Made by a program: the position numbers and the translations under genes. Source: a phage. Taken from it: a DNA stretch of 64,000 nt. The stretch is taken from the NCBI GenBank assembly GCA_036253495.1, contig GCA_036253495.1_4125.1. One strand, 5' to 3'. Positions 1-64,000 of the stretch are shown here, one piece after another. Numbering within the stretch: position 1 is the first letter of the stretch; each line of letters opens with the position of its first letter. The notes below the pieces were generated by a model that worked only from the letters and a program-made list of their open reading frames with translations, made no database searches and had not been told where the DNA came from.

Positions 1-48
1 TATGTCGTAAAGATCATTAATGCGACACAACGTAGACAAGAATACAAG

Positions 49-390
49 ATGGAAATTCTACGCGGAGATAGTGAAATTCGTCTATATAATGTATCACGCT
101 ACACTAAGATACTGGTAAAACATTCTTATGAAGATGACGAGAAGTTAGCTGTAGCTAAAATTGATTCAAACACTTTCAAAGAACAAATGTTCATGGCTGC
201 TATGTCATATGATCAATTAACTTATAATAAGCTAGAAATGGGTTATAAATTACTTAGGTTATTAGAAGATCATTATGAAATTACAATTATGGACAAATTG
301 CTTACCAAAAGCCAAGAGGAACTAGAGAAAATGCATTTGTTATTAAAAAAATATATTGATGATAATTTAAATTATGGAGAAGTACGTTGA
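49..390 (+). CDS. hypothetical protein (113 aa from first ATG; frame is open to the window start, so the true start may lie upstream)
   Basis: ORF track; stop overlaps TTG start of next gene; no recognisable motif. Confidence 0.55.
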
Positions 391-1799
391 AAAGTAATTT
401 AGAAAATATACGCAAAAAAGCCGATAATTTAGTACTATGTTGTATAGGGGCTTTATTCGCTGTTACTTTAGTTTCCGGTGTTGTTCATGGTAGTTTTATT
501 ATTGCACTAATCGGTGCAGTTTTATTATTAGTAATGCTAACTCCTTTACTATTTGTTGAAAGTAATGCGTTCACTCGAACGTTGTTAAGTATAAATGTGA
601 TGTGCTGGAGTGCGTTACTAATACATCTTGGCTTAGGGATGGTGGAATGGCACTTTACAGTTTTTGTCTTTTTAAGTTTATTGATTGTATGGCGTGACTG
701 GCGTTGTGTATTAGCAGGTTCAGTACTGATTGCTATACATCATTTATTATTTGGATTGTTACAGGGTGCTGGAATTCCAATATTATTCGTGTTTTCTTTT
801 CACCATATTTCGTTATGGCACATTATAGAGCACGCAATATATGTAGTAGTACAGGCAATAGTTCTGATGTACGTAGCGTACATTATGGAGAAAGATGCAA
901 ATGAAGCAGATGAAATTCAACGAATTGCAAGATCAGTGAATTCTGAAGACGGCAATATTACTTTAGAAATACAAAATAATCATTTCAACTCCGAATTTGC
1001 ACAGACTTTTAGTAAAACAATATCAGCTATGCGTGAGGCAATTGAACAAGTACAAATTACAGTTCAGTCAATGAAAAGCAACTCCTATCATCTCGAAAGT
1101 AAAAGTAATGATTTAGCTTTCAGAACTGAAACACAAGGACAGGCACTTACTCAAATCGCTGCTGCTATGGAAGAATTAAGTGCTACATCTGCAAATACAT
1201 CTGATAACTCCAATACTGCAAAAAGTATGGTTAAAACTACAAAAGAATCCAGTACTAATGCAATTGAAAGTATCAATAATTGCAAAGAGCAGATGGATAG
1301 AATTAAAGAAGATTCTAATGCTATAGTTGCTATACTCAAAAATATAGAAACTATTGCTTTCCAGACTAATATTCTTTCTTTAAATGCCAGTATTGAAGCT
1401 GCTAAAGCTGGTGAACATGGACGTGGATTCTCTGTTGTTGCACAGGAAGTTCGTAACTTAGCAATGAAATGTGATGCATGTAGTAAAGAAATTAAAGAAA
1501 TCGTTGATAACTCCGTAAAAAACAACAACCAAGGAATAGAACAAATCAACGAAACTGCAAGTGATATTGATTCTATTGTAAAAAATGTTGATTCACTCTT
1601 GCAGTTCATTGATGATTTAGCTATAATGGCTGAACAACAAAGCATTGCAATCCTTCAGGTTACTGAGAGTGTTAATATGATGGACCGTTCAGTACAGCAA
1701 AATGCGGAGCATGTAAAGGACACAATGATGATGGTAGACAATCAACAGTCTGAAGTACATGCTTTACAAAAAGCCACTTCGATTTTTAACGTGAAATAA
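387..1799 (+). CDS. methyl-accepting chemotaxis protein-like membrane protein
   Basis: 470 aa; TTG start with GGAGA about 7 nt upstream; N-terminal ~150 aa strongly hydrophobic (several predicted TM helices); C-terminal region carries the MCP signalling-domain core [33 protein letters not shown]; intrinsic terminator immediately downstream. Confidence 0.85.
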
Positions 1800-1806
1800 T
1801 TTTAAA

Positions 1807-1832
1807 GCCAGGGTATTGACTCTGGCTTTTTT
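1807..1832 (+). terminator. rho-independent terminator
   Basis: GC hairpin gccagg..tctggc followed by TTTTTT. Confidence 0.7.
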
Positions 1833-1872
1833 CTTTGCTATTATTTTAATATTATTTAACCGAGGATATCAT

Positions 1873-2427
1873 ATGGACAATTACCTATTAATCTTACAAA
1901 TTTACAACGAACTGGGAAAACTTCTTGAAACGTGTAATTCACAGGGACGTAAATTAAGAATCGGTTTCGATTATGAAATTGAATACACAGGAGAGGGTAT
2001 TGCAACGCAGCAGATGTTCACAGAAGAAAATAAAACTATTCTGTGCGTTTACCCACATGAAGGTGATGAGGAAGACTGTGTTGTTGATTTTTCATATGAC
2101 AGTTCTTGGGCTTTTATTTCACGTAATCCTCGAATGAAAGAGGCAGTGGATTACAAAGAACCATCATATGATCCTATTGCGTTGTTCAGTACTGAGAATT
2201 TAGAAGAACAAAATTTCCAGAGTTCTGTAACTCACGATAAATTAATCACTGATGCACTTACGATTGAAGCTTTAGCACGTAACTATAAATTTGATTTCAA
2301 TCTCAATAATTATTATATGTCATATAGTGCAACAGCATCATTACTCACTGATGATCAATTAGTAGTATTACTCAAGGACTTGAAAAACTACGCACAAACG
2401 AGAAAAGAACATGAAAACACTAATTGA
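1873..2427 (+). CDS. hypothetical protein, FQ-motif paralog family
   Basis: Track ORF 1816..2427 trimmed to first ATG at 1873 (GAGGA RBS; upstream part overlaps the terminator); motif EEQNFQSS. Confidence 0.65.
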   Translation: MDNYLLILQIYNELGKLLETCNSQGRKLRIGFDYEIEYTGEGIATQQMFTEENKTILCVYPHEGDEEDCVVDFSYDSSWAFISRNPRMKEAVDYKEPSYDPIALFSTENLEEQNFQSSVTHDKLITDALTIEALARNYKFDFNLNNYYMSYSATASLLTDDQLVVLLKDLKNYAQTRKEHENTN

Positions 2428-2983
2428 TATTTTTAAAGTACTAGAAGAACTTACTCATAAGTTAGATGAACAAAAAAGAACTGAGAATATTTTTCATTAC
2501 TTCAACAATCCAATGTACCGATTAGTTTTTGATTGCAGTACTTTGTATCGTTATGCTAATATCCAAATACAACACTGCATTCAACATAAAACCAAAAATA
2601 TATGGTCAGTTGATGCTTCTTATGTGGCATCAGGCAGAGAGAGTAAATTTTTGGGTTCAGTTTCTGATTGTAGTCTTACTGTGAATAAACTCAAAGAAAC
2701 TAACGAATTAATCGTCAGAAATTTGTACGATGATTATTATGATGATGAAGAATATCTTCATATTGCACCTGAGCTACAAAATCCAGAAGAGCGAGAAGCA
2801 TATCTTTTCCAGTTGTCGTTGCTCCCAGGTTATGATATGATAGCTAAAGCTGATTTTGTATATCAACTATCAATGCAACTTGGTAGTGGGGAGTGTTCTG
2901 CTTTCAATAATCTATACAATGAAAGTACTGAAACACAAGAAGAATTATTGGAGGAATTAAATGCATTTCTCAAATCTTTATAA
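2411..2983 (+). CDS. hypothetical protein, FQ-motif paralog family
   Basis: ORF track; motif AYLFQLSL; short overlap with neighbours. Confidence 0.65.
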   Translation: MKTLIDIFKVLEELTHKLDEQKRTENIFHYFNNPMYRLVFDCSTLYRYANIQIQHCIQHKTKNIWSVDASYVASGRESKFLGSVSDCSLTVNKLKETNELIVRNLYDDYYDDEEYLHIAPELQNPEEREAYLFQLSLLPGYDMIAKADFVYQLSMQLGSGECSAFNNLYNESTETQEELLEELNAFLKSL

Positions 2984-3539
2984 TTACATGTCCGAAGAGT
3001 ATCAATATTACACTAAGATGGTTTTGAAAGTGAATGCTATTCTTAATAGTGATTTATGTAAAACTAAAAAGACATTTAATCTCCCATATATGCGTTTGGC
3101 GATTACTAAAGACCAGGAAGGTATGTATGATCATGCAGTAGTTTCGATGAATGATCTACGTGTCTTTCTGATAATTAAGTACAATAAAGAAGATTTAACC
3201 AACAACGATGGGTACATTAACTACGATTATATTATTGGAGGAAATGCTGAAGTTCCAGGGACAAGTGAATTTGCAGGGATTGTTATTTCAGGTAAAAAAA
3301 TTCCAAAGATTAATCTTAACAGTAGTACTATAGAAGAAGAACTATTCCAGTTAAGTACTATGTACAGTACTAACGAATTGGATTTATTACTTTTCAGTAC
3401 AATCGTCAATCATGAACTGGATAAGAAAGACAAATACTGTCCATTGCAACAAATTGTTCATCGTTTCAAACGTAGTGAATTTAAAAGAATTCATGAAGGT
3501 CTGGACAGTCTTATTAACAATACTGGGGATTTCTCATGA
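2961..3539 (+). CDS. hypothetical protein, FQ-motif paralog family
   Basis: ORF track; motif EEELFQLST. Confidence 0.65.
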   Translation: MHFSNLYNYMSEEYQYYTKMVLKVNAILNSDLCKTKKTFNLPYMRLAITKDQEGMYDHAVVSMNDLRVFLIIKYNKEDLTNNDGYINYDYIIGGNAEVPGTSEFAGIVISGKKIPKINLNSSTIEEELFQLSTMYSTNELDLLLFSTIVNHELDKKDKYCPLQQIVHRFKRSEFKRIHEGLDSLINNTGDFS

Positions 3540-4096
3540 AATATAGTCTTTACTATAGAGGGAAGTTCCTTGAGAAGTTTATTGAAGATTGTGTAGCTGC
3601 ACTGAGTTTAATTCGTGAAGGTGAATACATTAAAGTCAATCACACTGTACTAAGAGATCTTAATTTTTTTCTGAGTGGTGATTTGAATAATGATATGCAC
3701 TTCACAATAACGTACAACCACAAAGATATCATTGAAATCAATACACAACAACGACACATAAAAGAATACACCCGATTACGCAATACCAAGACAAAGCGTG
3801 TAGTAATTAAAAAAGGTGATGTAGAGTTGATGTGTAAAGATAGTACTGCAATAGATATCAGTACTTACTTCGATAATGAAGAAGATATGGATTGTGATTG
3901 CTTCCAGAAGAGTTTAATTATTGATGATCCGTATGTACTGTACGGTGCAGTACTGGCTCCGTTCTGTCAGAAGAACTTACCAGATGGATGTACGGTTGAA
4001 TTGAACTTGACAGAACTCATGAATGATGATATATTTGAGTACATGAGTACTAACTCCAAGGCAATGATTGAACATATTAAGGCAATCCAATGTTAA
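3536..4096 (+). CDS. hypothetical protein, FQ-motif paralog family
   Basis: ORF track; ATGA overlap; motif DCDCFQKSL. Confidence 0.65.
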   Translation: MKYSLYYRGKFLEKFIEDCVAALSLIREGEYIKVNHTVLRDLNFFLSGDLNNDMHFTITYNHKDIIEINTQQRHIKEYTRLRNTKTKRVVIKKGDVELMCKDSTAIDISTYFDNEEDMDCDCFQKSLIIDDPYVLYGAVLAPFCQKNLPDGCTVELNLTELMNDDIFEYMSTNSKAMIEHIKAIQC

Positions 4097-4575
4097 ATCC
4101 AGCAGACGTTATTAAATTTTGTAAAATTCTTGAGAAGTATTCTCATAAATTTGTGCACGAAGTACAGATAATGATTGATGGCATTCCCTTTAACTTCGTG
4201 AAAAACAACGACATTATCGCTGTGTTCTGTGGCTCATGGACATTTTGTGAACTCAACTGTCAAGAATCTCAAAATGTTATTGTGAAACGAAACATGATCC
4301 TATCAAGGGAAAGTTCAGTATTCATTGAACCAAGTGGTGAAATCATATACGAGAAAAAGAACGGCGACAGAACTTTAGATGATTTTATGGCTGAATTGAG
4401 CCTTGATAATGAGTTTCATAGAAATGCAGTACTGATACATAGTGCTATGGTGCATGAAACTAATTTAAATTCTATATCAATTAATTTCGGTGTTTATTCT
4501 TATTACAAATTTACATTTGATATGATATTTCAAACACTTAACAAACATCCTATATTCTGGAAATGCAATGAATAA
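4090..4575 (+). CDS. hypothetical protein
   Basis: ORF track; tight packing. Confidence 0.6.
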   Translation: MLNPADVIKFCKILEKYSHKFVHEVQIMIDGIPFNFVKNNDIIAVFCGSWTFCELNCQESQNVIVKRNMILSRESSVFIEPSGEIIYEKKNGDRTLDDFMAELSLDNEFHRNAVLIHSAMVHETNLNSISINFGVYSYYKFTFDMIFQTLNKHPIFWKCNE

Positions 4576-5026
4576 AGACGATTACGAATTACTGAAAAAG
4601 TTAATCCAGTACTGCCTCAATGAACTGGATAATGGTAAAGCTCGAAAATCAGGTTCATGGTTTGATGTAAGCTATCCATCAGACGGCGATGATATGATGA
4701 CATTATGGTCAAATGAAAGATACATTGATTATAGTGTAATGGATAATACTACTATAGATTATGTCAATGACAATGTATGGTATTTCAATACACAGTTAAT
4801 CATTGATATTAAAAGTATAGATTTAAGTACTGAGATTGATGAAGCAACCATATTTCAATTAAGTACTTTGTATTCTGATGAAGTGATATATCCGTTATTA
4901 CTTCTCCTACAGTTGCGAGCCATTGCAGCAGAACGTGGTTTCACATCCATATCATTTGCTCATGACATTGATGTACGAAGAGCTGAAATTACAAAATTAG
5001 TTGAGGGATATGATGGAACACTTTAG
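4568..5026 (+). CDS. hypothetical protein, FQ-motif paralog family
   Basis: ORF track; motif DEATIFQLST. Confidence 0.65.
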   Translation: MNKDDYELLKKLIQYCLNELDNGKARKSGSWFDVSYPSDGDDMMTLWSNERYIDYSVMDNTTIDYVNDNVWYFNTQLIIDIKSIDLSTEIDEATIFQLSTLYSDEVIYPLLLLLQLRAIAAERGFTSISFAHDIDVRRAEITKLVEGYDGTL

Positions 5027-5504
5027 TACTAAAGACTTTGTGGAATTGCATAAAATTCTTGAAGAAAAATATATCAATGAACAATATGGTCGATTCGAAC
5101 TGGCTCCAGATATTATTCTTAAAATACAAAAAGATGGTATGATCCGAGTTGTATTTGAGCAGAAAAGAGGTTTAGACCATGACATTTTCATGCTCTTTGA
5201 TAGCAATAGTCCTATCTATGATGCACCAAGTTTCGATACAAGCACCATTGGTTCACAATCCGCAGTCTTTCATCCAGGAACTACTGTTGTAAAAATCGAT
5301 GGTGTAGATTGCAACATGCGACCTGTATCATTGGATGAAATTGATGAAGTTGAATTTCAGAACAGTACTGTGAATAATTATAGTGCAATGTTCACCTACA
5401 TGTGCTATCTTAACAGTACTTGTTGCAAATTTCTTATGTACACATCGTATGTAAATGAAGATGAAGTACTACACTATGTATTGAAAAAACTAAGAGAATT
5501 ATGA
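5001..5504 (+). CDS. hypothetical protein, FQ-motif paralog family
   Basis: ORF track; motif EVEFQNST. Confidence 0.65.
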   Translation: MRDMMEHFSTKDFVELHKILEEKYINEQYGRFELAPDIILKIQKDGMIRVVFEQKRGLDHDIFMLFDSNSPIYDAPSFDTSTIGSQSAVFHPGTTVVKIDGVDCNMRPVSLDEIDEVEFQNSTVNNYSAMFTYMCYLNSTCCKFLMYTSYVNEDEVLHYVLKKLREL

Positions 5505-5505
5505 T

Positions 5506-6108
5506 ATGATCATTGACATGCCTATTCTTAATAAAATGCTTAACCCTGTCATTACGTTAGCTAAAAGTATTTCTAATAATGAAAAGTTGCATCTCCCATA
5601 CTCTATGTTAACGTATGCAACTGATTTTTACAGGATTGAAATCTCGGCATGTGAACAACGAATTACACTAGCATTCAAACGCCTTGGTGCTGGACTTGCA
5701 AATGATTTTGATATTTCACTGATACTTCATGGTGAATTAGAAGATAGTAAAATTCTGTCCTATGAAAGAATTCTTCGCAGTACAAATGAAATAAAATTAT
5801 TCAAAACATTTTCACATTATAATGGTTCTGATGTTTCATATTATTTTGATAAGGATTCATTTAAGAATATCAAAAGTGTTGAAGTGAAAGATTTCAGCGA
5901 AGAATGGTATTTTCAAAATACATTAATTCATTCTTTACCTTCATATGAAGAAATGAAGATGAACATTGATCTTTATGAAAAATTAAAATCAGAACTGAAA
6001 TGTAATTTTCTATTATCAATGAACTACAAAAAGATCAGTACTGATGTGGTATTGGAAGATGAACTAATGAAACGAATTTGGTCTGCTATACCAGTTATTA
6101 AGGAATAA
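5506..6108 (+). CDS. hypothetical protein, FQ-motif paralog family
   Basis: ORF track; motif EEWYFQNTL. Confidence 0.65.
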   Translation: MIIDMPILNKMLNPVITLAKSISNNEKLHLPYSMLTYATDFYRIEISACEQRITLAFKRLGAGLANDFDISLILHGELEDSKILSYERILRSTNEIKLFKTFSHYNGSDVSYYFDKDSFKNIKSVEVKDFSEEWYFQNTLIHSLPSYEEMKMNIDLYEKLKSELKCNFLLSMNYKKISTDVVLEDELMKRIWSAIPVIKE

Positions 6109-6110
6109 TA

Positions 6111-6650
6111 ATGCACATTGCAACATTATCAAATACTAAAGAATTTGAGCTATGGCCTGAGAAAGTTAACAGCTTAAGACAGCGTTATGTGAATTTCTGC
6201 CGTGGTATCAGGAAAGCCAGTAGAATGTCACATTCACTAAGCATGTCAATTGATGGTTGTGTTATGAATGCAGATAAGAACCGTTTGTACGTTGAATCAT
6301 ACAGTTCGCAAGCTCTGTACATTATGCTTCATGCTGGTACACAAATCCCACAGAATTCGATTGGTTGTTATTCAATTACATGGTCTGGACGAAAGTCTAC
6401 TAAATTATATCCGTGCAAAAGAAACGACCAATCGTTCAGTGTTGATATTAATTACTGTGAGTACACTGAAGAAGAACACTTTCAGCACAGTACTCTTCAT
6501 GATATCATTGAGTACAATGAATGCATCAATGTACTGGATAAATGTTATGATTTAGAACATAATACTGGTATCGTTGTAGTTAATAATTGCTTTTTTGATA
6601 GTGATGTACTTGATACATTAGATTATTTTTTAGAGGGTTACAATGACTAA
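6111..6650 (+). CDS. hypothetical protein, FQ-motif paralog family
   Basis: ORF track; motif EEEHFQHST. Confidence 0.65.
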   Translation: MHIATLSNTKEFELWPEKVNSLRQRYVNFCRGIRKASRMSHSLSMSIDGCVMNADKNRLYVESYSSQALYIMLHAGTQIPQNSIGCYSITWSGRKSTKLYPCKRNDQSFSVDINYCEYTEEEHFQHSTLHDIIEYNECINVLDKCYDLEHNTGIVVVNNCFFDSDVLDTLDYFLEGYND

Positions 6651-7260
6651 CATTAGAACAGAGTATGTTAAGTACGAGAAAGCACTACGTGATTTACTAA
6701 ACATTGCACCGGATTTAATTAGAGCTAAACAAACACTATTTGACAAGTACGGTCCGAAAAGTGAACTCAAGCTATCAAAAAAGGGAAAACCCACACAATA
6801 TACAACGCTGTATAATAGATATAGCGTTGGGATTTGTAATATCTATACAGATGAATTAGTACTGGAATTAACCCAAGACGATGATGAAGAAGCACATGAT
6901 TTATTTCCTGAATTTGAAGAGTGCATGTTTAGTCCAGGTAATCCAGTGTTTTTAACCTTAAATGATGGAAGAAAAACGCTAAAAGAATCGTTCATCACAT
7001 ATGATGCCAAAACTAAAACACTAATGGATATTGAATCTGGGTATAAGACTGATCTGAAATCACTTGAAGATTGTAAGGGTGCATTGTTTCAGATGGGTGT
7101 AATCACAGAGGTTACCACTACACCAGAAGAATTATGGCTTATGGTTTCAGTACTGAATGATTGGTACAAAGTGAAGAGTCTACGAAATATGTTCATTTAT
7201 ATCAAGCCTGATTGCATCAAGAAAGAAACACTAATTAACAATATGGTAATACCTGAATGA
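6643..7260 (+). CDS. hypothetical protein, FQ-motif paralog family
   Basis: ORF track; motif GALFQMGV. Confidence 0.65.
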   Translation: MTNIRTEYVKYEKALRDLLNIAPDLIRAKQTLFDKYGPKSELKLSKKGKPTQYTTLYNRYSVGICNIYTDELVLELTQDDDEEAHDLFPEFEECMFSPGNPVFLTLNDGRKTLKESFITYDAKTKTLMDIESGYKTDLKSLEDCKGALFQMGVITEVTTTPEELWLMVSVLNDWYKVKSLRNMFIYIKPDCIKKETLINNMVIPE

Positions 7261-7856
7261 AAAAAGATCCAAATGAAGACTTAATCAATTCTTTAAGTAC
7301 TATCAAAGATTTGTGGTTACGATATCGTGGATTGTATAGTGTTAAAGATACAGAAAATAACATACTCCAAAGTCTTAAAATCACGATTCGAATGCAATTC
7401 AAAAATGGAATGGCAGTTGATGTTGAGATGAACAAAACTGGAGTTTATGTATATGATGGTTCTCGAACTGCAATCTTTATGGCAGAATTCATAGATGAAG
7501 ACTGTAATCTATATTGTTCATACGACATTGAAAGTGGTGATATCGAAATGTTCGCTAATGAACCTATCCTGCTCCGTTTCACTAAATCATGGAATGAAGA
7601 TTACATTATATATCAAAATGGAGGCTTCTTAAATTCCGATGAGGAACCCATCGATAACATAGAAGAAATGGCATTCCAGAGTAGTACTGTTAATGATGAT
7701 GCATTATCTTATCAAGAAATCCTTGACACAGTGAATGGTTATGATAAGATACAGGCTGCAATGAAAGAGAACGGTATCTGTTACCTTACAGTACTGGACA
7801 AACTCTTCTACGATGAACTGTGTTCGTACCTGAACTGTATTCTCACTGAGGATTGA
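7257..7856 (+). CDS. hypothetical protein, FQ-motif paralog family
   Basis: ORF track; motif IEEMAFQSST. Confidence 0.65.
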   Translation: MKKDPNEDLINSLSTIKDLWLRYRGLYSVKDTENNILQSLKITIRMQFKNGMAVDVEMNKTGVYVYDGSRTAIFMAEFIDEDCNLYCSYDIESGDIEMFANEPILLRFTKSWNEDYIIYQNGGFLNSDEEPIDNIEEMAFQSSTVNDDALSYQEILDTVNGYDKIQAAMKENGICYLTVLDKLFYDELCSYLNCILTED

Positions 7857-8272
7857 TGATGATTCTATACCATGCAAGTACTGTTAAAATTGACAACTTC
7901 TACATTCCTTATGGTGGTTTACATATGGGAGGGAAGCATAGTGCTCTTGAGGCTGCGTTACGCAAGCTGAGAAGCCCACTGAACGTTGTTGATGCTGACA
8001 CGGTGTACTTGCATACCTTAGAAGTTGACGTTGATAACGTGCTTCTGTGTGAGGATATGGGTAGTGATGACGAATGGCGATCACTTATTGAGTATTGTGA
8101 TACTGAAGGTTACGATGCAGTTCAGTACAAGAATGAATACGAGCCGGACAATGTTCCTAGTTATATGATTTGGGATACATCTAAAGTTCGTATTGTTGAA
8201 GTTGATGCTATGCATATGGATGAAGCTGAAATGATTATCGAAGATTTTCTTGATGAATATGAAGGTGTATAA
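7856..8272 (+). CDS. hypothetical protein
   Basis: Track ORF 7853..8272 (TTG) trimmed to ATG at 7856 overlapping upstream stop (TGATG). Confidence 0.6.
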   Translation: MMILYHASTVKIDNFYIPYGGLHMGGKHSALEAALRKLRSPLNVVDADTVYLHTLEVDVDNVLLCEDMGSDDEWRSLIEYCDTEGYDAVQYKNEYEPDNVPSYMIWDTSKVRIVEVDAMHMDEAEMIIEDFLDEYEGV

Positions 8273-8796
8273 TGACTGATTCAATGACAGTACTGGTACG
8301 TACTAAGTTACTATTGAAGATTGGTGAGATTTTCACAGATCTTATGCACAATCAAATTGATATTACAGAACTAGATATTAAGCAACCGTGGGAAATTACA
8401 AGGTTCTCGGCGTTCCACCGATTGTCATATAAAGGTGAAACTGTTCTTGATTTTAATCACAAAGCAAAATTCATGGATTATGCCGCGTTGTACCGAAATA
8501 ATTATTCAGGTTGTATAACCAATAACTTCAAAGGAATAAAAGTACAGATTGAATCAATTGAATTTAACGAATTACTATATCCAGAATTTAAGTTAACTGA
8601 AGAATCTATGTTTCAGTACTCACTAATTCTAAAAGATCTAGAAACTCTAGAGTACTACAGAGAGTTAGTAGATATTTTTATGAATGTTCGTCTTTCAAAA
8701 GATATTGTGATATTCTGGTATACAGAGCGTATTACAGAGGAAGTACTTGAAGAATTTCTCGTAAATATGACAGCTATTAAGGAGAATTTATGTTAG
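8272..8796 (+). CDS. hypothetical protein, FQ-motif paralog family
   Basis: ORF track; motif EESMFQYSL. Confidence 0.65.
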   Translation: MTDSMTVLVRTKLLLKIGEIFTDLMHNQIDITELDIKQPWEITRFSAFHRLSYKGETVLDFNHKAKFMDYAALYRNNYSGCITNNFKGIKVQIESIEFNELLYPEFKLTEESMFQYSLILKDLETLEYYRELVDIFMNVRLSKDIVIFWYTERITEEVLEEFLVNMTAIKENLC

Positions 8797-9254
8797 ACAT
8801 TTTAGGAAACATTGATACGGTAAACTTTTTTATTCAAGACGCAATTATCAATATCACATCAAAGCCAATCCAAGTTAGAAGTAACTTTTATAGTGGGGAT
8901 GGTTATATGGTTGATATTGTTGAAGTTAAGAAAAATGTTTTCCAAATCAATATTCTCACACAAACGAGAACACAGATTTCTCGTATCATCATCAATAAAG
9001 ATGAAGCCGTCATTCGTTATAATTCAAAATTCATGATGTTCTTTAAAAAGAAAACTGGTATGTTCAGTACTAATCTCTTTGATGAATCATTTTATTCAAC
9101 CGATGTGGAATCTACCTTCTTCACACAAAGTACATTTATCAAATTTGATAGTATTGAGTTCGATTCAAATATCATGTCAGAAACATTACAATGCCTAAAG
9201 GTATTACATAATGAATTTACCAACTTTATCGATAGCCGAAACAAGATTAACTAA
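8790..9254 (+). CDS. hypothetical protein, probable FQ-family member
   Basis: ORF track; degenerate motif FFTQSTF. Confidence 0.6.
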   Translation: MLDILGNIDTVNFFIQDAIINITSKPIQVRSNFYSGDGYMVDIVEVKKNVFQINILTQTRTQISRIIINKDEAVIRYNSKFMMFFKKKTGMFSTNLFDESFYSTDVESTFFTQSTFIKFDSIEFDSNIMSETLQCLKVLHNEFTNFIDSRNKIN

Positions 9255-9669
9255 TATAAATGAATTAGTTAATGCTATCTTATCATGCAAATTAAAAATT
9301 GATACCAAATGTAAGTACAATGGTATTAATTTATACAAATTAAAATATTCACGAATACATAATTCAGTAAAATACATTTACGGTACTAGTCAAATCATCT
9401 TTGAAACGGTTACAGTGAACAGTAAATTACTTATTGATGTTTATATCAGTAATAAGATTAAAAATTCACAAAAAGTGTTGACAGTTTCTTCTGATAATGT
9501 TACTATGTTTGATACCAACAATAAGAAGTTAGATATTGATTTAGATGTTATTCTTGATGGTGACTTATTCCAGTACGAGTGTATTGGTCTAAATAATCCA
9601 TTTGATAAATCAGTACTAGTCAATTTAATCAAACATATTAAGGGTATTTTAGATGAAACTAACAACTGA
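9211..9669 (+). CDS. hypothetical protein, probable FQ-family member
   Basis: ORF track; motif GDLFQYEC; 44 nt overlap with upstream ORF, start uncertain. Confidence 0.55.
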   Translation: MNLPTLSIAETRLTNINELVNAILSCKLKIDTKCKYNGINLYKLKYSRIHNSVKYIYGTSQIIFETVTVNSKLLIDVYISNKIKNSQKVLTVSSDNVTMFDTNNKKLDIDLDVILDGDLFQYECIGLNNPFDKSVLVNLIKHIKGILDETNN

Positions 9670-10153
9670 TATGAAACTTTGCATTTCTTTGATTATGCGT
9701 TCATTCGATGACAAAAGGACAAGTAAAGTTACTATCACCAATGACCATTTACAATGCAGTACACTCAATAGTACTGTAGTTTTCGGATTACATAGCCTCC
9801 GTTTGACGATAGTAAATAATATTGACAATACGGCGATGTGTATTACCCCCTGCCACGTTCAGGATGAACATGGTGTTTATCTTCACCACATGGGGACTTC
9901 GTATTTCATTTTCAATGAAGAAAAGGGAGTACAAAAAGACTTTAACACGTTGTGCGTAGACGGCGGTGAATTGTTCCAGATGGGAACTTTATATCAGTGT
10001 GATTTTACTGATACATCTGAAGTACTTCCATTATTTCTTGATCTCATTAAGAATTTAGGTTCATTTACTGGTCGCTATAACAAATCATTAAAGGCACAGG
10101 CAATTCAAAATATCTCGGAAGCAATAGAATATTACGAAAACGCTGTGTCGTAA
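9653..10153 (+). CDS. hypothetical protein, FQ-motif paralog family
   Basis: ORF track; motif GELFQMGTL. Confidence 0.65.
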   Translation: MKLTTDMKLCISLIMRSFDDKRTSKVTITNDHLQCSTLNSTVVFGLHSLRLTIVNNIDNTAMCITPCHVQDEHGVYLHHMGTSYFIFNEEKGVQKDFNTLCVDGGELFQMGTLYQCDFTDTSEVLPLFLDLIKNLGSFTGRYNKSLKAQAIQNISEAIEYYENAVS

Positions 10154-10193
10154 CACCAGCACATGGATGTGCGATGACGATCAAGGATAGATC

Positions 10194-10667
10194 ATGGAGA
10201 TTAAAACTGTTGAAAACGGAAAGATTGATGACATTTTAGAGTTGGACGCTTTCAAAGTGCATGATATAATGTTTAACGTAAGAGACATTATCCAATGCCT
10301 TTTCTTGTGCAGCAAGTCAATGTATGAACATTTCCATTGCCCACGTACTAATATTTTTATACTAACTATCAGTACTGAAAACTCATTTATAATGGGTATA
10401 CCAATGAATACGAATGAAGAATATATTGATTGTGTTGTTCGTAATGATCCTTCTATCACACCACAGAGTGAAGTGCATAAGAAGAAAAATACATATACTA
10501 TTAAAGACGATAAAATTATGATGTGCGTTACCAAGGGTTTTCTACTTGACAACTTCATAATCAAAGATAGTTATCATGACTTTAAAGTATCTGAGAAGCA
10601 AGTCAACGTAGTTCTATATGCAAGTGATATCGAGAGCCTTACAGTGAAAGATCCAGACCTGGAGTAA
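10194..10667 (+). CDS. hypothetical protein
   Basis: ORF track; AGGATAG RBS before ATG. Confidence 0.65.
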   Translation: MEIKTVENGKIDDILELDAFKVHDIMFNVRDIIQCLFLCSKSMYEHFHCPRTNIFILTISTENSFIMGIPMNTNEEYIDCVVRNDPSITPQSEVHKKKNTYTIKDDKIMMCVTKGFLLDNFIIKDSYHDFKVSEKQVNVVLYASDIESLTVKDPDLE

Positions 10668-10669
10668 TT

Positions 10670-10807
10670 ATGGCTAAGAAATCTAAAGTAAACAACTTTG
10701 TTGCAAAGCACTGTAATGAGTTTAATAAGGCTCAAGTGCACGTGGACCGCAAGAAAGCTGCAAAAAATGGAAAAATTAAACACCAGTCGAGATTTTATCT
10801 CGACTAA
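10670..10807 (+). CDS. small basic protein (45 aa), hypothetical
   Basis: ATG 2 nt after upstream stop with GGAG RBS; MAKKSKVNNF...; below track size cut-off; terminator hairpin overlaps its 3-prime end. Confidence 0.4.
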   Translation: MAKKSKVNNFVAKHCNEFNKAQVHVDRKKAAKNGKIKHQSRFYLD

Positions 10808-10813
10808 TTTTTT
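10785..10813 (+). terminator. rho-independent terminator
   Basis: Hairpin agtcgagat/atctcgact followed by T-run. Confidence 0.65.
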
Positions 10814-10829
10814 GTCCGAGGAAATGTAA

Positions 10830-11666
10830 ATGTTCTTAAACTTCAAAGAGTATTCAGTACTTGATCATATCAAGATTCTATCTGAGAATCCTGAAACATT
10901 TGGTGCAGTAAAAACAGCAAATGGAGAATCTTATGATGTTTATAACATTACAGGACATACTGTTTCTGTAAAAAACAATATCCGTCCTTCGACACTAGAT
11001 ATTAATATTCGTAATAATGAAACTTATGAAACTTCACTATCATACGAATATGATTCAGATCTTAAGTCTGAAATATTCAACACACCATCAGTCCATTATT
11101 ACAAGTCAGAAGATACAATTCGTTACCGAGATACCACGATTAATGATATAGTTTTTAATCGTAGAATTAATGCCAGTGGTATAGTTTCAGTTCGTAGTAC
11201 TGATAGATTTGCAAAATATACTGTCGAAAATAATGTACGATCATTTGAAACAACTTTCCGTCTAACACAAGGTACAGAAGAAAGCAACATCACACTCCAA
11301 GAACGTTTGTCATCAGACGGGATTATTATGCGTAGTGTTGCTTTTTTCAGATATAACACCGAAGATGGGCGTCCAGTGATGTGTGATTTGGATATCACTC
11401 GTACAGGTGATAAAACAATTGCCACTATAACCTCTGGATACCGACATTCGTTTACATTAGAACTGGATGTACCTGATGCATCATTACTTGGTATTTTTGA
11501 TCCGCTGGCAGCATTTCAAGCAGAGTTAGTACTGAACCCTAAGCAGTACGAGATTCTTGATATCTTACGTAAAGGCATAGTTAATAAGTTGAAAACTTAC
11601 CAACAGTTAGGTGGTAAGATGAGTATAGTTAATACTATTCTCGAAAATATTGAAAGAGTAAGTTAA
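10830..11666 (+). CDS. hypothetical protein (278 aa)
   Basis: ORF track; GAGGAAATG RBS context. Confidence 0.7.
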   Translation: MFLNFKEYSVLDHIKILSENPETFGAVKTANGESYDVYNITGHTVSVKNNIRPSTLDINIRNNETYETSLSYEYDSDLKSEIFNTPSVHYYKSEDTIRYRDTTINDIVFNRRINASGIVSVRSTDRFAKYTVENNVRSFETTFRLTQGTEESNITLQERLSSDGIIMRSVAFFRYNTEDGRPVMCDLDITRTGDKTIATITSGYRHSFTLELDVPDASLLGIFDPLAAFQAELVLNPKQYEILDILRKGIVNKLKTYQQLGGKMSIVNTILENIERVS

Positions 11667-11686
11667 TACATGGAGATAGATTTAGT

Positions 11687-11989
11687 ATGGATACTAAATT
11701 TGAAATTAAATTCTTGACACAACCATATACTCCTAATACTGGGAAACGTTTTATTCCTGAAGGAGCAGTAGAGGTTGTTCACCCTGATGGTACTAAATTG
11801 TATTTGAATCCATGTTCATATGAGCGTGCTGTTGAAATGCTTATCATGAACTGTAAGCACAATACAAAGACAGAGGACAGTAAGTACATCAGTTATCTAT
11901 ATAGCGAGCACATCCTCGACTTCCAAGACGAGAATATGTTCATCCTTGCAATTCAAGACTTTGAAAATTGGATTGAAAATATTGTCTAA
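11687..11989 (+). CDS. hypothetical protein
   Basis: ORF track; GGAGATAG RBS. Confidence 0.65.
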   Translation: MDTKFEIKFLTQPYTPNTGKRFIPEGAVEVVHPDGTKLYLNPCSYERAVEMLIMNCKHNTKTEDSKYISYLYSEHILDFQDENMFILAIQDFENWIENIV

Positions 11990-11996
11990 AATCATC

Positions 11997-12024
11997 TGGA
12001 CATATGACAATTCAATGATATAAT
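11997..12024 (+). promoter_or_regulatory. sigma70-like early promoter (TGGACA-16-TGnTATAAT)
   Basis: -35-like TGGACA, 16 nt spacer, extended -10 TGATATAAT, about 30 nt upstream of the ATG at 12056. Confidence 0.5.
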
Positions 12025-12055
12025 GTTCGCATCTTTTTGATAAACGGAGATAAAG

Positions 12056-12442
12056 ATGAATACAAGTTCTATTCTAAAAGCAATTGGTGGTGTACTTCTC
12101 ATCGAGGTACAAGGTGAACCAAAACTATGTTGTTTAGAAGATATGAAACAAACTAAATTCTTTGGTACTGGTCAGATTTTCAATGCAATTCGTGTTTTGA
12201 ATGATAAAACAGTAGGTGACTACGGTCGTGCATGGCCTAACTATCGCAATGACGAAGGTGAAATCAGTACTGACTGGAAAACAATTGAAGCTGTTCGTCA
12301 GAATTGTGATTCAGATTGGGATTTCATTGTTGAAGTGTGTAATCAACTTCAAGAAGAAGTACCAGAGATTGTTGAACGTAAAGAAGTACTATCACAGCTA
12401 GAGAAGTTCCGTCACGGAACACTACAATACGAAGTACTGTAA
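12056..12442 (+). CDS. hypothetical protein
   Basis: ORF track; RBS ACGGAGATAAAG; preceded by promoter-like element. Confidence 0.7.
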   Translation: MNTSSILKAIGGVLLIEVQGEPKLCCLEDMKQTKFFGTGQIFNAIRVLNDKTVGDYGRAWPNYRNDEGEISTDWKTIEAVRQNCDSDWDFIVEVCNQLQEEVPEIVERKEVLSQLEKFRHGTLQYEVL

Positions 12443-12496
12443 TATCTCCGATTATTAAAACAAACTAATTAAACATTATATAAAAAGGAATTTAAA

Positions 12497-12805
12497 ATGG
12501 AAGACAACGGAATGAAATTTGATATGTTTGAAGGTGTACCAGAGTTTGATTTCAACAAGCTTGAAAATGGCGAAGAAGCAGAACTCGTAAGTGTTACCTT
12601 AAAATCGGATACTAAGAAGAAATACTCTTCAGCAGTTCGTGCTCGTTCACAAGAAGAATATGAAACGTTCATTGAAAGTATTCATTATGAAACAATGACT
12701 CGTGCAGATGGAAGTACTTATGAAGTTCGCGTTACAGTACTGAAACCTGAAGTTAATCCTCTTGAGAATTTGAAACCAGTCTACTGCTGGGGAACCTCAA
12801 ACTAA
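12497..12805 (+). CDS. hypothetical protein
   Basis: ORF track; RBS AAAAGGAA; followed by strong terminator. Confidence 0.7.
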   Translation: MEDNGMKFDMFEGVPEFDFNKLENGEEAELVSVTLKSDTKKKYSSAVRARSQEEYETFIESIHYETMTRADGSTYEVRVTVLKPEVNPLENLKPVYCWGTSN

Positions 12806-12820
12806 TACATAATAAAAAAA

Positions 12821-12846
12821 GGTCGGGAATATTCTCGGCCTTTTTG
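12821..12846 (+). terminator. rho-independent terminator
   Basis: Hairpin ggtcggg..ctcggcc followed by TTTTTG. Confidence 0.7.
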
Positions 12847-12859
12847 TCTATGAGGCACT

Positions 12860-13699
12860 ATGAAATTAAATTTTATTATCAACTTTAATGTTAAAGAAAC
12901 CGATCATTACGCATCAGAAGATGACCGTGTTGCACCAGCTTCGTCTGAATACATCAGAAATGAAAATGTCCATATGCATGAAAATTATTTCGACTTTGGT
13001 AATTTTATTATCTACCGTGGATTTAAGGATGTTGTATTCCGTTCCAGATATGAAGACTTTGAACATGCACTCATTGATGTACCAGATGAATTAGTATTCC
13101 AGTTCATGTTACTTGGTATTAAAGATTATGACTTTATAGTTTATAACCATTATACTAAGCGTATTATGATTGGTAATGATTCATATGATCTTACTTATTA
13201 TTCCAGTACTGATGAAGATTTAGAAAATATTAAACGCCGTTCTGGTGGTATACGTAATTGTTCATCTTCAAACTCCAGTAGAATGAGTGAAAGGTTTTTT
13301 GATTTCAAAAATAGCAATAATAACGACTGTGAAGACGCGGACAATACTGAACATGTAATGTTTGAAATTGACCACAATAATGGATATAATGACTTCCTTA
13401 ATGTTCTGAAGCCTTATATCAATCATAAATTCATCAAAGATGTAAATCTGGTAGCTCGTGACTTACAGTACAGTGATCGTACTGGTGGTATGCCTGTACC
13501 AATGGATCGTGTATGTACGAACAATACAGTGTTTAATGTACCACGAGAAGATGTTGCATTTGTATTTCTGGCATTTTTGAATTCAGATGCACTATGGGAC
13601 GATAATGAAAGACAATTTAGTTCAAGACATATTGAAATAATTCGTCAAAATACATTACTACTGTGGAAGAAATTTACTGAAAATACCCAGGACAAATAA
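12860..13699 (+). CDS. hypothetical protein (279 aa)
   Basis: ORF track; followed by terminator. Confidence 0.7.
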   Translation: MKLNFIINFNVKETDHYASEDDRVAPASSEYIRNENVHMHENYFDFGNFIIYRGFKDVVFRSRYEDFEHALIDVPDELVFQFMLLGIKDYDFIVYNHYTKRIMIGNDSYDLTYYSSTDEDLENIKRRSGGIRNCSSSNSSRMSERFFDFKNSNNNDCEDADNTEHVMFEIDHNNGYNDFLNVLKPYINHKFIKDVNLVARDLQYSDRTGGMPVPMDRVCTNNTVFNVPREDVAFVFLAFLNSDALWDDNERQFSSRHIEIIRQNTLLLWKKFTENTQDK

Positions 13700-13719
13700 A
13701 TTCTTGGTGATATAATGAT

Positions 13720-13752
13720 GAGTGGCAATATATCTTTGTCACTCTTTTTTTT
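13720..13752 (+). terminator. rho-independent terminator
   Basis: 9 bp stem gagtggcaa/ttgtcactc (one G-U) followed by a run of 8-9 T. Confidence 0.7.
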
Positions 13753-13760
13753 AATCCTGA

Positions 13761-14391
13761 AAGGTTCCATATGGAAATGATTAAGAGCCTAATCCACTCG
13801 AAAATGTAGAGGGTAGATGAGTAGTCCTTTCAGTACGAACAGCAGATGAAACCCGTCAGATGTGGGCATATTATGAACCCCTCACGGCAATGCGGCTGTA
13901 TAAAGAACTCCGATAAGCACACAGAGAGTTCCTAGATAGACATATAAGGATCGCACCTTACCAGATTTGCTAAGGGAGATTTCATTAGAAATTGCGGTCA
14001 ACTATTTGTACAAGATAGTTGCGTCCAAAATTTGGTGAAATCAAATACCAGTACTGTTCATATGGTACTCGTATTATGTGTCGGGATGTTTAAGACCGAC
14101 GACCGTTGCTACAAGAACCGCGATAGAGAGAAACAGAGCAACCCGCTTTCGCCTCGTTAAGAGAATTCGTGATATGAAATATGTGAAGACCACCAGCGTC
14201 AAATTTTAATTCTTTCCCCCAGTGGGGGGATGAAATATGCTCTTCCAAACCTCGTCAATATTAATTAAAACCATTTAGTACTATTAGAATTATTCAGAGC
14301 GTAGCGATGAATTAATTCTACTGATGTTGATTGAGTGCTAACGAAATCAATATCGAGTACATTATTTGATGTTTCCTAAAAAGGAATAATA
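13761..14391. other. ORF-free, GC-enriched intergenic island; candidate structured RNA, origin/packaging signal or decayed gene
   Basis: No ORF of 60 aa or more on either strand in a genome that is otherwise densely coding; local GC visibly higher than flanks (e.g. 14101-14160 about 50 percent); contains the hairpin cccccagtgggggg; only tiny peptide ORFs without credible RBS. Confidence 0.35.
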
Positions 14392-14934
14392 ATGCCTGTA
14401 TTTTCAAAGAACAAAACAACAGAGATCATTTATAAATCAAAAGAATTTGAAGTACTAGAAGAATTTGATAGAGATTCATTTGATGGATATAAAATAGTAA
14501 AAGAAAAAGGAACTATCAATCATATTGTTGAGTACATGGGAGGTGTAGAACTAGCAAAAATCACTTGTAGACCTACAAAAAACCCAGTAATTTTTTCTGT
14601 TCGCTATGGACATTACGGAGAAGAGCGATATAATTCTAATACAGTATCAAGGAAATTCCATGTTGTAGATGGGAAATTAGAAGGGGAATCCAGACAATAT
14701 AGTGTTCTTGGACTTCCTTTGTCAGTGAAGTACTTCCATCAAGGACATGATGTTACTATTGAAATTATGGATTTTATTGGGTTCAATGGTACAGTAGATG
14801 ACTTCAACTTCTATGTATTAGCAGAAGATGAAGCATTCAATATAATGATGAAGTACGGTTCTAGATTTAAATTTTTATATGAGTACAACCTGGACAGTAA
14901 ACTGTTCGATAATATCTTACAGAACTGTCTATAA
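14392..14934 (+). CDS. hypothetical protein
   Basis: ORF track; RBS AAAAAGGAA. Confidence 0.7.
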   Translation: MPVFSKNKTTEIIYKSKEFEVLEEFDRDSFDGYKIVKEKGTINHIVEYMGGVELAKITCRPTKNPVIFSVRYGHYGEERYNSNTVSRKFHVVDGKLEGESRQYSVLGLPLSVKYFHQGHDVTIEIMDFIGFNGTVDDFNFYVLAEDEAFNIMMKYGSRFKFLYEYNLDSKLFDNILQNCL

Positions 14935-14951
14935 TTAAAGGACTTAATGAT

Positions 14952-15479
14952 ATGGGGAAAAAGGATAATCCCACAAAAAACAAACATTCGGTACACTTCA
15001 GTACTGGAAAAGATAACTGGACTACTCCAAAGGAATTCTTTGAAGATTTGGATGAAGTCTGGGGATTTACACTTGATGCAGCATGTGTTAAAGAAACTGC
15101 ATTATGTGACAAGTTTTTTACACCGGAAGATGATAGTCTTTCACAGGATTGGGGAAACAATATCGTCTTTCTTAACCCACCATACAGCGACCTGAAACCT
15201 TGGCTATCTAAGGCAGTTGATGCTTATAATAATGGTGCAACAGTACTGATACTTGTTCCATCACGTACTGATACAATTGCATTTCAGGAATATGCATCTA
15301 AGCTTTGTGACTGTATTTGTTTTATTAAAGGACGTTTAAAATTTGGCATCCCTGAAGAACCAGATAAAAAGACTGATAGTGCTCCATTCCCTAGCTGTTT
15401 AATAGTACTGGATAAGTACTTAACACCAGCTAAAATCAACCATCTTAAATCTATCGGTCAGGTGATGAAGAATATATGA
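14952..15479 (+). CDS. dam: DNA N6-adenine methyltransferase, phage Dam family
   Basis: 175 aa; catalytic NPPY motif (FLNPPYSD); N-terminal WTTPKEFFEDL...FTLDAAC typical of small phage Dam-family enzymes. Confidence 0.8.
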   Translation: MGKKDNPTKNKHSVHFSTGKDNWTTPKEFFEDLDEVWGFTLDAACVKETALCDKFFTPEDDSLSQDWGNNIVFLNPPYSDLKPWLSKAVDAYNNGATVLILVPSRTDTIAFQEYASKLCDCICFIKGRLKFGIPEEPDKKTDSAPFPSCLIVLDKYLTPAKINHLKSIGQVMKNI

Positions 15480-16015
15480 AAGACACTTGTATAGTAACGT
15501 ATGGACGTATAAATCCAGTGCATTTGGGACATGGGTTAATTTTTGATAAAGCCGTATCGATGAAAGAACAATACAATGCTGATTTAAAAATATACCTTAG
15601 TACTACACAAGATTGTATTAAGAATCCATTACCACCTGAATTGAAAATGTATTACACTGAGGGTTTCTATCCAAGAATTCAACACAACATCAGTACTGAA
15701 GATAATCTTTTTGATATTATGCAGGAATTGAATGGTAAGTACAGTGATGTTCTTTTCATATGTGGTTCAGACAGGATAGAAAACTTTCAAAATGTACTTG
15801 ACAGATACAATGGAAACTTGTATAATTTTCGTAATATAAAAGCAATCCAAGCTGGTATAGACCGAACCGTTAGCAAGTACAGTTCAACTGAAATGCGTTC
15901 TTTTGCTAAGCGTGATGATTTTGAAAGCTTCAGTTCTTATCTACCAGGTGATGATAATGACTTGAAAATAAAACTTTTTAAAGATGTAATAAAATACATG
16001 AGGAAAGAACCATGA
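15476..16015 (+). CDS. HxGH nucleotidyltransferase (cytidylyltransferase fold; possible NMN adenylyltransferase)
   Basis: 179 aa; N-terminal GRINPVHLGH signature of the (H/T)xGH nucleotidyltransferase superfamily; ATGA overlap with dam. Confidence 0.6.
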   Translation: MKDTCIVTYGRINPVHLGHGLIFDKAVSMKEQYNADLKIYLSTTQDCIKNPLPPELKMYYTEGFYPRIQHNISTEDNLFDIMQELNGKYSDVLFICGSDRIENFQNVLDRYNGNLYNFRNIKAIQAGIDRTVSKYSSTEMRSFAKRDDFESFSSYLPGDDNDLKIKLFKDVIKYMRKEP

Positions 16016-16305
16016 CAGTACTCTTCAAAACTAACCCAGTACTATGGGAACAAAATGAAAGTTCAGGATATCGTAATATCCAAGTAGAATACAAAGGTAA
16101 CACTATTGTATCGGTTGTTGCGAACAAAACCCTAGGTGAATGGACATGTCAAGTGGTTCCAATGGGTTATTCATATCGTCTGGATGAAGTTGAATTTCTC
16201 GCTAATCTTTATTCACAAATGCAGTTCATTATGAACTTCCTTTGTACTGATACTGAACTTACACACGATGATGTAATCAACTTACTGGACAATTTACATG
16301 TCTGA
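16012..16305 (+). CDS. hypothetical protein
   Basis: ORF track; ATGA overlap. Confidence 0.65.
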   Translation: MTVLFKTNPVLWEQNESSGYRNIQVEYKGNTIVSVVANKTLGEWTCQVVPMGYSYRLDEVEFLANLYSQMQFIMNFLCTDTELTHDDVINLLDNLHV

Positions 16306-16588
16306 AATAAATGATATCACTTCTATCATATTGGATGAGTGTATTTTAGGATCATACGAAACATTTTCAGTACTAGACGGTATAGAACTATGGCACATTA
16401 AATGCCGTGGTATCAATGGCTTCAGTACTGAATGCAAAAAACTCTTGACTTCGTGCAGTACTGAAGGTAAACTGTGTACAGTGAGGTCATCACCGAGTCT
16501 TTCATATACTGGATATATAATTTATCTTGGAAGTGATCATTTATTCTATCTCACCAAGGAGAACTATTTTGACAAATACAAACAGTAA
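16298..16588 (+). CDS. hypothetical protein
   Basis: ORF track. Confidence 0.6.
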   Translation: MSEINDITSIILDECILGSYETFSVLDGIELWHIKCRGINGFSTECKKLLTSCSTEGKLCTVRSSPSLSYTGYIIYLGSDHLFYLTKENYFDKYKQ

Positions 16589-17186
16589 TACATATTTTCG
16601 TTACCTACGCCTTGGGCTATCACTTCGTCCAATTCGAGGTAAATGTGATTCTCTTGCTGATTTAGATTATGCATATTCCATTTATGATGATGGTGTACAG
16701 TATGTTCTGGGTGACTTCGGTGAGTTTGAAGAAACCAATGACAGTACTGGTATTATGGACGGCATTGAGAATCTAGATTGCATCGTAAACAGTTCAAGAC
16801 ATGATGTAATCAAAGAAATTCATAAATTTATTGAAACTAACACAGCAAAAACTACATGGTGTTTAGTAGGTACAGATCCACAAATGGCAATTGCTTTTGG
16901 TAATGAAGATGGATATGTAGCACAACTTATCATGGATTTTGCATCTAAAGAGAAATTTGAAGAATTCAAAGCAAAGATGGTTCAATCACTTCTTCAGATG
17001 GGTATCCCTGAAGATAAGATGCCAGAGATTCAAGATATTGAAGAATTTGTCTTAATTCCTTCAGATGAAAAATATGACGTATTATTCAGTACTCTGAACA
17101 TTCCAGGTGTTATCGTTGAAAGCTTTGATGACGATGATGGTGAAATCTACATCGAACTGGATGATGATGACGACGACGATGAATAA
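16527..17186 (+). CDS. hypothetical acidic protein with poly-Asp C-terminal tail
   Basis: 219 aa; ends ...IELDDDDDDDE; 62 nt overlap with upstream ORF so start uncertain; terminator downstream. Confidence 0.55.
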   Translation: MEVIIYSISPRRTILTNTNSNTYFRYLRLGLSLRPIRGKCDSLADLDYAYSIYDDGVQYVLGDFGEFEETNDSTGIMDGIENLDCIVNSSRHDVIKEIHKFIETNTAKTTWCLVGTDPQMAIAFGNEDGYVAQLIMDFASKEKFEEFKAKMVQSLLQMGIPEDKMPEIQDIEEFVLIPSDEKYDVLFSTLNIPGVIVESFDDDDGEIYIELDDDDDDDE

Positions 17187-17191
17187 TAATT

Positions 17192-17220
17192 ATGCCCGAC
17201 TTTGTTCGGGCATCTTTTTA
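17192..17220 (+). terminator. rho-independent terminator
   Basis: Hairpin atgcccga/tcgggcat followed by CTTTTTA. Confidence 0.7.
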
Positions 17221-17231
17221 AGGAAAAGTAA

Positions 17232-17504
17232 ATGGACTATCGAGTACTGAATAGAACATATAAAGCTTTATACAAAACATATATTGAAAGTAAAGTACAT
17301 AATCCTATCATTTATAAAAATCCAGTTTATATTATATGGAATGAATATTTTACAATGATTCAAAATTACTTTTACTCTAACGAAATCTTTATAGATGGTG
17401 AAATGCGTAAGCTAACACGCGTTGATAGTATAGGTGGTGAAATTGTGTTATTCTATACTGATTCTATTATTGGACAACAATCTATAAATTTAGAGATATT
17501 ATAA
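17232..17504 (+). CDS. small protein, IG-motif paralog family
   Basis: 90 aa; N-terminal MDYRVLNRTYK and central SNEIFIDGE. Confidence 0.65.
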   Translation: MDYRVLNRTYKALYKTYIESKVHNPIIYKNPVYIIWNEYFTMIQNYFYSNEIFIDGEMRKLTRVDSIGGEIVLFYTDSIIGQQSINLEIL

Positions 17505-17770
17505 TGAATTATAAGGATTTACATTTCACCTATAAACTAACATTTTATATGTATCGTTATGCTGATAACAACTTCATGGATAATGCATTTTATCATCGTT
17601 TGTGGAGTGATTATATAAATTCTTTACGTGAACATTTTATAGGTACTATAATTCAATACGAAGGTAAAACAGTAAAAATATTTCAAGTTGATAGTTACAA
17701 CGGGGATCTATGCTTCAAGGGTAGAGATTCTAGTGATGGATTACATGAGATTTATATCTATGAATTATAA
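17504..17770 (+). CDS. small protein, IG-motif paralog family
   Basis: 88 aa; MNYKDLHFTYK...LREHFIGTII. Confidence 0.65.
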   Translation: MNYKDLHFTYKLTFYMYRYADNNFMDNAFYHRLWSDYINSLREHFIGTIIQYEGKTVKIFQVDSYNGDLCFKGRDSSDGLHEIYIYEL

Positions 17771-18035
17771 GGATTTACAATTCACGTACAAAATTCTTCA
17801 TGAACAATATGAACGTGGTGAAGGAATATTAACTTACGATGAACGAGATTTTTTTCTTACATTGTGGTGTGAATATTTGGCAATGATTAACGAGATTTTT
17901 GTTGATAAAGAATATATGATTGACGACATGACTGTACGTATTATCAGAATTAAAAGTTATAATGGAAGTCTTGTTGGAATTTACTATAACAATGAAAAGG
18001 CGAAAAGCGGATTTGTTGATTTGGAGTATCTATGA
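17760..18035 (+). CDS. small protein, IG-motif paralog family
   Basis: Track ORF 17688..18035 trimmed to the ATG giving MNYKDLQFTYK, matching paralog N termini. Confidence 0.65.
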   Translation: MNYKDLQFTYKILHEQYERGEGILTYDERDFFLTLWCEYLAMINEIFVDKEYMIDDMTVRIIRIKSYNGSLVGIYYNNEKAKSGFVDLEYL

Positions 18036-18295
18036 ACTATAATGATTTACAATTCACGTATCAACTTTTATATGATGATATGAATAACGAATTAGGTTTC
18101 TACTATGAAGTACGTAATAAAATATGGTCAAATTATCTATCTGAGATACAACATCATTTTATAGGACTTCCAATACGTAGAAATAATAAAAACTATCGTT
18201 GTACTGATGTAGTAAGTCATAGAGGTAGGTTGCGTTTAGAATTCTACCGCAGAGACGGGGACTTCATTGGTATAAATTTACTGGATTTTAAATGA
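18032..18295 (+). CDS. small protein, IG-motif paralog family
   Basis: 87 aa; MNYNDLQFTYQ...IQHHFIGLPI. Confidence 0.65.
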   Translation: MNYNDLQFTYQLLYDDMNNELGFYYEVRNKIWSNYLSEIQHHFIGLPIRRNNKNYRCTDVVSHRGRLRLEFYRRDGDFIGINLLDFK

Positions 18296-18358
18296 TGAAA
18301 AACAACTTAAAGGAAATACAAGTATTTTATAGATTCTTATACTTGTCATATGTAACAG

Positions 18359-18580
18359 ATGAGTACTATGAAAGTGTGTATTATTTTTTTATGGCAACAT
18401 TACCGTACTATAGTAAGAGATTTATATATAGGAAAATCTATCATATCCAATGGTGAAAAATGTACCTGTACAGATGTTGTTAGTTTTAATGGTTCTTTAA
18501 CACTGTGTTTCAGATGCGATAATAATAGTGGGTCATTTTCATTAAACGTATATCAGTTAGAAGGAATAAATTTTGAATAA
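18359..18580 (+). CDS. small protein, IG-motif paralog family
   Basis: 73 aa; RDLYIGKSII...CTCTDVVSFNGSL resembles neighbours. Confidence 0.55.
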   Translation: MSTMKVCIIFLWQHYRTIVRDLYIGKSIISNGEKCTCTDVVSFNGSLTLCFRCDNNSGSFSLNVYQLEGINFE

Positions 18581-18773
18581 GTGTCCATATTGTAACAGTA
18601 CTCAATTAGCTCGTTTCCGCTTAGATTCAGACTGGGCCACTGGTGCTGGGGATTTCTTTCCCATCAATGATGATGCGGAATACACTGAAGAACAGCACAA
18701 AGATTTTGATAAATCATGGCGACCTGACATTGAGTGCATTTATTGCCTTAATTGTGAGCGTGTACATGACTAA
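18573..18773 (+). CDS. small zinc-ribbon protein
   Basis: 66 aa; CPYCN ... CIYCLNC cysteine pairs. Confidence 0.55.
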   Translation: MNKCPYCNSTQLARFRLDSDWATGAGDFFPINDDAEYTEEQHKDFDKSWRPDIECIYCLNCERVHD

Positions 18774-19029
18774 AGCTGAACTAATAGTTCATACATATAA
18801 AATGATATACAGTACTGAGTTATCCTGTGGTGCAGATAATCCAGTACTGGACTATTTTATAGAATCTTTGAAAGAACATTATATTGGTAAATCACTGATT
18901 CTTAATAATATTAATTTCACTGTAAAGGATGTAGCACCTGGAAAAAACGTACTAATAGTATGTGTTACTTCATCTGATAACCCAGTATACCCAATAACAA
19001 TAATTTTTGAGGTATTAGGTGATTTATGA
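18766..19029 (+). CDS. small protein, IG-motif paralog family
   Basis: Track ORF 18643..19029 trimmed to ATG overlapping upstream stop; LKEHYIGKSLIL. Confidence 0.6.
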   Translation: MTKAELIVHTYKMIYSTELSCGADNPVLDYFIESLKEHYIGKSLILNNINFTVKDVAPGKNVLIVCVTSSDNPVYPITIIFEVLGDL

Positions 19030-19316
19030 ATATCATTTTAATACAGAAAACATATGCTATATTGGTGAAAGATTATTCCATTACATTCGATTCACAAGAA
19101 AGTGCTCTACATAACCTATACAAAAACGTAACACAAGAATACAGAAATATGTTTTCTGACTTAGTAGTAGGAAGATATTTCAGTACTAGAAAATATCCAA
19201 AACTTCAAGCAGAGGATGTTTCTTTTTATTTCAATGGTCATATTACTATTCATAGTTTAGACCAAAATTCACCAACGTACTTAAACTTTTCATTCGATGA
19301 GGTAACCTTTTTATGA
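19026..19316 (+). CDS. hypothetical protein
   Basis: ORF track; ATGA overlap. Confidence 0.6.
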   Translation: MNIILIQKTYAILVKDYSITFDSQESALHNLYKNVTQEYRNMFSDLVVGRYFSTRKYPKLQAEDVSFYFNGHITIHSLDQNSPTYLNFSFDEVTFL

Positions 19317-19495
19317 GAACATTATTTTTTATCTGGAGTCTTTTTTCTCTTGCAGTACTGACAGTTGCAGGTGCTTATTCATTTTTAACAATGAATACAT
19401 GGTATATCAATTTACTATTTCCAATTGTCGGTGTAGGTTTAGGATTTACTTTACATAGTGTATGTAAGGATTTCAATGACAAATCAAACAAATGA
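19313..19495 (+). CDS. small hydrophobic (membrane) protein
   Basis: 60 aa, two hydrophobic segments. Confidence 0.5.
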   Translation: MRTLFFIWSLFSLAVLTVAGAYSFLTMNTWYINLLFPIVGVGLGFTLHSVCKDFNDKSNK

Positions 19496-19760
19496 AGTAC
19501 TTATTGCTGAAACAATGAAGATGATTTATAGTATTACTACAGCACAGAATATGCCCTATCCCATTAAGTCTTTATTGAGGACCGTGTATCTTGTGACTGT
19601 GCAGGAATACTATAAATCCAAGCACAAAAGCATTATTAGTGTTTATCGTGATTATGAAAGGATTCGTATTTTGTACTGGAACAAGAACCGAGTACGTTCT
19701 GAATGTGACCTTGCGGACTTCAAATTAGAGAATCTTTATTGTTATAAAGCGGGACAGTAG
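19476..19760 (+). CDS. hypothetical protein
   Basis: Track ORF 19458..19760; start placed at internal ATG, uncertain. Confidence 0.5.
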   Translation: MTNQTNEVLIAETMKMIYSITTAQNMPYPIKSLLRTVYLVTVQEYYKSKHKSIISVYRDYERIRILYWNKNRVRSECDLADFKLENLYCYKAGQ

Positions 19761-19818
19761 TATAAGTAGTGATATAATTGTTGGTATGGAATAATAACTA
19801 ACACAAGGAGCGTGTAGA

Positions 19819-20547
19819 GTGATTGACCGTATCAGATTTGCCAGCGAGTTAGCAAACCAATTAAACATTGCAAATTTCCAAATGCTAACATCCGTAATGG
19901 CAGAACATGCAACTGCATATTCAGTAAGTGGTGTCCAATGCGGACAAGAGAATTTACTAGCTGATGTATACAGTGAAGTGCAAGGTAAACAATATTCAGT
20001 CAAAACATACAAGGATAAGTTTGTTAGTCTGTATATGAACGGCGATATTGAAGAAGAACGTAAGTTTACCGATTTTATTATTGAACGTCGTGTATCAGGT
20101 GTGTCAAACCCGAATGCTGCAAGTGATGTAGTATTTGATGAAGTACTGAAAGATATATACGAAAATGAAGCGAAAAGTAAGAATCATTACAATGTACGTG
20201 AAACTAACACAGTGCTCTTGGGATATGATGAAGACGAATTTTTCTATTATTTCCGTATAACTGAAGTACCTTTTGATTATAAAAAACCACATACCACATG
20301 TGCTCGTGAATTTACTGAAAAGAGTAAAAACTACAAAAAGCACGAAGGCAATCGTTGTAGTGTAAATGGTTATGATGAGAATGGTGTACACATTTATGAA
20401 TGGGTACATCCGAACTGTCAGACTTACACACGTTGCCTTAAAAAGAGATATAATTTAGAAGAACATGAGTCTTTCTACTTCAAAGTTAAGAAGCAAGATT
20501 ATAACAGACCAGACGATTCTGAATTACTTGGTATGATTTACTTCTAA
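19819..20547 (+). CDS. hypothetical protein (242 aa)
   Basis: ORF track; GTG start with AAGGAG RBS. Confidence 0.65.
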   Translation: MIDRIRFASELANQLNIANFQMLTSVMAEHATAYSVSGVQCGQENLLADVYSEVQGKQYSVKTYKDKFVSLYMNGDIEEERKFTDFIIERRVSGVSNPNAASDVVFDEVLKDIYENEAKSKNHYNVRETNTVLLGYDEDEFFYYFRITEVPFDYKKPHTTCAREFTEKSKNYKKHEGNRCSVNGYDENGVHIYEWVHPNCQTYTRCLKKRYNLEEHESFYFKVKKQDYNRPDDSELLGMIYF

Positions 20548-20555
20548 GGTAAGTT

Positions 20556-20834
20556 ATGAATTTACAAAGAGATGTGTGGACATATGAATATCTTTTAGAA
20601 CTTTATGGTGATATGTATATTAAAAATAAACCATACATAGACGATATAAGGGCTATGATAGATGATTTTTCTTCTGAGTTTATTCCACTTTATACTAATA
20701 AAGAAGTTACACATAAATCAATGAATAAATCAGGTATCATTGATGAAATTGATTTTGATACACATGGTGTGTATTTTTATATTATTTTCTCCAATGATAC
20801 TGTTGGTATATACACGTATAAAGAATTAAAATAA
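20556..20834 (+). CDS. hypothetical protein
   Basis: ORF track; terminator downstream. Confidence 0.65.
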   Translation: MNLQRDVWTYEYLLELYGDMYIKNKPYIDDIRAMIDDFSSEFIPLYTNKEVTHKSMNKSGIIDEIDFDTHGVYFYIIFSNDTVGIYTYKELK

Positions 20835-20839
20835 GTACA

Positions 20840-20867
20840 GGCCAGCATGGATTGCTGGTCTTTTTTG
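20840..20867 (+). terminator. rho-independent terminator
   Basis: Hairpin ccagca/tgctgg followed by TTTTTT. Confidence 0.6.
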
Positions 20868-20877
20868 TAGGTACATT

Positions 20878-21177
20878 ATGGACAAAATACAATTAGTTAG
20901 TAGTACTATAACAATGCTTGCTGATGTTGCCAGATGGAGCAGTGGTGGTTCCGTTAGTACTATGCTCGGTATACTCACGCAATACACCTATACATGCAAT
21001 GGAATGTTATATGGTAAGGAGGTTGAAATTGATGATCCCTATGGAATTCCCATATCATATGACCGAGGTGTAATAAAAAGGGTTACTCTGAGACTAACAT
21101 ATCATCCATATTTTGTAGTAGAACTTCCAGATGGAAAATTAAGAGAATATGTTGCTAAAAGGTTAAAACTAAAATGA
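20878..21177 (+). CDS. hypothetical protein
   Basis: ORF track. Confidence 0.65.
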   Translation: MDKIQLVSSTITMLADVARWSSGGSVSTMLGILTQYTYTCNGMLYGKEVEIDDPYGIPISYDRGVIKRVTLRLTYHPYFVVELPDGKLREYVAKRLKLK

Positions 21178-21752
21178 ATATTGTAGAATTAAGTACTAAG
21201 CTGATTACTATGCGTAACGAGTGGTACAATTGGTATTATAACGGTACTGACATGGATTTTTCAAAATATCCATTTATGGAATCAGGATGTGATTCAAGAT
21301 ACCGCTGGTTGAGTAAAGATGATTCTGGTTTACATATTCGAGTTGATGATAGTGGTCAGGGAATTATAAAAGATTTACTTCAAGTTGAAGAACTCGTCCA
21401 TGATGAGTGGTGTGATAATGATCCATACCTAGGAAATATAATTTATGTAACTGAAGATGATTGTATATTCGTCATTCAGCGTCATGGTGATTCTATGTTT
21501 TATATAGCAGACAGCAGTACACCTGAAGGTGCAGCATCAGATGGTCTTATTCCTAAGATTAATATATTAGATTTTGGCTTACCTGAGCACTTCCAGATGA
21601 GTACTCTATTCGATATTCCACCGTTTGAGTTCTTTGACGAATTTAAATTGTACTACAGTGATCTTCAGAAATTGAGTACAGAGAGTCGTATTGAAATAAC
21701 TGTCAGGTACATGGACGGGGCAAAATTAACCGACACGGGGATAGAATTTTGA
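21174..21752 (+). CDS. hypothetical protein, FQ-motif paralog family
   Basis: ORF track; motif PEHFQMSTL. Confidence 0.65.
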   Translation: MNIVELSTKLITMRNEWYNWYYNGTDMDFSKYPFMESGCDSRYRWLSKDDSGLHIRVDDSGQGIIKDLLQVEELVHDEWCDNDPYLGNIIYVTEDDCIFVIQRHGDSMFYIADSSTPEGAASDGLIPKINILDFGLPEHFQMSTLFDIPPFEFFDEFKLYYSDLQKLSTESRIEITVRYMDGAKLTDTGIEF

Positions 21753-22438
21753 TTAAAGATTTAGATAGAATTTTATATGTACTAAGGGGTGTAATTACTT
21801 TACAACCACAGATTAACCGCATGGAGAGAGCCTTTGAATTAAAATCAAGAGAAACTCCATATTCACATATATCAAATGTAGTTGGCTCATTCTGCTCTGA
21901 AGACTCTGCATATGATATATATGTGTGTGAAGTACAGCCCAGTAATGATCTTGGTTTTGCAATCTTCGATAAAAATCAAGTACTGGTCAGTATGTTTCAG
22001 TGCAATAATCCTTTCTGGAAAACATGCCTGTACCCTGATTGGGCTATGCTTGACCCTACGAAGAGTAAGATTAAAGTATATGACTCTAAGAATGAAGAAG
22101 TTGTTATTGATTTGGATGAATCAATGACAGAGGAAGAACACTTCCAGCTTATGATGATGCGTGCGATGCCAGACTATGAAGCAATGATTAACACAGTACA
22201 ATACATTAAGGATACGATGAGATCATTGTGTAATCATGAGTTTTGTCATCCAGTATCTTATGAACATTTGGATTTAGATTTCAGTACTATCAAGTTTAAA
22301 GATAGTGTTATTGAATATATCCAAGAGAACACTAAATTTGATTTTATTAGTACAATGACAAATAATCCAAATACTAATTTCAGGCATCAGTACAATGAAT
22401 CTTTGTCTAATGGTCGAGATACCAGTTGGTGGAAATAA
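21749..22438 (+). CDS. hypothetical protein, FQ-motif paralog family
   Basis: ORF track; motif TEEEHFQLMM. Confidence 0.65.
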   Translation: MIKDLDRILYVLRGVITLQPQINRMERAFELKSRETPYSHISNVVGSFCSEDSAYDIYVCEVQPSNDLGFAIFDKNQVLVSMFQCNNPFWKTCLYPDWAMLDPTKSKIKVYDSKNEEVVIDLDESMTEEEHFQLMMMRAMPDYEAMINTVQYIKDTMRSLCNHEFCHPVSYEHLDLDFSTIKFKDSVIEYIQENTKFDFISTMTNNPNTNFRHQYNESLSNGRDTSWWK

Positions 22439-22439
22439 T

Positions 22440-22703
22440 ATGAATATCCAAGATAGATTGCAATTGTTGCACACACTTGAAGAAGCTGCTTTTGAACTTG
22501 TTAATAAAATTGCACAAGAACTCCCAAAAGGAACCAACATTCGTGTTCGTGAAATGGATTATTTAACGGGAGAAATTGAAGAAAAAGTTCTAACAGTGAT
22601 CAAAGTAACATACTATGAATCAGAGTTATCAATTCAATGTAAGTCAGATAATGGTTACGTTTCCTACTATGGCACAGATGTAGATATAGAGGTAATTAGA
22701 TGA
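22440..22703 (+). CDS. hypothetical small protein
   Basis: Track ORF 22395..22703 trimmed to ATG just after upstream stop. Confidence 0.55.
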   Translation: MNIQDRLQLLHTLEEAAFELVNKIAQELPKGTNIRVREMDYLTGEIEEKVLTVIKVTYYESELSIQCKSDNGYVSYYGTDVDIEVIR

Positions 22704-23845
22704 GTAATTTACGAGAAATATACAATGATTTAATGGAACTATGTGAATCTAATGATGCATTTTTCTATATAGATCACACAAGCCCTGGTGGTGGTTTATA
22801 CCGTGTATTCACCTATCGTCTGGCATCTTATACCGATTTCACAAATAAAAATGCACTAGAAACTCGTGGTTCTATGTGGGAAATTGATTCCAACGGAATT
22901 ATGATTCGTTGTGCAGCACGTACAATGAAAAAGTTCTTCAATGCATATGAAAACCCGTACACAATGTTCAGTACTGATACTACCTGTGATGATATTGCGG
23001 TTGTAATGCCTAAGCTAGATGGATCTATCATCAGCACATTCCGTGATAATGATGGTGAAATCCGTTGCAAATCACACACTTCGTTATCTTCTGACCATGC
23101 TATTAACAGTACTCGACTTTTGAACGAGAACCAAAATCTCTATCAATACATTGATGAAGCAGACCGTTTGGGCTATACTGTGAATCTGGAATACACAAGC
23201 CCAGAGTATCGAATTGTGTTACCATATCAGGTGGAACAGTTATTTGTTCTTAACGTTCGTCATCGTATTAGTGGTGAGTTGTTATGCGGTAAAGCACTAC
23301 GTGATAAGTTTCCATGCCTTTCACAGTACAGTACTAATATGACAGGTAATGACATTCATCATACATTCCCGATTATGCCTACATTTAAAGAGTCAATCGA
23401 TAAAGTACGTTCTATGATTGACATTGAAGGTTTTGTGTGTATAATGAAAGATGGTACAATGTGCAAAATCAAAACTGACTGGTATTGCTCTTTGCATTTA
23501 ACAAAAGATTCCATTCTTATTGATTCCCATTTATATGAAGCTGTACTGACTGGTGCAAGTGATGACTTAAAACAATTGTTCAGTACTGATACATATGCTA
23601 TGGATAAGATATTAAGAATGGAACAATTGGTATTTTCGTGCTATAATGCTTTACAAGATGAGGTAGAAAGCTTCGTCCATGCATACAAGCACTTAGAGCG
23701 AAAGGAATTCGCACAAAAGGTTCAGCAAGATTTACCGAATGTATTGAACCGACAAGGCTTGGCCTTTGCGTTGTACAATGGCAAAAGTGTCGATTATAAA
23801 GAGACTTTACTAAAGTACTACAAAGATGTACTAAAGGATTTTTAG
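22700..23845 (+). CDS. rnlA: RNA ligase 1 (T4 RnlA-like)
   Basis: 381 aa; nucleotidyltransferase motif I KxDG (VMPKLDGSI); N-terminal and C-terminal blocks (EIYNDLMELCE, IMKDGTMCKIKTDWY, GASDDLKQLF) colinear with T4 RNA ligase 1 as recalled. Confidence 0.85.
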   Translation: MSNLREIYNDLMELCESNDAFFYIDHTSPGGGLYRVFTYRLASYTDFTNKNALETRGSMWEIDSNGIMIRCAARTMKKFFNAYENPYTMFSTDTTCDDIAVVMPKLDGSIISTFRDNDGEIRCKSHTSLSSDHAINSTRLLNENQNLYQYIDEADRLGYTVNLEYTSPEYRIVLPYQVEQLFVLNVRHRISGELLCGKALRDKFPCLSQYSTNMTGNDIHHTFPIMPTFKESIDKVRSMIDIEGFVCIMKDGTMCKIKTDWYCSLHLTKDSILIDSHLYEAVLTGASDDLKQLFSTDTYAMDKILRMEQLVFSCYNALQDEVESFVHAYKHLERKEFAQKVQQDLPNVLNRQGLAFALYNGKSVDYKETLLKYYKDVLKDF

Positions 23846-23874
23846 TACTAACTAGCCCAGCACAAGGAGAAGTG

Positions 23875-24129
23875 ATGGCTAAACCTAAGTATAAAAATGA
23901 TGGTTCCCTTTCTCCTACTGAGTTCAGGAAAATACAACAAGAAATCGATGATTTACAGCACAAACGCTCAATGAAAGGTGTGAAGATTAGTAAGAAGCGA
24001 ATCGAGAATACTTTTGGGTGTAGTAGTACTGAATATAAGAAGAAAAGGAAACCAAAGGATGTTAAGCCGAGAATACATGATGTAACTCGCTATACATCAA
24101 AACGTGAAAATAAATTCGATCCACTATAA
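23875..24129 (+). CDS. small basic protein, hypothetical
   Basis: Track ORF trimmed to ATG with AAGGAGAAG RBS; Lys/Arg-rich. Confidence 0.6.
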   Translation: MAKPKYKNDGSLSPTEFRKIQQEIDDLQHKRSMKGVKISKKRIENTFGCSSTEYKKKRKPKDVKPRIHDVTRYTSKRENKFDPL

Positions 24130-24138
24130 GGAGTTCAT

Positions 24139-24375
24139 ATGAAAGTTGAAGTTCAGCATAGTATTGTTCAGGATATGTCAGTGGTTAAGTTTCTTTCTCT
24201 GAAAGATTACTTCAGATGTATCAAGTTCCTTGAAGAATCTCAATTACAGTGGACCCCCTTAAAGTACAGTTCATCCAATGACACTGCTAGTATTCGTTGT
24301 GATGAAGCTGTACTTGTAAAAATCTCCAAGCGATTTGGAGTTGGGAAATACAATGAAAAACAATCATTCAAGTGA
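24139..24375 (+). CDS. hypothetical protein
   Basis: ORF track. Confidence 0.6.
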   Translation: MKVEVQHSIVQDMSVVKFLSLKDYFRCIKFLEESQLQWTPLKYSSSNDTASIRCDEAVLVKISKRFGVGKYNEKQSFK

Positions 24376-24607
24376 TTTGTTATATTATAAAGTACTATCA
24401 GAATGTTTGACAGATGTATTGTACCGTGAGAGTAATACTCTACGTGCAAAATATATTAACAAAAGAGTACGTTATAAATCATCTTATGATGGGATGAATG
24501 TTTATGGTAAAATCACTAATGTATATGTAGATGATGATTTTACATTGAATATCACTGTCGATAATTGTATTGGTATCTCAATTGATGATATTATTGAGGT
24601 AATCTAA
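24353..24607 (+). CDS. small protein, IG-motif paralog family
   Basis: Track ORF 24335..24607 trimmed to internal ATG; LRAKYINKRVRY. Confidence 0.55.
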   Translation: MKNNHSSDLLYYKVLSECLTDVLYRESNTLRAKYINKRVRYKSSYDGMNVYGKITNVYVDDDFTLNITVDNCIGISIDDIIEVI

Positions 24608-24918
24608 TGAATAAAGCATTAAAAGAACTTCATAATTTAATGAATGCAGAAATTGAATTAACTAATACTATTTCTGAAATTGTTCATGATATGATTACAC
24701 AATACAAGAAATCACTCATTGGTAAGAAAGTTGAATGCTGGGATTACAACACTAAAACATGGTTCGAAACTATCATTAGTGATGTTAATGTTAAATTTCA
24801 TGTAGTTACTCATCACATTTCTGACGAGTGCTATGTAGAAGTAACTATAGGACACAACACGCGACATGAACGTTTTTCGTGGTACAATCTAAAGAATGTG
24901 AAATTTATTGAGGATTAA
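24607..24918 (+). CDS. small protein, IG-motif paralog family
   Basis: 103 aa; KKSLIGKKVEC. Confidence 0.6.
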   Translation: MNKALKELHNLMNAEIELTNTISEIVHDMITQYKKSLIGKKVECWDYNTKTWFETIISDVNVKFHVVTHHISDECYVEVTIGHNTRHERFSWYNLKNVKFIED

Positions 24919-25851
24919 ATGCCAACTATTACACTAACAGTTGGATTGCCAGGATGTGGTAAAACCACGTGGGCAGTGCAAGAAATTAAAAAAGCAAAGT
25001 CCAAGACTATCAACATCAACCGTGATGATATTCGAGAGTCTATGGCTGGGTCACATGATGCTTATAAATTCACTGATGCGAACGAGAAGTACGTAACTAA
25101 TCAACAGTTCAGTGCAGCAAACGCCGCAGCAGCGAATGGATGGAACATTATTGTGTCCGATACGAACCTGAAACAAGGTTTTCGTGATGAATGGAAACGT
25201 TGGGCTAAAGATAATGGCTACGACTACAAAGAAAAGAACTTCTACGAAGATTTTGTACCGAATGAAGACCGTGGTGCAGATGTTCATGAATTCTTTAAGA
25301 TTAAGGAATTCGTGAAGCTCTGTAAGAAACGCAACCTTCTTCGTGAGCGTTCAGTACAAGATGAAATCATTGACACTATGGCAGATACGTACTATTATAG
25401 TAAGGCGATGCACATTGGTTACTATGGTAATGCACGTGAAGCTGCTATCATTGTTGATATCGACGGTACTCTTGCTCATAAGTGGGGACGTAACCCGTTT
25501 GATGAAAGTACTGTCCTTCAGGATACACCAGATGAAGAAGTAATTCTGTCTGTCATTGCTGAGGCTGTTTTCCATAAGCGTAAGGTAATCGTCATGAGTG
25601 GGCGTACTGAAGGGTGTCGTGCTGATACTGAACAGTGGCTTAAGAATTGGGGCATTCCCTACGATGTATTGTTAATGCGAGCTATCGATGATAAACGTCC
25701 TGATGATGTTGTCAAATTCGAGTTGTATATGAATAACGTTGTTAATCATTACGATGTTAAGAAAGTATTTGATGACAGGGCCGCCGTTGTATTCATGTGG
25801 CGTAAGCTACTAGGCTTGAAAGTATTTCAGGTGGAACCTGGACTATTTTGA
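24919..25851 (+). CDS. pseT: polynucleotide 5-prime kinase / 3-prime phosphatase (T4 Pnk-like)
   Basis: 310 aa; N-terminal P-loop GLPGCGKTT; C-terminal HAD phosphatase motif IVDIDGTLA; colinear with T4 Pnk as recalled. Confidence 0.85.
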   Translation: MPTITLTVGLPGCGKTTWAVQEIKKAKSKTININRDDIRESMAGSHDAYKFTDANEKYVTNQQFSAANAAAANGWNIIVSDTNLKQGFRDEWKRWAKDNGYDYKEKNFYEDFVPNEDRGADVHEFFKIKEFVKLCKKRNLLRERSVQDEIIDTMADTYYYSKAMHIGYYGNAREAAIIVDIDGTLAHKWGRNPFDESTVLQDTPDEEVILSVIAEAVFHKRKVIVMSGRTEGCRADTEQWLKNWGIPYDVLLMRAIDDKRPDDVVKFELYMNNVVNHYDVKKVFDDRAAVVFMWRKLLGLKVFQVEPGLF

Positions 25852-25857
25852 TTATTA

Positions 25858-25892
25858 CAAAGGGATCAGTACTGATCCCTTTTCTTTTAATT
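25858..25892 (+). terminator. rho-independent terminator built on a perfect 20 nt palindrome
   Basis: agggatcagtactgatccct (perfect inverted repeat with CAGTACTG core and two GATC sites) followed by a T-rich tract. Confidence 0.7.
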
Positions 25893-25903
25893 TAGGTGAT
25901 ATA

Positions 25904-26164
25904 ATGGATAATAGTTATGATGTACATTTCAAACAATGCCAGTTGGTTTTACACTCCCTAATGGAAGAGTTGCGAATCAAGTACATAGGCAAAATTGCTA
26001 CATGTTTATCAACTGGAAGACGTGGGCAAATTGTAGAGATTTATTATTCTCCACTTAGTGATGAAATTAAAATAAAAGCTAAAATATTCCTAACTGGATC
26101 TAACAATTTCTTGGGTGAACATATGGTAAAAATTATCTCTGAATTATCGATAACGGATGAATAA
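25904..26164 (+). CDS. small protein, IG-motif paralog family
   Basis: 86 aa; LRIKYIGKIATC. Confidence 0.65.
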   Translation: MDNSYDVHFKQCQLVLHSLMEELRIKYIGKIATCLSTGRRGQIVEIYYSPLSDEIKIKAKIFLTGSNNFLGEHMVKIISELSITDE

Positions 26165-26166
26165 AC

Positions 26167-26433
26167 ATGGATATTAATAAAGATTTTAGATTTATCAATT
26201 CGCATATACAAGTACTGAAAACATTAGTAAAACAAGTATCAGAAAAATACACAGGAACTTATGTTAGATGTGCTTTTGATGCAAATGACTGGCAACGAAT
26301 TATAAAAATAGATTCAGTTTATCTTGATACAAATAATAGTATTACAGTTTCAGGTATTGATATGTATGGTCATCGATATCAATTTACTACAAGAGCCACA
26401 ATAACTACAGTGGATGGATATGAATACGAATGA
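26167..26433 (+). CDS. small protein, IG-motif paralog family
   Basis: 88 aa; VSEKYTGTYVRC. Confidence 0.65.
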   Translation: MDINKDFRFINSHIQVLKTLVKQVSEKYTGTYVRCAFDANDWQRIIKIDSVYLDTNNSITVSGIDMYGHRYQFTTRATITTVDGYEYE

Positions 26434-26719
26434 ATTCCAAGCATTATTGAAAACATTATATCTTCTTAAAGAAGAATCTCTTGCAATGTATAATGAAAAA
26501 CAATACAAGTTTGAAGAACAACTCATTCATTTTCATGATGAATATCTTGACTTTTTGAATAAAAAATACTCAAATGTTCAGTGCAAATATCGAGGTAGTG
26601 ATGTTATTATTACCGAAATCGAATCCAGTACTTACGGATATCCATACCTTTGTTGCAAATATATCCCAAGTAATATAACATTTCGCTCAAGAATGTATTC
26701 GAGGTTTATTTTTTCATGA
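26414..26719 (+). CDS. small protein, probable family member
   Basis: 101 aa; ORF track. Confidence 0.6.
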   Translation: MDMNTNEFQALLKTLYLLKEESLAMYNEKQYKFEEQLIHFHDEYLDFLNKKYSNVQCKYRGSDVIITEIESSTYGYPYLCCKYIPSNITFRSRMYSRFIFS

Positions 26720-26997
26720 ATAATGATTCATTGAAGTTTTTTTATTATCATTATCGTATTTTACGTAGTTTATATTTTTCAGAATCCGATGAAAGATTAC
26801 TAACATCATTATCAGTACTGATGGATAATTACGAGAACGAATTATCAAAAGTGGTTTTTGGTGTCAATGTTCTAGATGATACCGATTTAACATGGACAAT
26901 TATTGAAGTGGCGACCTGGAATGGTAATATTTTGTACAGGTGCGAACGAGCAGGTTTTTTATGGGATGCAACATATGACGAGATTAGAATTGTATGA
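26716..26997 (+). CDS. small protein, probable family member
   Basis: 93 aa; ATGA overlap. Confidence 0.6.
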   Translation: MNNDSLKFFYYHYRILRSLYFSESDERLLTSLSVLMDNYENELSKVVFGVNVLDDTDLTWTIIEVATWNGNILYRCERAGFLWDATYDEIRIV

Positions 26998-27274
26998 CAG
27001 GCAAGTGAAATTGATAAGAGATACTCGTCGTTTCTTTCATACTCAATTAGTAGACCCATGTTATGATATTTCCGATTTCCTTGAAACCTATCTCCTTGAT
27101 CTAACTACACCACTGCTTAAAAAATACGTAGGAACAAAAGCTATATATCTTGGAAGAGAAGTTGAAATTACCAACATATCATATTCTTATGGGGCATACA
27201 TGTATACGGCAAAATCTGATAATGGACAAAGATATTATGCAATACGATCAAGAGAACTTACTATTATTGGATAG
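26975..27274 (+). CDS. small protein, IG-motif paralog family
   Basis: Track ORF 26903..27274 trimmed to internal ATG; LKKYVGTKAIYLGREVEI. Confidence 0.55.
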   Translation: MTRLELYDRQVKLIRDTRRFFHTQLVDPCYDISDFLETYLLDLTTPLLKKYVGTKAIYLGREVEITNISYSYGAYMYTAKSDNGQRYYAIRSRELTIIG

Positions 27275-27302
27275 GCATCTTGCTATTCTTATCGACCTTG
27301 TG

Positions 27303-27566
27303 ATGGAAAGTGATGTAAAAATTTTTGAAAGTAGATTTCTTGAGGATTATAAAACTGAATTGCAAGAACTGTACAAAGGTAAAAAAGTATTACTTAGTAC
27401 TGGTGACTATGGTAAAATTGAGTACGTGTATTATGAATGGAAAAAGGTTATATATTTTATAAAAACCAAAATAAAATACCAAAATAAAACAAGAACCTAT
27501 AAAGCATATTACGATTCAAATGAGATAGAGATTATATATGACCAACACGTTAATAACAAAAAGTGA
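27303..27566 (+). CDS. small protein, IG-motif paralog family
   Basis: Track ORF 27150..27566 trimmed to first ATG after upstream stop; ELYKGKKVLL; start uncertain. Confidence 0.5.
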   Translation: MESDVKIFESRFLEDYKTELQELYKGKKVLLSTGDYGKIEYVYYEWKKVIYFIKTKIKYQNKTRTYKAYYDSNEIEIIYDQHVNNKK

Positions 27567-27861
27567 ATTAGATTATTTGAATTATATAAACAGATACTTT
27601 CTGATTCTATATAATATACTTCTTGAAGAACAATGCACTAAATCAAACCATCAGTTATATAACTATATTAACTGTATAATTAGTGAAATATATGAATCAT
27701 TGGAAAAGAGATTTAAGTACAGAACTATTAAGTGCGAAGATGATATTGTATATATTCATGGTGTTTTTGGTACAGGATATGGAATATTCGTTGATTATAA
27801 AATACACCCATTTGATCCGTACATAGAAAATAGTATGTACATAGAAGAGATTGAACTATGA
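27538..27861 (+). CDS. hypothetical small protein
   Basis: ORF track. Confidence 0.6.
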   Translation: MTNTLITKSELDYLNYINRYFLILYNILLEEQCTKSNHQLYNYINCIISEIYESLEKRFKYRTIKCEDDIVYIHGVFGTGYGIFVDYKIHPFDPYIENSMYIEEIEL

Positions 27862-28175
27862 CACAAGAAGAATATAATAAATTAATAATGTACGAGAATC
27901 ATTTTAATTATTGTCTGAAATGGTTATTGTACATTGATAACGTTGAGATGGATATGTACAGAAAAGAGGTGAATAAACGTGTTAAAGATTTCTATTACGA
28001 ATTGACTGATCTTTTTTATAATAATGTAGTATATGAAGCAAATACCAGTCGTGATTATGACCTTTATATCAAGCAAATATGGGGTACTGACTACGGTCTG
28101 ATGATTGATTGCAGTACTGATGTTAATACAGACAGACCCAGTACTACATTGTATCTGGATGAGATTTTCATATGA
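27858..28175 (+). CDS. hypothetical small protein
   Basis: ORF track; ATGA overlap. Confidence 0.6.
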   Translation: MTQEEYNKLIMYENHFNYCLKWLLYIDNVEMDMYRKEVNKRVKDFYYELTDLFYNNVVYEANTSRDYDLYIKQIWGTDYGLMIDCSTDVNTDRPSTTLYLDEIFI

Positions 28176-28474
28176 ATGAACTATTACTTTGTCATAAAAC
28201 ATACATTATGCTATTCAGAACGTGCCATGATATGCGAATTGAGGGGATACTAGACTACCCAACTATGATGATTAACTTCAGGGTGTTAATGGATTCATAT
28301 TCACAATCTGTTATTGATGCATTTGAAGGTAGAGAAATAAAGTTCAAAAATGCCAGGACAAATAATGAGCTATGTGATACAATTAAATCAGTGGGGATTT
28401 CGGTTCCAAATGTGTACGTAATCCCATTGATGTACGGAAAAGTAGTATCCACTAACGAAATTATTAGTATATGA
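28172..28474 (+). CDS. hypothetical small protein
   Basis: ORF track. Confidence 0.6.
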   Translation: MNELLLCHKTYIMLFRTCHDMRIEGILDYPTMMINFRVLMDSYSQSVIDAFEGREIKFKNARTNNELCDTIKSVGISVPNVYVIPLMYGKVVSTNEIISI

Positions 28475-28770
28475 TTAAAACATTATATGAAGCAGAAGAA
28501 ACATATAAACTTCTGTGGGAAACTTTTATTTTTGACAAATACTATAATAGAACTGAATGGTTAGAGGTAAGTAAAATATATCTTCAAATTTTAAATGATT
28601 ATTTTTGTCCGTTCGTTGCTGAATGTAAAAATAATCCAATTGAAGAAATTAATATAATCGAAATAGTAGATGGGTTTGGTGCGTGGTTGATATACCAAGA
28701 CAACTATCACTTTTCTAATTATATCGAAGATATCGGTAAAATAATTGTAATTAAAGGAGTCATACTATGA
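28471..28770 (+). CDS. hypothetical small protein
   Basis: ORF track. Confidence 0.6.
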   Translation: MIKTLYEAEETYKLLWETFIFDKYYNRTEWLEVSKIYLQILNDYFCPFVAECKNNPIEEINIIEIVDGFGAWLIYQDNYHFSNYIEDIGKIIVIKGVIL

Positions 28771-29384
28771 TTTATGCACTATACGTACTATACGTACTTG
28801 GTCTGGTTATTGGTTGGTTTTTGGCAAAATCTTACAACCGTAATGCACTGGCATACACAGTATTTGGTATTATTTTTACGCCAGTACTAGAACTAGGTTT
28901 ACTAATTATTATGGGTCGCCGTGACATGACACCAGTCATTGACGATAATCGTGATAAAGCAGTACATGATGTACCAGTTTTTGAAGGATATACGCCAACT
29001 TTAACTGTTGATGACGTTTACATTGATGGTGCTGCTGAAGAAGTTAAATCAGTTCAGGAAGAAGTTGAAGAAGTTCCAGTAAAAGAAGAACCACAACCAA
29101 AAGCATCAACAACTAAAACAAAAGCAAAAACTTCTAAGAAAACAAAAGGTCGCAAGACTAGCACTAAAAATACCAAAAAAACCAGTACAACTCGCAAAAG
29201 CACTAAAACTGATAAGGAAGCATCTTCCAGTACTACCAGTACTGATGATGGTACAAGCACTGTTCTACTGACAGCAGCAACAACTGCCGCAATTATCAGT
29301 ACTTCATCCTATAGCGACTCATCTTCCTCTTATGACAGTGGCTCTTGTGATAGTTCAAGCTCAAGTTCAGGAAGCTGTGATTAA
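28767..29384 (+). CDS. membrane-anchored protein with Lys/Thr/Ser-rich low-complexity tail
   Basis: 205 aa; two N-terminal hydrophobic helices, acidic linker, then KASTTKTKAKTSKKTKGRKTSTKNTKK... and Ser/Cys-rich C terminus. Confidence 0.6.
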   Translation: MIYALYVLYVLGLVIGWFLAKSYNRNALAYTVFGIIFTPVLELGLLIIMGRRDMTPVIDDNRDKAVHDVPVFEGYTPTLTVDDVYIDGAAEEVKSVQEEVEEVPVKEEPQPKASTTKTKAKTSKKTKGRKTSTKNTKKTSTTRKSTKTDKEASSSTTSTDDGTSTVLLTAATTAAIISTSSYSDSSSSYDSGSCDSSSSSSGSCD

Positions 29385-29728
29385 TGGTTCCGTTATCATC
29401 TGAACTAAGGTACTTCGAATCTCTCCTTGATCTTCAATCAGAATTCGTTAGTACCTTAAAAAATAAATTAATAGGCAAAAAAGTAAAATTCACTCAAGAG
29501 TATATTGACCACATCAATAAGGCTAAGGAGGATGAAGTAGATTCTGACTGGATTTATTGTGATGATGAAGCTTCTCATATCAACGAAAATACAGTTATGT
29601 TTATTACTTTGTTGCGAGTAAAGAATTCATCAATCTATGTTGATGTTGAATATGAAAATCCAAAAAGTTCTGAATGGTACGGATTCACTTACCGTTTAGA
29701 TCGTTTAGAACTAATAGAAGAGGAATAA
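29384..29728 (+). CDS. small protein, IG-motif paralog family
   Basis: 114 aa; LKNKLIGKKVKF. Confidence 0.6.
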   Translation: MVPLSSELRYFESLLDLQSEFVSTLKNKLIGKKVKFTQEYIDHINKAKEDEVDSDWIYCDDEASHINENTVMFITLLRVKNSSIYVDVEYENPKSSEWYGFTYRLDRLELIEEE

Positions 29729-29971
29729 ATGATTTTATTTTTTGCTTTGTATGGTGTAGGAGTACTGAGTACATTTATCAGTACTTTTCTTATCATCAAT
29801 TGGGGTTCTTTTAAAGATACCCCTACCACAATGATTAATATTAGTACCTGCTCTATGTTATCAGTACTGTGGCCTGTGTCGTTGGTGTATCTTTTCATTT
29901 CAATCTGTAAAGATTTTTACGATACACTAACAAAATTCAAGAAGAAGAAACATGACAAAGACGGAAATTGA
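29729..29971 (+). CDS. small membrane protein
   Basis: 80 aa; two hydrophobic segments. Confidence 0.55.
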   Translation: MILFFALYGVGVLSTFISTFLIINWGSFKDTPTTMINISTCSMLSVLWPVSLVYLFISICKDFYDTLTKFKKKKHDKDGN

Positions 29972-30206
29972 ACAGTTAAAGATGTTACAATCGTTATCTG
30001 ATGATTTTGTCCAACGTGCTAAGCACAAATATATTGGTCAAGAAATTCTTCTTAAACACTCCAGAGGTTGGCAAAAAATATGCATAAGAGATATGGGAAC
30101 ATATTATGGTGATGTGCGATATTACGTAGATTGCTATGTTAATGACCAAATTGCCAATACTCAAGTTGTCACCTATGATAAAATTATATGGATTAAAGAA
30201 CAATGA
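29952..30206 (+). CDS. small protein, IG-motif paralog family
   Basis: 84 aa; AKHKYIGQEILL. Confidence 0.6.
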   Translation: MTKTEIEQLKMLQSLSDDFVQRAKHKYIGQEILLKHSRGWQKICIRDMGTYYGDVRYYVDCYVNDQIANTQVVTYDKIIWIKEQ

Positions 30207-30946
30207 AACATTTCTTAGAAGTAACAGTTCCTGATGAAAAAGATTTGTATATAGTAGGAGACATTCACGGTAATGCAAAACTATGGGAACATACCAAGAA
30301 AGAATTTGGTATTACTCCTGAAGATTATGTATTCAGTTTAGGCGATTTAATTGACAGAGGTGAGCAAAGTGCTCACCTTTTGTTTGAGTTTTTATTCGCT
30401 GAGAATCGATATATGATCATGGGCAATCATGAATCGATGTGTATTGATTCTGCAACTCATCGTGACTGGTATCATTGCTGGACACAGAATGGGGGCGATA
30501 AGTTCCTGGAAGAAGTTGGTGTATCAGGAGTGGAATTCTTCCGTCAGTACTTGAACCAGCTACCTATGATTATCCAAATCAATCACAGAGGACTCAAGAT
30601 TGGCCTCGTACATGCAAGTGTAGACCTTAAGCACACTGACTGGAATAAGTTCATTACTGGGACAAAATCAATGTCCAGTGATACAATTGAGTCATGCCTA
30701 TGGGACAGAAAGACATTTGATTTCTGTAAAGCTAACAACGTCTTTAATGCACCACGTATTGCTAACGTCGATTACGTTCTTAGTGGTCATACCGCTGTGT
30801 TTGATCCCCTAATTTATGGAAACCGTATCTGGATTGACAGTCAGTTCCTTACTGGTGATTTGACTATTGCTACCCCACAAGGTGGTAAGATGCGTTATTT
30901 GCGTAAAGAAAAAGACGAATATTCATTCAGTCGATTCAAAAGGTAA
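30203..30946 (+). CDS. serine/threonine protein phosphatase (PPP-family metallophosphatase)
   Basis: 247 aa; motifs GDIHGN, GDLIDRG, GNHE. Confidence 0.85.
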   Translation: MKHFLEVTVPDEKDLYIVGDIHGNAKLWEHTKKEFGITPEDYVFSLGDLIDRGEQSAHLLFEFLFAENRYMIMGNHESMCIDSATHRDWYHCWTQNGGDKFLEEVGVSGVEFFRQYLNQLPMIIQINHRGLKIGLVHASVDLKHTDWNKFITGTKSMSSDTIESCLWDRKTFDFCKANNVFNAPRIANVDYVLSGHTAVFDPLIYGNRIWIDSQFLTGDLTIATPQGGKMRYLRKEKDEYSFSRFKR

Positions 30947-30951
30947 TTATT

Positions 30952-31230
30952 ATGCATGACATGATTGATAGTGCATTAACCGAATTTAACTTTTTTAAAA
31001 AATCACTCGATACAATAATCAATGATACCAACCAACAAATGAAAGACCATTTAAGTGATAAATTGGTTGGTCGTTGGGTTGAGCTACCATATATAGATGG
31101 AACTACTGTTGGTGTGATTCATAGAATTGTAACAATTCATGAAGTGAAGGTGTATGTTGAAATTTTGGTTGACAATGAAACTAACAAATGTTTTGTACAA
31201 TTAAGCACTGAAGATTTAACTTTTTTATAA
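30952..31230 (+). CDS. small protein, IG-motif paralog family
   Basis: 92 aa; LSDKLVGRWVEL. Confidence 0.6.
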   Translation: MHDMIDSALTEFNFFKKSLDTIINDTNQQMKDHLSDKLVGRWVELPYIDGTTVGVIHRIVTIHEVKVYVEILVDNETNKCFVQLSTEDLTFL

Positions 31231-31239
31231 GGATATAAA

Positions 31240-31467
31240 ATGAAAGTAATTTATGTTCAGGTTGAAAAATATCAAACTGAAGATGGTCGCATTTTTGATT
31301 CAGCTAAACAAGCTGAGCATCATGAACGTATTATTTCTGGTGTTCGTCGCATTTGTCCTAAATGTAACGGAACACAACAAGTTCCCGATGAAGAATTTCG
31401 TCGCTATTATGCATGTCCAGATTGTGATGGTAAAGGATATGTAGAAAAACAAGAGGTATGGAAGTGA
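31240..31467 (+). CDS. small DnaJ-type zinc-finger protein
   Basis: 75 aa; two CxxCxGxG repeats (CPKCNGTQ, CPDCDGKG). Confidence 0.6.
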   Translation: MKVIYVQVEKYQTEDGRIFDSAKQAEHHERIISGVRRICPKCNGTQQVPDEEFRRYYACPDCDGKGYVEKQEVWK

Positions 31468-31877
31468 AACTATATTGCTTAACAAACATGTACTGTCAGG
31501 GTGTTCAGGCTGGCATTCAGGCATTTCATGCTGGTATTAAACTCGTCAAAGATTATGAAGGTTCAGTATTCAGTACTCTAATCGATGAATGGTATAATGA
31601 GCACGAAACTATTGTAATTCTCAATGCTGGCAACCAAGATAAATTAACCACTCATTACGAGAATCTATCCAAACAGGGCAAGGTTCCATTTGCTAAATTC
31701 AATGAACCAGGTTTGAACGATACCCTCACTAGTGTAGCAGTACTATGCACTGAAGAAATGATTGATGACATGGCACTGATGCGTACTAACGACCCAATGA
31801 CTGATTTACAGCTATGTCACAAATACGGTCATATGTACGAAACACTAAAAGCTATGAGTACAATGAGGACTATTTGA
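31458..31877 (+). CDS. hypothetical protein
   Basis: ORF track. Confidence 0.6.
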   Translation: MEVKLYCLTNMYCQGVQAGIQAFHAGIKLVKDYEGSVFSTLIDEWYNEHETIVILNAGNQDKLTTHYENLSKQGKVPFAKFNEPGLNDTLTSVAVLCTEEMIDDMALMRTNDPMTDLQLCHKYGHMYETLKAMSTMRTI

Positions 31878-33073
31878 TGAATTTTCCTGAAAAGATTTTC
31901 GTCGCAAGACGTTTTGTTAGTGGGGATCAGGTTGACGGATATATTATCGACGCAACTAAAATGCACACTAAAGCATTTGAAACTAAGAAAGAACGTGTTG
32001 AGTACTGGGCAAGAACCAATAATATGCCGTCACTTATACTCGACAATGAACCGAAAAAAGGTTTTGCTATTGTTCAAAAATTGATTCACAGTGGGCGTGA
32101 TACCTATTTTGTTTGTCGTCACCCAGAAGGATTTGAGTTCAATATCACTGCAAACAATATGCTGGACTTAATCACACACAATGATATCGTTAATGGTGTA
32201 TTCCAAGATGCTATGTTCTTTAATAATAATCTTGAACTCATCAATGGTAATACAAAAACATTTGCTAAGATGCAAGAGAAGCAAGAAAAAGCTGAAGAAC
32301 GTAAAAGCGTTGTTGGTGAGTTGAAAGTTGGTGATGGATTCCTTTATAACAAAAAAGAGTACTACTATTGTGGTCGCGTTCATGCTCTTTGTTTGAAGAA
32401 AACTAAAGAATTCTCTTTACCTAACAAAAGTTCTTTCTATCATATGGTGTATTGTATCGCTGATGGTACATATGGTGTATGTGCAAGCCTTGACCGATAC
32501 GAATTAACACCCAGAGCACTCCATAACGTTAAAACAACAATGGAAGCTGAAATTGTTAAAGCAAATGCGTATTTCAATACGTACCGAATGCGAACTGAGA
32601 ACGCATTAGGTGAATGCAATAGACCAGTACTGATCAGTACTAAATCATTTAAAAGTACTGATATGAAAGTAAAATACACTGAAATCACTAAAGATGTTCT
32701 TGTTAATGGTCGTTTCAATGAAAACGTATTATTCATGACTGAACAGAATGGTCAAAAATATCGTGTATTCTTTGGTATTTCAGATAACAACAGCAGAAAT
32801 TCCTATGGATATTATCGCCATGATTATTCTATAGCGTACAAGGGTGATTTTGAAAAATACTGCGGATACCCAGTGGAAGTTGATGCGAATGGTGTAATGT
32901 CAATGGATGTTGATATCGATGAACATACATCTTTCAATACATGGCGTGGTTATAATTCACCTTTCTATCCACCAACCAAACGATACAGTAATAATACATC
33001 AGAATCTAATAAAAAACCTATGGTTCATATTAGCACTGACTGTCCTATTTTTTATGGAACCTATTATCTATAA
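31877..33073 (+). CDS. hypothetical protein (398 aa)
   Basis: Track ORF 31814..33073 trimmed to ATG overlapping upstream stop (ATGA). Confidence 0.6.
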   Translation: MNFPEKIFVARRFVSGDQVDGYIIDATKMHTKAFETKKERVEYWARTNNMPSLILDNEPKKGFAIVQKLIHSGRDTYFVCRHPEGFEFNITANNMLDLITHNDIVNGVFQDAMFFNNNLELINGNTKTFAKMQEKQEKAEERKSVVGELKVGDGFLYNKKEYYYCGRVHALCLKKTKEFSLPNKSSFYHMVYCIADGTYGVCASLDRYELTPRALHNVKTTMEAEIVKANAYFNTYRMRTENALGECNRPVLISTKSFKSTDMKVKYTEITKDVLVNGRFNENVLFMTEQNGQKYRVFFGISDNNSRNSYGYYRHDYSIAYKGDFEKYCGYPVEVDANGVMSMDVDIDEHTSFNTWRGYNSPFYPPTKRYSNNTSESNKKPMVHISTDCPIFYGTYYL

Positions 33074-33082
33074 GGGAATATA

Positions 33083-34501
33083 ATGAGCATTTTAGCAATT
33101 CTGGAACAAATCAAAAAGACTTCAAGTACACTTGGTAAGAAAGCAATCCTTGAAGAAAACAAAAACAATGAAACACTCAAAAAAGTACTGAAATATACGC
33201 TAGACCCTACTATCGTAAGTGGCTATAAGAAGCTACCAGACGCTACTGACGTGTATCAACATATGACGTTAGATGAAGCTATTGATAAGCTAGAATGCAT
33301 CTATAAGCGTGGTGTGACGGGTAATACAGGGCGTGATTTCATTGCTTCAGTACTAGGTTCTGTTTCCGACGATGACCAGGAAGTTCTCCGTAAAATGCTC
33401 ACGAAGAACCTTGATTGTGGTATTCAGGAAAAGAACTGTAATGATGTATTCGGTAAAGGCTTCATTAAAGATGAACCTTATATGCGTTGTTCATTGATTG
33501 ACAAGAAAACTGCTAAGAACATCAACTTCAAAGATTATGGTTATGCAGTCGCTGAGCATAAATTAGATGGGATGTATATGAACCACGTTGTTATCAATGC
33601 ATCATTAACATCCACTTCCCGTAATGGTAAGATTTATGACTTCCTCGGTTGTCGTGATGCTGAAATGGCTGGCCTTGCTCATCATATCCAAAGTACAGAT
33701 GAACGTTTCAGTAGTGGTGTAGTCTTTATGGGTGAGGGTTTAGTACTGGATACTGATGGGGAAACTATTCTTCCACGTACAACTGGTAACGGCATCATTC
33801 AGAAAGCTGGTAAGGATACTATCACCCAAAACGAAGCAATGCGTACTGTATTTGTACTATGGGATGTAGTGCCATACGATGCATATTGTGATGGTATCTG
33901 GGATGTAAAACGTAAGGAACGTCGCGAGATTCTCGAAGGTGCAATCAATGCATTAGGTAGTGAATTCGTGCGTATGGTTGGATATCGTAAGGTGAAGGAT
34001 CTCAAAGAAGCCTTTGCTTACAACTCTGAACTCATGAGTTCAGGTGAAGAAGGTTCAGTACTGAAATGTGAAGATGGTATCTGGAAATCTCATACTTCTC
34101 CTAAGCAGTTGAAAATGAAATTGAAAATGCAACTGGACTTGCGTATTGTTGGTTTCAATGAAGGTGAAGGTAAGCGTAAAGGTATGCTTGGTTCTTTACA
34201 ACTCGAAAGTGCTTGTGGTACACTGAAAGTAAGTGTTGGAACAGGCATTAAAGAGAAAGACGCTGAATGGACATTTAAAACCATTTGGGAAAGAATGCAA
34301 GAACTCATTGGCAAAGTTGTTACAATAGAGTGCAATGACGTAGTATATGATAAGCGTACTGGTGAGCCATCACTATTTTTACCAGTGTTTATTGAATTTA
34401 GATTTGACAAAAACACGTGTGACGATTATACTCGTATTTTAGAAATTCGCGAGAGTGCAGTTGAAGTGTTCTCTAACAGTATTATTGAATCAATTTCGTA
34501 A
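33083..34501 (+). CDS. ATP-dependent DNA ligase (T4 gp30-like)
   Basis: 472 aa; ligase motif I KxDG (AEHKLDGMY); N terminus ILEQIKKTSSTLGKKAILEENKNNE resembles T4 DNA ligase. Confidence 0.85.
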   Translation: MSILAILEQIKKTSSTLGKKAILEENKNNETLKKVLKYTLDPTIVSGYKKLPDATDVYQHMTLDEAIDKLECIYKRGVTGNTGRDFIASVLGSVSDDDQEVLRKMLTKNLDCGIQEKNCNDVFGKGFIKDEPYMRCSLIDKKTAKNINFKDYGYAVAEHKLDGMYMNHVVINASLTSTSRNGKIYDFLGCRDAEMAGLAHHIQSTDERFSSGVVFMGEGLVLDTDGETILPRTTGNGIIQKAGKDTITQNEAMRTVFVLWDVVPYDAYCDGIWDVKRKERREILEGAINALGSEFVRMVGYRKVKDLKEAFAYNSELMSSGEEGSVLKCEDGIWKSHTSPKQLKMKLKMQLDLRIVGFNEGEGKRKGMLGSLQLESACGTLKVSVGTGIKEKDAEWTFKTIWERMQELIGKVVTIECNDVVYDKRTGEPSLFLPVFIEFRFDKNTCDDYTRILEIRESAVEVFSNSIIESIS

Positions 34502-34515
34502 CGGATGATAATATC

Positions 34516-35592
34516 ATGATTGACAATGCTATTATACAAAGTGTGAATTTATTTTTATCAAGTGATGCATTGTCAATCTCTAATACTATTTGGAAAGAGA
34601 AATACAAATGGCTTCCAGAAAATTTTAGTTTTGATATGCTGGAAACTGATTCGTATAGTGAAAATAATAACAATATTCATGGTTTTGTCCGAACTGGTAA
34701 AAATGGATATACAAAAATGTATTTTCATAGTTGTGATGTTTGTAAACAAGATTCGTCATTGCACGGTCTTGGTATTTTCGCATCTGTACGAAGTAATTTG
34801 GAAAAAGGTATAGTTGCATGTGATTGTTCCATAACTTCAAAACTAACAAAATATCAATATATTGCTAAAATTTATAAAAAATGTTTGGAACTTGGATACG
34901 AATTTATTGGATTTAATGAGGATTGGGAATCAACACAGCCAAAAGGACTAATCCATCTAAAATTATCATGTAATATTCATGGATTATGGAATACAACAAC
35001 AATTGATAATTTACTGTTCCACTCTAAAGGTTGTAAGGAATGTGGGAGACGTAAAATCAGCCAAGCTAGAACAATTGGAGATGAATTCCATATAAATGAG
35101 TTTTTCAAAACAGGTAAATTTAGTAAAGGTAGTAAGTTTTGGCGTTCTGACCGTTTGAATACTTATGGTTACAAGAATTATTGGTTTTATGAATGTTCAG
35201 TATGTCATATGGTAGTTGAATCACAGATTGGTAACCTAAAGGATGGAAAAGTACCATGTTTATGTAATGGAAACATCCAACAACAATGCTATATAAATTT
35301 AGTACTTGACAATAATATTCCAATTGCATTAAAATATGGTATAGCAAACAACTTCACAACGAGAGAAAAATCTCAAAATAAGCATTCAATCTATGATATT
35401 GTAAACAGTGGTGTTTGGGAATTTGAAACAGTATCATTGTGTAAATCAGCAGAAGCGGAATGTAAGAGAATTTTCTCACCAGTACTTGAAGCTCGTGAAA
35501 TGAAAGATGGATATACGGAAACTACATCACCATTAGATATTGACAAAATCATTGAAATATATGAGAATTGGGGTGGTGTGCGAATAAAATAA
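34516..35592 (+). CDS. Cys-rich hypothetical protein
   Basis: 358 aa; several Cys pairs (CDVC, CKEC, CSVC); no confident family assignment. Confidence 0.6.
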   Translation: MIDNAIIQSVNLFLSSDALSISNTIWKEKYKWLPENFSFDMLETDSYSENNNNIHGFVRTGKNGYTKMYFHSCDVCKQDSSLHGLGIFASVRSNLEKGIVACDCSITSKLTKYQYIAKIYKKCLELGYEFIGFNEDWESTQPKGLIHLKLSCNIHGLWNTTTIDNLLFHSKGCKECGRRKISQARTIGDEFHINEFFKTGKFSKGSKFWRSDRLNTYGYKNYWFYECSVCHMVVESQIGNLKDGKVPCLCNGNIQQQCYINLVLDNNIPIALKYGIANNFTTREKSQNKHSIYDIVNSGVWEFETVSLCKSAEAECKRIFSPVLEAREMKDGYTETTSPLDIDKIIEIYENWGGVRIK

Positions 35593-35604
35593 CTGGAGGT
35601 GATT

Positions 35605-36396
35605 ATGAAATTTGTTGTAACGTCAGACGTACACGGTGGCACTGATTACCTCCATAGTGGTGATTACAGTGATACAGTACTGATCATTGCAGGGGACTTT
35701 GATGAAGCTAAACGCAGTCGTTATCGTACTGGTATCGAATCCCTGTGCAAGCAGTTCAAGAATGTAGTACTGGTTCCTGGCAACCACGAGTACTACGGTT
35801 CAAACATTCACAAGACTAATAAAGTTCTGTCCGATATGCAAGATGAGATTCCAAATTTCATCTTTTTGCAAAACAAATTTGTATGGCTGGATGGTGTCCT
35901 GCTCGTTGGTAGTACTCTGTGGACAGACTTTGACAAAGGTAATTCCATGACGAAGTTTGATGCTCGTCAGAAGATGAACGATTACAAACATATTCGTCAT
36001 GGAACAACATCCGAGCCTTGGCGTAAGAAACTGACACCCGAAGATACTGAGTTCATGCATCACAAAGATAAACAATTTATCAAAAATTCAGTTGACACAG
36101 TACGCTTAATGCAGGATAATGATTTCAAGGTCATCGTGATTACCCATCACGCACCGAGTTTTCAAAGTGTTTCGCCAAAATATAAAAACGATTCACTGAA
36201 TGGTTGTTACTGTTCAGACATGGATCAGTACATTGAAGATTTGGGTGCTGATGTTTGGATTCATGGTCATGTTCATAGTAGCTTTGATTACCACATCGGT
36301 AAGACACGTATCATTTGTAATCCAAGAGGTTACGAATCTTATAGTGGAGCTTGTGAGAATTTCGATTACAATCCCAAATTGGTATTCGAAATCTAA
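35605..36396 (+). CDS. calcineurin-like metallophosphoesterase
   Basis: Track ORF trimmed to ATG with GGAGG RBS; motifs SDVHGG, AGDFDE, GNHEYYG, GHVHSS. Confidence 0.8.
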   Translation: MKFVVTSDVHGGTDYLHSGDYSDTVLIIAGDFDEAKRSRYRTGIESLCKQFKNVVLVPGNHEYYGSNIHKTNKVLSDMQDEIPNFIFLQNKFVWLDGVLLVGSTLWTDFDKGNSMTKFDARQKMNDYKHIRHGTTSEPWRKKLTPEDTEFMHHKDKQFIKNSVDTVRLMQDNDFKVIVITHHAPSFQSVSPKYKNDSLNGCYCSDMDQYIEDLGADVWIHGHVHSSFDYHIGKTRIICNPRGYESYSGACENFDYNPKLVFEI

Positions 36397-36404
36397 GGAT
36401 TACT

Positions 36405-36800
36405 ATGATATATACATTGCATACAAAAGACAAAATGATCGTAATCAATGGAAGTACTCGTATGTTCCAAAGATATGGTATGCGTCTAGTGACTTATTGT
36501 GATAAAGTTCAATTCTATGATGATAAGAAAGGAATCAATTCAGTACTGAAAGATAGGTATCACTATAGTCGTGATATCCAGAGAGCAGATGATTTGGATT
36601 CTTTTAGTGGTAAAGTGTACGTTGTTGTTTGTGATGATAGTAAAGGTGATGTGTTACCTTTCAGTACTTTTGCATGTAATATGTTCTTTAGAAATGAACT
36701 CCCTGATTCATTCAGAATGATTGAGGTTGATTTTGATACCATACCGTGTGGAATTCGTTTAGAATTTCTTAACGCACTGGTATCAATTAGGGAGTACTGA
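36405..36800 (+). CDS. hypothetical protein
   Basis: ORF track; AAGGA RBS. Confidence 0.65.
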   Translation: MIYTLHTKDKMIVINGSTRMFQRYGMRLVTYCDKVQFYDDKKGINSVLKDRYHYSRDIQRADDLDSFSGKVYVVVCDDSKGDVLPFSTFACNMFFRNELPDSFRMIEVDFDTIPCGIRLEFLNALVSIREY

Positions 36801-37183
36801 TGAAACTTATTACTGTGTACACAATTGTATATAATAACGAAATCAAGTACGTGTTAAATGCAAACTTACACCACACTAGAGGTGAAACAAAGTTACAACA
36901 GAACAGTACAGAAATCTCTCACTACTGGCTGGATGATGATTCAGTTGAAGTGTATATTGATGGTCGTGCTGAATACTATGATGCAGTTTTCTTTGAAGAT
37001 TTAGATAAATCGAACGAATTCTTCATTTATGTCAGTACTGACCAATATTATACGCATTCTTTGTTTGACATTACCAACACTTCTGTGTATGATACAGGTA
37101 TGGTTAGGTTACTGAAGATAGACCCAACTCTGTACAACAAAGAAACAATTTACGGTTTACTAGATTTTACAAGAAAATTGTAG
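36800..37183 (+). CDS. hypothetical protein
   Basis: ORF track; ATGA overlap. Confidence 0.65.
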   Translation: MKLITVYTIVYNNEIKYVLNANLHHTRGETKLQQNSTEISHYWLDDDSVEVYIDGRAEYYDAVFFEDLDKSNEFFIYVSTDQYYTHSLFDITNTSVYDTGMVRLLKIDPTLYNKETIYGLLDFTRKL

Positions 37184-37208
37184 ACAAATACGAACACTGT
37201 GATATAAT
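37181..37208 (+). promoter_or_regulatory. sigma70-like early promoter (TAGACA-16-TGnTATAAT)
   Basis: TAGACA, 16 nt spacer, GTGATATAAT; about 36 nt upstream of the ClpP-like gene. Confidence 0.5.
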
Positions 37209-37243
37209 ACTCACATCAATGAAACAATAGAGGAAAATATACA

Positions 37244-37939
37244 ATGACTCAACAATTTATGTTTGGTGGTTATGCGAATGGTGAAACAACTAACATTTCA
37301 ATTCCATATGTAGTTGAAAAAGTTAATGGCAACGAACGTACTTATGATCTAGCATCTCGTATGATGCAAGACCGTATCATTTTCCTTGATACTGATTTCA
37401 ACGACCAGATGGCACATATCATCAAGCAACAATTGGTGTGGTTGGATTCTCAAGGTTCTGAACCAATTACTCTTTATATTTCCTCGCCGGGTGGTAGTGT
37501 TCATGCAGGTTTGGGTATTTCTGATATTGCTAAATCTTGTGTATCACCAATCCGCACAGTAGTGATGGGTTATGCAGCATCAATGGGTTGCTACACACAA
37601 TCAGTAGTTGGTACTAAAGGTTATCGTCTTGGTGGTAAACGCTCGTACTTTATGTGTCACCAAGTAAGTTCTGGTACACAAGGTCTGATCACTGATCAGA
37701 AAATTGCACTAAAACACTCTGATGCATTGAACACATTGCTGACGAAAGAAATCGCTGAAGCTGTAGGTGTTTCTCATGAAAAACTACTAGAAGATGCGGA
37801 CCGCGATTTGTGGTTGAGTGCAGATGAAGCACTTGAGTATGGTGAACTTGGATTTATCGATGGTATTATCCTTGGTCCACGTAATGAAAAAGGTCAATAC
37901 CTAGTTAAACGTCGCGGTGGCGTGGAAGAGTGGGTATAA
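37244..37939 (+). CDS. clpP: ClpP-family serine peptidase
   Basis: 231 aa; ClpP signature blocks ISSPGGSV.AGLGI and MGYAASMG (catalytic Ser), His in MCHQ, Asp in DADRDLW. Confidence 0.85.
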   Translation: MTQQFMFGGYANGETTNISIPYVVEKVNGNERTYDLASRMMQDRIIFLDTDFNDQMAHIIKQQLVWLDSQGSEPITLYISSPGGSVHAGLGISDIAKSCVSPIRTVVMGYAASMGCYTQSVVGTKGYRLGGKRSYFMCHQVSSGTQGLITDQKIALKHSDALNTLLTKEIAEAVGVSHEKLLEDADRDLWLSADEALEYGELGFIDGIILGPRNEKGQYLVKRRGGVEEWV

Positions 37940-37965
37940 TTCAGTACTAAAACTTAAAATATATT

Positions 37966-37990
37966 ATGCCTCACTATGTGGGGCATTTTC
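37966..37990 (+). terminator. rho-independent terminator
   Basis: Hairpin tgcctca/tggggca followed by TTTTC. Confidence 0.55.
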
Positions 37991-38002
37991 TAAGGAGTTA
38001 AA

Positions 38003-38296
38003 ATGTCAAAGAAACTTGTACGAAACTCTAGCACTGAAGAAGTTGAAATTCTTGATGATTCGGAATTCATCAGTACTGCACTAGAGCAGATCAGTACTCA
38101 AGCGTTAGCACTAAAAGACATTAAAGAATCAGAAGACCTACTGGTTGGTATGGCTGAAATTCTTGAATTGATGCAAGAAGTTCTTATGAAGAACAATATT
38201 AAACCAATTGATGCGGTGCAATATGCTGCAAATTTGCGAGCCGAACACGGTTCATTCAACGAGAAAAAAGCTGTCAGCACAGAAGATAAGGAATAA
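38003..38296 (+). CDS. hypothetical acidic protein
   Basis: ORF track; AGGAG RBS. Confidence 0.65.
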   Translation: MSKKLVRNSSTEEVEILDDSEFISTALEQISTQALALKDIKESEDLLVGMAEILELMQEVLMKNNIKPIDAVQYAANLRAEHGSFNEKKAVSTEDKE

Positions 38297-38300
38297 TACA

Positions 38301-38747
38301 ATGGCTAATGAACAACACAAAGAAGGTTATGACGCGTTTAAAAACAAAGTAGTTTTTAACAATGAACAGCTAAAATCACAGCACCCACTATTCCGTCAAG
38401 GCTATCGTGCTGCACAAGCTGACGCAATGAAGAAAAACAATGTAACCTTCCCAACTACATTGTTTGATATTCCTAAACGTCCTGAAGTGTTTAAGGCTGA
38501 TTGGACTGATATTATGGCAGCAACTAAACGACCACGTTTTGCAAAACTACATACCGACGAAGGTAAATGGCTGCTAATGGGTATCATGAAAGCTGTTGAA
38601 AAACGTGCACATACTATTGTCCGTTATCGTGATGTTGTTACTATGGTAGATGAAGCATTTGATATTGTACTTCAGTACGGCTACGATGAAGGTGTATTAA
38701 CTGTTGAAGATTGTCAACAATATAACTATACACCGACCGAAAAGTGA
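38301..38747 (+). CDS. hypothetical protein
   Basis: Track ORF 38208..38747 trimmed to ATG with AAGGA RBS. Confidence 0.65.
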   Translation: MANEQHKEGYDAFKNKVVFNNEQLKSQHPLFRQGYRAAQADAMKKNNVTFPTTLFDIPKRPEVFKADWTDIMAATKRPRFAKLHTDEGKWLLMGIMKAVEKRAHTIVRYRDVVTMVDEAFDIVLQYGYDEGVLTVEDCQQYNYTPTEK

Positions 38748-38757
38748 TTAAATAAAT

Positions 38758-38780
38758 GGGAGTCATTGTACTCCCTTTTC
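38758..38780 (+). terminator. rho-independent terminator
   Basis: Hairpin gggagt/actccc followed by TTTTC. Confidence 0.6.
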
Positions 38781-38795
38781 GCATAGGTAAATTAT

Positions 38796-39149
38796 ATGAG
38801 TAAAGTTTACATTTCTGTTGATATGGATTATTCATCTGATCCTATATGGACTTCTAAAACAGGAGACTATTGGATTAATGATGATCTTGATGGATACAAA
38901 AAACTTTTTAGTGCAGGTTTAATGCATAGCTTGTATGTTTACCAGCAAATTTGGGAGGCATCCAATTGGAGTTCATATCTGTCACCATCGGATATGATAA
39001 ATGTGGAAGCACCTGGGATGTTTATGATCCAACAAGCATCACATATATTAAGTCAAGCTTGTGCAGTACAAATAAAGAAGGAGTTTCCTGACTGGCACGT
39101 CTTTTATTGGTGCGACGCAAGTAACACTAGGAAGGAGGTAATACTTTAA
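38796..39149 (+). CDS. hypothetical protein
   Basis: ORF track. Confidence 0.65.
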   Translation: MSKVYISVDMDYSSDPIWTSKTGDYWINDDLDGYKKLFSAGLMHSLYVYQQIWEASNWSSYLSPSDMINVEAPGMFMIQQASHILSQACAVQIKKEFPDWHVFYWCDASNTRKEVIL

Positions 39150-39658
39150 TGATCTTTAAAATCACTAAAGAAAGCAGTATTGAGTTCTCAAAAAATATGT
39201 TTTTAATAAATGAGTACGCAAAAAATATCAGTACTGAAGCAATAGAAATAACCAAGAAATGGTACGATAATTATTTGAATACAAGAAAATGGTATCATAA
39301 AATTAATGATTACCAGTGGTTTCTTACTACTATAACTGAGGGAGATGGACTAGTATTAAGATATAATTGTATGAATTTTAATTACATTGGACTTGATTTC
39401 AATTCAACAATTGTTGGTATGGATATTAAAAAAATTAGAAAATTAACATCAATCAATACTAAGGAAATATATGAAGAATCGGGTAAAGTTTGGGAAGCTG
39501 TAACATTTATGATTAAGCACTCGTCATTTATGTATAGAAATTATGATATTAGTATGGATTTACAAGGTCGTAATATCCCATATACTTTAGATGAAAAACA
39601 ATATCATCACATGAAAATGTGTGAAGAGATGGTTGAATCTTTAAAATTAAAGGAGTGA
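39149..39658 (+). CDS. hypothetical protein
   Basis: ORF track; ATGA overlap. Confidence 0.65.
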   Translation: MIFKITKESSIEFSKNMFLINEYAKNISTEAIEITKKWYDNYLNTRKWYHKINDYQWFLTTITEGDGLVLRYNCMNFNYIGLDFNSTIVGMDIKKIRKLTSINTKEIYEESGKVWEAVTFMIKHSSFMYRNYDISMDLQGRNIPYTLDEKQYHHMKMCEEMVESLKLKE

Positions 39659-39659
39659 T

Positions 39660-40181
39660 ATGAACTATAATCAATTATCACAAGAAGATACTGATATTTG
39701 GCTAAAGAACGTAAACAATACGTTGGAACTTGTGCGACAATGTATTTCGGAAGCTGACCGTGTATCAGACGAAGCTAAAGAAAAAACATACAAACACTTT
39801 CACCGTAATATCTTCATGAAAATTTATGCACTTACTATGTATAATATGTACAAACCATCTGATATTTTTATTGGGTTGTATAGTGGGGCGATGTTCACAT
39901 TAGGTGGGATTTTTTCAGATACTGGTCGTACATTAGAACAAAACGAAAAAGATGTTATCGTGGCAGTTGATAAGATTATGAATAAGGAAGTGGATTTCAT
40001 TCTGGAAATCGTTCGTTGCTGGAATGTTTATAGCTCAAAACCATTTGACATTACACAGAAAGATATAGTAGACTATATGCGTATTTTACGTACACATCAG
40101 ATCTGTAAAGAACTATTAACCAATTTAGGGACATATGATGAAACATACAACGTGGTTGAAGATAGCCAGTGTCGTTGCTGA
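39660..40181 (+). CDS. hypothetical protein
   Basis: ORF track. Confidence 0.65.
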   Translation: MNYNQLSQEDTDIWLKNVNNTLELVRQCISEADRVSDEAKEKTYKHFHRNIFMKIYALTMYNMYKPSDIFIGLYSGAMFTLGGIFSDTGRTLEQNEKDVIVAVDKIMNKEVDFILEIVRCWNVYSSKPFDITQKDIVDYMRILRTHQICKELLTNLGTYDETYNVVEDSQCRC

Positions 40182-40617
40182 GGAAAGTAAGTGTCTTTCC
40201 CAGAAAGTAGGTTGTGTTATTGTAAAGAATAACCGAGTATTGAGTACTGGATATAACGGTACACCATCAAAGCAACCTAACTGTTGTGATGTTAATAAAC
40301 ATCTCGTAAACAATGGTCAATTTCAAAATTGGATTGATGAAGATGCAAAACACTTACATCACGAGTGGAGCAACATTCATGAGATCCATGCGGAAATGAA
40401 TGCATTACTATATAGTTCACCACAAGAACGTCAGGGTGCAACACTTTACACCACACTCCAACCGTGCTATACTTGTTCTAAGTTAATCGCTGGTAGTGGT
40501 ATTTCTCGTGTAATTTACGAAAAATCGTATCCTCGCACTCCACCAGAAGCTATTAAAGTACTGGAAGATGCTGGGATTATTGTAAATTGTATCTATGATA
40601 ATGGACTCAATAAATGA
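40135..40617 (+). CDS. cd: dCMP deaminase
   Basis: 160 aa; zinc-binding deaminase motifs HAEMNAL and PCYTCS. Confidence 0.85.
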   Translation: MMKHTTWLKIASVVAEESKCLSQKVGCVIVKNNRVLSTGYNGTPSKQPNCCDVNKHLVNNGQFQNWIDEDAKHLHHEWSNIHEIHAEMNALLYSSPQERQGATLYTTLQPCYTCSKLIAGSGISRVIYEKSYPRTPPEAIKVLEDAGIIVNCIYDNGLNK

Positions 40618-40874
40618 CAATGGTATATTTGTTTCTAGGTTGTATTGTTATATTTGTATTGTTTGCTATCTATTGTTTAGTTGATACTGATTATTCAATG
40701 CGTGGTAATAAGAATTATCAAGTACGTTTTTCCCCGCATAATAACAAGTACTACATTGTGAATGTTAGCCACACTACTGGTCGTGAAATGAAAGTAACTG
40801 GTAGATTTGGCTTTACAATTTACTATGATAACCAAATTGATGTTGATTATGTTGTTGAAAAGTTAAATAAATGA
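40614..40874 (+). CDS. small membrane protein
   Basis: 86 aa; N-terminal hydrophobic helix; ATGA overlap. Confidence 0.6.
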   Translation: MTMVYLFLGCIVIFVLFAIYCLVDTDYSMRGNKNYQVRFSPHNNKYYIVNVSHTTGREMKVTGRFGFTIYYDNQIDVDYVVEKLNK

Positions 40875-40875
40875 G

Positions 40876-40901
40876 AAAAGGAGCCTATGGCTCCTTTTTT
40901 A
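40876..40901. terminator. bidirectional rho-independent terminator between convergent genes
   Basis: aaaaggagcctatggctcctttttt: symmetric hairpin flanked by A-run and T-run. Confidence 0.7.
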
Positions 40902-41276
40902 TTATGCTTTTTTACGTAGGATGTATTGTCCATTATGTAATTTAATTTTGTGAATCATGTACATAGTGCAAAACCCTTCAATACCTGCTTCTTCATCTTT
41001 CAATTTAATGAAGAAAGTATTATCTCTTAGGCTTTCTACAAGGCTTTCATCTGAATCTTCGAAATTCATGATATATGAATCTTTATTTCTATACACCATC
41101 TGAACATATTCATAAACCTTACCGCTTTCATCGATTAGATCATAAGTATGTGCTGAACGTTGTTTTAAAATATATAGTTTACCAAGAATAGCTGCTCCAT
41201 TAATTTTAGCACCAGTAATTTCGATACCATTAATAGAAAAAGGAAGTCTTCCGGTTAATGCAATTGGTTTACCCAT
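40902..41276 (-). CDS. hypothetical protein, paralog of the N-terminal domain of the Ig-like repeat protein
   Basis: Track ORF 40902..41318 trimmed to internal ATG giving MGKPIALTGRLPF..., matching the N termini of its two paralogs; GGAGAAG RBS. Confidence 0.6.
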   Translation of the reverse strand: MGKPIALTGRLPFSINGIEITGAKINGAAILGKLYILKQRSAHTYDLIDESGKVYEYVQMVYRNKDSYIMNFEDSDESLVESLRDNTFFIKLKDEEAGIEGFCTMYMIHKIKLHNGQYILRKKA

Positions 41277-41336
41277 TATTATTATACTTCTCCAAGTAAA
41301 GTGCATGATAATTTTCATGCACTATATTATTAAAAA

Positions 41337-43763
41337 TTAAGCACTGATTGTTACAGTTGCAGTATCAGTTTTATTGCCATTCGCAGTAGTCACTGTAATG
41401 ACTACAGTACCTTCTTCTAGAGCAGTTACTAATCCATCATCACTAATAGATACTTTAGTAGGTTCATCTGCACTATAAGTTACTGATTTGTTAGTTGCGT
41501 TAGCTGGAAGAACTTCTGGAACTAGTTGAACTGTTTTAGTACCTGATAGTGAAAGATCAGTGGCTTTAGGTGTTAAACCAACGCTGGATACTGGTACTGG
41601 AATATTAACAGTTACAGCACATTTTGCAGTTTTTGCACCATCAGTAGTTTTTACAGTGATATCAGCAGTACCGTTTGCAACAGCAGTGATTAAACCACTT
41701 GCACTAACAGTTGCGACCCCAGCAGCAGAAGTACTATAAGTTACTGCTTTGTTAGTTGCATTAGCTGGTAGTACAGTTGGTGTTAGTTGTTGAGTTGCAC
41801 CAACAGATGTTAAAGTTGCTGTTGTTGGAGAAACAGAAACACTAGCTACAGGAACTGGGATTGACACAGTAATGACACCTTGACCTGTTTTACCACTTCC
41901 ATCAGCGGCAGTTGCGATAATGTTTGCAGTACCGTTAGTTAACGCAGTTACAACACCAGTACTAGCATCAACTTTCGCTACAGCAGGTGCACTAGAAGAC
42001 CATGTTACAGCTTTATTAGTTGCGTTAGCTGGAAGAACTTCAGCAGCCATTGCTTGAGTTGCGTTAACAGCAGTCAATGTTTTAGTTGCTGGTGTAACAT
42101 TAATAGTTGTTACTGGAACTGGAATTGCTACAGTTACTGCACAAACCGCAGTTTTTGCACCATCAGCGGTTGTTACGGTGATGTTAGCAGTGCCATTTGC
42201 TACAGCAGTTATCAATCCTGAAGTGCTAACAGTTGCTACACCCGCATTAGAAGTACTATAAGTTACTGCTTTATTGGTTGCATTAGTTGGTGCAACCGAT
42301 GGTGTTAGTTGTTGTGTTGCACCAACAGATCTTAAAGTTGCTGTTGTTGGAGAAACAGAAACACCAGTTACTGGTACTGGAATATTAACAGTTACAGCAC
42401 AAACTTTACTAAAGCCACCATCAGCAGTAGTAGCCGTGATATTAGCAGTGCCATTCGCTACCGCAGTGATTAAACCACTTGTACTAACGGTTGCAACACC
42501 AGCAGCAGAAGTTGCGTATGTTACTGCTTTGTTACGAGCATTAGCTGGTAGAACAGTTGCAGTTAATTGCTGTGTTGCACCAACAGAAGTTAATGAAGCG
42601 GTTGCAGGTGTTAGGTTAATACCAGTTACTGGGATCGTCACATCAATAATTGATTGTGCGGTTTTTTCACCATCAATAGTTGTTACGGTAATAGTGGCAG
42701 TACCATTATTAACAGAAGTTACTAAACCGTCATCATCAACTTCTGCTACTGTAGGTGCAGAAGATTCATAACGAACTTCCTGATTTGATGCAGTTCTTGG
42801 TAGTACCGTTGCTGTTAATGGTTCATTTGCACCAATAGTAGTGAATGTATATGTTTCAGGTGTTAACGTAACACCAGTTACTGCTGTTTGAACTTTAATA
42901 GAAGAAGTATCAGTAAATGAACCATCTTCAGATGTTGCAGTAATAGTAACATCACCATTGGATACACCTGTTACCAACCCAGAATCTTTATCAACTGTTG
43001 CAACGGATGGAGCAGATGAAGTCCATATAACTTTCTTGTCTGTTGCTGAGGCCGGAGTAACTTCAGCTAACAATTGTTGAGTTGACCCAACGTTTACAGT
43101 TGCAGATTTAGGAGAAACGGTAACACCAGTAACACCAGTACTGACAACGATAGAACACACATCTGTGAAATCACCATCGTGAGTTGTTACGGTTACATCA
43201 GCATTGCCATTTGCAAGTGCAGTTGCTAGACCTGTTTGAGCATCAACTTCAACGATTGTAGGAGCAGATGAAGAGTAGGTTACTGCCTTGTCTTTTGCAT
43301 TAGATGGAACTACTTGGGCTGATAGTTGTTTTGTTGCACCAACTTTAAGAGATGCATCTTTGGGTGTAATTACAACACCAGTTACGGGGATATCAGCATT
43401 AACATAATCGCGTTTTACGATACGACCATTATTTAATTTAATAACACGACCCATATAAAGCATAGTATACCCCATGCTAATACCATCATCAACATAGATC
43501 ATGAATGAATTGTCTTGAACCATATTAATTGCGTCTGCTGGTTCAACAGAATTTGGAATGTCGATACCACGAGTATCATACCAACGCATGGAAACTTTGT
43601 AATAGATATCACCATTATCATTGATGAGATCATACACGTTACCGGAACGTTGACGGTTAATATATAAAGTTTCCGTTAACACCTTACCATCGATTTTAGC
43701 GACAGAAACTTTAATACCACCAATACCAAAAGGCAATTTACCTTCACTAGATATTGCTTTCAT
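41337..43763 (-). CDS. virion-associated Ig-like (Big_2-type) repeat protein, Hoc-like decoration/adhesin candidate
   Basis: 808 aa; N-terminal ~130 aa domain shared with flanking ORFs, then about seven tandem ~90 aa repeats with VTGV..P.......G.TQQL...V.P.NATNK.VT..SS....ATV...GL.TAV.NGTA.IT pattern; late promoter upstream. Confidence 0.75.
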   Translation of the reverse strand: MKAISSEGKLPFGIGGIKVSVAKIDGKVLTETLYINRQRSGNVYDLINDNGDIYYKVSMRWYDTRGIDIPNSVEPADAINMVQDNSFMIYVDDGISMGYTMLYMGRVIKLNNGRIVKRDYVNADIPVTGVVITPKDASLKVGATKQLSAQVVPSNAKDKAVTYSSSAPTIVEVDAQTGLATALANGNADVTVTTHDGDFTDVCSIVVSTGVTGVTVSPKSATVNVGSTQQLLAEVTPASATDKKVIWTSSAPSVATVDKDSGLVTGVSNGDVTITATSEDGSFTDTSSIKVQTAVTGVTLTPETYTFTTIGANEPLTATVLPRTASNQEVRYESSAPTVAEVDDDGLVTSVNNGTATITVTTIDGEKTAQSIIDVTIPVTGINLTPATASLTSVGATQQLTATVLPANARNKAVTYATSAAGVATVSTSGLITAVANGTANITATTADGGFSKVCAVTVNIPVPVTGVSVSPTTATLRSVGATQQLTPSVAPTNATNKAVTYSTSNAGVATVSTSGLITAVANGTANITVTTADGAKTAVCAVTVAIPVPVTTINVTPATKTLTAVNATQAMAAEVLPANATNKAVTWSSSAPAVAKVDASTGVVTALTNGTANIIATAADGSGKTGQGVITVSIPVPVASVSVSPTTATLTSVGATQQLTPTVLPANATNKAVTYSTSAAGVATVSASGLITAVANGTADITVKTTDGAKTAKCAVTVNIPVPVSSVGLTPKATDLSLSGTKTVQLVPEVLPANATNKSVTYSADEPTKVSISDDGLVTALEEGTVVITVTTANGNKTDTATVTISA
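41500..43300 (-). repeat. in-frame tandem coding repeats (Ig-like domain array)
   Basis: Near-identical DNA segments recur at about 270 nt spacing; these also create the spurious antisense ORF 42274..42771. Confidence 0.6.
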
Positions 43764-43799
43764 ATACTTTCCTTTATAAATTGTATTGTAGTGTTATAT

Positions 43800-43807
43800 T
43801 ATTTATA
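43800..43807 (-). promoter_or_regulatory. T4-type late promoter TATAAATA
   Basis: Reverse complement of tatttata, about 36 nt upstream of the minus-strand start at 43763. Confidence 0.55.
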
Positions 43808-43831
43808 TTATACCAAAAGTATTTTAGGATT

Positions 43832-43854
43832 AAAAAAAGGAGTCCGAAGACTCC
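43832..43854 (-). terminator. rho-independent terminator (minus strand)
   Basis: Hairpin ggagtc cgaa gactcc; the A-run on + reads as a T-run on minus. Confidence 0.65.
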
Positions 43855-43867
43855 TTAAAATATAAAG

Positions 43868-44383
43868 TTATTGGAAACGAGCATACGGTGGGAATCTGGT
43901 TTGGTCAGGCCAATCTTTCGGAGAGAAGTAAGCAGTGAATTGCATTTTATCATTTGAATAAAGAACAAAATCATCTGGCTTTATTATAACTTTAGACAAC
44001 GAATTTGGCTCCACGTTCGTTCTTCTGAAAATTATTTCACCATTATGTAATTTTATTTTATTACTTTGATATTGAATACCAAAACCATACTTATTATTAA
44101 TAGCATCAGCTTCTTTTATGCAAAATGTATTATTTGCTAAAGATTTAGCAATTTCAGCATCGTCATCATCATACAACAATGTTGATTTATCTTTATTTCT
44201 ACCTGTGATTTTTATATCTTTGTAAATCTTGAAATTTTCAGATATTAAATCATATGAATCGAATGTTCTTTGTTTTATAACATACAATTCTTTAACAAAT
44301 ACTTGCCCTTCTATCTTTGCAGCAGTAACCTGCAATCCACCTATAACAAATGGAAATTGATCTAAGCCAGCTATTGGTTTCAT
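43868..44383 (-). CDS. hypothetical protein, paralog of the N-terminal domain of the Ig-like repeat protein
   Basis: 171 aa; MKPIAGLDQFPFVIGGLQVTAAKIEGQV...IKLHNGEII parallels the other two paralogs. Confidence 0.65.
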   Translation of the reverse strand: MKPIAGLDQFPFVIGGLQVTAAKIEGQVFVKELYVIKQRTFDSYDLISENFKIYKDIKITGRNKDKSTLLYDDDDAEIAKSLANNTFCIKEADAINNKYGFGIQYQSNKIKLHNGEIIFRRTNVEPNSLSKVIIKPDDFVLYSNDKMQFTAYFSPKDWPDQTRFPPYARFQ

Positions 44384-44517
44384 AACATCTCCTTACCTTA
44401 AAAATGGGATTGTAAACTGCCTCCCAATATGATACCATAGTTCAAATGGTCAATTGGTAAATCAATGAACTTAACAAAAACACTTGATACTACAGTCATA
44501 ATTGTTCAGTTTTGCAC

Positions 44518-44546
44518 TTGACATAATTGATCAATTATTGTACTAT
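44518..44546 (+). promoter_or_regulatory. sigma70-like promoter (TTGACA-17-TACTAT)
   Basis: Consensus -35 TTGACA, 17 nt spacer, -10 TACTAT, about 35 nt upstream of 44582. Confidence 0.5.
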
Positions 44547-44581
44547 TATTTATGTTCCTTAACTCAAATCCGAGGTAATCA

Positions 44582-45187
44582 ATGAAACGAATCTTGAAAG
44601 AGATTGTACAAACCGTTGTTTTAATCGCTGCATTAAACTTTCCGGCAGCGGCAGAAGTTTCAAAAAAATCATCTGTTTTTCTATTAAATGAACATGTTGT
44701 GTCAATTGATGGTGAACTAAATGATGAAACTGTACAAGAAGTGAAGAAGTTGTGGAAAGAAACAAGATTTAAAATTTTAACAATTACATCACCTGGTGGA
44801 GATTTTGATGCAGGATTAGATTTGGGATTGTTTGTGGCTGCTAAAAAGTTAACTGTTTATGTCCCAAAGCAATGTAATTCGTCTTGTAGTCTGGTTTTTT
44901 TCTCTGCATCATCTGAACGTAGGGATATGAGTGATACCGCAGTGATGGGTTTACATAACATCTCACTAGTATCTACGAATGGTGCAGATCCAGATACGAC
45001 ATTCGTTTCAGTTAGACAGTTGATGGAGTTTACACATCAAGTCTCAACTAAAGTTGGGTATCTTTTTACACTGTACGCACATAACGGTATCCCCGCTGAA
45101 ACACTCATTGATATCAGTACTAAACATGGTGAGGATATCGTTGTCTTACGAAGATCAGATCTCGTTAAATGGGGAATCATTCAATAA
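44582..45187 (+). CDS. secreted ClpP/S49-like (crotonase-fold) protein, possibly a divergent or inactive peptidase
   Basis: 201 aa; N-terminal signal-peptide-like segment; ITSPGGDFDAGLDLGLFV resembles the ClpP SPGG block, but the catalytic Ser context is not canonical. Confidence 0.4.
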   Translation: MKRILKEIVQTVVLIAALNFPAAAEVSKKSSVFLLNEHVVSIDGELNDETVQEVKKLWKETRFKILTITSPGGDFDAGLDLGLFVAAKKLTVYVPKQCNSSCSLVFFSASSERRDMSDTAVMGLHNISLVSTNGADPDTTFVSVRQLMEFTHQVSTKVGYLFTLYAHNGIPAETLIDISTKHGEDIVVLRRSDLVKWGIIQ

Positions 45188-45314
45188 AAAGTTGTATTTT
45201 TTATGAAGCAATGATATAATCCTAATACTAATTCATGATTTTGGTTAAGGGTGGTGTACTGCCACCCGATTTTAAGATATAATGGTTGTACATTATCAAC
45301 CAAGGAAACAAAAA

Positions 45315-45578
45315 ATGACAGAATTATCACATCTTCAAGGCTGGACAGAGTTCATCTTCTATGCTACTATAGTTACATATGGAATCATTGTTCTTTTATC
45401 AGTGATTATGGCAAGTGATTTCAAGAGTGGTTTTCTTGAAGAAAATGGTGAGTTTTCTTCTAAAACTGAAAAGTACTTTTATTATTTCTTTAAAATTTCG
45501 TATACAATTTTACTCATAATTTTGGGTTTACTATTGTATTTCATGTACACAATCTTAGATGTAATGCATCTTTTATAA
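45315..45578 (+). CDS. small membrane protein
   Basis: Track ORF 45282..45578 trimmed to ATG with AAGGA RBS; two hydrophobic helices. Confidence 0.55.
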   Translation: MTELSHLQGWTEFIFYATIVTYGIIVLLSVIMASDFKSGFLEENGEFSSKTEKYFYYFFKISYTILLIILGLLLYFMYTILDVMHLL

Positions 45579-45589
45579 CGGAGATATCA

Positions 45590-46192
45590 ATGACTTGTAT
45601 TATTGCTTACACTGATGGTAACACATCTTTTATCGCGGGTGACAAACTGGGTAGTAATGGTTTCACTAAAGCAATTCAAACTGAACCAAAAGTGTTTGAA
45701 AAAGAATTCATCAAAATCGATGAAAGTGGATTGAATCGCACCAAAGAAGTTATGGCAATGGGATACACGTCGAGCTTCCGCATGGGACAATTGCTGACGT
45801 ATAAACTTGATTTACCTGAACAGCAATCAAACCAAACATTCTCACAGTACTTAGTACTTGAGGTAATCCCACGTATTCGCACACTCTTCAAAGAAGAATG
45901 GGGTGCTCGTGATACAACTCAAGACGTTGGTGGTGGACAGTTTATTATTCTCCACAATCATACAATTTATGAAGTTCAAGAGGATTTTTCAGTACTCCAA
46001 CCTAAGACACAAATTACATCTGTTGGTAGTGGTACATATCATGCAATTGCAGCTATGCAAGCATATATTGAAGTTCAAAAAGAAACAGGTGTTAAGATGG
46101 TTGATCGCACCGATTCTATCTTCAAAATTGTAAGTGATAATGTTACCAGCGTTAGTGCTGAGTATGATTTACTAAGCTATCCTAAGCTGTAA
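45590..46192 (+). CDS. HslV/proteasome-like Ntn-hydrolase peptidase candidate
   Basis: 200 aa; Met-Thr N terminus then CIIAYTDG.TSFIAGD and later SVGSGTYHAIAAMQAY, resembling HslV blocks. Confidence 0.5.
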   Translation: MTCIIAYTDGNTSFIAGDKLGSNGFTKAIQTEPKVFEKEFIKIDESGLNRTKEVMAMGYTSSFRMGQLLTYKLDLPEQQSNQTFSQYLVLEVIPRIRTLFKEEWGARDTTQDVGGGQFIILHNHTIYEVQEDFSVLQPKTQITSVGSGTYHAIAAMQAYIEVQKETGVKMVDRTDSIFKIVSDNVTSVSAEYDLLSYPKL

Positions 46193-46200
46193 TACAAAAA

Positions 46201-46228
46201 AGGGGATTCTTATAATCCCCTATATTAA
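46201..46228 (+). terminator. probable rho-independent terminator
   Basis: Perfect 8 bp hairpin aggggatt/aatcccct; downstream tract is AT-rich rather than a clean T-run. Confidence 0.4.
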
Positions 46229-46252
46229 TTTAATAAGGAGAGTATTATAACT

Positions 46253-46465
46253 ATGATAACTATCAATTACTTTTCACTATGCTTTGTTTATTTTGTTGTT
46301 GTATTTCTAGCAGTTGTAGCGTACAATAATATTAAATGTATATATAAAATTATCAAAAACAAAGAGAAATTCAATGGATGGATGATATATCACATTGTCA
46401 TCTCGGTTGTGTGTATCTTATTTGTATACGATTTGAGTTCATTAGGTACAGTAGGTAAGCTATGA
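46253..46465 (+). CDS. small membrane protein
   Basis: 70 aa, two hydrophobic helices. Confidence 0.55.
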   Translation: MITINYFSLCFVYFVVVFLAVVAYNNIKCIYKIIKNKEKFNGWMIYHIVISVVCILFVYDLSSLGTVGKL

Positions 46466-47214
46466 TTTCTGACTCTTTTATAAAAAATAAAGGTAATAAA
46501 CGTGTATTGGTTATTTCCGGTGCAGGTCTATCCGTTGAAAGTGGGATGGAACCGTTTCGCATGGACGATGGCCTATGGGATCAATTTCAAATAAATGATG
46601 TATGTAACATTGCACGTCTTAGTACTAAGTATCATTTAGTACACACTTTCTATAATACATTACGTGTTAAAATGAAAGATTGTGTTCCTAATGATATGCA
46701 TTATTATATCAAATCTATAGAAGATACATACGGTGATAACTTTTTACATATGACTTCGAATATGGATGATCTCTATACTCGTATTGGTGGCAATGAATTA
46801 AAGTTACATGGTAATTTAAAAGAAGTTATTGAGAATTTTACAATTGGTGGTGACGATTATAGTATTGTGGATTGTGGTTATGAACCGTACATTCCGAAAG
46901 AAGGTGTCTTTGCGAAACCAAACGTAGTGTTCATTGGTGAATATTATCGTTATGTTGATGGTGAAAAACTCCCAATATACGATGAGCGTAATTTAGTATT
47001 GCAATCCTTAACAGAAGATGATACAGTTGTAGTCATTGGTAGCAGTGACACAGTACTGAAATGGTCACATCTGGTTGCGTGTTTACCATGCTTTAGTGTT
47101 AATATCAACATCAGAAAAAATGATAACGATTTCATGTTCAATGAAAAAATTATAAAACCAGCTACAAAAGCGATTCCAGTACTGGAAACTATCATTAAGG
47201 ATAGAATGAAATGA
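46462..47214 (+). CDS. Sir2-family NAD-dependent protein (deacylase/ADP-ribosyltransferase/NADase family)
   Basis: 250 aa; Rossmann motif ISGAGLSVESGMEPFR and catalytic-region LHGN; ATGA overlaps at both ends. Confidence 0.75.
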   Translation: MISDSFIKNKGNKRVLVISGAGLSVESGMEPFRMDDGLWDQFQINDVCNIARLSTKYHLVHTFYNTLRVKMKDCVPNDMHYYIKSIEDTYGDNFLHMTSNMDDLYTRIGGNELKLHGNLKEVIENFTIGGDDYSIVDCGYEPYIPKEGVFAKPNVVFIGEYYRYVDGEKLPIYDERNLVLQSLTEDDTVVVIGSSDTVLKWSHLVACLPCFSVNINIRKNDNDFMFNEKIIKPATKAIPVLETIIKDRMK

Positions 47215-47759
47215 TTCGAGAAGTACCTCTAGGTGAGTATGGTAAACGAGCAAACTTTGTATTCTGTTACTTCTTTGCTCGAAATTGTAACCCATATAAA
47301 GGTTATGATTTAAATGATATCCCTGTTGTGAATCTGGTATTACTCCAGCTTCGTTGGGATGGTTTACTGGGTGGTTGTGGTGGAACAGTTGAAGATACCG
47401 ATGCCACCTTAGAAGATGCACTATTCCGTGAAATTCAGGAAGAGATGGATTATAATATTTTCATCGAACAACTGAAACCATTGAAAACTTACGAACTATA
47501 TCCAGGAGCACATACTCATAGCTATAGTTATGAAGTTACTTACGAAGAATTGAAAGCGATTCGCGATGGATACTGTACTGCTAAACATGCAAGTGCAGAA
47601 GTGGCTGGTGTTAATTTATGTCACATTTCTCGTTATTCAAAGGGACAAAACCGAGAAGCAGGATATAATAATCTTATGACACAAAACTTCATAGGAACTG
47701 CTAAAATGGAATTAGAACATCTTGTTCAATCCGAGAATTTACTGATTAGTTACTTATAA
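47211..47759 (+). CDS. Nudix hydrolase-like protein
   Basis: 182 aa; Nudix-box-like GGCGGTVED...REIQEEMD with slightly non-canonical spacing. Confidence 0.55.
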   Translation: MIREVPLGEYGKRANFVFCYFFARNCNPYKGYDLNDIPVVNLVLLQLRWDGLLGGCGGTVEDTDATLEDALFREIQEEMDYNIFIEQLKPLKTYELYPGAHTHSYSYEVTYEELKAIRDGYCTAKHASAEVAGVNLCHISRYSKGQNREAGYNNLMTQNFIGTAKMELEHLVQSENLLISYL

Positions 47760-47770
47760 GGTGAATTATA

Positions 47771-48103
47771 ATGTCTTACTCAATGTTTCTGGATGATATT
47801 CGTGATCCTGAAAAGTATTATCCAAATCAAAACATGGTTTTATGTCGTGATTATGAAAGTGCATGTGCTTATGTAAATGAACATGGTTTACCACAATTTA
47901 TTAGCTTCGATCATGACTTAGGTGATGTTGGGGAGGATGAAAAAACAGGGTATTCATTTGCAAAATTTCTAATTGATTATATGGTCGAAAACAATATCAG
48001 TACTGGATTCGATTATATTATTCATAGCAGTAATCCTGTAGGGAAGGTCAACATTGACACATACTTACAGAATGGTTTTAGATTTTTGAGAGGGGACAAT
48101 TGA
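47771..48103 (+). CDS. hypothetical protein (conserved-looking FLDDIRDP / DHDLG / HSSNPVG motifs)
   Basis: 110 aa; immediately downstream of the Sir2-Nudix pair. Confidence 0.6.
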   Translation: MSYSMFLDDIRDPEKYYPNQNMVLCRDYESACAYVNEHGLPQFISFDHDLGDVGEDEKTGYSFAKFLIDYMVENNISTGFDYIIHSSNPVGKVNIDTYLQNGFRFLRGDN

Positions 48104-48399
48104 CAAAACATCATATACAAAGCTTTATAATCACAAGTGTTATATTTCTTGTTGTGTTTTGGTTCTTCTATCATCAAGATCAAACCAAGCACCGAAATAT
48201 ATACTACCGTACTGCTGTTGTTACTGACATAGGGCAGTGTGAAGAAAATACATGTTCATTTACTTATAAGACTGAAGATGGGTCTATTAAGTATGGAGCA
48301 TCAAGGAAACCAGTTTCAGTTGGGCAAATTGTTTACAATGAATGCTGGACAGAAAAGGCTCGCGGTCACCGCTGCTACGTTGACTATGAGCCACAATAA
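48100..48399 (+). CDS. small membrane protein
   Basis: 99 aa; N-terminal hydrophobic helix; ATGA overlap. Confidence 0.55.
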   Translation: MTKHHIQSFIITSVIFLVVFWFFYHQDQTKHRNIYYRTAVVTDIGQCEENTCSFTYKTEDGSIKYGASRKPVSVGQIVYNECWTEKARGHRCYVDYEPQ

Positions 48400-48463
48400 G
48401 AAGTGTCTGAGTCTATAATCTACCGTAGAGCACAAGGATGTGCTCATAACTCAAGGATGTTTT

Positions 48464-49903
48464 ATGAAAAAATACACAATTGACACAAACGTACTACTAT
48501 CCGATCCAAATGCAACCGTAGCATTTGATGGGGCAGCAGTGATTCTACCATTCACTGTTCTTGAAGAACTTGATTCAATCAAGAGCCGTAATGTTGACGT
48601 ATCACGTGATGCACGTTTCGCAATCCGTAACATCGATGCAATTCTGAAAGATGCTACTCATGAAGAAATCAGCAGTACTGGTGTTAATATTGCCAATATC
48701 CACAAAAATATGGATGCATCCAGTAAGCTATTCGTTATGACGAATGAAGAAGCTGAAGCACTTATTCGTATGGGCGGCAGTGAAGATAAAGTAGAAACTC
48801 TACTTAAAAGTACTGTACCAGATGACAAAATCATTCTAGTGGCTTTGGCATCACAATCAGTACTGGTAACTCGCGACATTAACATGCGTATCAAAGCAAT
48901 GAGCTACGGTGTTGAGGTACAAGATTACCGTCATGACGTTGCAATCGAAGATAGTGAGTTGATTCATATTGGTCAGCACCACCTTGATATTGATTTCTGG
49001 AAAACATTCAGTGAAGTTAATAATGCTGAAATTAAATCCCAACAAGAAGGTCGCCGTCTATATCACTATATTCCAACCGCATTGATTCAAGATGTTCTAC
49101 CAGATAATCTATGTATTGGTGATTATCTATATGATAATGCTGATGTACTATTCGTATACGAAGGTCAATCTGCTATCGAAGAAGAAGACGGTTCACTAAC
49201 ACCTGAAGATATTTTGGTATTCCAGGATATTGGTCAAAGTATCGCTCTTCGTGCTAAAGTTTGGGATATTAAAGCAAAGAATATTCAACAGGCACTAGCA
49301 ATTAACAGTATTCTTGACCCTGATGTACATTTGACAGTACTACTCGGTTCAGCAGGTACTGGTAAAACATTGATTACTGTTGCTACTTCACTCGAATTAG
49401 TGCTGGAAAAACGTAAATACGATCGTATAATCTTCTCCAAAACACAAGATTCTCAATTTGAAGAAATTGGTTTCTTGCCTGGTTCTGAAGCTGAAAAGGT
49501 CATCCCATTCTGTGGGGCTGCAATCGATGCTCTAGAGTATCTACACAAAGATGATGCTAACCCACAAGGTAGCATTGAAGAGATTCTCAAACGTAACGTA
49601 ATGCAGTTTAAAGCATTGAACTTTATTCGTGGTCGTTCTTTCACTAATACAATTCTAATTGTAGATGAATTCCAGAACATCACCCCTGCACAGGCAAAGA
49701 CTATTCTTACCCGTGCTGGACAAAACTGTAAGGTTATCATTATGGGTAACTTAGCACAGATTGATAGTAAGTTTATTAGTCCAGTGAACAGTGGTTTGAC
49801 ATATGTAACTGAAAAATTCAAAGATTGGGAAGGTTGCCGTATCATTGAATTGGAAGGTGTAGTACGTTCTGCACTCGCTGAGTTTGCAGAAGAAAATATG
49901 TAA
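48464..49903 (+). CDS. phoH: PIN-domain / PhoH-like P-loop ATPase (PhoH2-type)
   Basis: Track ORF trimmed to ATG with AAGGA RBS; N-terminal PIN-like IDTNVLLSDP, Walker A LLGSAGTGKT, Walker B IVDEFQN. Confidence 0.85.
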   Translation: MKKYTIDTNVLLSDPNATVAFDGAAVILPFTVLEELDSIKSRNVDVSRDARFAIRNIDAILKDATHEEISSTGVNIANIHKNMDASSKLFVMTNEEAEALIRMGGSEDKVETLLKSTVPDDKIILVALASQSVLVTRDINMRIKAMSYGVEVQDYRHDVAIEDSELIHIGQHHLDIDFWKTFSEVNNAEIKSQQEGRRLYHYIPTALIQDVLPDNLCIGDYLYDNADVLFVYEGQSAIEEEDGSLTPEDILVFQDIGQSIALRAKVWDIKAKNIQQALAINSILDPDVHLTVLLGSAGTGKTLITVATSLELVLEKRKYDRIIFSKTQDSQFEEIGFLPGSEAEKVIPFCGAAIDALEYLHKDDANPQGSIEEILKRNVMQFKALNFIRGRSFTNTILIVDEFQNITPAQAKTILTRAGQNCKVIIMGNLAQIDSKFISPVNSGLTYVTEKFKDWEGCRIIELEGVVRSALAEFAEENM

Positions 49904-49910
49904 TCTATTA

Positions 49911-49939
49911 TTGACATTAAATGTGTTCATTGCTATAAT
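49911..49939 (+). promoter_or_regulatory. consensus sigma70 promoter (TTGACA-17-TATAAT)
   Basis: Perfect -35 and -10 hexamers with 17 nt spacer, about 32 nt upstream of 49972. Confidence 0.65.
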
Positions 49940-49971
49940 GAACACACCATTATCGAAGAAGGAAGTAAATC

Positions 49972-50160
49972 ATGGCTAAACAACCTAAGAAAAAAGAACC
50001 AGAAGTTAAAGTTAAAAAAGTGAAAGTTATTCAATCCAAAGAACAACGCACTTATGAGCTACGTAAAGCTGAAACTTTAAGTGGGCTTCAGTCTCTACGT
50101 AAGCAAGGTGTACTAACACGTGCACAATATCGTGAACTGGTTGCACAAAAAGGTTTTTGA
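49972..50160 (+). CDS. small highly basic protein, possible nucleic-acid-binding
   Basis: 62 aa; MAKQPKKKEPEVKVKKVKV...; GGAAG RBS; driven by consensus promoter. Confidence 0.65.
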   Translation: MAKQPKKKEPEVKVKKVKVIQSKEQRTYELRKAETLSGLQSLRKQGVLTRAQYRELVAQKGF

Positions 50161-50263
50161 TTTAACGCGTTTTTTTGGAGTTCTTAATAAATACTTTCAT
50201 AAGAATAATAATACTTTTTATGAATTTAAAAAGAACTCCATGTGTTATTTCAGTAAGTTTTTC

Positions 50264-50291
50264 ATCCCTGTCAATTGGCAGGGATTTTTTA
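50264..50291 (+). terminator. rho-independent terminator
   Basis: Hairpin atccctg/cagggat followed by TTTTTT; preceded by a 9 bp inverted repeat pair (50177-50185, 50231-50239). Confidence 0.6.
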
Positions 50292-50304
50292 TTGGTGGTA
50301 AACT

Positions 50305-51051
50305 ATGGATCTTGAAAAACAAACCGAAGCAATCATCACCGAACTAATCAAAATTGGTTATAAATGCCCATTTATCTATGGTTCGTGGAATACTTTTTGT
50401 TTGTATAAGTATGATGACAAATTACCAAATGATATTGATGTTATTAATATAGTACCAGAAGAGTTTGAAGAAGGTGAGTTCTCTGTAAAATTAGATTGTA
50501 TTGATATACCTGTCAATATTGAATGTATGACTCTCAATCATCTTCGTGTCGAATTAATGCGTGGTGATGTTAAATACTATACCATCGGTTTTGGTACTAT
50601 TGTACCGAAATGTGCAAATCATCTTTTGATGTACCTTGGTCATATCGGTTCGGTTATGATGACACGCCGTAACAGTGAGATTCGTAAAATTTGCAGTACT
50701 GCATCAGATAAAGCCTTTAATAAAGGAAAAAAGAAGTTGACAGTACTGGAAGATTACGATAAGATGTTAGGACTAAAGAACATCTGGCATAGCATTCACT
50801 TCATCTATATCATTACGCATTATTACAATCTGTACAGATCCAACACTGAACATGAAATGAATATTGCGTCAATGAAACAAGAGTTTGATGTGCTTGAAAT
50901 GCTGAACATTCGCGACAACATATATAAGATATATGATGAAACATATGGTGATTATCATGTAAAAGCACAAGCTGTTATTGATTATGCGAAACCGATTCGT
51001 AACAAACTGATGACTGAATTTAGAAAATTATACCCCAAGGAGGATGTATGA
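50305..51051 (+). CDS. hypothetical protein, possible minimal nucleotidyltransferase fold
   Basis: 248 aa; N-terminal YGSW...(13)...NDIDVI resembles the GS...DxD pattern of Pol-beta-type nucleotidyltransferases (weak). Confidence 0.6.
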   Translation: MDLEKQTEAIITELIKIGYKCPFIYGSWNTFCLYKYDDKLPNDIDVINIVPEEFEEGEFSVKLDCIDIPVNIECMTLNHLRVELMRGDVKYYTIGFGTIVPKCANHLLMYLGHIGSVMMTRRNSEIRKICSTASDKAFNKGKKKLTVLEDYDKMLGLKNIWHSIHFIYIITHYYNLYRSNTEHEMNIASMKQEFDVLEMLNIRDNIYKIYDETYGDYHVKAQAVIDYAKPIRNKLMTEFRKLYPKEDV

Positions 51052-51114
51052 AAGATACTTTCAGAGGTCGCATGACTTTCCATTAAGGAACTTTAACTTA
51101 ATGGAGAAAATAAT

Positions 51115-51672
51115 ATGTTCTTTGACCAAACATTTACGTTGTACCATGATTCTGGAAAAGTAGAGATTGTTGATAATCTTCTACAATATATTGCTGACCA
51201 CGAAGGGGTTGATCTATTTCACAGCAAAATGAAATTTGATTTATCCGAGTTCAACAAGAAGAATCGTGAATCATTCTGGAAAAATCGTTTCTATTACGAA
51301 ATGTATCCTGAAAAGTTTGTAGGTTATTATCTCTGTACTGAAAAAGGTTTATTAGTATCGCCTGATTTACTTATGGGTGAATACATGGTTCTCTATAATG
51401 AGTACTGGGAACATAAACGTAAGGCCCGTGACACCGAATGGCGACACAAACGCTCTTACATGTACAAGCATAACCATTCTCGCTACAAACGTCCTAAGAC
51501 CCAACAAGAGCGTCGTATGGCGTGTGCAGTACTGAAGGATGATGGTGAACCTGATATTCGTGGAAAACGCAAGATGCGTTCACTACCGACATATTGGGAC
51601 GATTTTAGAACAAGACACAGTACTGGCTGGAAATACAGTACTAAGCGTAAAAAACAATACAAAGGGAGCTAA
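51115..51672 (+). CDS. hypothetical basic protein
   Basis: 185 aa; Arg/Lys-rich C-terminal half. Confidence 0.65.
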   Translation: MFFDQTFTLYHDSGKVEIVDNLLQYIADHEGVDLFHSKMKFDLSEFNKKNRESFWKNRFYYEMYPEKFVGYYLCTEKGLLVSPDLLMGEYMVLYNEYWEHKRKARDTEWRHKRSYMYKHNHSRYKRPKTQQERRMACAVLKDDGEPDIRGKRKMRSLPTYWDDFRTRHSTGWKYSTKRKKQYKGS

Positions 51673-51687
51673 TGCTCCCTATTTTTA
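51664..51687 (+). terminator. probable rho-independent terminator
   Basis: Hairpin gggagc taat gctccc followed by TATTTTTA; overlaps the stop codon. Confidence 0.5.
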
Positions 51688-51700
51688 TAGGTTAAACGTT

Positions 51701-52030
51701 ATGAGCAAAGTTGATGTTGATGTAGTTATTGGCTATATTGAAATTGAACAGTGTTGTATTGATACATTGATTGACACTCTTAATAAGTACCGTGCAGAGT
51801 ACAAGGGTAACATTAGTCTTTCACCGGACGGTGGTTACGGTGGATTCGATGGATACAATGTAATTTGGACACGAGAAGAAACGGATGAAGAATACAATAT
51901 CCGTTTGCAGTTAGAATCACAACGTCGCGAAGAAATTGAACGTCAAGAAATGAAACATTTAATGAACAAGAAATCATTAAGTGCTGAAGAGAAATCTAAA
52001 CTTCTAAAATATATCAAGGATTACATGTAA
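51701..52030 (+). CDS. hypothetical protein
   Basis: Track ORF 51539..52030 trimmed to first ATG after upstream stop. Confidence 0.6.
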   Translation: MSKVDVDVVIGYIEIEQCCIDTLIDTLNKYRAEYKGNISLSPDGGYGGFDGYNVIWTREETDEEYNIRLQLESQRREEIERQEMKHLMNKKSLSAEEKSKLLKYIKDYM

Positions 52031-52677
52031 TGAAAAATGTAACTCAAGAAAAGATTCTGTATCACGCTAAACATAACGGTTCTTTCAATATTATTAGCCG
52101 AGAATACGTTGGTCATATGGCTAAGTTGATTGATAATTTACTGGAATTTGATTTCCTGAATTGGGAAACTAATGATCTTTGGTATGAATACGCGGGACAG
52201 CAATGGGAACGTGATTATGATAATGCAACACATTCATACACTATCACCAAAGCAGGTGAAGTTCGTTTAGCCATTATGCGTTGTGCATATGCTTACAAAA
52301 ATCACAAAGGTGAAGAAAAACATACTCGTAGAAATGAAGAGCTATTGCTTCTCATGGAATCAGCAAAAATTACAATGCATGATTTGTTCCACCACCCACG
52401 TTGGTATGAAAATCTAACCAAAGCAGAGTACAAAGCGTTGCGTTACATTGATGAACAGAACAAAACGCCAATTTTAGTAGATGAAAGTGACGGTGAACTA
52501 AGCCTCAAATGTGTATTTGACAATTCCAGTACTGAGAGCATTGCTGACATTTCAGTACAAATGGCACTTAAAGCTATGGAACTATTCAAGACGCAATACC
52601 AAGGTACAAATGCCGATGAAATTGAGCGTGAGTTCATTACACGCGTACAGATTGCATTAGCTAAGACCAAAACTTAA
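52030..52677 (+). CDS. hypothetical protein
   Basis: ORF track; ATGA overlap. Confidence 0.65.
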   Translation: MKNVTQEKILYHAKHNGSFNIISREYVGHMAKLIDNLLEFDFLNWETNDLWYEYAGQQWERDYDNATHSYTITKAGEVRLAIMRCAYAYKNHKGEEKHTRRNEELLLLMESAKITMHDLFHHPRWYENLTKAEYKALRYIDEQNKTPILVDESDGELSLKCVFDNSSTESIADISVQMALKAMELFKTQYQGTNADEIEREFITRVQIALAKTKT

Positions 52678-52695
52678 AAACATTGGAAAATAATC

Positions 52696-52881
52696 ATGAA
52701 AAGACTTGCATATGTATTAGTATTAATGTTAATATCATCTTGTTCACTAATGGACTTTAAATACAGTACACAATACTATTCAGTGTTTGAAGAAGCACCA
52801 GATAACTGTTTACTAGAAAGTAATCAGATGTATGTCATTAATGGTGAAACAAAATTACAATACATTTGCAAAGAGGATTAA
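52696..52881 (+). CDS. small putative lipoprotein
   Basis: 61 aa; signal peptide with lipobox-like LISSC. Confidence 0.55.
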   Translation: MKRLAYVLVLMLISSCSLMDFKYSTQYYSVFEEAPDNCLLESNQMYVINGETKLQYICKED

Positions 52882-52884
52882 TTC

Positions 52885-53118
52885 ATGAAAAAGATTATCA
52901 TTTCTTGTTTAGTTGCTGGGGCAACCTTACTCGTAGGCTGTGCACCTAAAGTTAACGAGATGGATGCAGAAATGATCCGTAAGGACTTAACTAAACTGAA
53001 TCATAATGGCACACTCTATGCCTGTCATGAGATGCGACACGGACAGGATCTAAATCTTATGTGTCGCAAAATTGTTAACCGCAAACGCTTAACAACAGTC
53101 CCAAAGGATGCTCAATGA
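52885..53118 (+). CDS. small putative lipoprotein
   Basis: 77 aa; signal peptide with lipobox LLVGC. Confidence 0.6.
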   Translation: MKKIIISCLVAGATLLVGCAPKVNEMDAEMIRKDLTKLNHNGTLYACHEMRHGQDLNLMCRKIVNRKRLTTVPKDAQ

Positions 53119-53140
53119 AAGACGTAATGGGATATAAACT

Positions 53141-53500
53141 ATGAGTGATTATGTTGCATTCCTACATCGTTTTGGTAAAGCTGAAGAAAAGCACATCATT
53201 CGTCTACCAGCTTATGGTGAGAAAGACTGGTACAAAAGTACTATCAGTGTAGGTGCATTCCGTGACCGTGAAGCTGAATTCTTTCTCGGTAAACAACATG
53301 AACGAGAGGTACTTTGCTCCCTTTGGCGTTTAGACGAATGGGATGAAGAGAATGCAAGAACTGCGGTATCAATGCTTAAAATTGTTGGCATTGAGAACTA
53401 TCAGCACCCATATGATCTCTTACCTACGTTTGAACATGCTTCGTTATTTGACTTTTACAAAGCAATAGGGTACGATTATAAAAAGAAACGTTACATTTGA
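53141..53500 (+). CDS. hypothetical protein
   Basis: ORF track. Confidence 0.65.
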   Translation: MSDYVAFLHRFGKAEEKHIIRLPAYGEKDWYKSTISVGAFRDREAEFFLGKQHEREVLCSLWRLDEWDEENARTAVSMLKIVGIENYQHPYDLLPTFEHASLFDFYKAIGYDYKKKRYI

Positions 53501-53507
53501 GGATATC

Positions 53508-54125
53508 ATGACAACATCACAAAAGTACTGGTGGATTTTGGGACACCCTGAATTTATCAATAAAGACTACGTTGATGCTCGCATTGATGTTGAGCCACAC
53601 GATGTATGTCCCATCACCAATCGTATTGAAGATTATCCGGTACTGAATACAAAAACACAGTACTGGATCGAAATGCTAACTCCGTTTTTCGATGAAGACG
53701 AAGGGAAGTTCGTTCGTGGACATGAGTACGAGTTGGATTGTGGTGGTGATACATATGAAGAAGCAATTGATAATTTATACACCAAGATCCTAGAAAAGTA
53801 TGGTGATTACACACAAGAAGAAGCGGAAGCTAAGTATGATGCTGTACATCAGCGTGTAGTGACGAAAAGTGCTTTTCCTTCATCAATGTTCCAACCAGAA
53901 GAACTTCGTAACACATGGGAGAACTCAAAATTATCTGAAATTGAACTTGATTATATTCCAGGTGATATTGAAAACATTAAAGGTACAATAAAAGCCTTGA
54001 AAGAATTCCTCAAAACTTGTACAATAGAAGAACAAGAAGAGGCAAACAAACATTTACAATCAGAGGAATGTAAACTATGGGTGCTTGAGGAATCACTTAG
54101 AAAAGGTATAGACTACAACATATGA
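53508..54125 (+). CDS. hypothetical protein
   Basis: ORF track. Confidence 0.65.
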   Translation: MTTSQKYWWILGHPEFINKDYVDARIDVEPHDVCPITNRIEDYPVLNTKTQYWIEMLTPFFDEDEGKFVRGHEYELDCGGDTYEEAIDNLYTKILEKYGDYTQEEAEAKYDAVHQRVVTKSAFPSSMFQPEELRNTWENSKLSEIELDYIPGDIENIKGTIKALKEFLKTCTIEEQEEANKHLQSEECKLWVLEESLRKGIDYNI

Positions 54126-54490
54126 ACCCGAAATTGCTTAAACTGGTAGAAGAACTCCGTGAGATGCCGCCGATTGAACAAGTCGGTAATTACAAACGGT
54201 ATAGAGTAATTGCTCGTGCACTGGATAAGAAAGGTCGAGTACTGGCTACTCGTACCAACTCTTACACACAGACTCACCCTAAGCAGAAAGGCTTTGCAAT
54301 TCGTGCGGGTCGCCCTCAAGGGGAATTTTTACACGCTGAAATTTCGTGTCTTCTTGCTGCTCGTGCTGAAGTACATACTCTTCTTATCGCTCGTGTAAGT
54401 AAAGATGGAATTCCAGTTCCAGCAAAACCTTGTGAGATTTGTACATTAGCAATTCAGGAGTACGGGGTAAAAGAGATTATCCATACATGA
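54122..54490 (+). CDS. small cytidine/deoxycytidylate deaminase-like zinc-binding protein
   Basis: 122 aa; HAE (LHAEISCLL) and PCxxC (PCEIC) zinc-deaminase motifs. Confidence 0.6.
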   Translation: MNPKLLKLVEELREMPPIEQVGNYKRYRVIARALDKKGRVLATRTNSYTQTHPKQKGFAIRAGRPQGEFLHAEISCLLAARAEVHTLLIARVSKDGIPVPAKPCEICTLAIQEYGVKEIIHT

Positions 54491-54708
54491 AAATTGAACG
54501 ATATCAGCACCATACTGTACTGTTTGGTGAATCAATAATGTACTATTATATTTTTGAGCCAAAACATTCGTTACAAATAACTATATACGAAAATGGTAAA
54601 TTTAAAGATACCAATTTCCCATTACATGAATTGGCATTATATTCCAGTACTGATCACTTTAAGCATTTAGTATTTGTATATTGTATTCCAAATGAAAACG
54701 AGGAATAA
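54487..54708 (+). CDS. hypothetical small protein
   Basis: Track ORF 54439..54708 trimmed to ATG overlapping upstream stop. Confidence 0.55.
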   Translation: MKIERYQHHTVLFGESIMYYYIFEPKHSLQITIYENGKFKDTNFPLHELALYSSTDHFKHLVFVYCIPNENEE

Positions 54709-54710
54709 CT

Positions 54711-55121
54711 ATGTTAGAAGATGAGTTTCTAAAATTAAGTAGAAAGATATTTGATATACTAGGTGATGAAACAGATTTCAATCTAAGCGATAAAGATATC
54801 CCATTGGAAGATGGTGGTTTCTTTTTCGCATTTGGATCTACGTATAATCTGGATATTTCAAAGCCTATCAGTGATGATAGTGATTATACTGCAACAACAT
54901 ATTTTGATTTCCAGCTTAATGGACACAAAGAGCGTTTACTAACGTACAGACGTAAAGGTAGTTTCAATAGAACCGAGATTACATTAATGGATTTTGAGAA
55001 ACGCATCGAACTCGCGAAGAAACATCCATTCATCAGTACTCATGCGTTTAATAGGCTAATCGATCTATTAGACAGTTATCCAGAGACAATACGAGGGTCA
55101 TTACGTTTAAATGCAGATTGA
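54711..55121 (+). CDS. hypothetical protein
   Basis: ORF track. Confidence 0.65.
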   Translation: MLEDEFLKLSRKIFDILGDETDFNLSDKDIPLEDGGFFFAFGSTYNLDISKPISDDSDYTATTYFDFQLNGHKERLLTYRRKGSFNRTEITLMDFEKRIELAKKHPFISTHAFNRLIDLLDSYPETIRGSLRLNAD

Positions 55122-55296
55122 AATTTTAAAAAAAGAATATGATGGTGAAAGTCTATATGATATCCAAAGAGATGTGCATGAAGCTTTTGATTCAAGATTT
55201 AACCCATTAGCTGAACAAATCCCACAAGATGAATATGGCTTCCAACAAGGTACATTTACTGTAACTATTACATGGAGTCCAGATAAGACTAATTAA
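55111..55296 (+). CDS. hypothetical small protein
   Basis: 61 aa; ORF track. Confidence 0.5.
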   Translation: MQIEILKKEYDGESLYDIQRDVHEAFDSRFNPLAEQIPQDEYGFQQGTFTVTITWSPDKTN

Positions 55297-55396
55297 ACTA
55301 TTCATTGGTTGCAGTGCAATTGCAATTTATATGTTATGCCCAGCACCAATTAACACTGTTATGCTAATATGGTCAGTTGTTATTTTGTCTATTCTA

Positions 55397-55421
55397 TAAA
55401 GCACCCAAGTGGTGCTTTTTG
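55397..55421 (+). terminator. rho-independent terminator
   Basis: Hairpin agcacc/ggtgct followed by TTTTT. Confidence 0.65.
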
Positions 55422-55554
55422 TGTTTGTACAGTACTTAATCAATTGCACTTTTCCTTGATTTAGGTCAAGAGAAAAAGGCCAATATGAGGCTATAATGCT
55501 CTTTGTTGAAGTTAAATAAATTCACCCAAACGAATAACATACAAGGAATGTGAA

Positions 55555-56496
55555 ATGCAAATAGATAAATTATATACGGACGTAACTAACTTCCTCAACC
55601 AGAGTAACGCTGATTTAACAAATGAAAATGCAAATAAAGACGCTAAATGTGTTAATACACATCGTGATTTATTGGCAGGTATTCTTTCTAAACATTATTC
55701 CCAAGATGTGATTCCTGATGAATTGATGAAGTGGCATAATGAAGGTTACGGTCATATTCATGATTTAGACTATTACATTAGCCCATTAACAAACTGTTGT
55801 TTAGTTAATTATCCTGATATGCTTGCTAATGGCTTCATGATTGGTTGTGCCAAGATTGAAGAACCAAAAAGCTTTGGGGTAGCTTGTACAGTACTAACAC
55901 AGATTGTTCAGGCTGTGGCAAGTTCACAGTACGGTGGTCAGTCGTTGGCTCACATTGACACTGGCCTTGCACCATATGTACAAAAGTCATGGGATAAACT
56001 TCTAGAAAAACAAAAGAAATACAATCTTAGTACTGAATTCATCGAAGATGAGTTGCGTAAGGAAGTTTATGACGGTTGTCAAACAATTCTATATCAAACA
56101 AACTCAATGATCAGTACTAATGGTCAGGCTGCGTTCATTTCTTTGAGTTTAGGATTAGGTACATCTAAATTTGAAAAACTAATCACTGAACAATATTTGA
56201 AAGTACATGAAAATGGACTAGGTAAAGATAAGATTACTCCAGTATTTCCTAAAGTAATATTCTTTCTTCAGGATGGAATTAATATGAATACCAATGATAC
56301 TAACTATGATCTTAAACAGTTAGCTATGCGTTGTGCATCAAAAAGAATCTATCCAGACTTTGTTTCTGTACCATTGAACCATAAAGTAACTGGAAGTACC
56401 AGTACTGCTGTTACTCCTATGGGATGCAGAAGCTTCTTAGGTAAATGGGAAGATGAAAATGGCAACGAACAGTACAATGGCCGTTTCAATTTGGGT
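55555..56496 (+). CDS. nrdD: anaerobic ribonucleoside-triphosphate reductase NrdD, exon 1
   Basis: N-terminal 314 codons of a class III RNR; the frame runs into the interruption and stops at 56523; proposed 5-prime splice site after ...GRFNLG (exon ends in U). Confidence 0.75.
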
Positions 56497-57666
56497 AGAC
56501 ATACATGCCCCATTGCTGAGTGATCAGTAATTGCAAACACGTTAACATGCTGGAACCCCCTAAAGCCATAAACACTACAACGCAATCTTAATAGATAAAC
56601 GTGAATGTTACGAGAGTAGAAAAAAGTTTTATGGATATATAATAAGTTGTAAATCATATTATATGTACAATGGGAAATCAGCAGCCAAGCCATCATTAAT
56701 ATAATGGTGGAAGGTTCAACGAGTATAATACGTGACTCTAATATTAAAACTTCCATAAATAATATTTTATGGAGGATATATAATGAGAAAAGGAAGTATA
56801 TATAAAATAGAATGTATAGTAACTAATAAAGTTTATATTGGACAAACCGTTTTATATCCACCGATGAAAAGATGGGTGGAACACTGCCAAAACAATGATG
56901 AAAAATCATGTATTAGTAAAGCTATTAAAAAATTTGGTTTTGAAAATTTCACATTTCAAATTTTAAAAACTAATATTGATTTAAATAATCTTAATGATGA
57001 AGAAATAAAATATATTGAAATTTATGATAGTTATAAGAATGGTTACAACTCAACATTAGGTGGTCACCAAACCTTTAATGGAAGTAAAATAACTGAACTT
57101 GATGCTATAAAAATTATAGAATATATTAAATCATATAAAGATCTTTCATTCGTAGAAATAGCAAAAACTTTAAATGTTCCATACGGCTGTGTAAGTGATA
57201 TAAATTGTGGCGAAACTTGGTATCAAATAAATGAAACATACCCTATTAGAGATAACAAAAGAAATAAGATTGAAGATAATATAGATTCAATTTATGAGTT
57301 ATTGAGAAATGGTGTTTCTAGTATAGAAATTGCAAAAATATATAATGTTTCAAATGTCACCATTTGTAACGTTAATAATGGAACAATCTATCGAAACGAA
57401 TCAGTTGAATACCCAATTTTTAAACCACAAAATTCATCAAAACGACATTCTATTGAAATAGTTTCTAAGATTATTGATATGTTAATTAATACAGATAAAA
57501 ATTATTCTGAAATTGCAAAATGTTTAAATGTAGGAAGAAAAACTGTTGCAAATATCAATAACGGTTCTGGATATAAAGAACTATCAAATGAACTTGGTTA
57601 TATATCATTTCCTCTTCGTTAGAGTATGGTGTACTCTAATCCTTCATGAAAGTGAAGGTACAAATG
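56497..57666 (+). mobile_element. probable group I intron interrupting nrdD, carrying a GIY-YIG homing endonuclease ORF
   Basis: 1.17 kb separating two halves of nrdD; exon 1 ends in T, the interruption ends in G (candidate omega-G); GCCCC a few nt inside the 5-prime end can pair with exon GGGU (P1 with U-G wobble); ~285 nt structured segment precedes the ORF, as in the T4 nrdD intron. Confidence 0.6.
56783..57622 (+). CDS. GIY-YIG homing endonuclease (I-TevII-like)
   Basis: 279 aa; N-terminal GIY-YIG module (GSIYKIECIVTNKVYIGQT); repeated helix-turn-helix-like segments downstream; lies within the nrdD interruption. Confidence 0.8.
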   Translation: MRKGSIYKIECIVTNKVYIGQTVLYPPMKRWVEHCQNNDEKSCISKAIKKFGFENFTFQILKTNIDLNNLNDEEIKYIEIYDSYKNGYNSTLGGHQTFNGSKITELDAIKIIEYIKSYKDLSFVEIAKTLNVPYGCVSDINCGETWYQINETYPIRDNKRNKIEDNIDSIYELLRNGVSSIEIAKIYNVSNVTICNVNNGTIYRNESVEYPIFKPQNSSKRHSIEIVSKIIDMLINTDKNYSEIAKCLNVGRKTVANINNGSGYKELSNELGYISFPLR

Positions 57667-58530
57667 GTTGTCTCAATCAACCTACCGCTAATTGCTCTTG
57701 AAAGCACTACTGATGGTGATTTCTTTGATAAGATAGATGAGCATATGAACATTGCATACAGAGCACAGATGAACCGTGTAGAGCGTTTAAAAGGTACTAA
57801 GGCTAAACAGAACCCGATTCTGTTCATGGAAGGTGCTCTTGCACGTCTTGATGCAGAAGAAACTATTGACAAACTCTTCTACGATGGTTATGCTAGTATT
57901 AGTATTGGTTATGTAGGATTAGTTGAATGTTCAGAGATTTTGACTGGTTCAATCAGTAAAGAGTTCTGTATGTCAGTACTGAATTATATGAAAGTCAAAT
58001 GCGATGAGTTCAAAAAAGAGAGTAACATAGCTTTTAGTCTATATGGAACCCCAGCAGAGTCACTTTGCTACAAATTTGCACGTTGCATCGAATCTAAGTA
58101 CCCTTCAGTACTAAAACGTGATTACATCACAAATTCCTTCCATCAACCAGTATGGGTAGAAAGTTCACCATTTGATAAGTGGAGTTACGAAGAGGGCTTT
58201 GCTTACCTCAGCAATGGAGGAAACATCAGTTATGTGGAATCACCCAACCTAAGTAACAATATTCAAGCACTTGAGACTTTAGTCAATTACGCTTACACAA
58301 AGATTCCATATTTTGGCATCAACCAGCCAATTGACCAGTGTTTCGAGTGTGGGTATAAAGGTGAGTTCAGTGTAGATAAACACGGTTTTCATTGTCCAGT
58401 ATGTGATAATCGCAATGAGAAGACAATCTCAGTGATTCGTCGTGTTTCTGGATATTTGGGGAACCCATCGTCTCGTGGATTCAACAAAGGCAAACAACAA
58501 GAATGTTGTGAGCGTATACAACACAAATAA
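57667..58530 (+). CDS. nrdD: anaerobic ribonucleoside-triphosphate reductase NrdD, exon 2
   Basis: C-terminal part with zinc ribbon CFECGY...CPVCDN and glycyl-radical motif RRVSGYLG; exon junction reads ...FNLG|VVSINLPLIALE. Confidence 0.75.
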   Translation, partial: VVSINLPLIALESTTDGDFFDKIDEHMNIAYRAQMNRVERLKGTKAKQNPILFMEGALARLDAEETIDKLFYDGYASISIGYVGLVECSEILTGSISKEFCMSVLNYMKVKCDEFKKESNIAFSLYGTPAESLCYKFARCIESKYPSVLKRDYITNSFHQPVWVESSPFDKWSYEEGFAYLSNGGNISYVESPNLSNNIQALETLVNYAYTKIPYFGINQPIDQCFECGYKGEFSVDKHGFHCPVCDNRNEKTISVIRRVSGYLGNPSSRGFNKGKQQECCERIQHK

Positions 58531-58538
58531 GGTACATT

Positions 58539-58871
58539 ATGGATTTAAAGCCAATTGTAGTTAACAAATATAAAGAACCATATGATGTGTATATTGGTCG
58601 TGGGTCTAAATGGGGAAATCCATTTACCCACATTAATGACAAACAAACAAAGGCAGAGTTTATAGTTCCGACACGAGAAGAGTCGATTGAGAAGTTCAGA
58701 GAGTATCTTATCCAAAGAATTGAAAATGGTGAGGTTACTATCGAAGAACTACTTGAATTGGCTGGGAAGCGTCTTGGGTGCTTTTGTAAGCCAAAATCAT
58801 GTCATGGTGATGTTCTTGTAGAAATAGTGAGTGCAATATTAGATGAATTACCAGACGATAATCAAGGATGA
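58539..58871 (+). CDS. conserved phage protein of unknown function
   Basis: 110 aa; motifs YDVYIGRGSKWGNPF and GCFCKPKSCHGDVL. Confidence 0.65.
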   Translation: MDLKPIVVNKYKEPYDVYIGRGSKWGNPFTHINDKQTKAEFIVPTREESIEKFREYLIQRIENGEVTIEELLELAGKRLGCFCKPKSCHGDVLVEIVSAILDELPDDNQG

Positions 58872-59322
58872 TTTAGTCAATGGAGAGGGAGTTAGATGCT
58901 CCCTTTTTGTTTCAGGGTGTAGCCACGGATGTGAAGAATGCTTCAACGAAAAAGCATGGGATTATCGCAGTGGGGAAGTATTCAGTACTGAAACAGTTGA
59001 AATCATCCTGAATGAACTTAACAAGCCATATGTACAAGGATTATCCCTTTTAGGTGGTGATCCATTGATGCCAAAGAATATCAGTACTGTTATTGAGTTA
59101 TGTAAAGTAGTAAAAGAAAAATATCCAAATAAAGATATTTGGTGCTGGAGTGGTTATACTTTAGAGGAAATAATAAATAATCATGCCTCCGCAATACTAG
59201 AGTACATTGATGTATTAGTTGATGGTAAATTTATTCTTGAAGAAAAGAATTTAGAATTACCATTTAGAGGCTCTAATAATCAACGTATTCTTCGTAAAGG
59301 AGTAGATTATGCGTTATCTTGA
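58843..59322 (+). CDS. nrdG: anaerobic ribonucleotide reductase activating protein (radical SAM)
   Basis: 159 aa; N terminus MNYQ...VNGEGVRCSLFVSGC and cysteine cluster CSHGCEEC typical of NrdG. Confidence 0.85.
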   Translation: MNYQTIIKDDLVNGEGVRCSLFVSGCSHGCEECFNEKAWDYRSGEVFSTETVEIILNELNKPYVQGLSLLGGDPLMPKNISTVIELCKVVKEKYPNKDIWCWSGYTLEEIINNHASAILEYIDVLVDGKFILEEKNLELPFRGSNNQRILRKGVDYALS

Positions 59323-59467
59323 TATTATTTCTGAAAAGATACAGAAACGTGGAAATGAGTGGGTTGTTACTGACCACACAGGGAAGAAAGTTCTCGGTCG
59401 TCACCCAACCAGAAAAGAAGCACTTAAACAATTAAGAGCAGTTGAATTTTCTAAACACGGCGGTTAA
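59309..59467 (+). CDS. small hypothetical protein (52 aa)
   Basis: ATG overlapping the end of nrdG; below track size cut-off; terminator downstream. Confidence 0.35.
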   Translation: MRYLDIISEKIQKRGNEWVVTDHTGKKVLGRHPTRKEALKQLRAVEFSKHGG

Positions 59468-59474
59468 TATGAAG

Positions 59475-59500
59475 AAGCACCCTTTGGGTGCTTTTTTTAT
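59475..59500 (+). terminator. rho-independent terminator
   Basis: Hairpin agcaccc ttt gggtgct followed by TTTTTTT. Confidence 0.75.
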
Positions 59501-59505
59501 ACTAT

Positions 59506-59513
59506 TATAAATA
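59506..59513 (+). promoter_or_regulatory. T4-type late promoter TATAAATA
   Basis: Exact TATAAATA about 32 nt upstream of the tail-fibre-like gene start. Confidence 0.6.
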
Positions 59514-59544
59514 CACTATGGATATCTAGATAAAAGGGATATAT

Positions 59545-62244
59545 ATGGCAAAGAAAATATATGGTGGCATTGATGTTACACATAATGTAACAGTCAAAGG
59601 TAAGAGAAGTGTTCAGAGCATCAATGATAACGTATTTGATGAAAATGGCAATCTCACAATAGATGCATATACACAAGATGATATGCTGGAAATGGTTGGT
59701 ATGTTACCCATTTCTCGTTATGGTACACAAAACTATCTACCTGCTGGTGTCAATGGTACAACAGTTGGTTCTTCAGAAAATGCTAGTTCCAGAAATACAA
59801 AATTATTTTTGGAAGATGATAACACTTTAGTAATGTTACGTCCGGGTACTAATGGAAGTTCACAGGGGATTTATTATAGTTATATGACCCAGGCGGTTGG
59901 TACAACAAATACAAGTCGTATGGTTAATACTACTCGTGCATATAAACCAAATTATTTTGGTGCTGGGTATGCAGTTTATTTGTATCCAAGCAGTGATGAT
60001 ATTACTTGTGGTTTGGTGAGAACTGAAAATTCTGATGGTACATATATTGATAGAGTTTTTGTTTCAGTCAATAATGGTACTATGAATGATACAATGCACA
60101 CTGGTATTATTCTATCAGACCATACAGCCGTACAACCTTTTGGTGCAATACAATTTGTTATTCGTGCTGAAGATGGTTCATTATACTTTTTCAGTTTAGA
60201 TACACCAAGCAATACTCTTAAAATATCCGTTACTAAAGTTACTTTTAGTCCAAGTAATAACCCAGGTGGTGGTACTTATAGTGTTACTAGAATTACTGGT
60301 TGGGCCACAAGAACTTTTTATAATGCAATGGTATATGATGACAATATTGTTCCAACTATGAAAATAAATTCAACAAATACCAATGATAATCCATACGTTT
60401 TAATTCCAAGTGGTATTATTGGGTTTGGTGTTTATATGACAGATCCAGATTTATATGTTGCACAGAAATCTGGTACATCCGAATTCAGATTTAGATTATG
60501 TGGTGATATGTGGATGACAAATGGACGATATGACACACGCCCACAACATGGTTTTAGTATGACTTTTGATGTTGTGACAAAACAATGTAAATTAGATAAT
60601 ATGTTAACGACTACACCAGTTGCTGTTAATGACACGGGTTCAAGTATGAATGTAACGGGTCAATGCATAACAAAAGATCCATTTTATCTTCACGCGGGTC
60701 TGCGTAATATTTTTAGTAATTATTGCTATGTACCATCAACTGGTGATGCATTTTGTTCATTCTCACCAAACCTCGCAGAAGCATTGAACTTATCATATGC
60801 GAAATATCCACCACAGTCATTGTTTAATTTAATGAATGTTAGAAGTGTATCAGCAACTAATTTTATTAATGGTGTAGTATCACCAAGATTTGGTTCAGCA
60901 GTTGGTTCATACCAAGTAGGTGTAGAGTTATTACCAAATAACAGTACTAAACAATATTCAAGACGTTCTGGTGATGGTCGTTTTTATCCATCCTATGCTG
61001 TACATAAAGCTACACCGAACTTCACATTTAAGTCTCTAGACTATGGTACTGTTCCTGGTTATGAACCAACACCAGACCGAGCGTTTATAACTACACCAGA
61101 ATCTAGAATTTTTATAAGTTCAATTTCTGGATCAACGGTAACGACTAATGGTGGTGTTTTGGTGGCTGATAATAGAACATCAACTCCTATTAGTTTTGAT
61201 TATAAAGGTAATGTACTGAATAATGGTACAATCAGTATGTCTCAAGATATAATGAATGCTATTCGAAATTCCGAATTTGCTAAAGTTGCTAGTTCATGGA
61301 ATATATCACCAGAATCAATAAAAACATTATCTGTATTTGTTCCACAACAAACTGATATTCCTGTTTTTGGTGTTCTTGCAGCATCTACTACAGCCCGTGG
61401 TCTATATATTCGAGTTGTTGAATTGAATGTCAATACAAGAACTGGTGATATTACAACGTGGTCGTTCAAACGTTTAGTACATGAAAGTGTTCAAGCTGGG
61501 GATTACAAAACAGATACCGCATATCATCTTGATAGTGGAAGTATTGGTATTACTATATATGATGCGGGTTCTTTCTACTTCATTGGTGGTGGTATTCCTG
61601 GTTTCTTTAATACAGTTGGTAATACAAACTCTCCATTTTTCCGTGCTACAGTGGATAAAGCGACAGCCCAATTTAATAATTTCCATATAGCTGGTGGACG
61701 TCCGATCTATGCATTAGATGGTCAACCATTCGCTTTACCTAACATTGGGTTTGGTATTCTTCAAAGTATAGATAATAATAACAAAACAATTTTTAGAACA
61801 TATGGTACAACATTAGCGGATTATAATGCATGGACTGATAAAGGAAATCCAGTTATATGTCTTGTTTCCCAAGATGTTGCTCAAGGTTTTATTATATACT
61901 TCACCGAAGAGACACCAGTACTGATATCCGGTAAACACTATACATTACCAATATCAAATATAGATTTAACAACTGTGAAAGCAAATCCTGCCAATACTAC
62001 ATTTTATGTGTATATTAAATTAGTACAGGGTATTGCAAACTATCATATATCAACAACTGAATTAGCTGAAACTCATTCAATATTCTGGATTGGTACAGTG
62101 AAAACTGATAATTTACAAATAACCGAAATTAATATAGAAAAACGTTCTCGTTTAGACCTGTTTGGTTCATCATTCAACGCTGCCGGAAGTTCCTTCCCAG
62201 TAAGTTCTGGGTTCCCTTCAAGTTCTGGTAATGTGAATTGGTAA
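59545..62244 (+). CDS. tail fibre / receptor-binding protein candidate
   Basis: 899 aa; Gly/Ser/Thr/Asn-rich; late promoter; N-terminal block MLPISRYGTQNYLPAGVNGT shared with the ORF at 62856; C-terminal block shared with 62255..62845. Confidence 0.6.
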   Translation: MAKKIYGGIDVTHNVTVKGKRSVQSINDNVFDENGNLTIDAYTQDDMLEMVGMLPISRYGTQNYLPAGVNGTTVGSSENASSRNTKLFLEDDNTLVMLRPGTNGSSQGIYYSYMTQAVGTTNTSRMVNTTRAYKPNYFGAGYAVYLYPSSDDITCGLVRTENSDGTYIDRVFVSVNNGTMNDTMHTGIILSDHTAVQPFGAIQFVIRAEDGSLYFFSLDTPSNTLKISVTKVTFSPSNNPGGGTYSVTRITGWATRTFYNAMVYDDNIVPTMKINSTNTNDNPYVLIPSGIIGFGVYMTDPDLYVAQKSGTSEFRFRLCGDMWMTNGRYDTRPQHGFSMTFDVVTKQCKLDNMLTTTPVAVNDTGSSMNVTGQCITKDPFYLHAGLRNIFSNYCYVPSTGDAFCSFSPNLAEALNLSYAKYPPQSLFNLMNVRSVSATNFINGVVSPRFGSAVGSYQVGVELLPNNSTKQYSRRSGDGRFYPSYAVHKATPNFTFKSLDYGTVPGYEPTPDRAFITTPESRIFISSISGSTVTTNGGVLVADNRTSTPISFDYKGNVLNNGTISMSQDIMNAIRNSEFAKVASSWNISPESIKTLSVFVPQQTDIPVFGVLAASTTARGLYIRVVELNVNTRTGDITTWSFKRLVHESVQAGDYKTDTAYHLDSGSIGITIYDAGSFYFIGGGIPGFFNTVGNTNSPFFRATVDKATAQFNNFHIAGGRPIYALDGQPFALPNIGFGILQSIDNNNKTIFRTYGTTLADYNAWTDKGNPVICLVSQDVAQGFIIYFTEETPVLISGKHYTLPISNIDLTTVKANPANTTFYVYIKLVQGIANYHISTTELAETHSIFWIGTVKTDNLQITEINIEKRSRLDLFGSSFNAAGSSFPVSSGFPSSSGNVNW

Positions 62245-62254
62245 TGGAGATAAT

Positions 62255-62845
62255 ATGGCTTATAAATTTAGATCTGATGTGGAAGCGTATGCTTCCGTTA
62301 AATCACAAGGAAAAAATACTGGGACCACGATAACTGATCGTTCTGGTAATGTGTATCAAGCTGATGCTAATGGGAATGTTGATGTACCACTCATGAGTAC
62401 AGATGATGTGAATTACATTACCAGTTCCTTTCCGTTATCACAATTTGGTTCACTTTACAGTACTGAACCATTGGGTATTTCTGCTGCTGGTTTCAATTTA
62501 ACTTTCAGCAAAGAATTACCGTTATTCATGGCGGGAGCGGCGTATACCCTCCCAGCTAAAACAATAACGGACCCAGGAGTTACTGGAACTAATATTGAAA
62601 CACATTATGTATATGTTATATTAGATGTTGGGGTAGCTGACTACCTCATTTCTAAAACTCAACGCCCTGAAAGTAGTGTTAATATGTACATAGGACAACT
62701 GACAGTTTTCCCAGATGGCATTACAGGGGTCAGTATAAATAAAGTGTCAAGATTTGACGACTTCAGAGTAAGTGCTACAAAAATTGGTTCAGCTATCCCT
62801 ATCAGTTCTGGTACACCAGATGTGAATAGTGGGACAGAATGGTAA
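62255..62845 (+). CDS. tail-fibre-associated protein (shares C-terminal module with the upstream fibre gene)
   Basis: 196 aa; YTLPAKTITDP...HYVYVILDVG...SINKVSRFDDF parallels HYTLPISNIDL...FYVYIKLVQG...NIEKRSRLDLF; both end in SSG..W. Confidence 0.55.
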   Translation: MAYKFRSDVEAYASVKSQGKNTGTTITDRSGNVYQADANGNVDVPLMSTDDVNYITSSFPLSQFGSLYSTEPLGISAAGFNLTFSKELPLFMAGAAYTLPAKTITDPGVTGTNIETHYVYVILDVGVADYLISKTQRPESSVNMYIGQLTVFPDGITGVSINKVSRFDDFRVSATKIGSAIPISSGTPDVNSGTEW

Positions 62846-62855
62846 AGGAATATAT

Positions 62856-64000
62856 ATGGCTTCGAGACGAATTATAGGAAACGCAGAAATACTAGGGAAT
62901 TTGAAAATTAATGGAAAGTATGCATTACGTTCCTTTAATGGATTCCCTGCTGATTCTGCTGGTAATATCACTTACCAATATTATGACAAAGCGGAAGTGG
63001 ATCAAATGTTTGATATGCTTCCTGTTTCAAGGGTAGGTGATCAAGATTACCTACCGATGAGTATTAACGGTACATTTGAAGGTGCTTCTTCCTTTTCATT
63101 TGCAAAAATAATGCAACCTTGTATCATTGAAAATGATGGTACTGGTGTAATTTTACGTGCAGGTACAAATGGAAGTTCTTATGGTTTCTATTATGCTTAT
63201 ATAAAAAATATAAGAGATATAGAAACATTAACTCAAGATAATATAATTACAACCAACACGATGTATAGACCTTCTGTGCTACCAAGTACTGATTACATTT
63301 ATGAATTTTATGGGTCAAATGCATATGAATTACTATTTTGGGAATCGACTGATAGAGCATCATACTACCTTACATTAACAAATGAAACATTAAATGAATC
63401 TGCTCATAAACACTGTAGAATTCCAAAAACAGCAATAACAAATAAACCAATCTATGCACACATCGTAAATGATTCAGTTTATATATGGTGTATGGATTCA
63501 AGTGTATTGAGTAGTGTTCGCGGGTGTGCATTTATCATATACACAGTACCTTTAACTGCATTTAATACTGGTTCAGTTTCGACAGTAACACAGATTAGTG
63601 GTTATTCAGGAAGAACTATAAGAAATGTAACATACACTGCATCTAATAATATTCGTGTTTATGATAGTTATTCAGTGTTGGGTTCAGGTGGTGATGCACT
63701 AATAGCATATGATAATGGTGTTTCCAGAATAGATTATTGGGAAAATAACGCATTTAATACCCAAGCAGTTCTTAGCCCTGATGGTACAAAAATAAGAGTA
63801 GCGATATATCCAGGGTTTCGTGTCTTTACCGCAACAAAAACATCTAGTGTATATGCACTTGGTATCAGCTTTACATATGATATCAGTACTAAAACAATGA
63901 CACTTGACGGTTCTGAACGTGGTCCAATCAGAGTATCAGCTAATACATCAACTGGTAGTATAACAGTGAGTAACCCGTTTTCAATCAATATGGAAAACTT
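62856..64000 (+). CDS. second tail-fibre-like protein, 3-prime truncated by window end
   Basis: ATG 10 nt after upstream stop with AAAGGAA RBS; frame open to position 64000; N terminus paralogous to 59545 ORF (MLPVSRVGDQDYLPMSINGT; LRAGTNGSSYGFYYAY). Confidence 0.6.
   Translation, partial: MASRRIIGNAEILGNLKINGKYALRSFNGFPADSAGNITYQYYDKAEVDQMFDMLPVSRVGDQDYLPMSINGTFEGASSFSFAKIMQPCIIENDGTGVILRAGTNGSSYGFYYAYIKNIRDIETLTQDNIITTNTMYRPSVLPSTDYIYEFYGSNAYELLFWESTDRASYYLTLTNETLNESAHKHCRIPKTAITNKPIYAHIVNDSVYIWCMDSSVLSSVRGCAFIIYTVPLTAFNTGSVSTVTQISGYSGRTIRNVTYTASNNIRVYDSYSVLGSGGDALIAYDNGVSRIDYWENNAFNTQAVLSPDGTKIRVAIYPGFRVFTATKTSSVYALGISFTYDISTKTMTLDGSERGPIRVSANTSTGSITVSNPFSINMEN

What the first reader, a model, noticed from the sequence alone, without database searches (positions are those of the whole stretch)
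52696..53118. Two adjacent small lipoprotein genes
Both ORFs have signal peptides ending in lipobox-like cysteines (LISSC, LLVGC). Small phage lipoproteins in lytic phages often mediate superinfection exclusion or mask receptors.
Basis: inference. Interest (0 to 1): 0.35.

Follow-up and report, generated by a model that had tools for sequence, protein, structure and literature searches.

The report
Two small jumbo-phage outer-membrane lipoproteins
Two neighbouring genes of an E. coli jumbo phage encode tiny lipid-anchored proteins predicted to sit under the host outer membrane; they are real and conserved in this phage group, are not the phage's lysis (spanin) genes, and their suggested role in blocking a second infection is plausible but untested.

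Summary
ORF1 (52696-52881, 61 aa) and ORF2 (52885-53118, 77 aa) are the only two of 232 ATG-ORFs in the window that pass a PROSITE-type lipoprotein rule. The lipobox Cys is invariant in all homologues, while the signal-peptide cores vary freely.

The window is an Asteriusvirus jumbo phage, 98% identical to Escherichia phage A4. The genes correspond to A4_481 and A4_482, both annotated "hypothetical".

Each belongs to its own orphan family, found only in RaK2-like jumbo phages. No Pfam, PDB or structural match was found apart from their own family, including none to the exclusion lipoproteins Llp and Rtp45. Each mature domain (5.5 and 6.9 kDa) has two invariant Cys and a predicted beta-rich fold, and none has Asp at +2, which predicts outer-membrane sorting.

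They are not spanins. A canonical i-spanin/o-spanin pair (A4_506/507) lies about 20 kb away, and neither lipoprotein has a membrane-protein neighbour. They are also not an obligate pair, because many relatives carry only one.

ORF2's mature domain is under very strong purifying selection, whereas ORF1 evolves fast and is often lost.

Superinfection exclusion or receptor masking is the best guess (about 0.35). It is neither supported nor refuted by sequence. This is an ordinary, modestly interesting finding.

The parts
52696..52881 (+). ORF1: 61-aa prolipoprotein gene (= A4_481), a member of phrog_22308
   Evidence: ORF call. 100% identical to the phage A4 product. phrog_22308 at E=8.5e-15. The family is confined to RaK2-like jumbo phages.
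52696..52740 (+). ORF1 signal peptide (aa 1-15, MKRLAYVLVLMLISS), ending in the lipobox I-S-S before Cys16
   Evidence: Passes the PROSITE-type rule. The lipobox is conserved across 18 family members.
52741..52878 (+). ORF1 mature domain: 46 aa, 5.5 kDa, pI 4.2. Lipidated Cys1, +2 Ser, and invariant Y, C, N-G, Y, C.
   Evidence: The AlphaFold2 model has pLDDT 88 and is a three-stranded antiparallel sheet. Invariant columns are, mass and pI.
52873..52877 (+). Shine-Dalgarno GAGGA for ORF2, lying inside the last codons of ORF1 with a 7-nt spacer
   Evidence: Read from the sequence.
52885..53118 (+). ORF2: 77-aa prolipoprotein gene (= A4_482)
   Evidence: ORF call. 100% identical to the A4 product, and present in all 37 Asteriusvirus-type records found. 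17 protein clusters among 5.8 billion.
52885..52938 (+). ORF2 signal peptide (aa 1-18, MKKIIISCLVAGATLLVG), with lipobox L-V-G before Cys19
   Evidence: Passes the rule. The G-C is present in every homologue that includes the N-terminus while the hydrophobic core is hypervariable. pN is 0.4-0.5 here against 0.09-0.12 in the mature part.
52939..53115 (+). ORF2 mature domain: 59 aa, 6.9 kDa, pI 9.3. Lipidated Cys1, +2 Ala, invariant C29 and C42 (mature numbering), and a basic disordered tail.
   Evidence: The AlphaFold2 model has pLDDT 66: one helix plus three strands, with the two Cys opposite each other across the hairpin by register. 29 invariant columns. Mass and pI.
51663..51680 (+). Context: terminator-like hairpin upstream of the gene block that contains the two lipoprotein genes
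   Evidence: Consensus scan only.
55398..55418 (+). Context: first terminator-like hairpin downstream, the probable 3' end of the transcription unit
   Evidence: Consensus scan only.
49911..49939 (+). Context: nearest perfect sigma-70 consensus promoter upstream (TTGACA-17-TATAAT with TG)
   Evidence: No promoter-like site lies directly before ORF1.

Best explanation
ORF1 and ORF2 are two independent phage genes, each encoding a very small prolipoprotein.

**Processing and location (inferred from the standard E. coli lipoprotein pathway).** In the infected cell each precursor is exported by Sec. It is then lipidated on the lipobox cysteine by Lgt, cleaved by signal peptidase II and N-acylated by Lnt. 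[quoted passage not shown] There a compact, probably disulfide-stapled, beta-rich domain of 46 or 59 residues hangs on a tether of only a few residues, directly under the outer membrane.

**Most likely job (inference by analogy, not shown).** Each binds the periplasmic face of an outer-membrane component, or an incoming phage part. This makes the infected cell and its debris refractory to further adsorption or DNA entry, which is superinfection exclusion in the manner of T5 Llp or Rtp45.
- ORF2 would have an invariant target, given its near-frozen mature domain.
- ORF1 would have a variable or dispensable one, given that it evolves fast and is often lost.

**Confidence.** That they are genuine outer-membrane lipoproteins: about 0.9. 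That their function is exclusion or masking: about 0.35. The figure given for this explanation is for the function.
For: **Lipoprotein signal**
- Only these two of 232 ORFs in the window pass the rule.
- The lipobox Cys is conserved in both families despite hypervariable hydrophobic cores.
- LipoP SpII score 10.3 is recorded for the Muenster homologue, and UniRef names several homologues 'Lipoprotein'.

**Outer-membrane sorting**
- Residue +2 is S, V, T, K or A in family 1 and A, S or T in family 2, never Asp.

**Real, selected genes**
- ORF2's mature domain has pN 0.09-0.12 while synonymous sites are saturated (pS 0.74-0.88).
- Each mature domain has two invariant Cys.
- The fold prediction is confident for ORF1 (pLDDT 88).

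**Not lysis genes**
- The neighbours have no transmembrane segment.
- A canonical spanin pair exists elsewhere in the genome.

**Accessory and fast-evolving, as exclusion genes often are (general knowledge, not tested here)**
- ORF1 is present in only 14 Escherichia records and absent from the PBECO4 group.
- dN/dS is 0.6-0.9 for ORF1 against 0.10-0.23 for the flanking genes.
- The locus is a divergence valley of 45-75% nucleotide identity, against 80-95% in the flanks.

**Same design as known exclusion lipoproteins**
- Llp is a 7.09-kDa beta-rich lipoprotein of the inner leaflet of the outer membrane, with one essential disulfide (bioRxiv 10.64898/2026.03.26.714494). It binds the periplasmic face of FhuA (PMC9586334).
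- Rtp45 is about 6 kDa and binds LptDE at the periplasmic outer-membrane interface (PMC12685063).

**Genomic setting**
- The region is rich in sigma-70-type promoters and poor in T4-late-type motifs, and the genes sit among nucleotide-metabolism genes. This is compatible with expression before late genes.
Against: - No homology of sequence or fold to Llp, Rtp45, Cor-type or any annotated exclusion family was found. The only Llp match is to the signal peptide (E=0.15).
- The genes are not adjacent to any tail-fibre or receptor-binding gene, whereas llp lies immediately upstream of the T5 receptor-binding-protein gene (bioRxiv 10.64898/2026.03.26.714494).
- No protein receptor is known for these phages. 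The relative EJP2 uses LPS (PMC10213699), and flagellar structures were suggested for SHEFM2K (PMC11895373). A periplasmic lipoprotein cannot mask LPS directly.
- The ORF1 family is conserved in phages of Escherichia, Klebsiella, Serratia, Yersinia, Erwinia, Salmonella and Xanthomonas. That fits a general envelope target better than a host-specific receptor.
- Expression timing is not known. No promoter lies directly upstream of ORF1.
Confidence: 0.35

Rival explanations
1. Envelope takeover for a purpose other than exclusion. The lipoproteins bind and modulate a conserved host periplasmic or outer-membrane machine (for example a peptidoglycan hydrolase, protease, Bam/Lpt/Tol-Pal component or stress sensor). 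The aim would be to keep the envelope intact or tune lysis timing during the long jumbo-phage cycle.
For: - ORF2's mature domain is almost invariant over deep synonymous divergence, which implies an invariant partner.
- The ORF1 family spans phages of seven host genera.
- The locus is syntenic within a nucleotide-metabolism and early-type region rather than with tail genes.
- Sharanji-infected cells filament and bulge before lysis (PMC11895373), so these phages do remodel the envelope.
Against: - No similarity to any known inhibitor or envelope-protein family.
- ORF1 is dispensable in many relatives.
- Nothing points to a particular target.
Confidence: 0.3
2. A Spackle-like block of the incoming phage. 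One or both lipoproteins bind a conserved phage-borne component that enters the periplasm, such as the tail lysozyme or hub, and stop DNA delivery by superinfecting relatives. This is a special case of exclusion, acting on the phage rather than on a receptor.
For: - The tail-lysozyme and hub genes are present in the A4 genome (A4_583/584).
- The conserved ORF2 domain fits a conserved phage target.
- Conservation across host genera is easier to explain with a phage target than with a host receptor.
Against: - No similarity to T4 Sp or to any lysozyme-inhibitor family.
- The idea is entirely inferential.
Confidence: 0.15
3. They are o-spanins or otherwise part of the lysis cassette, that is, outer-membrane lipoproteins that fuse the membranes at lysis.
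For: - They are small outer-membrane lipoproteins with Cys residues, as o-spanins are.
- A paper on the related Eneladusvirus phages could not find an i-spanin (PMC7760394), which left room for unusual arrangements.
Against: - No neighbouring gene has an N-terminal membrane anchor.
- A canonical pair exists about 20 kb away: A4_506 has a TMD at residues 6-24 and matches phrog_1152 'Rz-like spanin' at E=8e-26. The overlapping lipoprotein gene A4_507 has weak Rz1/LysC matches.
- ORF1 and ORF2 contain only 1-2 Pro and have no C-terminal TMD, so they are not u-spanins.
- They match no spanin family in PHROGs or NCBIfam.
- ORF1 is absent from many relatives.
Confidence: 0.03
4. ORF1 and ORF2 act together as a heterodimer: an acidic and a basic partner forming one two-component outer-membrane module.
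For: - The genes are adjacent with a 3-nt gap, and ORF2's ribosome-binding site lies inside ORF1.
- The net charges are opposite (pI 4.2 and 9.3).
- Serratia BF and Yersinia fHe-Yen9-04 also carry two overlapping small lipoprotein genes.
Against: - The two families occur independently.
  - ORF2 occurs without ORF1 in PBECO4-like phages (represented here by fEgEco12), EJP2 and Hallingskeid.
  - ORF1 occurs without ORF2 in RaK2, Muenster, Munch and XaC1.
- The upstream lipoprotein of BF is not clearly an ORF2 relative (hhalign probability 29%).
- The two evolve at very different rates.
Confidence: 0.1

Closest known systems
T5 Llp (lytic conversion lipoprotein; PDB 7QJF, 8A60)
   Same: - A lytic-phage gene for a roughly 6-7 kDa lipoprotein.
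- Predicted to reach the inner leaflet of the outer membrane.
- A beta-rich compact fold, with a short helix plus strands in ORF2.
- A pair of Cys that can form an internal disulfide.
- Precursors of similar length (61 and 77 aa here; the chain deposited for Llp in 8A60 is 83 aa).
   Different: - No detectable homology in the mature domain. The only profile match is to the signal peptide, at E=0.15.
- No Foldseek match.
- Not adjacent to a receptor-binding-protein gene.
- Neither the target nor an exclusion phenotype is known.
Rtp45 / small-siphophage exclusion lipoproteins acting on LptDE (PDB 9RPS)
   Same: A very small periplasmic outer-membrane lipoprotein with a short tether, so it could act at the periplasmic rim of a barrel protein.
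   Different: - No sequence or structure match.
- A different phage type (jumbo myovirus) and a different genomic setting.
Two-component spanins (lambda Rz/Rz1; T4 PseT.2/PseT.3)
   Same: The o-spanin is also a small outer-membrane lipoprotein with functionally important Cys.
   Different: - There is no partner i-spanin gene next to ORF1 or ORF2.
- The phage has its own spanin pair elsewhere.
- ORF1 and ORF2 are not Pro-rich.
- They match no spanin family.
phrog_22308, with 'putative outer membrane lipoprotein' CPT_Muenster_205 and K64-1 'outer membrane lipoprotein'
   Same: ORF1 is a member of this family (E=8.5e-15; 34% identity to the Muenster protein). It has the same lipobox and the same invariant Y/C/NG/Y/C scaffold.
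   Different: - The family has no assigned function.
- The Muenster protein carries an extra 35-residue C-terminal extension. In RaK2 the matching sequence lies at the C-terminal end of a separate downstream ORF.

Membership tests
Bacterial prolipoprotein (signal peptidase II substrate; PROSITE PS51257-type signal) | Positive n-region, uncharged hydrophobic core, lipobox [LVI][ASTVI][GAS]-C, with the Cys at position 15-35 | tested here: met
   Both ORFs pass, and they are the only two of 232 ORFs in the window that do.
Bacterial prolipoprotein (signal peptidase II substrate; PROSITE PS51257-type signal) | Lipobox Cys conserved in homologues while the rest of the signal peptide drifts | tested here: met
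   The Cys is conserved in both alignments. The signal peptide has pN 0.4-0.5 against 0.09-0.12 in the mature part.
Bacterial prolipoprotein (signal peptidase II substrate; PROSITE PS51257-type signal) | Dedicated predictor (LipoP/SignalP) or experimental lipidation (globomycin sensitivity, palmitate labelling) | not testable with these tools
   The only predictor result is second-hand: the Muenster record notes LipoP SpII 10.35 for the ORF1 homologue.
Lol-sorted outer-membrane lipoprotein (E. coli +2 rule) | No Asp at position +2 after the lipidated Cys | tested here: met
   ORF1 has +2 Ser and ORF2 has +2 Ala. No homologue has Asp at +2. By contrast A4_189, elsewhere in the genome, has Asp at +2.
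o-spanin of a two-component spanin | Gene embedded in, overlapping or adjacent to an i-spanin gene (N-terminal TMD plus a periplasmic coiled coil) | tested here: not met
   No TMD in A4_479, A4_480, A4_483 or A4_485. The spanin pair is A4_506/507.
o-spanin of a two-component spanin | Match to a spanin family profile | tested here: not met
   No spanin PHROG or NCBIfam hit for ORF1 or ORF2, whereas A4_506 hits phrog_1152 at 8e-26.
Unimolecular spanin (T1 gp11 type) | Outer-membrane lipoprotein signal plus a C-terminal transmembrane domain | tested here: not met
   The only hydrophobic segment in either protein is the signal peptide.
Llp family (T5-like exclusion lipoproteins) | Sequence homology of the mature domain | tested here: not met
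   phmmer and profile searches of the PDB hit 8a60_B only over residues 1-23, which is the signal peptide (E=0.15).
Llp family (T5-like exclusion lipoproteins) | Shared fold | tested here: inconclusive
   Foldseek against the PDB gave nothing below E=1. Domains of 46-59 residues are near the limit of the method, and the ORF2 model is only pLDDT 66.
Llp family (T5-like exclusion lipoproteins) | Gene adjacent to the receptor-binding-protein gene | tested here: not met
   The neighbours are hypothetical proteins and dCMP deaminase. Tail genes lie more than 15 kb away.
Llp family (T5-like exclusion lipoproteins) | Confers resistance to the same phage when expressed, and binds the receptor | not testable with these tools
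   This needs an experiment.
Colicin lysis / bacteriocin release lipoproteins | Match to Pfam Lysis_col | tested here: not met
   No Pfam hit at E<=0.1 other than one chance match.
phrog_22308 (ORF1 only) | Profile match over the full length | tested here: met
   E=8.5e-15, residues 1-60 against profile positions 1-64 of 66.

The most novel reading that the evidence does not exclude
The two families would be a clade-wide envelope module of RaK2-like jumbo phages. They would be miniature disulfide-stapled outer-membrane lipoproteins with folds unrelated to Llp or Rtp45, each locking a conserved outer-membrane machine or the incoming tail tip from the periplasmic side. If so, they would be the first exclusion factors described for this jumbo-phage lineage and a convergent third and fourth solution to the 'Llp problem'. 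ORF2's frozen sequence would point to an essential, invariant target.
Probability: 0.2. Interest if true: 0.55.

Novelty: new member of a known kind. Interest (0 to 1): 0.3.

Why it matters
If one of these proteins blocks infection from the periplasmic side, its binding partner would identify the still unknown terminal receptor or entry route of Asteriusvirus and RaK2-like jumbo phages. That is relevant because these phages are being proposed for therapy.

It would also add an independent structural solution to the few known exclusion lipoproteins. ORF2's almost invariant 59-residue domain would make a convenient bait for a pull-down.

If they do nothing of the kind, they remain two of the hundreds of small accessory genes of unknown function in these genomes.

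Tried and rejected
**Homology and family searches**
1. Pfam, PHROGs, NCBIfam and PADLOC gave only phrog_22308 (unknown function) for ORF1 and signal-peptide-only matches for ORF2.
2. Sequence and profile searches of the PDB hit only Llp's signal peptide.
3. AlphaFold2 models searched with Foldseek against the PDB and BFVD returned no match apart from ORF1's own family.
4. Exhaustive phmmer of mature ORF2 against 1.84 billion representative proteins found one cluster, its own. The word-indexed searches found 17 and 18 clusters, with the long contigs all about 350 kb and the named sources jumbo phages.
5. I tested whether ORF1 and ORF2 are paralogues. hhalign aligns only the signal peptides, so this was rejected.
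6. I tested whether the second lipoprotein of Serratia BF (BF_127) is an ORF2 relative. This is unresolved (probability 29%). EJP2_141 and Hallingskeid_542 clearly are relatives (98%).

**Other ideas**
7. The spanin hypothesis was rejected after scanning the stretches of the A4 genome that were fetched.
8. Metal binding by the C-H-x3-H-x7-C motif of ORF2 is unlikely, because the second His is not conserved in the EJP2/Hallingskeid branch.

**Literature and analyses not done**
9. The literature searches found no functional study of these genes and no established receptor for Asteriusvirus.
10. I did not attempt a co-variation analysis of ORF1 type against tail-fibre type. The A4-type allele occurs in a single record and these phages carry many fibres, so the result would not have been interpretable.

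Full report
**What the window is**

The 4-kb stretch around the finding is 98% identical over its full length to Escherichia phage A4 (ON286972, 355.5 kb, genus Asteriusvirus). It is 83-87% identical to some 40 other jumbo phages of the 121Q/PBECO4 type. The two ORFs correspond to A4_481 and A4_482, both deposited as "hypothetical protein", and their products are 100% identical to the A4 proteins. The window is not A4 itself. It lacks the 804-bp gene A4_484, which in A4 lies between the homologues of 53141-53500 and 53508-54125.

**Checking the observation**

ORF1 is 52696-52881 (61 aa) and ORF2 is 52885-53118 (77 aa), both on the + strand and separated by 3 nt.
- Their N-termini are MKRLAYVLVLMLISS|C and MKKIIISCLVAGATLLVG|C.
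- I applied a PROSITE PS51257-type rule: no charge in the six residues before the box, the box itself, Cys at position 15-35, and K/R in the first seven residues. Among the 232 ATG-ORFs of at least 40 aa on both strands of the window, only these two pass.
- Across the stretches of the A4 genome scanned (all but ~640 bp, with the window standing in for A4 50640-114640), only five annotated genes pass.
- The lipobox Cys is present in every aligned homologue that includes the N-terminus. The hydrophobic cores are so variable that they hardly align.
- In ORF2 the non-synonymous divergence of the signal peptide is 0.4-0.5, against 0.09-0.12 for the mature part.
- The depositors of Klebsiella phage Muenster recorded a LipoP SpII score of 10.3 for the ORF1 homologue. 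UniRef labels several homologues "Lipoprotein".

I could not run SignalP or LipoP myself.

**The two families**

*ORF1.* ORF1 belongs to phrog_22308, which has no assigned function (E=8.5e-15).
- By tblastn it occurs in 41 phage records, and all but one short Klebsiella record (phiKp_21, 46.8 kb) are 337-386 kb RaK2-like jumbo phages.
- Their hosts are Escherichia, Klebsiella, Serratia, Yersinia, Erwinia, Salmonella and Xanthomonas.
- A profile search of 5.8 billion proteins found only 18 clusters.
- The invariant positions are Y27, C38, N49, G50, Y56 and C58, plus the lipobox Cys.

*ORF2.* ORF2 occurs in all 37 Asteriusvirus-type records found (33 Escherichia and 4 Salmonella), at 71-88% identity.
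- It has clear distant relatives in E. coli phage EJP2 and Erwinia phage Hallingskeid (hhalign probability 98%).
- An exhaustive phmmer search of 1.84 billion representative proteins with the mature domain found only its own cluster.

*Relationship between them.*
- The two families are not detectably related to each other beyond the signal peptide.
- They are also not an obligate pair.
  - PBECO4-like phages have lost ORF1. In fEgEco12, the one such locus I read, a WGR-domain gene sits at that position, and WGR genes are annotated under the match in PBECO4, UB and slurp01; none of these has an ORF1 homologue by tblastn.
  - EJP2 and Hallingskeid have only the ORF2 type.
  - RaK2, Muenster, Munch and XaC1 have only the ORF1 type.
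- Serratia BF and Yersinia fHe-Yen9-04 carry the ORF1 type preceded by a further overlapping small lipoprotein gene. Its relationship to ORF2 is unresolved.

**The proteins**

| | ORF1 mature | ORF2 mature |
|---|---|---|
| Length | 46 aa | 59 aa |
| Mass | 5.5 kDa | 6.9 kDa |
| pI | 4.2 | 9.3 |
| Pro residues | 1 | 2 |
| Residue +2 | Ser | Ala |
| AlphaFold2 pLDDT | 88 | 66 |
| Predicted fold | three-stranded antiparallel sheet | short helix, three strands, disordered basic tail |

- Each has two Cys besides the lipidated one.
- No family member has Asp at +2. By the E. coli Lol rule this predicts sorting to the outer membrane (established knowledge; sequences).
- In the ORF2 hairpin the two invariant Cys face each other by register, which fits a disulfide. 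For ORF1 I could not verify the geometry.

**Comparison with known structures and families**

- Foldseek against the PDB gave nothing better than E of about 2-4 for either model. That library includes Llp (7QJF, 8A60) and the LptDE-Rtp45 complex.
- Against BFVD, ORF1 matched only its own family.
- Sequence and profile searches of the PDB hit Llp only over its signal peptide (E=0.15).
- Pfam, NCBIfam and PADLOC gave nothing.

**Evolution**

Between this phage and 121Q or Turkey3 the flanking genes are 80-95% identical at the DNA level. The 460 bp holding the two lipoprotein genes drop to 45-75%.
- ORF2's mature domain combines saturated synonymous divergence (pS 0.74-0.88) with pN of only 0.09-0.12. 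This indicates old alleles under very strong purifying selection.
- ORF1 shows pN 0.39 against pS 0.53 (dN/dS 0.6-0.9). The flanking genes give 0.10-0.23.
- ORF2 therefore appears to have an invariant partner. ORF1 is fast-evolving and dispensable.

**Are they spanins?**

This was the main rival reading, and it fails.
- None of the four neighbouring genes has a transmembrane segment.
- Elsewhere in A4 (123571-124256, about 20 kb downstream and outside the window) there is a textbook pair.
  - A4_506 has an N-terminal TMD at residues 6-24 and matches phrog_1152 "Rz-like spanin" at E=8e-26.
  - The overlapping gene A4_507 encodes a 104-aa lipoprotein with weak Rz1/LysC matches.
- A paper on the related Eneladusvirus phages had reported an o-spanin-like gene without an i-spanin (PMC7760394). 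In A4 both partners are recognisable.
- ORF1 and ORF2 also lack a C-terminal TMD, so they are not unimolecular spanins.

**Context and timing**

All genes here are on the + strand, among PhoH, dCMP deaminase and anaerobic ribonucleotide reductase genes.
- There is no promoter-like site directly before ORF1.
- Terminator-like hairpins lie at 51663-51680 and 55398-55418, and a perfect sigma-70 consensus promoter at 49911-49939.
- Near-consensus sigma-70 promoters are frequent on this strand of the window, whereas the T4-late-type TATAAATA is rare.
- The related jumbo phage PA5oct depends on the host RNA polymerase and uses TTGAC/TATAATA promoters (PMC7318152).
- Expression before the late phase is therefore plausible but not shown.

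**How it most likely works**

*Shown or strongly supported:* these are two real, selected genes for Sec/SPII-type prolipoproteins.

[quoted passage not shown] There a small, probably disulfide-stabilised domain sits on a very short tether.

*Inferred by analogy only:* they bind the periplasmic face of an outer-membrane component, or an incoming phage part, and make the infected cell and its debris refractory to further infection. The models for this are T5 Llp and Rtp45.
- Llp is a 7.09-kDa beta-rich lipoprotein with one essential disulfide that binds FhuA from the periplasm (PMC9586334; bioRxiv 10.64898/2026.03.26.714494).
- Rtp45 is about 6 kDa and binds LptDE (PMC12685063).

I put about 0.35 on exclusion by binding a host outer-membrane component. 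I put about 0.15 more on the Spackle-like variant that acts on the incoming phage, and about 0.3 on some other envelope-directed role. I put about 0.03 on a lysis or spanin role.

Several points count against the Llp analogy.
- There is no homology.
- The genes are not linked to a receptor-binding gene.
- The receptors are unknown or non-protein. EJP2 uses LPS (PMC10213699), and flagellar structures were suggested for SHEFM2K (PMC11895373).
- The ORF1 family is conserved across phages of seven host genera.

**Novelty and verdict**

The lipoprotein nature of the ORF1 family is already noted in some database records (Muenster, K64-1, UniRef). The ORF2 family is annotated at most as "membrane protein". 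The papers I searched contain no functional study of either.

They are two further orphan families of a known kind of phage gene, the small outer-membrane lipoprotein. They are of modest interest, mainly as baits for finding the entry route of RaK2-like jumbo phages.

Noticed in passing
window 53501-53507 (junction between the genes at 53141-53500 and 53508-54125): Relative to phage A4, the window lacks the 804-bp gene A4_484, a 267-aa protein with an N-terminal CxxC...C zinc-ribbon-like motif. 121Q-type relatives instead carry a 56-aa zinc-ribbon-like gene between the ORF2 homologue and the 119-aa gene. This short stretch is an indel hotspot, and the window phage is a close relative of A4 rather than A4 itself.
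   Followed up: partly
outside the window: L014 9571-10256 (phage A4 123571-124256): A canonical two-component spanin pair, annotated only as hypothetical. A4_506 has an N-terminal TMD and matches phrog_1152 'Rz-like spanin' at E=8e-26. The overlapping gene A4_507 encodes a 104-aa outer-membrane lipoprotein. The annotated lysozyme A4_528 (L014 18703-19629) has an N-terminal hydrophobic segment (residues 9-27), so it may be membrane-anchored or SAR-type.
   Followed up: partly
outside the window: L018 9590-9835 and 10203-10478 (phage A4 323590-324478): Two further lipobox-bearing genes lie close together. A4_189 (81 aa) has Asp at +2, which predicts retention in the inner membrane. A4_191 (91 aa, phrog_31263) has four Cys in its mature part. 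Both are annotated as hypothetical.
   Followed up: no
L004 1353-2438 (phage fEgEco12 g227-g228); L010 1681-2937 (Xanthomonas phage XaC1): In fEgEco12 a WGR-domain gene, preceded by a 34-aa remnant ORF, occupies the position of ORF1; WGR genes are also annotated at this locus in PBECO4, UB and slurp01, which likewise lack ORF1. In XaC1 the ORF1 homologue and a WGR gene sit side by side. This suggests an ancestral arrangement from which one or the other was lost.
   Followed up: partly
L006 2290-2689 (Serratia phage BF_127/BF_128); L009 1290-1689 (Yersinia phage fHe-Yen9-04 g120/g121): Eneladusvirus phages carry a further 82-aa lipoprotein gene (lipobox LSS|C, with a Y-x-C...M-C-K-K motif reminiscent of ORF2). 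It overlaps the start of the ORF1 homologue by 38 nt. Its homology to ORF2 is ambiguous (hhalign probability 29%).
   Followed up: partly
window 15798, 23418 and 49911 (+ strand): Three perfect TTGACA-N16/17-TATAAT promoters, and many sites with one mismatch, all lie on the + strand. TATAAATA occurs only at 59506 and 62734 on the + strand. This looks like a region transcribed by the host RNA polymerase (early or middle).
   Followed up: no
window 52030-52677: The 215-aa upstream protein (phrog_15672) is a shortened form of a 283-286-aa protein found in Muenster (gp204), RaK2 (ORF510, noted as similar to KVP40.0035) and Hallingskeid. The N- and C-terminal ends are conserved and the middle is deleted.
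   Followed up: no
window 51539-52030 versus 51701-52030: The mechanical ORF list gives a 163-aa ORF starting at 51539. That start would run through the terminator-like hairpin at 51663-51680. The A4 annotation, and the phrog_25568 match (residues 55-163 only), indicate that the real start is the ATG at 51701, only 20 nt after the hairpin.
   Followed up: partly

Follow-up and report, generated by a model that had tools for sequence, protein, structure and literature searches.

The best relatives of the phage protein described here, as judged by sequence profile, are the dCMP deaminases of the DCTD/Cd/ComEB clade (T4 Cd, 1VQ2; S-TIM5 dCD, 4P9C; human DCTD, 2W4L), with which it shares the CDA-fold core and a zinc site made of HxE and PCxxC motifs. 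In this clade the strand-2/helix-2 insert is bihelical, holds zinc via one His and two Cys residues, with a further Cys ahead of strand 1 (PMC3239186; PMC12088426), and caps the pocket, restricting access to soluble substrates (PMC3239186). Enzymes of the clade assemble as ring-shaped homohexamers that dCTP activates and dTTP inhibits (PMC3239186; PMC12088426). In T4 Cd, contacts with dC are made by V24, N40, A105, E106, and P131 (PMC12697855). Annotated dCMP deaminases can also use di- or triphosphates, as illustrated by the zinc-dependent phage dCTP deaminases (Dcd of PBS1, DSS3_VP1, and PhiR1-37), by the bifunctional dCMP/dCTP deaminase of PBCV-1 (bi-DCD, 7FH4), a virus that is low in GC and infects a high-GC host (PMC10142491), and by vertebrate CDADC1, which binds the triphosphate via a cationic pocket (PMC12088426); some phage homologs going by the name "dCMP deaminase" have turned out to be dCTP deaminases (PMC12697855). 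For the 5mC-selective phage deaminase mSCD-B5, the substrate range includes modified dCTP and ssDNA (preprint 10.1101/2024.12.05.627091). Some toxin deaminases of polymorphic systems (YwqJ, BURPS668_1122, XOO_2897, and MafB19) are naturally truncated after helix 3 or strand 4 (PMC3239186).

Gene, fold, and active site of the 122-aa protein

The window, a 64,000-nucleotide stretch of phage DNA (GenBank assembly GCA_036253495.1, contig GCA_036253495.1_4125.1), is ~97% Escherichia jumbo phage A4, whose copy of the protein is identical and is labeled "dCMP deaminase". The coding sequence (54122..54490, + strand) specifies 122 aa with a pI of 9.67 and a net charge of about +8. It sits in a co-directional string of small genes in which the TGA stop of the upstream ORF (53508..54125, +; 205 aa; phrog_16370, a PHROG of unassigned function) overlaps the deaminase ATG, and the deaminase TGA in turn overlaps the ATG of the downstream ORF (54487..54708, +; 73 aa; the equivalent of A4_487, with no family match), each junction reading ATGA. 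These immediate neighbors have no Pfam matches, and their PHROG matches are only of unassigned function. A terminator-like hairpin with a T-run (55398..55428, +) closes the string 127 nt before the nearest gene of known function, the nucleotide-metabolism gene nrdD (anaerobic ribonucleotide reductase; 5′ part at 55555..56523, +), which, with nrdG, lies 1.07 kb downstream of the deaminase gene on the same strand. Promoter-like sites around the deaminase gene are no commoner than in shuffled sequence, an Rfam scan of the window gave no match, and no tRNA genes were found in it.

The ORF encodes a real zinc deaminase of the CDA superfamily, as the original prediction had proposed from its HAE and PCxxC motifs, which lie at residues 71–73 and 103–107 (PCEIC), and the enzyme is almost certainly active. 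The protein passes the cut-off of PF00383 (dCMP_cyt_deam_1; 30.0 bits vs. 25; E 5.1e-7; residues 23–120), its active-site residues are in register with those of deaminases, and a confident model has the CDA fold, with every significant fold match being a deaminase. Predicted elements are a helix (3–14), two strands (28–34 and 40–45), a helix within the insert (53–61), the HAE helix (72–80), a third strand (86–92), the helix opened by PCxxC (105–113), and a fourth strand (118–121), forming a beta-alpha-beta core that carries the zinc site. In the predicted structure the chain ends at T122, directly after strand 4, so that strand 5 and helix 4 are absent. Searched as a single sequence with phmmer, the protein has no match in the PDB; a family profile is required, and among solved proteins it then places the dCMP deaminase of cyanophage S-TIM5 nearest (E 1.7e-11, with an end-to-end alignment), ahead of further DCTDs and enzymes of the TadA type. 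The protein also matches phrog_174, "dCMP deaminase" (E 5.8e-13).

Conservation was scored across 201 family sequences. In H71-A72-E73 (54332..54340, +), the zinc-ligand His and the catalytic Glu are 100% conserved and A72 97%; in P103-C104-E105-I106-C107 (54428..54442, +), the Pro and the two Cys zinc ligands are likewise 100% conserved. PCEIC is preceded by A-K and followed by T; position 102 is K in 66% of the family, position 106 is I or V, and the three commonest residues at position 108 are Q (20%), S (19%), and E (15%), with Arg not among them. The strand-2/helix-2 insert opens with a family motif, N46-S-Y-T-Q-T-H-P-K-Q55 (54257..54286, +; consensus N-S-Y-x-K-[TS]-H-P-x-Q), in which N46 (99%), H52 (91%), P53 (93%), and Q55 (91%) stand out. 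R91 (54392..54394, +), at the end of strand 3, is 99% conserved and starts an insert of ~11 residues ahead of PCxxC (R91–K102) that is missing from dCMP deaminases and TadA. V29, N46, A72, E73, and P103 are conserved and are the expected counterparts of the five T4 Cd contact residues, an equivalence placed by sequence context and a PDB profile alignment that did not include T4 and involving residues that are near-generic for the fold.

Comparison with the clades named in annotations

Hundreds of phage genomes label the family "dCMP deaminase", "cytidine deaminase", "TadA", or "hypothetical", and membership tests, applied to the sequences with criteria from PMC3239186 Table 1 (for dCMP deaminase/ComE also PMC12088426), show that it would belong to none of the clades so named. 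An internal comparison is provided by the canonical dCMP deaminase paralog in the same window (40135..40617, +; 160 aa; pI 7.6), which has all DCTD synapomorphies (GYNGTPS, the Cys-rich insert, HAEMNA, TLQPC, and IYEKSYPR). The 122-aa protein is distinct from it, as originally predicted. BLASTP finds no significant similarity between the two, and because their kinship shows only at the level of profile and fold, the small gene did not arise by recent duplication of Cd and is no fragment of it.

On these sequence criteria, "dCMP deaminase" is not supported as a family assignment for the 122-aa protein, because all the synapomorphies tested fail in it and all are present in the paralog. The zinc-binding Cys/His cluster of the strand-2/helix-2 insert, which is present in the canonical deaminases of the window, DC31, and three further loci (L008, L018, and L089), is absent: the insert of the small protein (residues 47–70) occupies the same position as the dCMP deaminase cap, contains no Cys, and has H52 as its sole conserved Cys/His residue. 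Neither NxxP nor the allosteric G(Y/W)N(A/G) is present at the end of strand 2, where R-T-N-S-Y-T (family G-x-N-S-Y-x) has no aromatic residue ahead of N and no P at +3, compared with GYNGTPS in the paralog. The Asn after HAE is absent from the protein and its family, which have I-S-C and I-[SA]-A, respectively, rather than the x-N-A of dCMP deaminases (HAEMNA in the paralog). TxxxT is absent from strand 3, which reads T86-L-L-I-A90, with A, E, or V at position 90 in the family, and the C terminus is without helix 4, parallel strand 5, and the post-strand-4 Tyr. DCTD-clade enzymes further differ in size and charge (140–190 aa and pI about 5–7.6, vs. 122 aa and pI 9.7) and do not have the insert that precedes PCxxC in the small family.

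Deaminases with unexpected nucleotide substrates resemble the protein in part. Dcd_DSS3_VP1 and Dcd_PhiR1-37, like the 122-aa protein, have no second structural metal site, but the Dcd, bi-DCD, and CDADC1 enzymes are full-length DCTD homologs with Helix-4, and the dCTP deaminases of PhiR1-37 and DSS3_VP1 were not detected as family members by tblastn with family sequences. mSCD-B5 and its homologs are, like the small family, phage PF00383 proteins annotated as dCMP deaminases; their real substrate range departs from the label, as that of the small family may. However, mSCD-B5 is a 154-aa protein that folds as a prototypical DCTD (Foldseek matches it to 7FH4 at E 3e-15, the 122-aa model at only 1.4e-3) and has a cis-linked thymidylate-synthase homolog, a neighbor that the 122-aa gene does not have.

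CDD/CDA enzymes and blasticidin-S deaminase share C[H]AE in helix 2, here in the minority His form HAE where CAE is usual, but the CDD/CDA signature PCxxCR is absent (PCEIC-T), N-S-Y replaces N-x-E, and the 122-aa protein has a long conserved strand-2/helix-2 insert, a strong basic charge, and no strand 5. TadA/ADAT2 differ in their EPClMC motif (A-K-P-C-E-I-C here) and in having strand 5 and two tRNA-binding C-terminal helices with conserved E and F, all absent here. Among toxin deaminases, YwqJ shares a conserved insert His (H52 here), an insert between strand 3 and CxxC, and an end after strand 4, yet this is resemblance only: the Gx[CH]xE signature is replaced by [YF]-L-H-A-E, without Gly at −2, and PF14431 (YwqJ) does not match the 122-aa protein at E <= 1. 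MafB19 shares a strand 2 that ends in Asn and a Gly ahead of strand 4, but its +xxCxxC is not found, the basic residue being at −2 (K102) and not −3; PF14437 (MafB19) scores 13 bits against a cut-off of 27 and is not specific, since it also matches canonical DCTDs at 57 bits. In contrast to polymorphic toxins, the family consists of stand-alone phage ORFs of 100–140 aa encoding cytoplasmic proteins, and around its genes there is no secretion, RHS/PAAR/LXG, or immunity context. The small protein has no PADLOC or NCBIfam match (including NF041025) to a defense-system deaminase. The canonical paralog matches a defense deaminase model only in part.

Distribution, charge, and genomic setting of the family

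The family comprises 4,076 clusters at 50% identity and is present on 448 IMG/VR contigs, including phiKZ-like, Rak2-like, and cyanophage groups. It looks confined to phages: a search of 185,579 species genomes of cellular organisms yielded 18 matches, all on short MAG contigs, which are probably mis-binned phage DNA. Members either end after strand 4 (94/123 relatives from word-indexed searches, about half of a wider set) or add a short hairpin, antiparallel and without helix 4 in models (strands 119–124 and 127–132 in the relative P0183); many of these tails contain E, though not at a fixed position. In the CDD/CDA clade, strands 4 and 5 pair as an antiparallel hairpin with a Glu closing strand 5 (PMC3239186). 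The family is best explained as a minimal clade within the CDA/deaminase superfamily that is exclusive to phages and, by prediction, catalytically competent.

The family is strongly basic (median pI 9.7, net charge about +9 per ~120 aa) in otherwise acidic proteomes, and the small deaminases carry +6 to +9 compared with −7 to +1 for canonical DCTDs. Virion packaging as a cause of this charge finds no supporting statement in the text of the phAPEC6 proteome paper. All carriers whose genomes we compared are AT-rich (GC 34.5% in the window, 34% in PA7, 34% in phiA019, and 37.5% in DC31), and 80 IMG/VR family loci range from 27 to 50% GC with a median of 41%. Small and canonical genes occur together in this window, where 14 kb separates them, in DC31, where the distance is 245 bp, and at the loci L008, L018, and L089; because of this co-occurrence, the family is neither simply redundant with canonical dCMP deaminases nor a simple replacement for them.

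Neighborhoods in other phages place the family in dNTP-supply and replication modules. At 87 other phage loci, gathered with a tighter family alignment that is biased to one branch (~100-aa members) and including many related phages, so that the counts are not independent, recurrent Pfam-confirmed neighbors were DnaB helicase (28), a CobS-like AAA+ ATPase (18), Pol A (17), primase (17), ThyX (15), RNR alpha/beta (11–12), and NT5C deoxynucleotidase (8). ThyX is not adjacent but 10–24 genes from the family gene. Another deaminase-like ORF occurs within 10 kb at 4/87 loci, three of these ORFs being of canonical size. Annotated contexts in PA7, S-SCSM1, and phiA019 consist of hypothetical proteins throughout. 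A six-frame HMM and motif scan of the complete Aeromonas phage phiA019 genome found the family member to be the only CDA-fold deaminase; the phage also encodes thymidylate synthase, dUTPase, NrdAB, and NrdDG, and the small protein occupies the slot of Cd in T4-type toolkits. Module-level co-location and low GC are general among large phages.

Candidate substrates and possible role of the family

From these observations we infer an activity, a substrate class, a lack of regulation, and a physiological role for the 122-aa protein. Genomic context favors a role in dNTP supply, and our leading reading, held at somewhat less than even confidence, is that an unregulated deaminase acts here on a cytosine deoxynucleotide in free form, whether dCMP, dCDP, or dCTP. 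Also in favor of it are the intact active site, the profile kinship with S-TIM5 dCMP deaminase, the conserved counterparts of the T4 Cd contact residues, the AT-rich carriers, the precedents of deaminases acting on dCTP, and the position of the strand-2/helix-2 insert, which matches that of the dCMP deaminase cap. Zinc would be held by H71, C104, and C107, and the zinc-bound water, with E73 as proton shuttle, would attack cytosine C4 and release ammonia. The product would lead to dUMP for thymidylate synthase and hence to more dTTP, serving a genome of 34.5% GC that replicates in a ~51%-GC host. As the sequence elements of the allosteric site are absent and the means of hexamer formation seen in canonical dCMP deaminases are probably missing too, the protein may provide the phage of the window with a second, unregulated route beside the regulated 160-aa Cd. 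A reasonable guess is that the cationic surface directs the enzyme to a di- or triphosphate, which is how the small deaminase and Cd would avoid redundancy. Against a nucleotide substrate, the zinc-supported insert and the post-strand-4 Tyr, which shape the DCTD nucleotide pocket, are both missing. The co-occurrence with canonical DCTDs, the distance to ThyX, and the generality of module-level co-location and low GC among large phages also weigh against this reading.

The charge of about +9 exceeds the need of a single nucleotide pocket and is of the kind typically seen in proteins that bind polyanions or nucleic acids. Together with the missing C-terminal elements, this family-wide property gives some support to the nucleic-acid deaminase that the original prediction had offered as one option, here a minimal cationic enzyme acting on cytosine (or adenine) in RNA or ssDNA, for example in RNA of the host or the phage, in intermediates of replication, or in the host's DNA. 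We consider such a polynucleotide deaminase a serious rival, though the less likely of the two, as the family has no nucleic-acid-binding extension, toxin/immunity or secretion setting, YwqJ profile match or Gx[CH]xE signature, and neither the TadA motif nor the TadA C-terminal helices; moreover, an enzyme deaminating DNA would introduce mutations into the genome of the phage itself, which is unmodified, and the small protein of phiA019 is the sole deaminase beside TS, Dut, and RNR. The narrowest version of the nucleic-acid option, in which the enzyme edits A34 tRNAs encoded by phages, is unsupported, with A34 in none of DC31's six tRNAs and in 0 of ~95 tRNAs across 58 family loci. The other option first offered, a cytidine deaminase, fares worse. 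As a nucleoside- or base-level enzyme of the CDA/blasticidin-S-deaminase type, deaminating cytidine, deoxycytidine, or cytosine in pyrimidine salvage beside dCMP deaminase, it is disfavored because PCxxCR is missing and the ribose-binding Glu is substituted, and we regard it as improbable. Between pool manipulation and base editing, both raised by the original prediction, the evidence leans to nucleotide pools, given the dNTP-supply and replication modules and the sole deaminase of phiA019.

Two further readings carry very little weight. The basic small protein might be one subunit of a hetero-oligomer with an acidic DCTD, altering regulation or specificity (compare ADAT2/ADAT3 and the two CDADC1 domains). 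The complementary charges of the two proteins would suit such a pairing, as would the small protein's want of C-terminal elements of its own and the joint occurrence of the genes, which share no fewer than three distinct genome contexts and lie almost side by side in DC31 and L089. This is nevertheless very unlikely, since a second deaminase-like ORF is rare near the small gene (the 4/87 loci above) and absent from the whole phiA019 genome, the two genes of the window are 14 kb apart, and the invariant catalytic residues argue for autonomous catalysis. Equally doubtful is a noncytosine substrate, such as a guanine- or adenine-type purine (base or nucleotide), a pterin/riboflavin-type intermediate, a 7-deazaguanine precursor, or an immune signaling nucleotide.

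The family is a measure of how much the deaminase fold can be trimmed, with no strand 5, helix 4, or second zinc site and yet an invariant active site. If polynucleotides were its substrate, the protein would stand out as a compact deaminase, in the smallest natural CDA-fold class (~100–120 aa, four strands, net charge about +9, phage-only); a nucleic-acid editing or attack enzyme, which might serve as a very compact base-editor scaffold, would then be carried by lytic phages ranging from the Rak2-like and phiKZ-like jumbo phages to the cyanomyoviruses. Recent work indicates that true phage DCTD homologs themselves show unexpected substrates (dCTP, 5mC, and ssDNA). For a family so widespread in the dNTP-supply and replication modules of AT-rich phage genomes, the identity of the substrate would give insight into how these phages adjust the balance of their pyrimidine pools, or bring to light a new nucleic-acid activity.

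The small deaminase and its clade

The 122-aa ORF at 54122-54490 (+ strand, ATG start, TGA stop) carries H71-A72-E73 at 54332-54340 (+) and P103-C104-E105-I106-C107 at 54428-54442 (+), the HAE and PCxxC motifs named in the original prediction of a second zinc deaminase, and, as that prediction had it, is much shorter than the canonical dCMP deaminase (Cd) of the window (160 aa, 40135-40617). Profile searches bear the prediction out: PF00383 matches the small ORF at 30.0 bits (curated cut-off 25) and the canonical paralog at 78 bits, and phrog_174 ('dCMP deaminase') matches them at E 5.8e-13 and E 1.8e-60, respectively. No NCBIfam model comes close to its cut-off for the small ORF, and BLASTP finds no match between it and the window's Cd. 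Escherichia phage A4 has the same protein (A4_486, 100% identity) under the name 'dCMP deaminase'; its orthologs in related phages go by hypothetical, 'CMP/dCMP-type deaminase domain' or 'cytidine deaminase'. The gene has been annotated before, and its superfamily and chemistry are established. Its GC content (43.9%, versus 34.5% in the window and 37.9% in the canonical cd gene) may reflect an Arg/Ala/Gly/Pro-rich composition or foreign origin.

By profile, the nearest solved protein is cyanophage S-TIM5 dCMP deaminase (138 aa; E 1.7e-11, whole-length alignment). Next come a tRNA deaminase of Mycoplasma and then the dCMP deaminases of S. mutans, human and T4. For the dCMP-deaminase/ComE group, Iyer et al. 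(PMC3239186) give as synapomorphies a strand-2/helix-2 insert that is bihelical and holds a Cys/His zinc site, NxxP closing strand 2, TxxxT in strand 3, NA two residues past HxE, and a Helix-4 topology; Slyvka et al. (PMC12088426) add, for the canonical (DCTD) clade, the hexamer and an allosteric G(Y/W)N(A/G) motif. None of those that can be tested occurs in the query or its family: compared with DCTD, the query has no Cys in its insert, R-T-N-S-Y-T in place of GYNGxP, HAE-I-S-C, T-L-L-I-A, and nothing past strand 4. All DCTD features are kept in the larger co-resident paralogs (window 40135-40617, Limnohabitans phage DC31 and phage loci L008, L018 and L089), which show GYNGxPxG, a Cys-containing insert, HAExN and Y-x-x-x-Y-[RP]. 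Because the query fails synapomorphies that paralogs in the same genome carry, 'dCMP deaminase' is unsupported as a family assignment. TadA membership fails as well, EPClMC and the C-terminal helices being absent. Three traits recall the YwqJ toxin clade (a conserved insert His, an insertion ahead of CxxC, and a chain that stops after strand 4), but the family lacks Gx[CH]xE, a Pfam match to that clade and a toxin context.

We treat the family as an unnamed, phage-specific minimal clade. It is set apart by its four-strand minimal core (to which relatives add a short hairpin), by having lost every DCTD synapomorphy, by new invariant residues (S/T-H-P-x-Q and R91), by its strong positive charge, by its confinement to phages and by its coexistence with true DCTDs. 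Our literature search turned up no characterisation of this clade and no separation of it from dCMP deaminases; genome papers repeat the label.

Distribution and genomic setting

At E <= 1e-3, an exhaustive profile search over 1.84 billion cluster representatives returned 4,076 proteins, of which 922 reach E <= 1e-10; the top 150 of the 4,076 are 96-166 aa long and all extend to the profile's last 1-2 positions. The family signature runs from N46 (99%), Y48 (80%), K50 (68%), [TS]51 and H52 (91%) through P53 (93%), Q55 (91%), A59, G63, L-H-A-E and R91 (99%) to G96 (90%), [AS]-K-P-C-x-I-C, A110, G115 and a terminal [YHF]-[TS]. Relatives occur on 448 viral contigs in a pattern scan of IMG/VR. Across Bacteria and Archaea, a comparable scan of 185,579 species (one genome each) gave just 18 matches. 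They come from scattered taxa, CPR bacteria and a methanogen among them, and every one sits on a MAG contig (0.7-58 kb) rather than in an isolate genome. Given these counts, we read the family as probably phage-exclusive, subject to the dependence of both scans on two short peptide patterns from the same alignment. Cultured carriers are Rak2-like jumbo phages (Asteriusvirus, K64-1, GAP32, CBB, Serratia phage BF, Eneladusvirus phages of Erwinia and Yersinia, and Xanthomonas phage XaC1), phiKZ-like Pseudomonas phages, T4-like cyanophages, Aeromonas phages of 115-124 kb, and DC31.

In the window, the small deaminase sits in a co-directional run of small ORFs, with ATGA start/stop overlaps with both neighbours; no known function matched these immediate neighbours. 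No terminators were found inside the string; a terminator-like hairpin lies at 55398-55418, upstream of nrdD (start 55555), and nrdD/nrdG lie within 1-4 kb downstream of the deaminase. ORFs were called in 87 other loci, clustered and checked with Pfam. Near the family gene were a DnaB-type helicase (28/87), a CobS-like AAA+ ATPase (18/87, directly upstream in 17), Pol A and Toprim primase (17/87 each), a CobT-like VWA protein (16/87), ThyX (15/87, 10-24 genes away), the RNR large and small subunits (11-12/87, 5-8 genes upstream) and an NT5C deoxynucleotidase (8/87). The counts take in related contigs and are not independent, but they put one family branch in replication and dNTP-supply modules.

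Other associations are local. In one lineage (L005 5655-6008, L006 110-463), a YAcAr gene (PF10686, SLOG-superfamily nucleotide-binding) overlaps the deaminase start, with topoisomerase I and NUDIX genes downstream; the two could form a lineage-specific functional pairing. On the 147-kb phage contig L011, which also encodes Rnl1 RNA ligase and PNKP, a 7-deazaguanine (preQ0-type) set of GTP cyclohydrolase I, QueF-like, QueC and PTPS/QueD genes (630-4273 and 11329-11868) lies 1-5 kb from the small deaminase.

The window is ~97% identical to A4 (genus Asteriusvirus, a 355-kb jumbo phage), and is a close relative rather than A4 itself because ~850 bp of A4 (4533-5383 of its locus, L001), including A4_484 (267 aa, hypothetical), are missing at window 53504/53505. 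The nrdD region also differs: similarity ends at 56451 and restarts at 58529 (window 56452-58528 versus L001 8306-9575), a gap that holds the end of a 322-aa nrdD ORF (55555-56523) and a 279-aa GIY-YIG-like ORF (56783-57622). The break points to an insertion of the homing-endonuclease, intron or intein type, or to replacement of the nrdD 3' half; Rfam at its gathering threshold finds no group I intron there. In the anaerobic RNR cluster, nrdG is separated from a small glycyl-radical ('pyruvate formate-lyase') ORF by a DUF4326 gene (A4_492; L001 9586-9918, window about 58.5-58.9 kb). Window ~24-27 kb, ~35-38 kb and ~46-50 kb correspond to A4_427, A4_432, A4_451-455, A4_471 and A4_475, and window genes annotated in A4 include RNA ligase and polynucleotide kinase/phosphatase (tRNA-repair type), DNA ligase, metallophosphoesterase, Clp protease, Sir2-like and PhoH. 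This gene set is found again next to the two deaminases in L008 and L011, contigs of 136-147 kb that look unrelated.

Substrate and role

Small deaminase and DCTD lie 14 kb apart in the window, 3.2 kb in L008 and 6 kb in L018, and are adjacent in L089. DC31 has exactly two CDA-fold ORFs, the small one annotated 'hypothetical protein' and the larger a canonical deoxycytidylate deaminase, on the same strand with one 267-bp ORF between them (L093 33684-34729) and ThyX 4 kb away. The window and L008 are perhaps not independent, since their gene sets (Clp protease, Cd, Rnl1, PNK) are alike; DC31 is a different kind of phage. Because both enzymes coexist, the small one is no mere substitute for DCTD.

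Charge also sets the family apart. The query has a pI of 9.67 and a net charge of +7.8, and 260 family members have medians of 9.7 and +9, versus pI 5.0-7.6 for co-resident canonical enzymes. A compositional artefact is ruled out by the 114 crude window ORFs (median pI 5.6; 3.5% at pI >= 9.67) and by similar-sized neighbours in the 87 loci (-0.7 per 100 aa, versus +9.1 for the family). Such charge suits a polyanionic ligand, which could be either a triphosphate or nucleic acid. The vertebrate dCTP deaminase CDADC1 has a lysine-lined pocket for triphosphate (PMC12088426); phage 'dCMP deaminase' homologs are dCTP-specific in PBS1 and PhiR1-37 and promiscuous in DSS3_VP1 (PMC12697855), and others act on 5mC in dNTPs and ssDNA (preprint 10.1101/2024.12.05.627091). 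Neither phosphorylation level nor a mono- versus polynucleotide substrate is readable from homology.

The strongest single item for a nucleotide-pool role is Aeromonas phage phiA019 (115 kb, complete), which has annotated thymidylate synthase, dUTPase, NrdA/B and NrdD/G, and in which the small protein is the sole CDA-fold deaminase in a six-frame scan (ad hoc canonical-DCTD HMM, family HMM and motif pattern); it would thus fill the place of Cd in T4-type toolkits. The carriers examined are all AT-rich (GC 34.5% in the window, 34% in PA7 and phiA019, 37.5% in DC31, 39% in S-SCSM1), and 80 IMG/VR loci with the family have 27-50% GC (median 41%); known hosts have about 51-66%. AT-rich carriers would fit a need for dC -> dT, though low GC is widespread in large phages. 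Such a need has been argued for chloroviruses (PMC10142491). Conserved V29, N46, A72, E73 and P103 of the query should match, by sequence context rather than T4 alignment, the T4 Cd residues V24, N40, A105, E106 and P131 that touch the dC moiety (PMC12697855), equivalents that are near-generic for the fold.

We tentatively favour, at somewhat under even confidence, a zinc deaminase that acts autonomously and without allosteric control on free cytosine deoxynucleotides and would raise dUMP and dTTP supply; in Cd-bearing genomes it may act at another phosphorylation level or outside dCTP/dTTP control. The analysis establishes the fold, active site, conservation, phage exclusivity, charge and gene associations of the family. 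The associations favour the nucleotide-pool manipulation originally proposed, with activity, substrate and role still putative. The original alternative of a nucleic-acid deaminase survives as the main rival, rather unlikely: the family's charge would suit a polynucleotide, but its A34-tRNA form finds no support. For TadA-like editing of phage-encoded A34 tRNAs, no A34 anticodon occurs among the ~95 tRNAs located close to the family's genes (58 loci) or in the complete DC31 set (GTA, TGG, GTT, TTC, TGT, CAT); the window has no tRNA genes. The other original option, a cytidine deaminase, here one acting on nucleosides or bases, is improbable; the family has no PCxxCR, so that CDA membership fails too. 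Slighter still are the chances that the protein is a partner subunit of Cd, or, equally remote, that its substrate is other than cytosine.

Among other RNA genes, permuted tmRNA genes lie <10 kb from the small deaminase in L059 (7423-7723), L069 (7280-7580), L084 (14790-15090) and L078 (10588-10977); the tag peptide of these IMG/VR tmRNAs is ANDNVAFALAA or ANDNDVAFALAA. Phage contig L078 also carries, beside two tRNA-Met genes, a tRNA with anticodon CTA (1834-1908; 'tRNA-Pyl', ARAGORN), possibly an amber suppressor.

The enzyme class is ordinary, but this phage family is large, uncharacterised and mislabelled, and an unexpected substrate is plausible.

What the first reader, a model, noticed from the sequence alone, without database searches (positions are those of the whole stretch)
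55555..58530. nrdD split by a probable group I intron carrying a GIY-YIG homing endonuclease
The anaerobic RNR gene is in two pieces separated by 1.17 kb containing a GIY-YIG endonuclease ORF (56783-57622). Joining after ...GRFNLG (56496) to VVSINLP... (57667) restores a continuous NrdD; the upstream exon ends in U and the interruption ends in G, as group I splicing requires. A ~285 nt structured segment precedes the endonuclease ORF. This mirrors the T4 nrdD intron with I-TevII, so it is expected biology, but the exact splice sites are inferred.
Basis: partly seen in the sequence, partly recalled or inferred. Interest (0 to 1): 0.5.

Follow-up and report, generated by a model that had tools for sequence, protein, structure and literature searches.

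The report
Mobile self-splicing intron in phage nrdD

Summary
nrdD is exon 1 (55555-56496) plus exon 2 (57667-58530), separated by 1,170 nt (56497-57666) that contain a 279-aa GIY-YIG ORF (56783-57622). Removing the insert gives a 601-aa NrdD colinear with the uninterrupted gene of phage 121Q.

The group I intron reading is supported, although Rfam RF00028 finds nothing in the window.
- **Homology:** a profile of ten related intron cores hits 56532-56725 at E=2e-30. Several of those relatives pass RF00028.
- **Recurrence:** the same intron and endonuclease sit at the same nrdD codon boundary in Vibrio phage PWH3a-P1 and two uncultured phage lineages.
- **Structure:** with the ORF deleted, 93% of cells pair in a P1-P9 fold that includes the P3/P7 pseudoknot. 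Thirty-two pairs show compensatory changes.
- **Mobility:** the intron is 95.6% identical to that of phage TH47, while the exons are about 82% identical. A short flanking tract (-4 to +21) travels with the intron.

The T4 comparison is analogy only. The insertion site differs (two codons after the catalytic Asn), the endonuclease is unrelated to I-TevII, and the ORF lies in the P8 loop. This is ordinary biology: a new member of a known kind. Splicing itself has not been tested.

The parts
55555..56496 (+). nrdD exon 1 (codons 1-314, ends ...GRFNLG). It contains the thiyl-radical Cys (PMGCRSF, C291 = T4 C290) and the catalytic Asn (N312 = T4 N311).
   Evidence: The residue roles come from my knowledge of the T4 NrdD literature.
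56493..56510 (+). P1: exon GGGU (56493-56496) pairs with the internal guide GCCC (56507-56510), with the U56496-G56507 wobble at the 5' splice site. A56497-U56506 extends the helix by one pair.
   Evidence: helix 1, 100% paired; the A-U pair becomes U-A in PWH3a-P1. G(-4) and U(-1) are found only in intron-bearing alleles.
56497..57666 (+). Group I intron, 1,170 nt.
56513..56530 (+). P2 hairpin UUGCUGA-GUGA-UCAGUAA with a GNRA loop. The in-frame stop for exon-1 read-through (UGA, 56521-56523) lies in its loop.
   Evidence: helix 2. There is a compensatory A-U to C-G change between the window and TH47.
56538..56542 (+). P3 5' strand CACGU, which pairs with ACGUG at 56730-56734 (pseudoknot with P7).
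   Evidence: helix 3: 4 of 5 pairs show compensatory changes.
56548..56683 (+). P4 (56548-56553 with 56678-56683), P5 (56558-56560 with 56672-56674) and a large, conserved P5 extension that includes an A-rich segment.
   Evidence: helices 4-10; blastn and nhmmer conservation across many phage introns.
56684..56715 (+). P6 (GCC 56684-56686 with GGU 56713-56715) and P6a (56690-56697 with 56703-56710).
   Evidence: helices 11-12.
56721..56727 (+). P7 5' strand GAGUAUA, which pairs with UGUACUC at 57630-57636. G56721-C57636 corresponds to the guanosine-binding pair.
   Evidence: helix 13. GAGUA/UACUC is a double compensatory swap relative to GACUA/UAGUC in related RF00028 introns.
56735..56742 (+). 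P8 5' strand ACUCUAAU, which pairs with GUUAGAGU at 57618-57625 and so encloses the endonuclease ORF in the P8 loop.
   Evidence: helix 14: 6 of 8 pairs show compensatory changes across lineages.
56750..56775 (+). 10-bp hairpin that sequesters the endonuclease Shine-Dalgarno sequence GGAGG (56771-56775).
   Evidence: MFE -12.6 kcal/mol, z = -2.6. A regulatory role is inferred.
56783..57622 (+). Homing endonuclease gene, 279 aa: an N-terminal GIY-YIG domain (about residues 1-95) followed by three helix-turn-helix repeats of about 55 aa. The stop codon UAG (57620-57622) lies inside the P8 3' strand.
57618..57636 (+). P8 3' strand (57618-57625), J8/7 (AUGG), and P7 3' strand (57630-57636).
57637..57666 (+). 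J7/9 UAAU; P9 hairpin CCUUCAU-GAAA-GUGAAGG (57641-57658); P9.0 (A57639-U57665, U57640-A57664); terminal G57666 at the 3' splice site.
   Evidence: helices 15-16, compensatory changes. P9.0 covaries in PWH3a-P1 (UAAC with GU).
57667..58530 (+). nrdD exon 2 (codons 315-601, begins VVSINLP; glycyl-radical domain).
57667..57687 (+). Intron-linked exon tract. Synonymous variants at +3, +6, +9, +15, +16 and +21 are shared by the two intron-bearing coliphages and absent from intron-less alleles.

Best explanation
The 1,170-nt insert is a mobile group I intron. nrdD is transcribed through it, and the RNA folds into the group I core: P1-P2, P3-P8, P4-P6 with a large P5 extension, P7, P9 and P9.0. A free guanosine attacks after U56496, which forms the U-G wobble of P1. 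The released exon 1 then attacks after the terminal G57666. This joins GGU|GUU and restores a 601-aa NrdD (inferred, not tested). The P8 loop carries a 279-aa GIY-YIG endonuclease with three helix-turn-helix repeats. Its ribosome-binding site is buried in a 10-bp hairpin, which probably limits its expression. In mixed infections the enzyme is inferred to cut intron-less nrdD alleles near the insertion site, probably within the first ~20-25 nt of exon 2. Repair from the intron-bearing allele then copies the intron together with a short flanking tract (-4 to +21). That tract also supplies the exon bases needed for P1 pairing.
For: (1) Precise in-frame insertion relative to uninterrupted homologues. 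(2) The 5' core resembles many phage introns. Relatives score 58-96 bits on RF00028. An nhmmer profile of ten relatives, none from the window or TH47, gives one hit in the window, at 56532-56725, E=2.1e-30. (3) The same intron and a homologous endonuclease sit at the same RFN.G|VV boundary in Vibrio phage PWH3a-P1 and IMG/VR contigs L096/L100 and L063. (4) Covariation on the ORF-deleted alignment: 73 pairs, 93.4% paired against 35-41% when partners are slid. Thirty-two pairs carry compensatory changes against 4-12 when slid, and 0 of 500 shuffles reach the observed values. The P3 pseudoknot and the ORF-spanning P8 both covary. (5) P7 GAGUA/UACUC is a double compensatory swap of the canonical GACUA/UAGUC. 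(6) Between the window and TH47, 17 of 23 ribozyme differences are unpaired, 4 make two compensatory pairs, and none disrupts a helix. (7) The single-sequence fold has z=-4.0. (8) Mobility: the intron is 95.6% identical to TH47 while the exons are 81-82% identical. TH47 looks like intron-less Ecwhy_1 from -40 to +65 except at -4, -1, +3, +6, +9, +15, +16, +21 and +22. All of these but +22 match the window. (9) The endonuclease keeps the equivalents of I-TevI Y6, Y17, R27, H31, E75 and N90 (alignment). It differs from the TH47 copy at 18 synonymous and 11 nonsynonymous codons.
Against: Rfam RF00028 gives no hit in the window, even at E<=10 on the 1.5-kb stretch. The T4 nrdD intron scores 105 bits as a positive control. 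J8/7 is divergent (AUGG/UAUGGUG against the usual AAGAUA). The P7.1/P7.2 elements found in related introns are absent. P10 pairing is weak and not consistent across lineages. No RNA data show splicing, and no cleavage data exist for the endonuclease.
Confidence: 0.9

Rival explanations
1. Genes in pieces: the insert is a free-standing endonuclease cassette that splits nrdD into two separately translated genes. The products would assemble without RNA splicing, as in Aeromonas phage Aeh1 nrdA split by mobE.
For: Exon 1 reads on for only 8 codons to a UGA. The last three intron bases are an in-frame AUG (57664-57666), with GAAGG 5 nt upstream. All four lineages end in AUG or GUG in frame. NCBI's pipeline annotates two fragments plus a nuclease.
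Against: The 330 non-coding nt show a complete, covarying group I fold, which an endonuclease cassette has no need for. The GAAGG lies in the 7-bp P9 stem. The AUG to GUG change in PWH3a-P1 is matched by U to C in J7/9, as expected for P9.0 pairing rather than start-codon selection. Intron-linked exon bases create P1 pairing.
Confidence: 0.04
2. Decayed intron: the ribozyme no longer splices, so nrdD is effectively a pseudogene in this phage while the endonuclease persists.
For: No RF00028 hit; unusual J8/7; no P7.1/P7.2.
Against: There are no helix-disrupting substitutions between the window and TH47, and there are two compensatory pairs. Both exons are intact, in frame and full length. The same unusual J8/7-P7 sequence is conserved in distant lineages. 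nrdG downstream is intact.
Confidence: 0.04
3. Dual use: the intron splices, but unspliced RNA is also translated from the terminal AUG to give a C-terminal NrdD fragment as a back-up.
For: A conserved in-frame AUG or GUG and a G-rich P9 3' strand at Shine-Dalgarno distance occur in all four lineages.
Against: Both features are explained by RNA structure (P9, P9.0, terminal G). There are only four related lineages, and no protein evidence.
Confidence: 0.05

Closest known systems
Vibrio phage PWH3a-P1 nrdD intron (HQ634156; CDS annotated as a join, and I found no paper describing it)
   Same: Same insertion point (..NLG|VV..), and a homologous ribozyme (71% identity over intron nt 11-234). It also has GAGUA/UACUC in P7, the ORF in P8, a GAAA-capped P9, and a homologous GIY-YIG/HTH endonuclease at 37% identity.
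   Different: The Vibrio copy's endonuclease is frameshifted near its 5' end, and its 3' part is mislabelled as a reductase. It does pass RF00028 (58 bits). Many helices differ by compensatory changes.
Phage T4 nrdD (sunY) intron with I-TevII
   Same: A group I intron in a phage anaerobic reductase gene that carries a GIY-YIG-class homing endonuclease. The concept is the same: splicing plus homing.
   Different: The insertion site differs (T4 codon 180 against G314|V315 here). The T4 core scores 105 bits on RF00028, while this one scores nothing. The T4 ORF lies after P9, and here it is in P8. I-TevII has no significant similarity to this protein.
Group I introns of Twort-like Staphylococcus phages, Enterococcus, Listeria, Clostridium, Acinetobacter and Aeromonas phages
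   Same: Shared P3-P7 core and the same conserved P5 extension, at about 68-82% nucleotide identity.
   Different: They sit in other genes (tail tube, nrdE-like, rpoB and others). They have the canonical GACUA/UAGUC P7 and AAGAUA J8/7, and those aligned have P7.1/P7.2-like inserts. ORFs are absent or placed elsewhere.
T4 td intron with I-TevI
   Same: The GIY-YIG catalytic motif residues align. The ribosome-binding site of the intron ORF is sequestered in a hairpin, a feature of the T4 intron ORFs (my knowledge: Gott et al. 1988).
   Different: The DNA-binding region here is three HTH repeats rather than zinc finger, helix and HTH. T4-type late promoters (TATAAATA) are not used by this phage.
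Aeromonas phage Aeh1 nrdA split by mobE (genes in pieces)
   Same: A reductase gene split by an endonuclease gene, with an apparent stop and start at the junctions.
   Different: Aeh1 has no ribozyme. Here a full covarying group I fold flanks the ORF.

Membership tests
Group I intron | 5' splice site after a U that forms a U-G wobble in P1 with an internal guide sequence | tested here: met
   U56496-G56507 with GGG/CCC. The pair is invariant in five sequences, and the adjacent pair covaries. U(-1) and G(-4) are intron-linked.
Group I intron | Terminal guanosine (omega-G) at the 3' end of the intron | tested here: met
   G57666, fixed by alignment to uninterrupted nrdD. All four lineages end in G.
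Group I intron | Conserved core helices P3-P9 with the P3/P7 pseudoknot, supported by covariation | tested here: met
   93.4% of cells paired and 32 covarying pairs. P3 has 4 of 5 pairs covarying and P8 has 6 of 8. P7 is invariant within the family but is compensated relative to its relatives.
Group I intron | Guanosine-binding G-C pair in P7 | tested here: inconclusive
   G56721-C57636 aligns with the G-C of GACUA/UAGUC in RF00028-matching relatives. Function cannot be shown from sequence.
Group I intron | Match to Rfam RF00028 at the gathering score | tested here: not met
   No hit, even at E<=10. The homologous PWH3a-P1 intron scores 58 bits and relatives score 81-96 bits. The likely cause is the 869-nt P8 loop plus the variant J8/7-P7.
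Group I intron | GTP-dependent self-splicing, or a ligated exon junction in RNA | not testable with these tools
   No transcript data are available.
Subgroup IA2 (T4/Twort type) | P7.1/P7.2 helices between P7 and P3' | tested here: not met
   Only UAAU (56726-56729) separates P7 from P3'. Relatives L007, L008 and L012 have 40-60-nt inserts there. The subgroup is left unassigned.
GIY-YIG homing endonuclease | GIY-YIG catalytic domain with conserved Tyr, Tyr, Arg, His, Glu and Asn | tested here: met
   PF01541 scores 26.8 bits against a cut-off of 22.6. phrog_7168 'homing endonuclease' scores 9e-28 over the full length. Y7, Y18, R30, H34, E74 and N89 align with I-TevI Y6, Y17, R27, H31, E75 and N90.
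GIY-YIG homing endonuclease | Site-specific cleavage of the intron-less allele, and homing | tested here: inconclusive
   The evidence is indirect: the intron is 95.6% identical while the exons are about 82% identical, the exons are mosaic, and a -4..+21 tract is co-inherited. There is no biochemical test.
I-TevII orthologue | Sequence similarity to T4 I-TevII and the same target site | tested here: not met
   BLASTP best E=0.6. The insertion site is about 134 codons away.

The most novel reading that the evidence does not exclude
All four lineages of this nrdD intron end in an in-frame AUG or GUG, preceded at Shine-Dalgarno distance by the G-rich 3' strand of P9. Unspliced RNA might therefore also be translated into a separate C-terminal (glycyl-radical) half of NrdD. 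That half could pair with the exon-1 product, giving a splicing-independent, 'genes-in-pieces' back-up for an essential-site intron.
Probability: 0.05. Interest if true: 0.6.

Novelty: new member of a known kind. Interest (0 to 1): 0.3.

Why it matters
There are three practical points.
- **Annotation:** the intron is invisible to the Rfam group I model and to NCBI's annotation pipeline. The source contig (352 kb, filed under an E. coli O157 assembly) therefore carries a 322-aa 'fragment' of NrdD and no annotated intron. The same will be true of similar jumbo-phage genomes.
- **Biology of the family:** it defines a small family of nrdD introns that target the codons right after the catalytic asparagine. 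The family is shared by an E. coli jumbo phage group, a marine Vibrio phage and two uncultured phages, so an old element is moving between unrelated phages through an invariant active-site sequence.
- **Experimental use:** the TH47/Ecwhy_1 comparison gives an unusually clean natural co-conversion footprint. It predicts where the endonuclease cuts and could guide tests of it.

None of this changes the understanding of group I introns.

Tried and rejected
- **Rfam on the window:** no group I hit at the gathering threshold, or at E<=10 on 56300-57800. The only matches were chance snoRNA and lncRNA hits.
- **Exact 14-mer scan:** ATGGTGTACTCTAA (J8/7-P7') against IMG/VR gave 81 hits. All but one (L063) were chance matches without intron context.
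- **Own covariance model:** I used an nhmmer profile instead.
- **T4-style late promoter:** I considered one inside the hairpin upstream of the endonuclease gene (CATAAATAA). I rejected it because TATAAATA is depleted in the window, with 3 found against 10.7 expected.
- **Local hairpin after the stop codon:** GAGUA-UGGUG-UACUC looked like an alternative structure. I rejected it because it is not conserved in PWH3a-P1, and UACUC is the P7 3' strand.
- **P10:** 5'-GACA(U)AC with exon 2 GUUGUC is plausible in the window, but it is not conserved in L096 or PWH3a-P1, so I list it only as a candidate.
- **Other searches:** the sigma-70 promoter scan found no more sites than shuffled sequence. A search of complete E. 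coli genomes found no copy of the intron. Literature searches for PWH3a-P1, or for Asteriusvirus plus intron, found no description.
Full report
**What is in the sequence.** The region holds three consecutive + strand ORFs.
- 55555-56523 encodes the N-terminal half of NrdD (Pfam NRDD profile positions 1-283).
- 56783-57622 encodes a 279-aa GIY-YIG protein.
- 57646-58530 encodes the C-terminal half of NrdD (profile positions 280-562, plus the glycyl-radical domain).

The window belongs to a jumbo coliphage of the 121Q/PBECO4 group (Asteriusvirus). Most relatives have an uninterrupted 1,806-nt nrdD, and only phage TH47 shares the insert. Alignment with 121Q fixes the boundaries without ambiguity...AATTTGGGT(56496)|AGACAT...ACAAATG(57666)|GTTGTCTCA. 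The insert is 1,170 nt. Removing it gives a 601-aa NrdD of the same length as in 121Q, A4 and Ecwhy_1.

**Is it a group I intron?** The obvious test fails. Rfam finds nothing in the window at gathering thresholds, and nothing for RF00028 even at E<=10 on the 1.5-kb stretch. The T4 nrdD intron scores 105 bits as a positive control. Four other lines of evidence establish the intron.

1. **Homology to certified introns.**
 - The first ~240 nt of the insert are 68-82% identical to non-coding gaps in split genes of many phages: Staphylococcus Twort-like, Enterococcus, Listeria, Clostridium, Enterocloster, Acinetobacter and Aeromonas phages, and Vibrio phage PWH3a-P1.
 - Several of these pass RF00028: Enterocloster 96 bits, Aeromonas 90, Acinetobacter 81 and PWH3a-P1 58.
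 - An nhmmer profile built from ten such cores, none from the window or TH47, hits the window once, at 56532-56725, with E=2.1e-30.

2. **The same element at the same site elsewhere.**
 - A pattern scan of IMG/VR found further copies.
 - PWH3a-P1, the contig pair L096/L100 (259 kb) and L063 (75 kb) carry a homologous intron at the identical codon boundary (RFN.G|VV).
 - Each has a homologous GIY-YIG/HTH endonuclease in the same position. It is intact in L100 and L063 and frameshifted in PWH3a-P1 and L096.

3. **Covariation.**
 - I deleted the ORF from five copies and let RNAalifold fold the alignment.
 - It recovered P1, P2, P4, P5 with a three-way P5 extension, P6/P6a, P7, P8 and P9.
 - After adding the P3 pseudoknot by hand, 93.4% of cells form standard pairs, against 35-41% when 3' partners are slid by 1-3 columns.
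 - Thirty-two of 73 pairs have compensatory changes, against 4-12 when slid. None of 500 shuffles reaches the observed values.
 - P3 covaries at 4 of 5 pairs. P8, whose two strands are 869 nt apart and enclose the ORF, covaries at 6 of 8.
 - P7 is invariant within this family (GAGUA/UACUC), but it is a double compensatory swap of the canonical GACUA/UAGUC of the relatives.
 - L2 is always a GNRA loop and L9 is always GAAA, as expected for group I tertiary contacts.
 - The two bases before the terminal G pair with J7/9 (P9.0). This pairing covaries in PWH3a-P1 (UAAU with AU becomes UAAC with GU).

4. **Recent purifying selection on the fold.**
 - The window and TH47 ribozymes differ at 23 positions.
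 - Seventeen are unpaired and four make two compensatory pairs (in P2 and P5a).
 - One is C-G to U-G, and one falls at a terminal position that is unpaired in both sequences. None disrupts a helix.
 - The ORF-deleted window sequence alone folds with z=-4.0.

**Anatomy.**
- P1 pairs exon GGGU with GCCC (56507-56510), with the U-G wobble at the 5' splice site.
- Exon-1 read-through stops after 8 codons at a UGA in the P2 loop.
- The endonuclease ORF lies in the P8 loop, and its stop codon is part of the P8 3' strand.
- The 44 nt after the ORF carry the 3' strand of P8, J8/7, the 3' strand of P7, P9, P9.0 and the terminal G.
- Rfam probably misses the intron for two reasons. The core is split by the P8 ORF. 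J8/7-P7' also differs from the model consensus (UAUGGUG-UACUC against AAGAUA-UAGUC). This explanation is an inference.
- The P7.1/P7.2 helices seen in related introns are absent, so I do not assign a subgroup.

**The endonuclease.**
- It matches Pfam GIY-YIG above threshold and a full-length PHROG homing-endonuclease family at 9e-28.
- Its residues Y7, Y18, R30, H34, E74 and N89 align with the catalytic set of I-TevI (the residue roles come from my knowledge of I-TevI).
- The C-terminal two thirds are three ~55-aa helix-turn-helix repeats, each ending in a YP(I/L)R-like motif (reading of the sequence, with multiple HTH Pfam hits).
- Its Shine-Dalgarno sequence is buried in a 10-bp hairpin.
- The ORF has 25% GC, against 34.5% for the window. 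Between the window and TH47, 18 codons differ synonymously and 11 non-synonymously, which suggests selection to keep the protein.
- The closest homologues in isolated phages are TH47 (96%) and PWH3a-P1 (37%). Everything else is distant.

**Evidence of mobility.**
- The intron is 95.6% identical between the window and TH47, while their exons are only 81-82% identical.
- The window's nrdD is a mosaic. Bases 1-690 are about 99% identical to intron-less phage A4. Bases from about +260 of exon 2 onward are about 98-100% identical to intron-less Ecwhy_1. The central ~500 nt around the intron resemble neither.
- TH47 is Ecwhy_1-like from -40 to +65, except for a cluster at -4, -1, +3, +6, +9, +15, +16, +21 and +22. 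All of these except +22 are identical to the window.
- This is the footprint expected from homing with a short co-conversion tract skewed into exon 2. It suggests that the cut lies there.
- The -4 G and -1 U are exactly the bases needed for P1.

**Comparison with T4.**
- The T4 intron interrupts codon 180. This one lies between G314 and V315 (T4 G313|V314), two codons after the catalytic Asn and 23 codons after the thiyl-radical Cys.
- I-TevII is not detectably similar to this protein.
- T4's ORF follows P9.
- The resemblance is therefore functional, not one of descent. The true sibling is the PWH3a-P1 intron. Its GenBank record shows a joined CDS, and I found no paper describing it.

**Rivals.**
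- A genes-in-pieces arrangement is suggested by the in-frame terminal AUG with GAAGG 5 nt upstream. However, that GAAGG is the 3' strand of P9, and the AUG/GUG variation is explained by P9.0 covariation.
- A dead intron is argued against by the absence of disruptive substitutions and by the intact exons.
- Neither rival can be excluded without RNA or protein data.

**Status in databases and verdict.**
- The window's HEG and the 322-aa NrdD fragment are in NCBI on a 352,052-bp contig filed under E. coli O157. They are annotated as 'GIY-YIG nuclease family protein' and 'anaerobic ribonucleoside-triphosphate reductase', with no intron.
- The TH47 record is unannotated.
- Introns in phage nrdD are common knowledge (PMC3653736, PMC12880540).
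- The verdict is a well-supported but ordinary finding: a new member of a known kind.

Noticed in passing
window 55555-58530 (spliced coordinates 1-690, 690-1200, 1200-1806): nrdD is a three-part mosaic. The 5' third is about 99% identical to phage A4 and the 3' third about 98-100% to phage Ecwhy_1. The ~500 nt around the intron are about 80% identical to every compared Asteriusvirus, as if imported with the intron from an unsampled donor.
   Followed up: partly
window 57652-57666: The intron ends in an in-frame AUG with GAAGG 5 nt upstream, and all four lineages end in AUG or GUG. P9/P9.0 pairing probably explains this (a compensatory change in PWH3a-P1), but separate translation of exon 2 is not excluded.
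   Followed up: partly
window 58539-58871 and 58843-59322: A DUF4326 gene sits between nrdD and nrdG and overlaps the start of nrdG by 29 nt. The arrangement is conserved in 121Q and A4.
   Followed up: no
L103 5316-5678 (phage A4): A4 has an extra ~120-aa ORF annotated 'pyruvate formate-lyase' between nrdD and the DUF4326 gene. It may be a GrcA/YfiD-like glycyl-radical spare part. It is absent from the window and from 121Q.
   Followed up: no
L004 3280-4140 (Vibrio phage PWH3a-P1): The intron endonuclease is frameshifted near its 5' end. The remaining 177-aa ORF is mis-annotated as 'anaerobic ribonucleoside triphosphate reductase'.
   Followed up: yes
L096 vs L100 (IMG/VR): These are two near-identical copies of the nrdD intron. 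The endonuclease ORF is intact in L100 (304 aa) but split by a 2-nt length difference in L096. This could be decay or an assembly error.
   Followed up: partly
L008 1642-1861 and L012 1659-1875: A second, weaker RF00028 match (29-32 bits) lies ~300 nt upstream of the main intron in Acinetobacter phage ME3 and Aeromonas phage phiA009. These may be tandem introns.
   Followed up: no
L009 3800-3869 (Clostridium phage c-st): A RAGATH-18 RNA match (60.8 bits) lies directly downstream of an IS 'OrfB' transposase gene.
   Followed up: no
window, whole: The T4 late-promoter octamer TATAAATA is under-represented (3 found, 10.7 expected), so this phage does not use T4-type late promoters.
   Followed up: partly
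window 55398-55418: A terminator-like hairpin with a T-rich tail lies ~140 nt upstream of the nrdD start.
   Followed up: no
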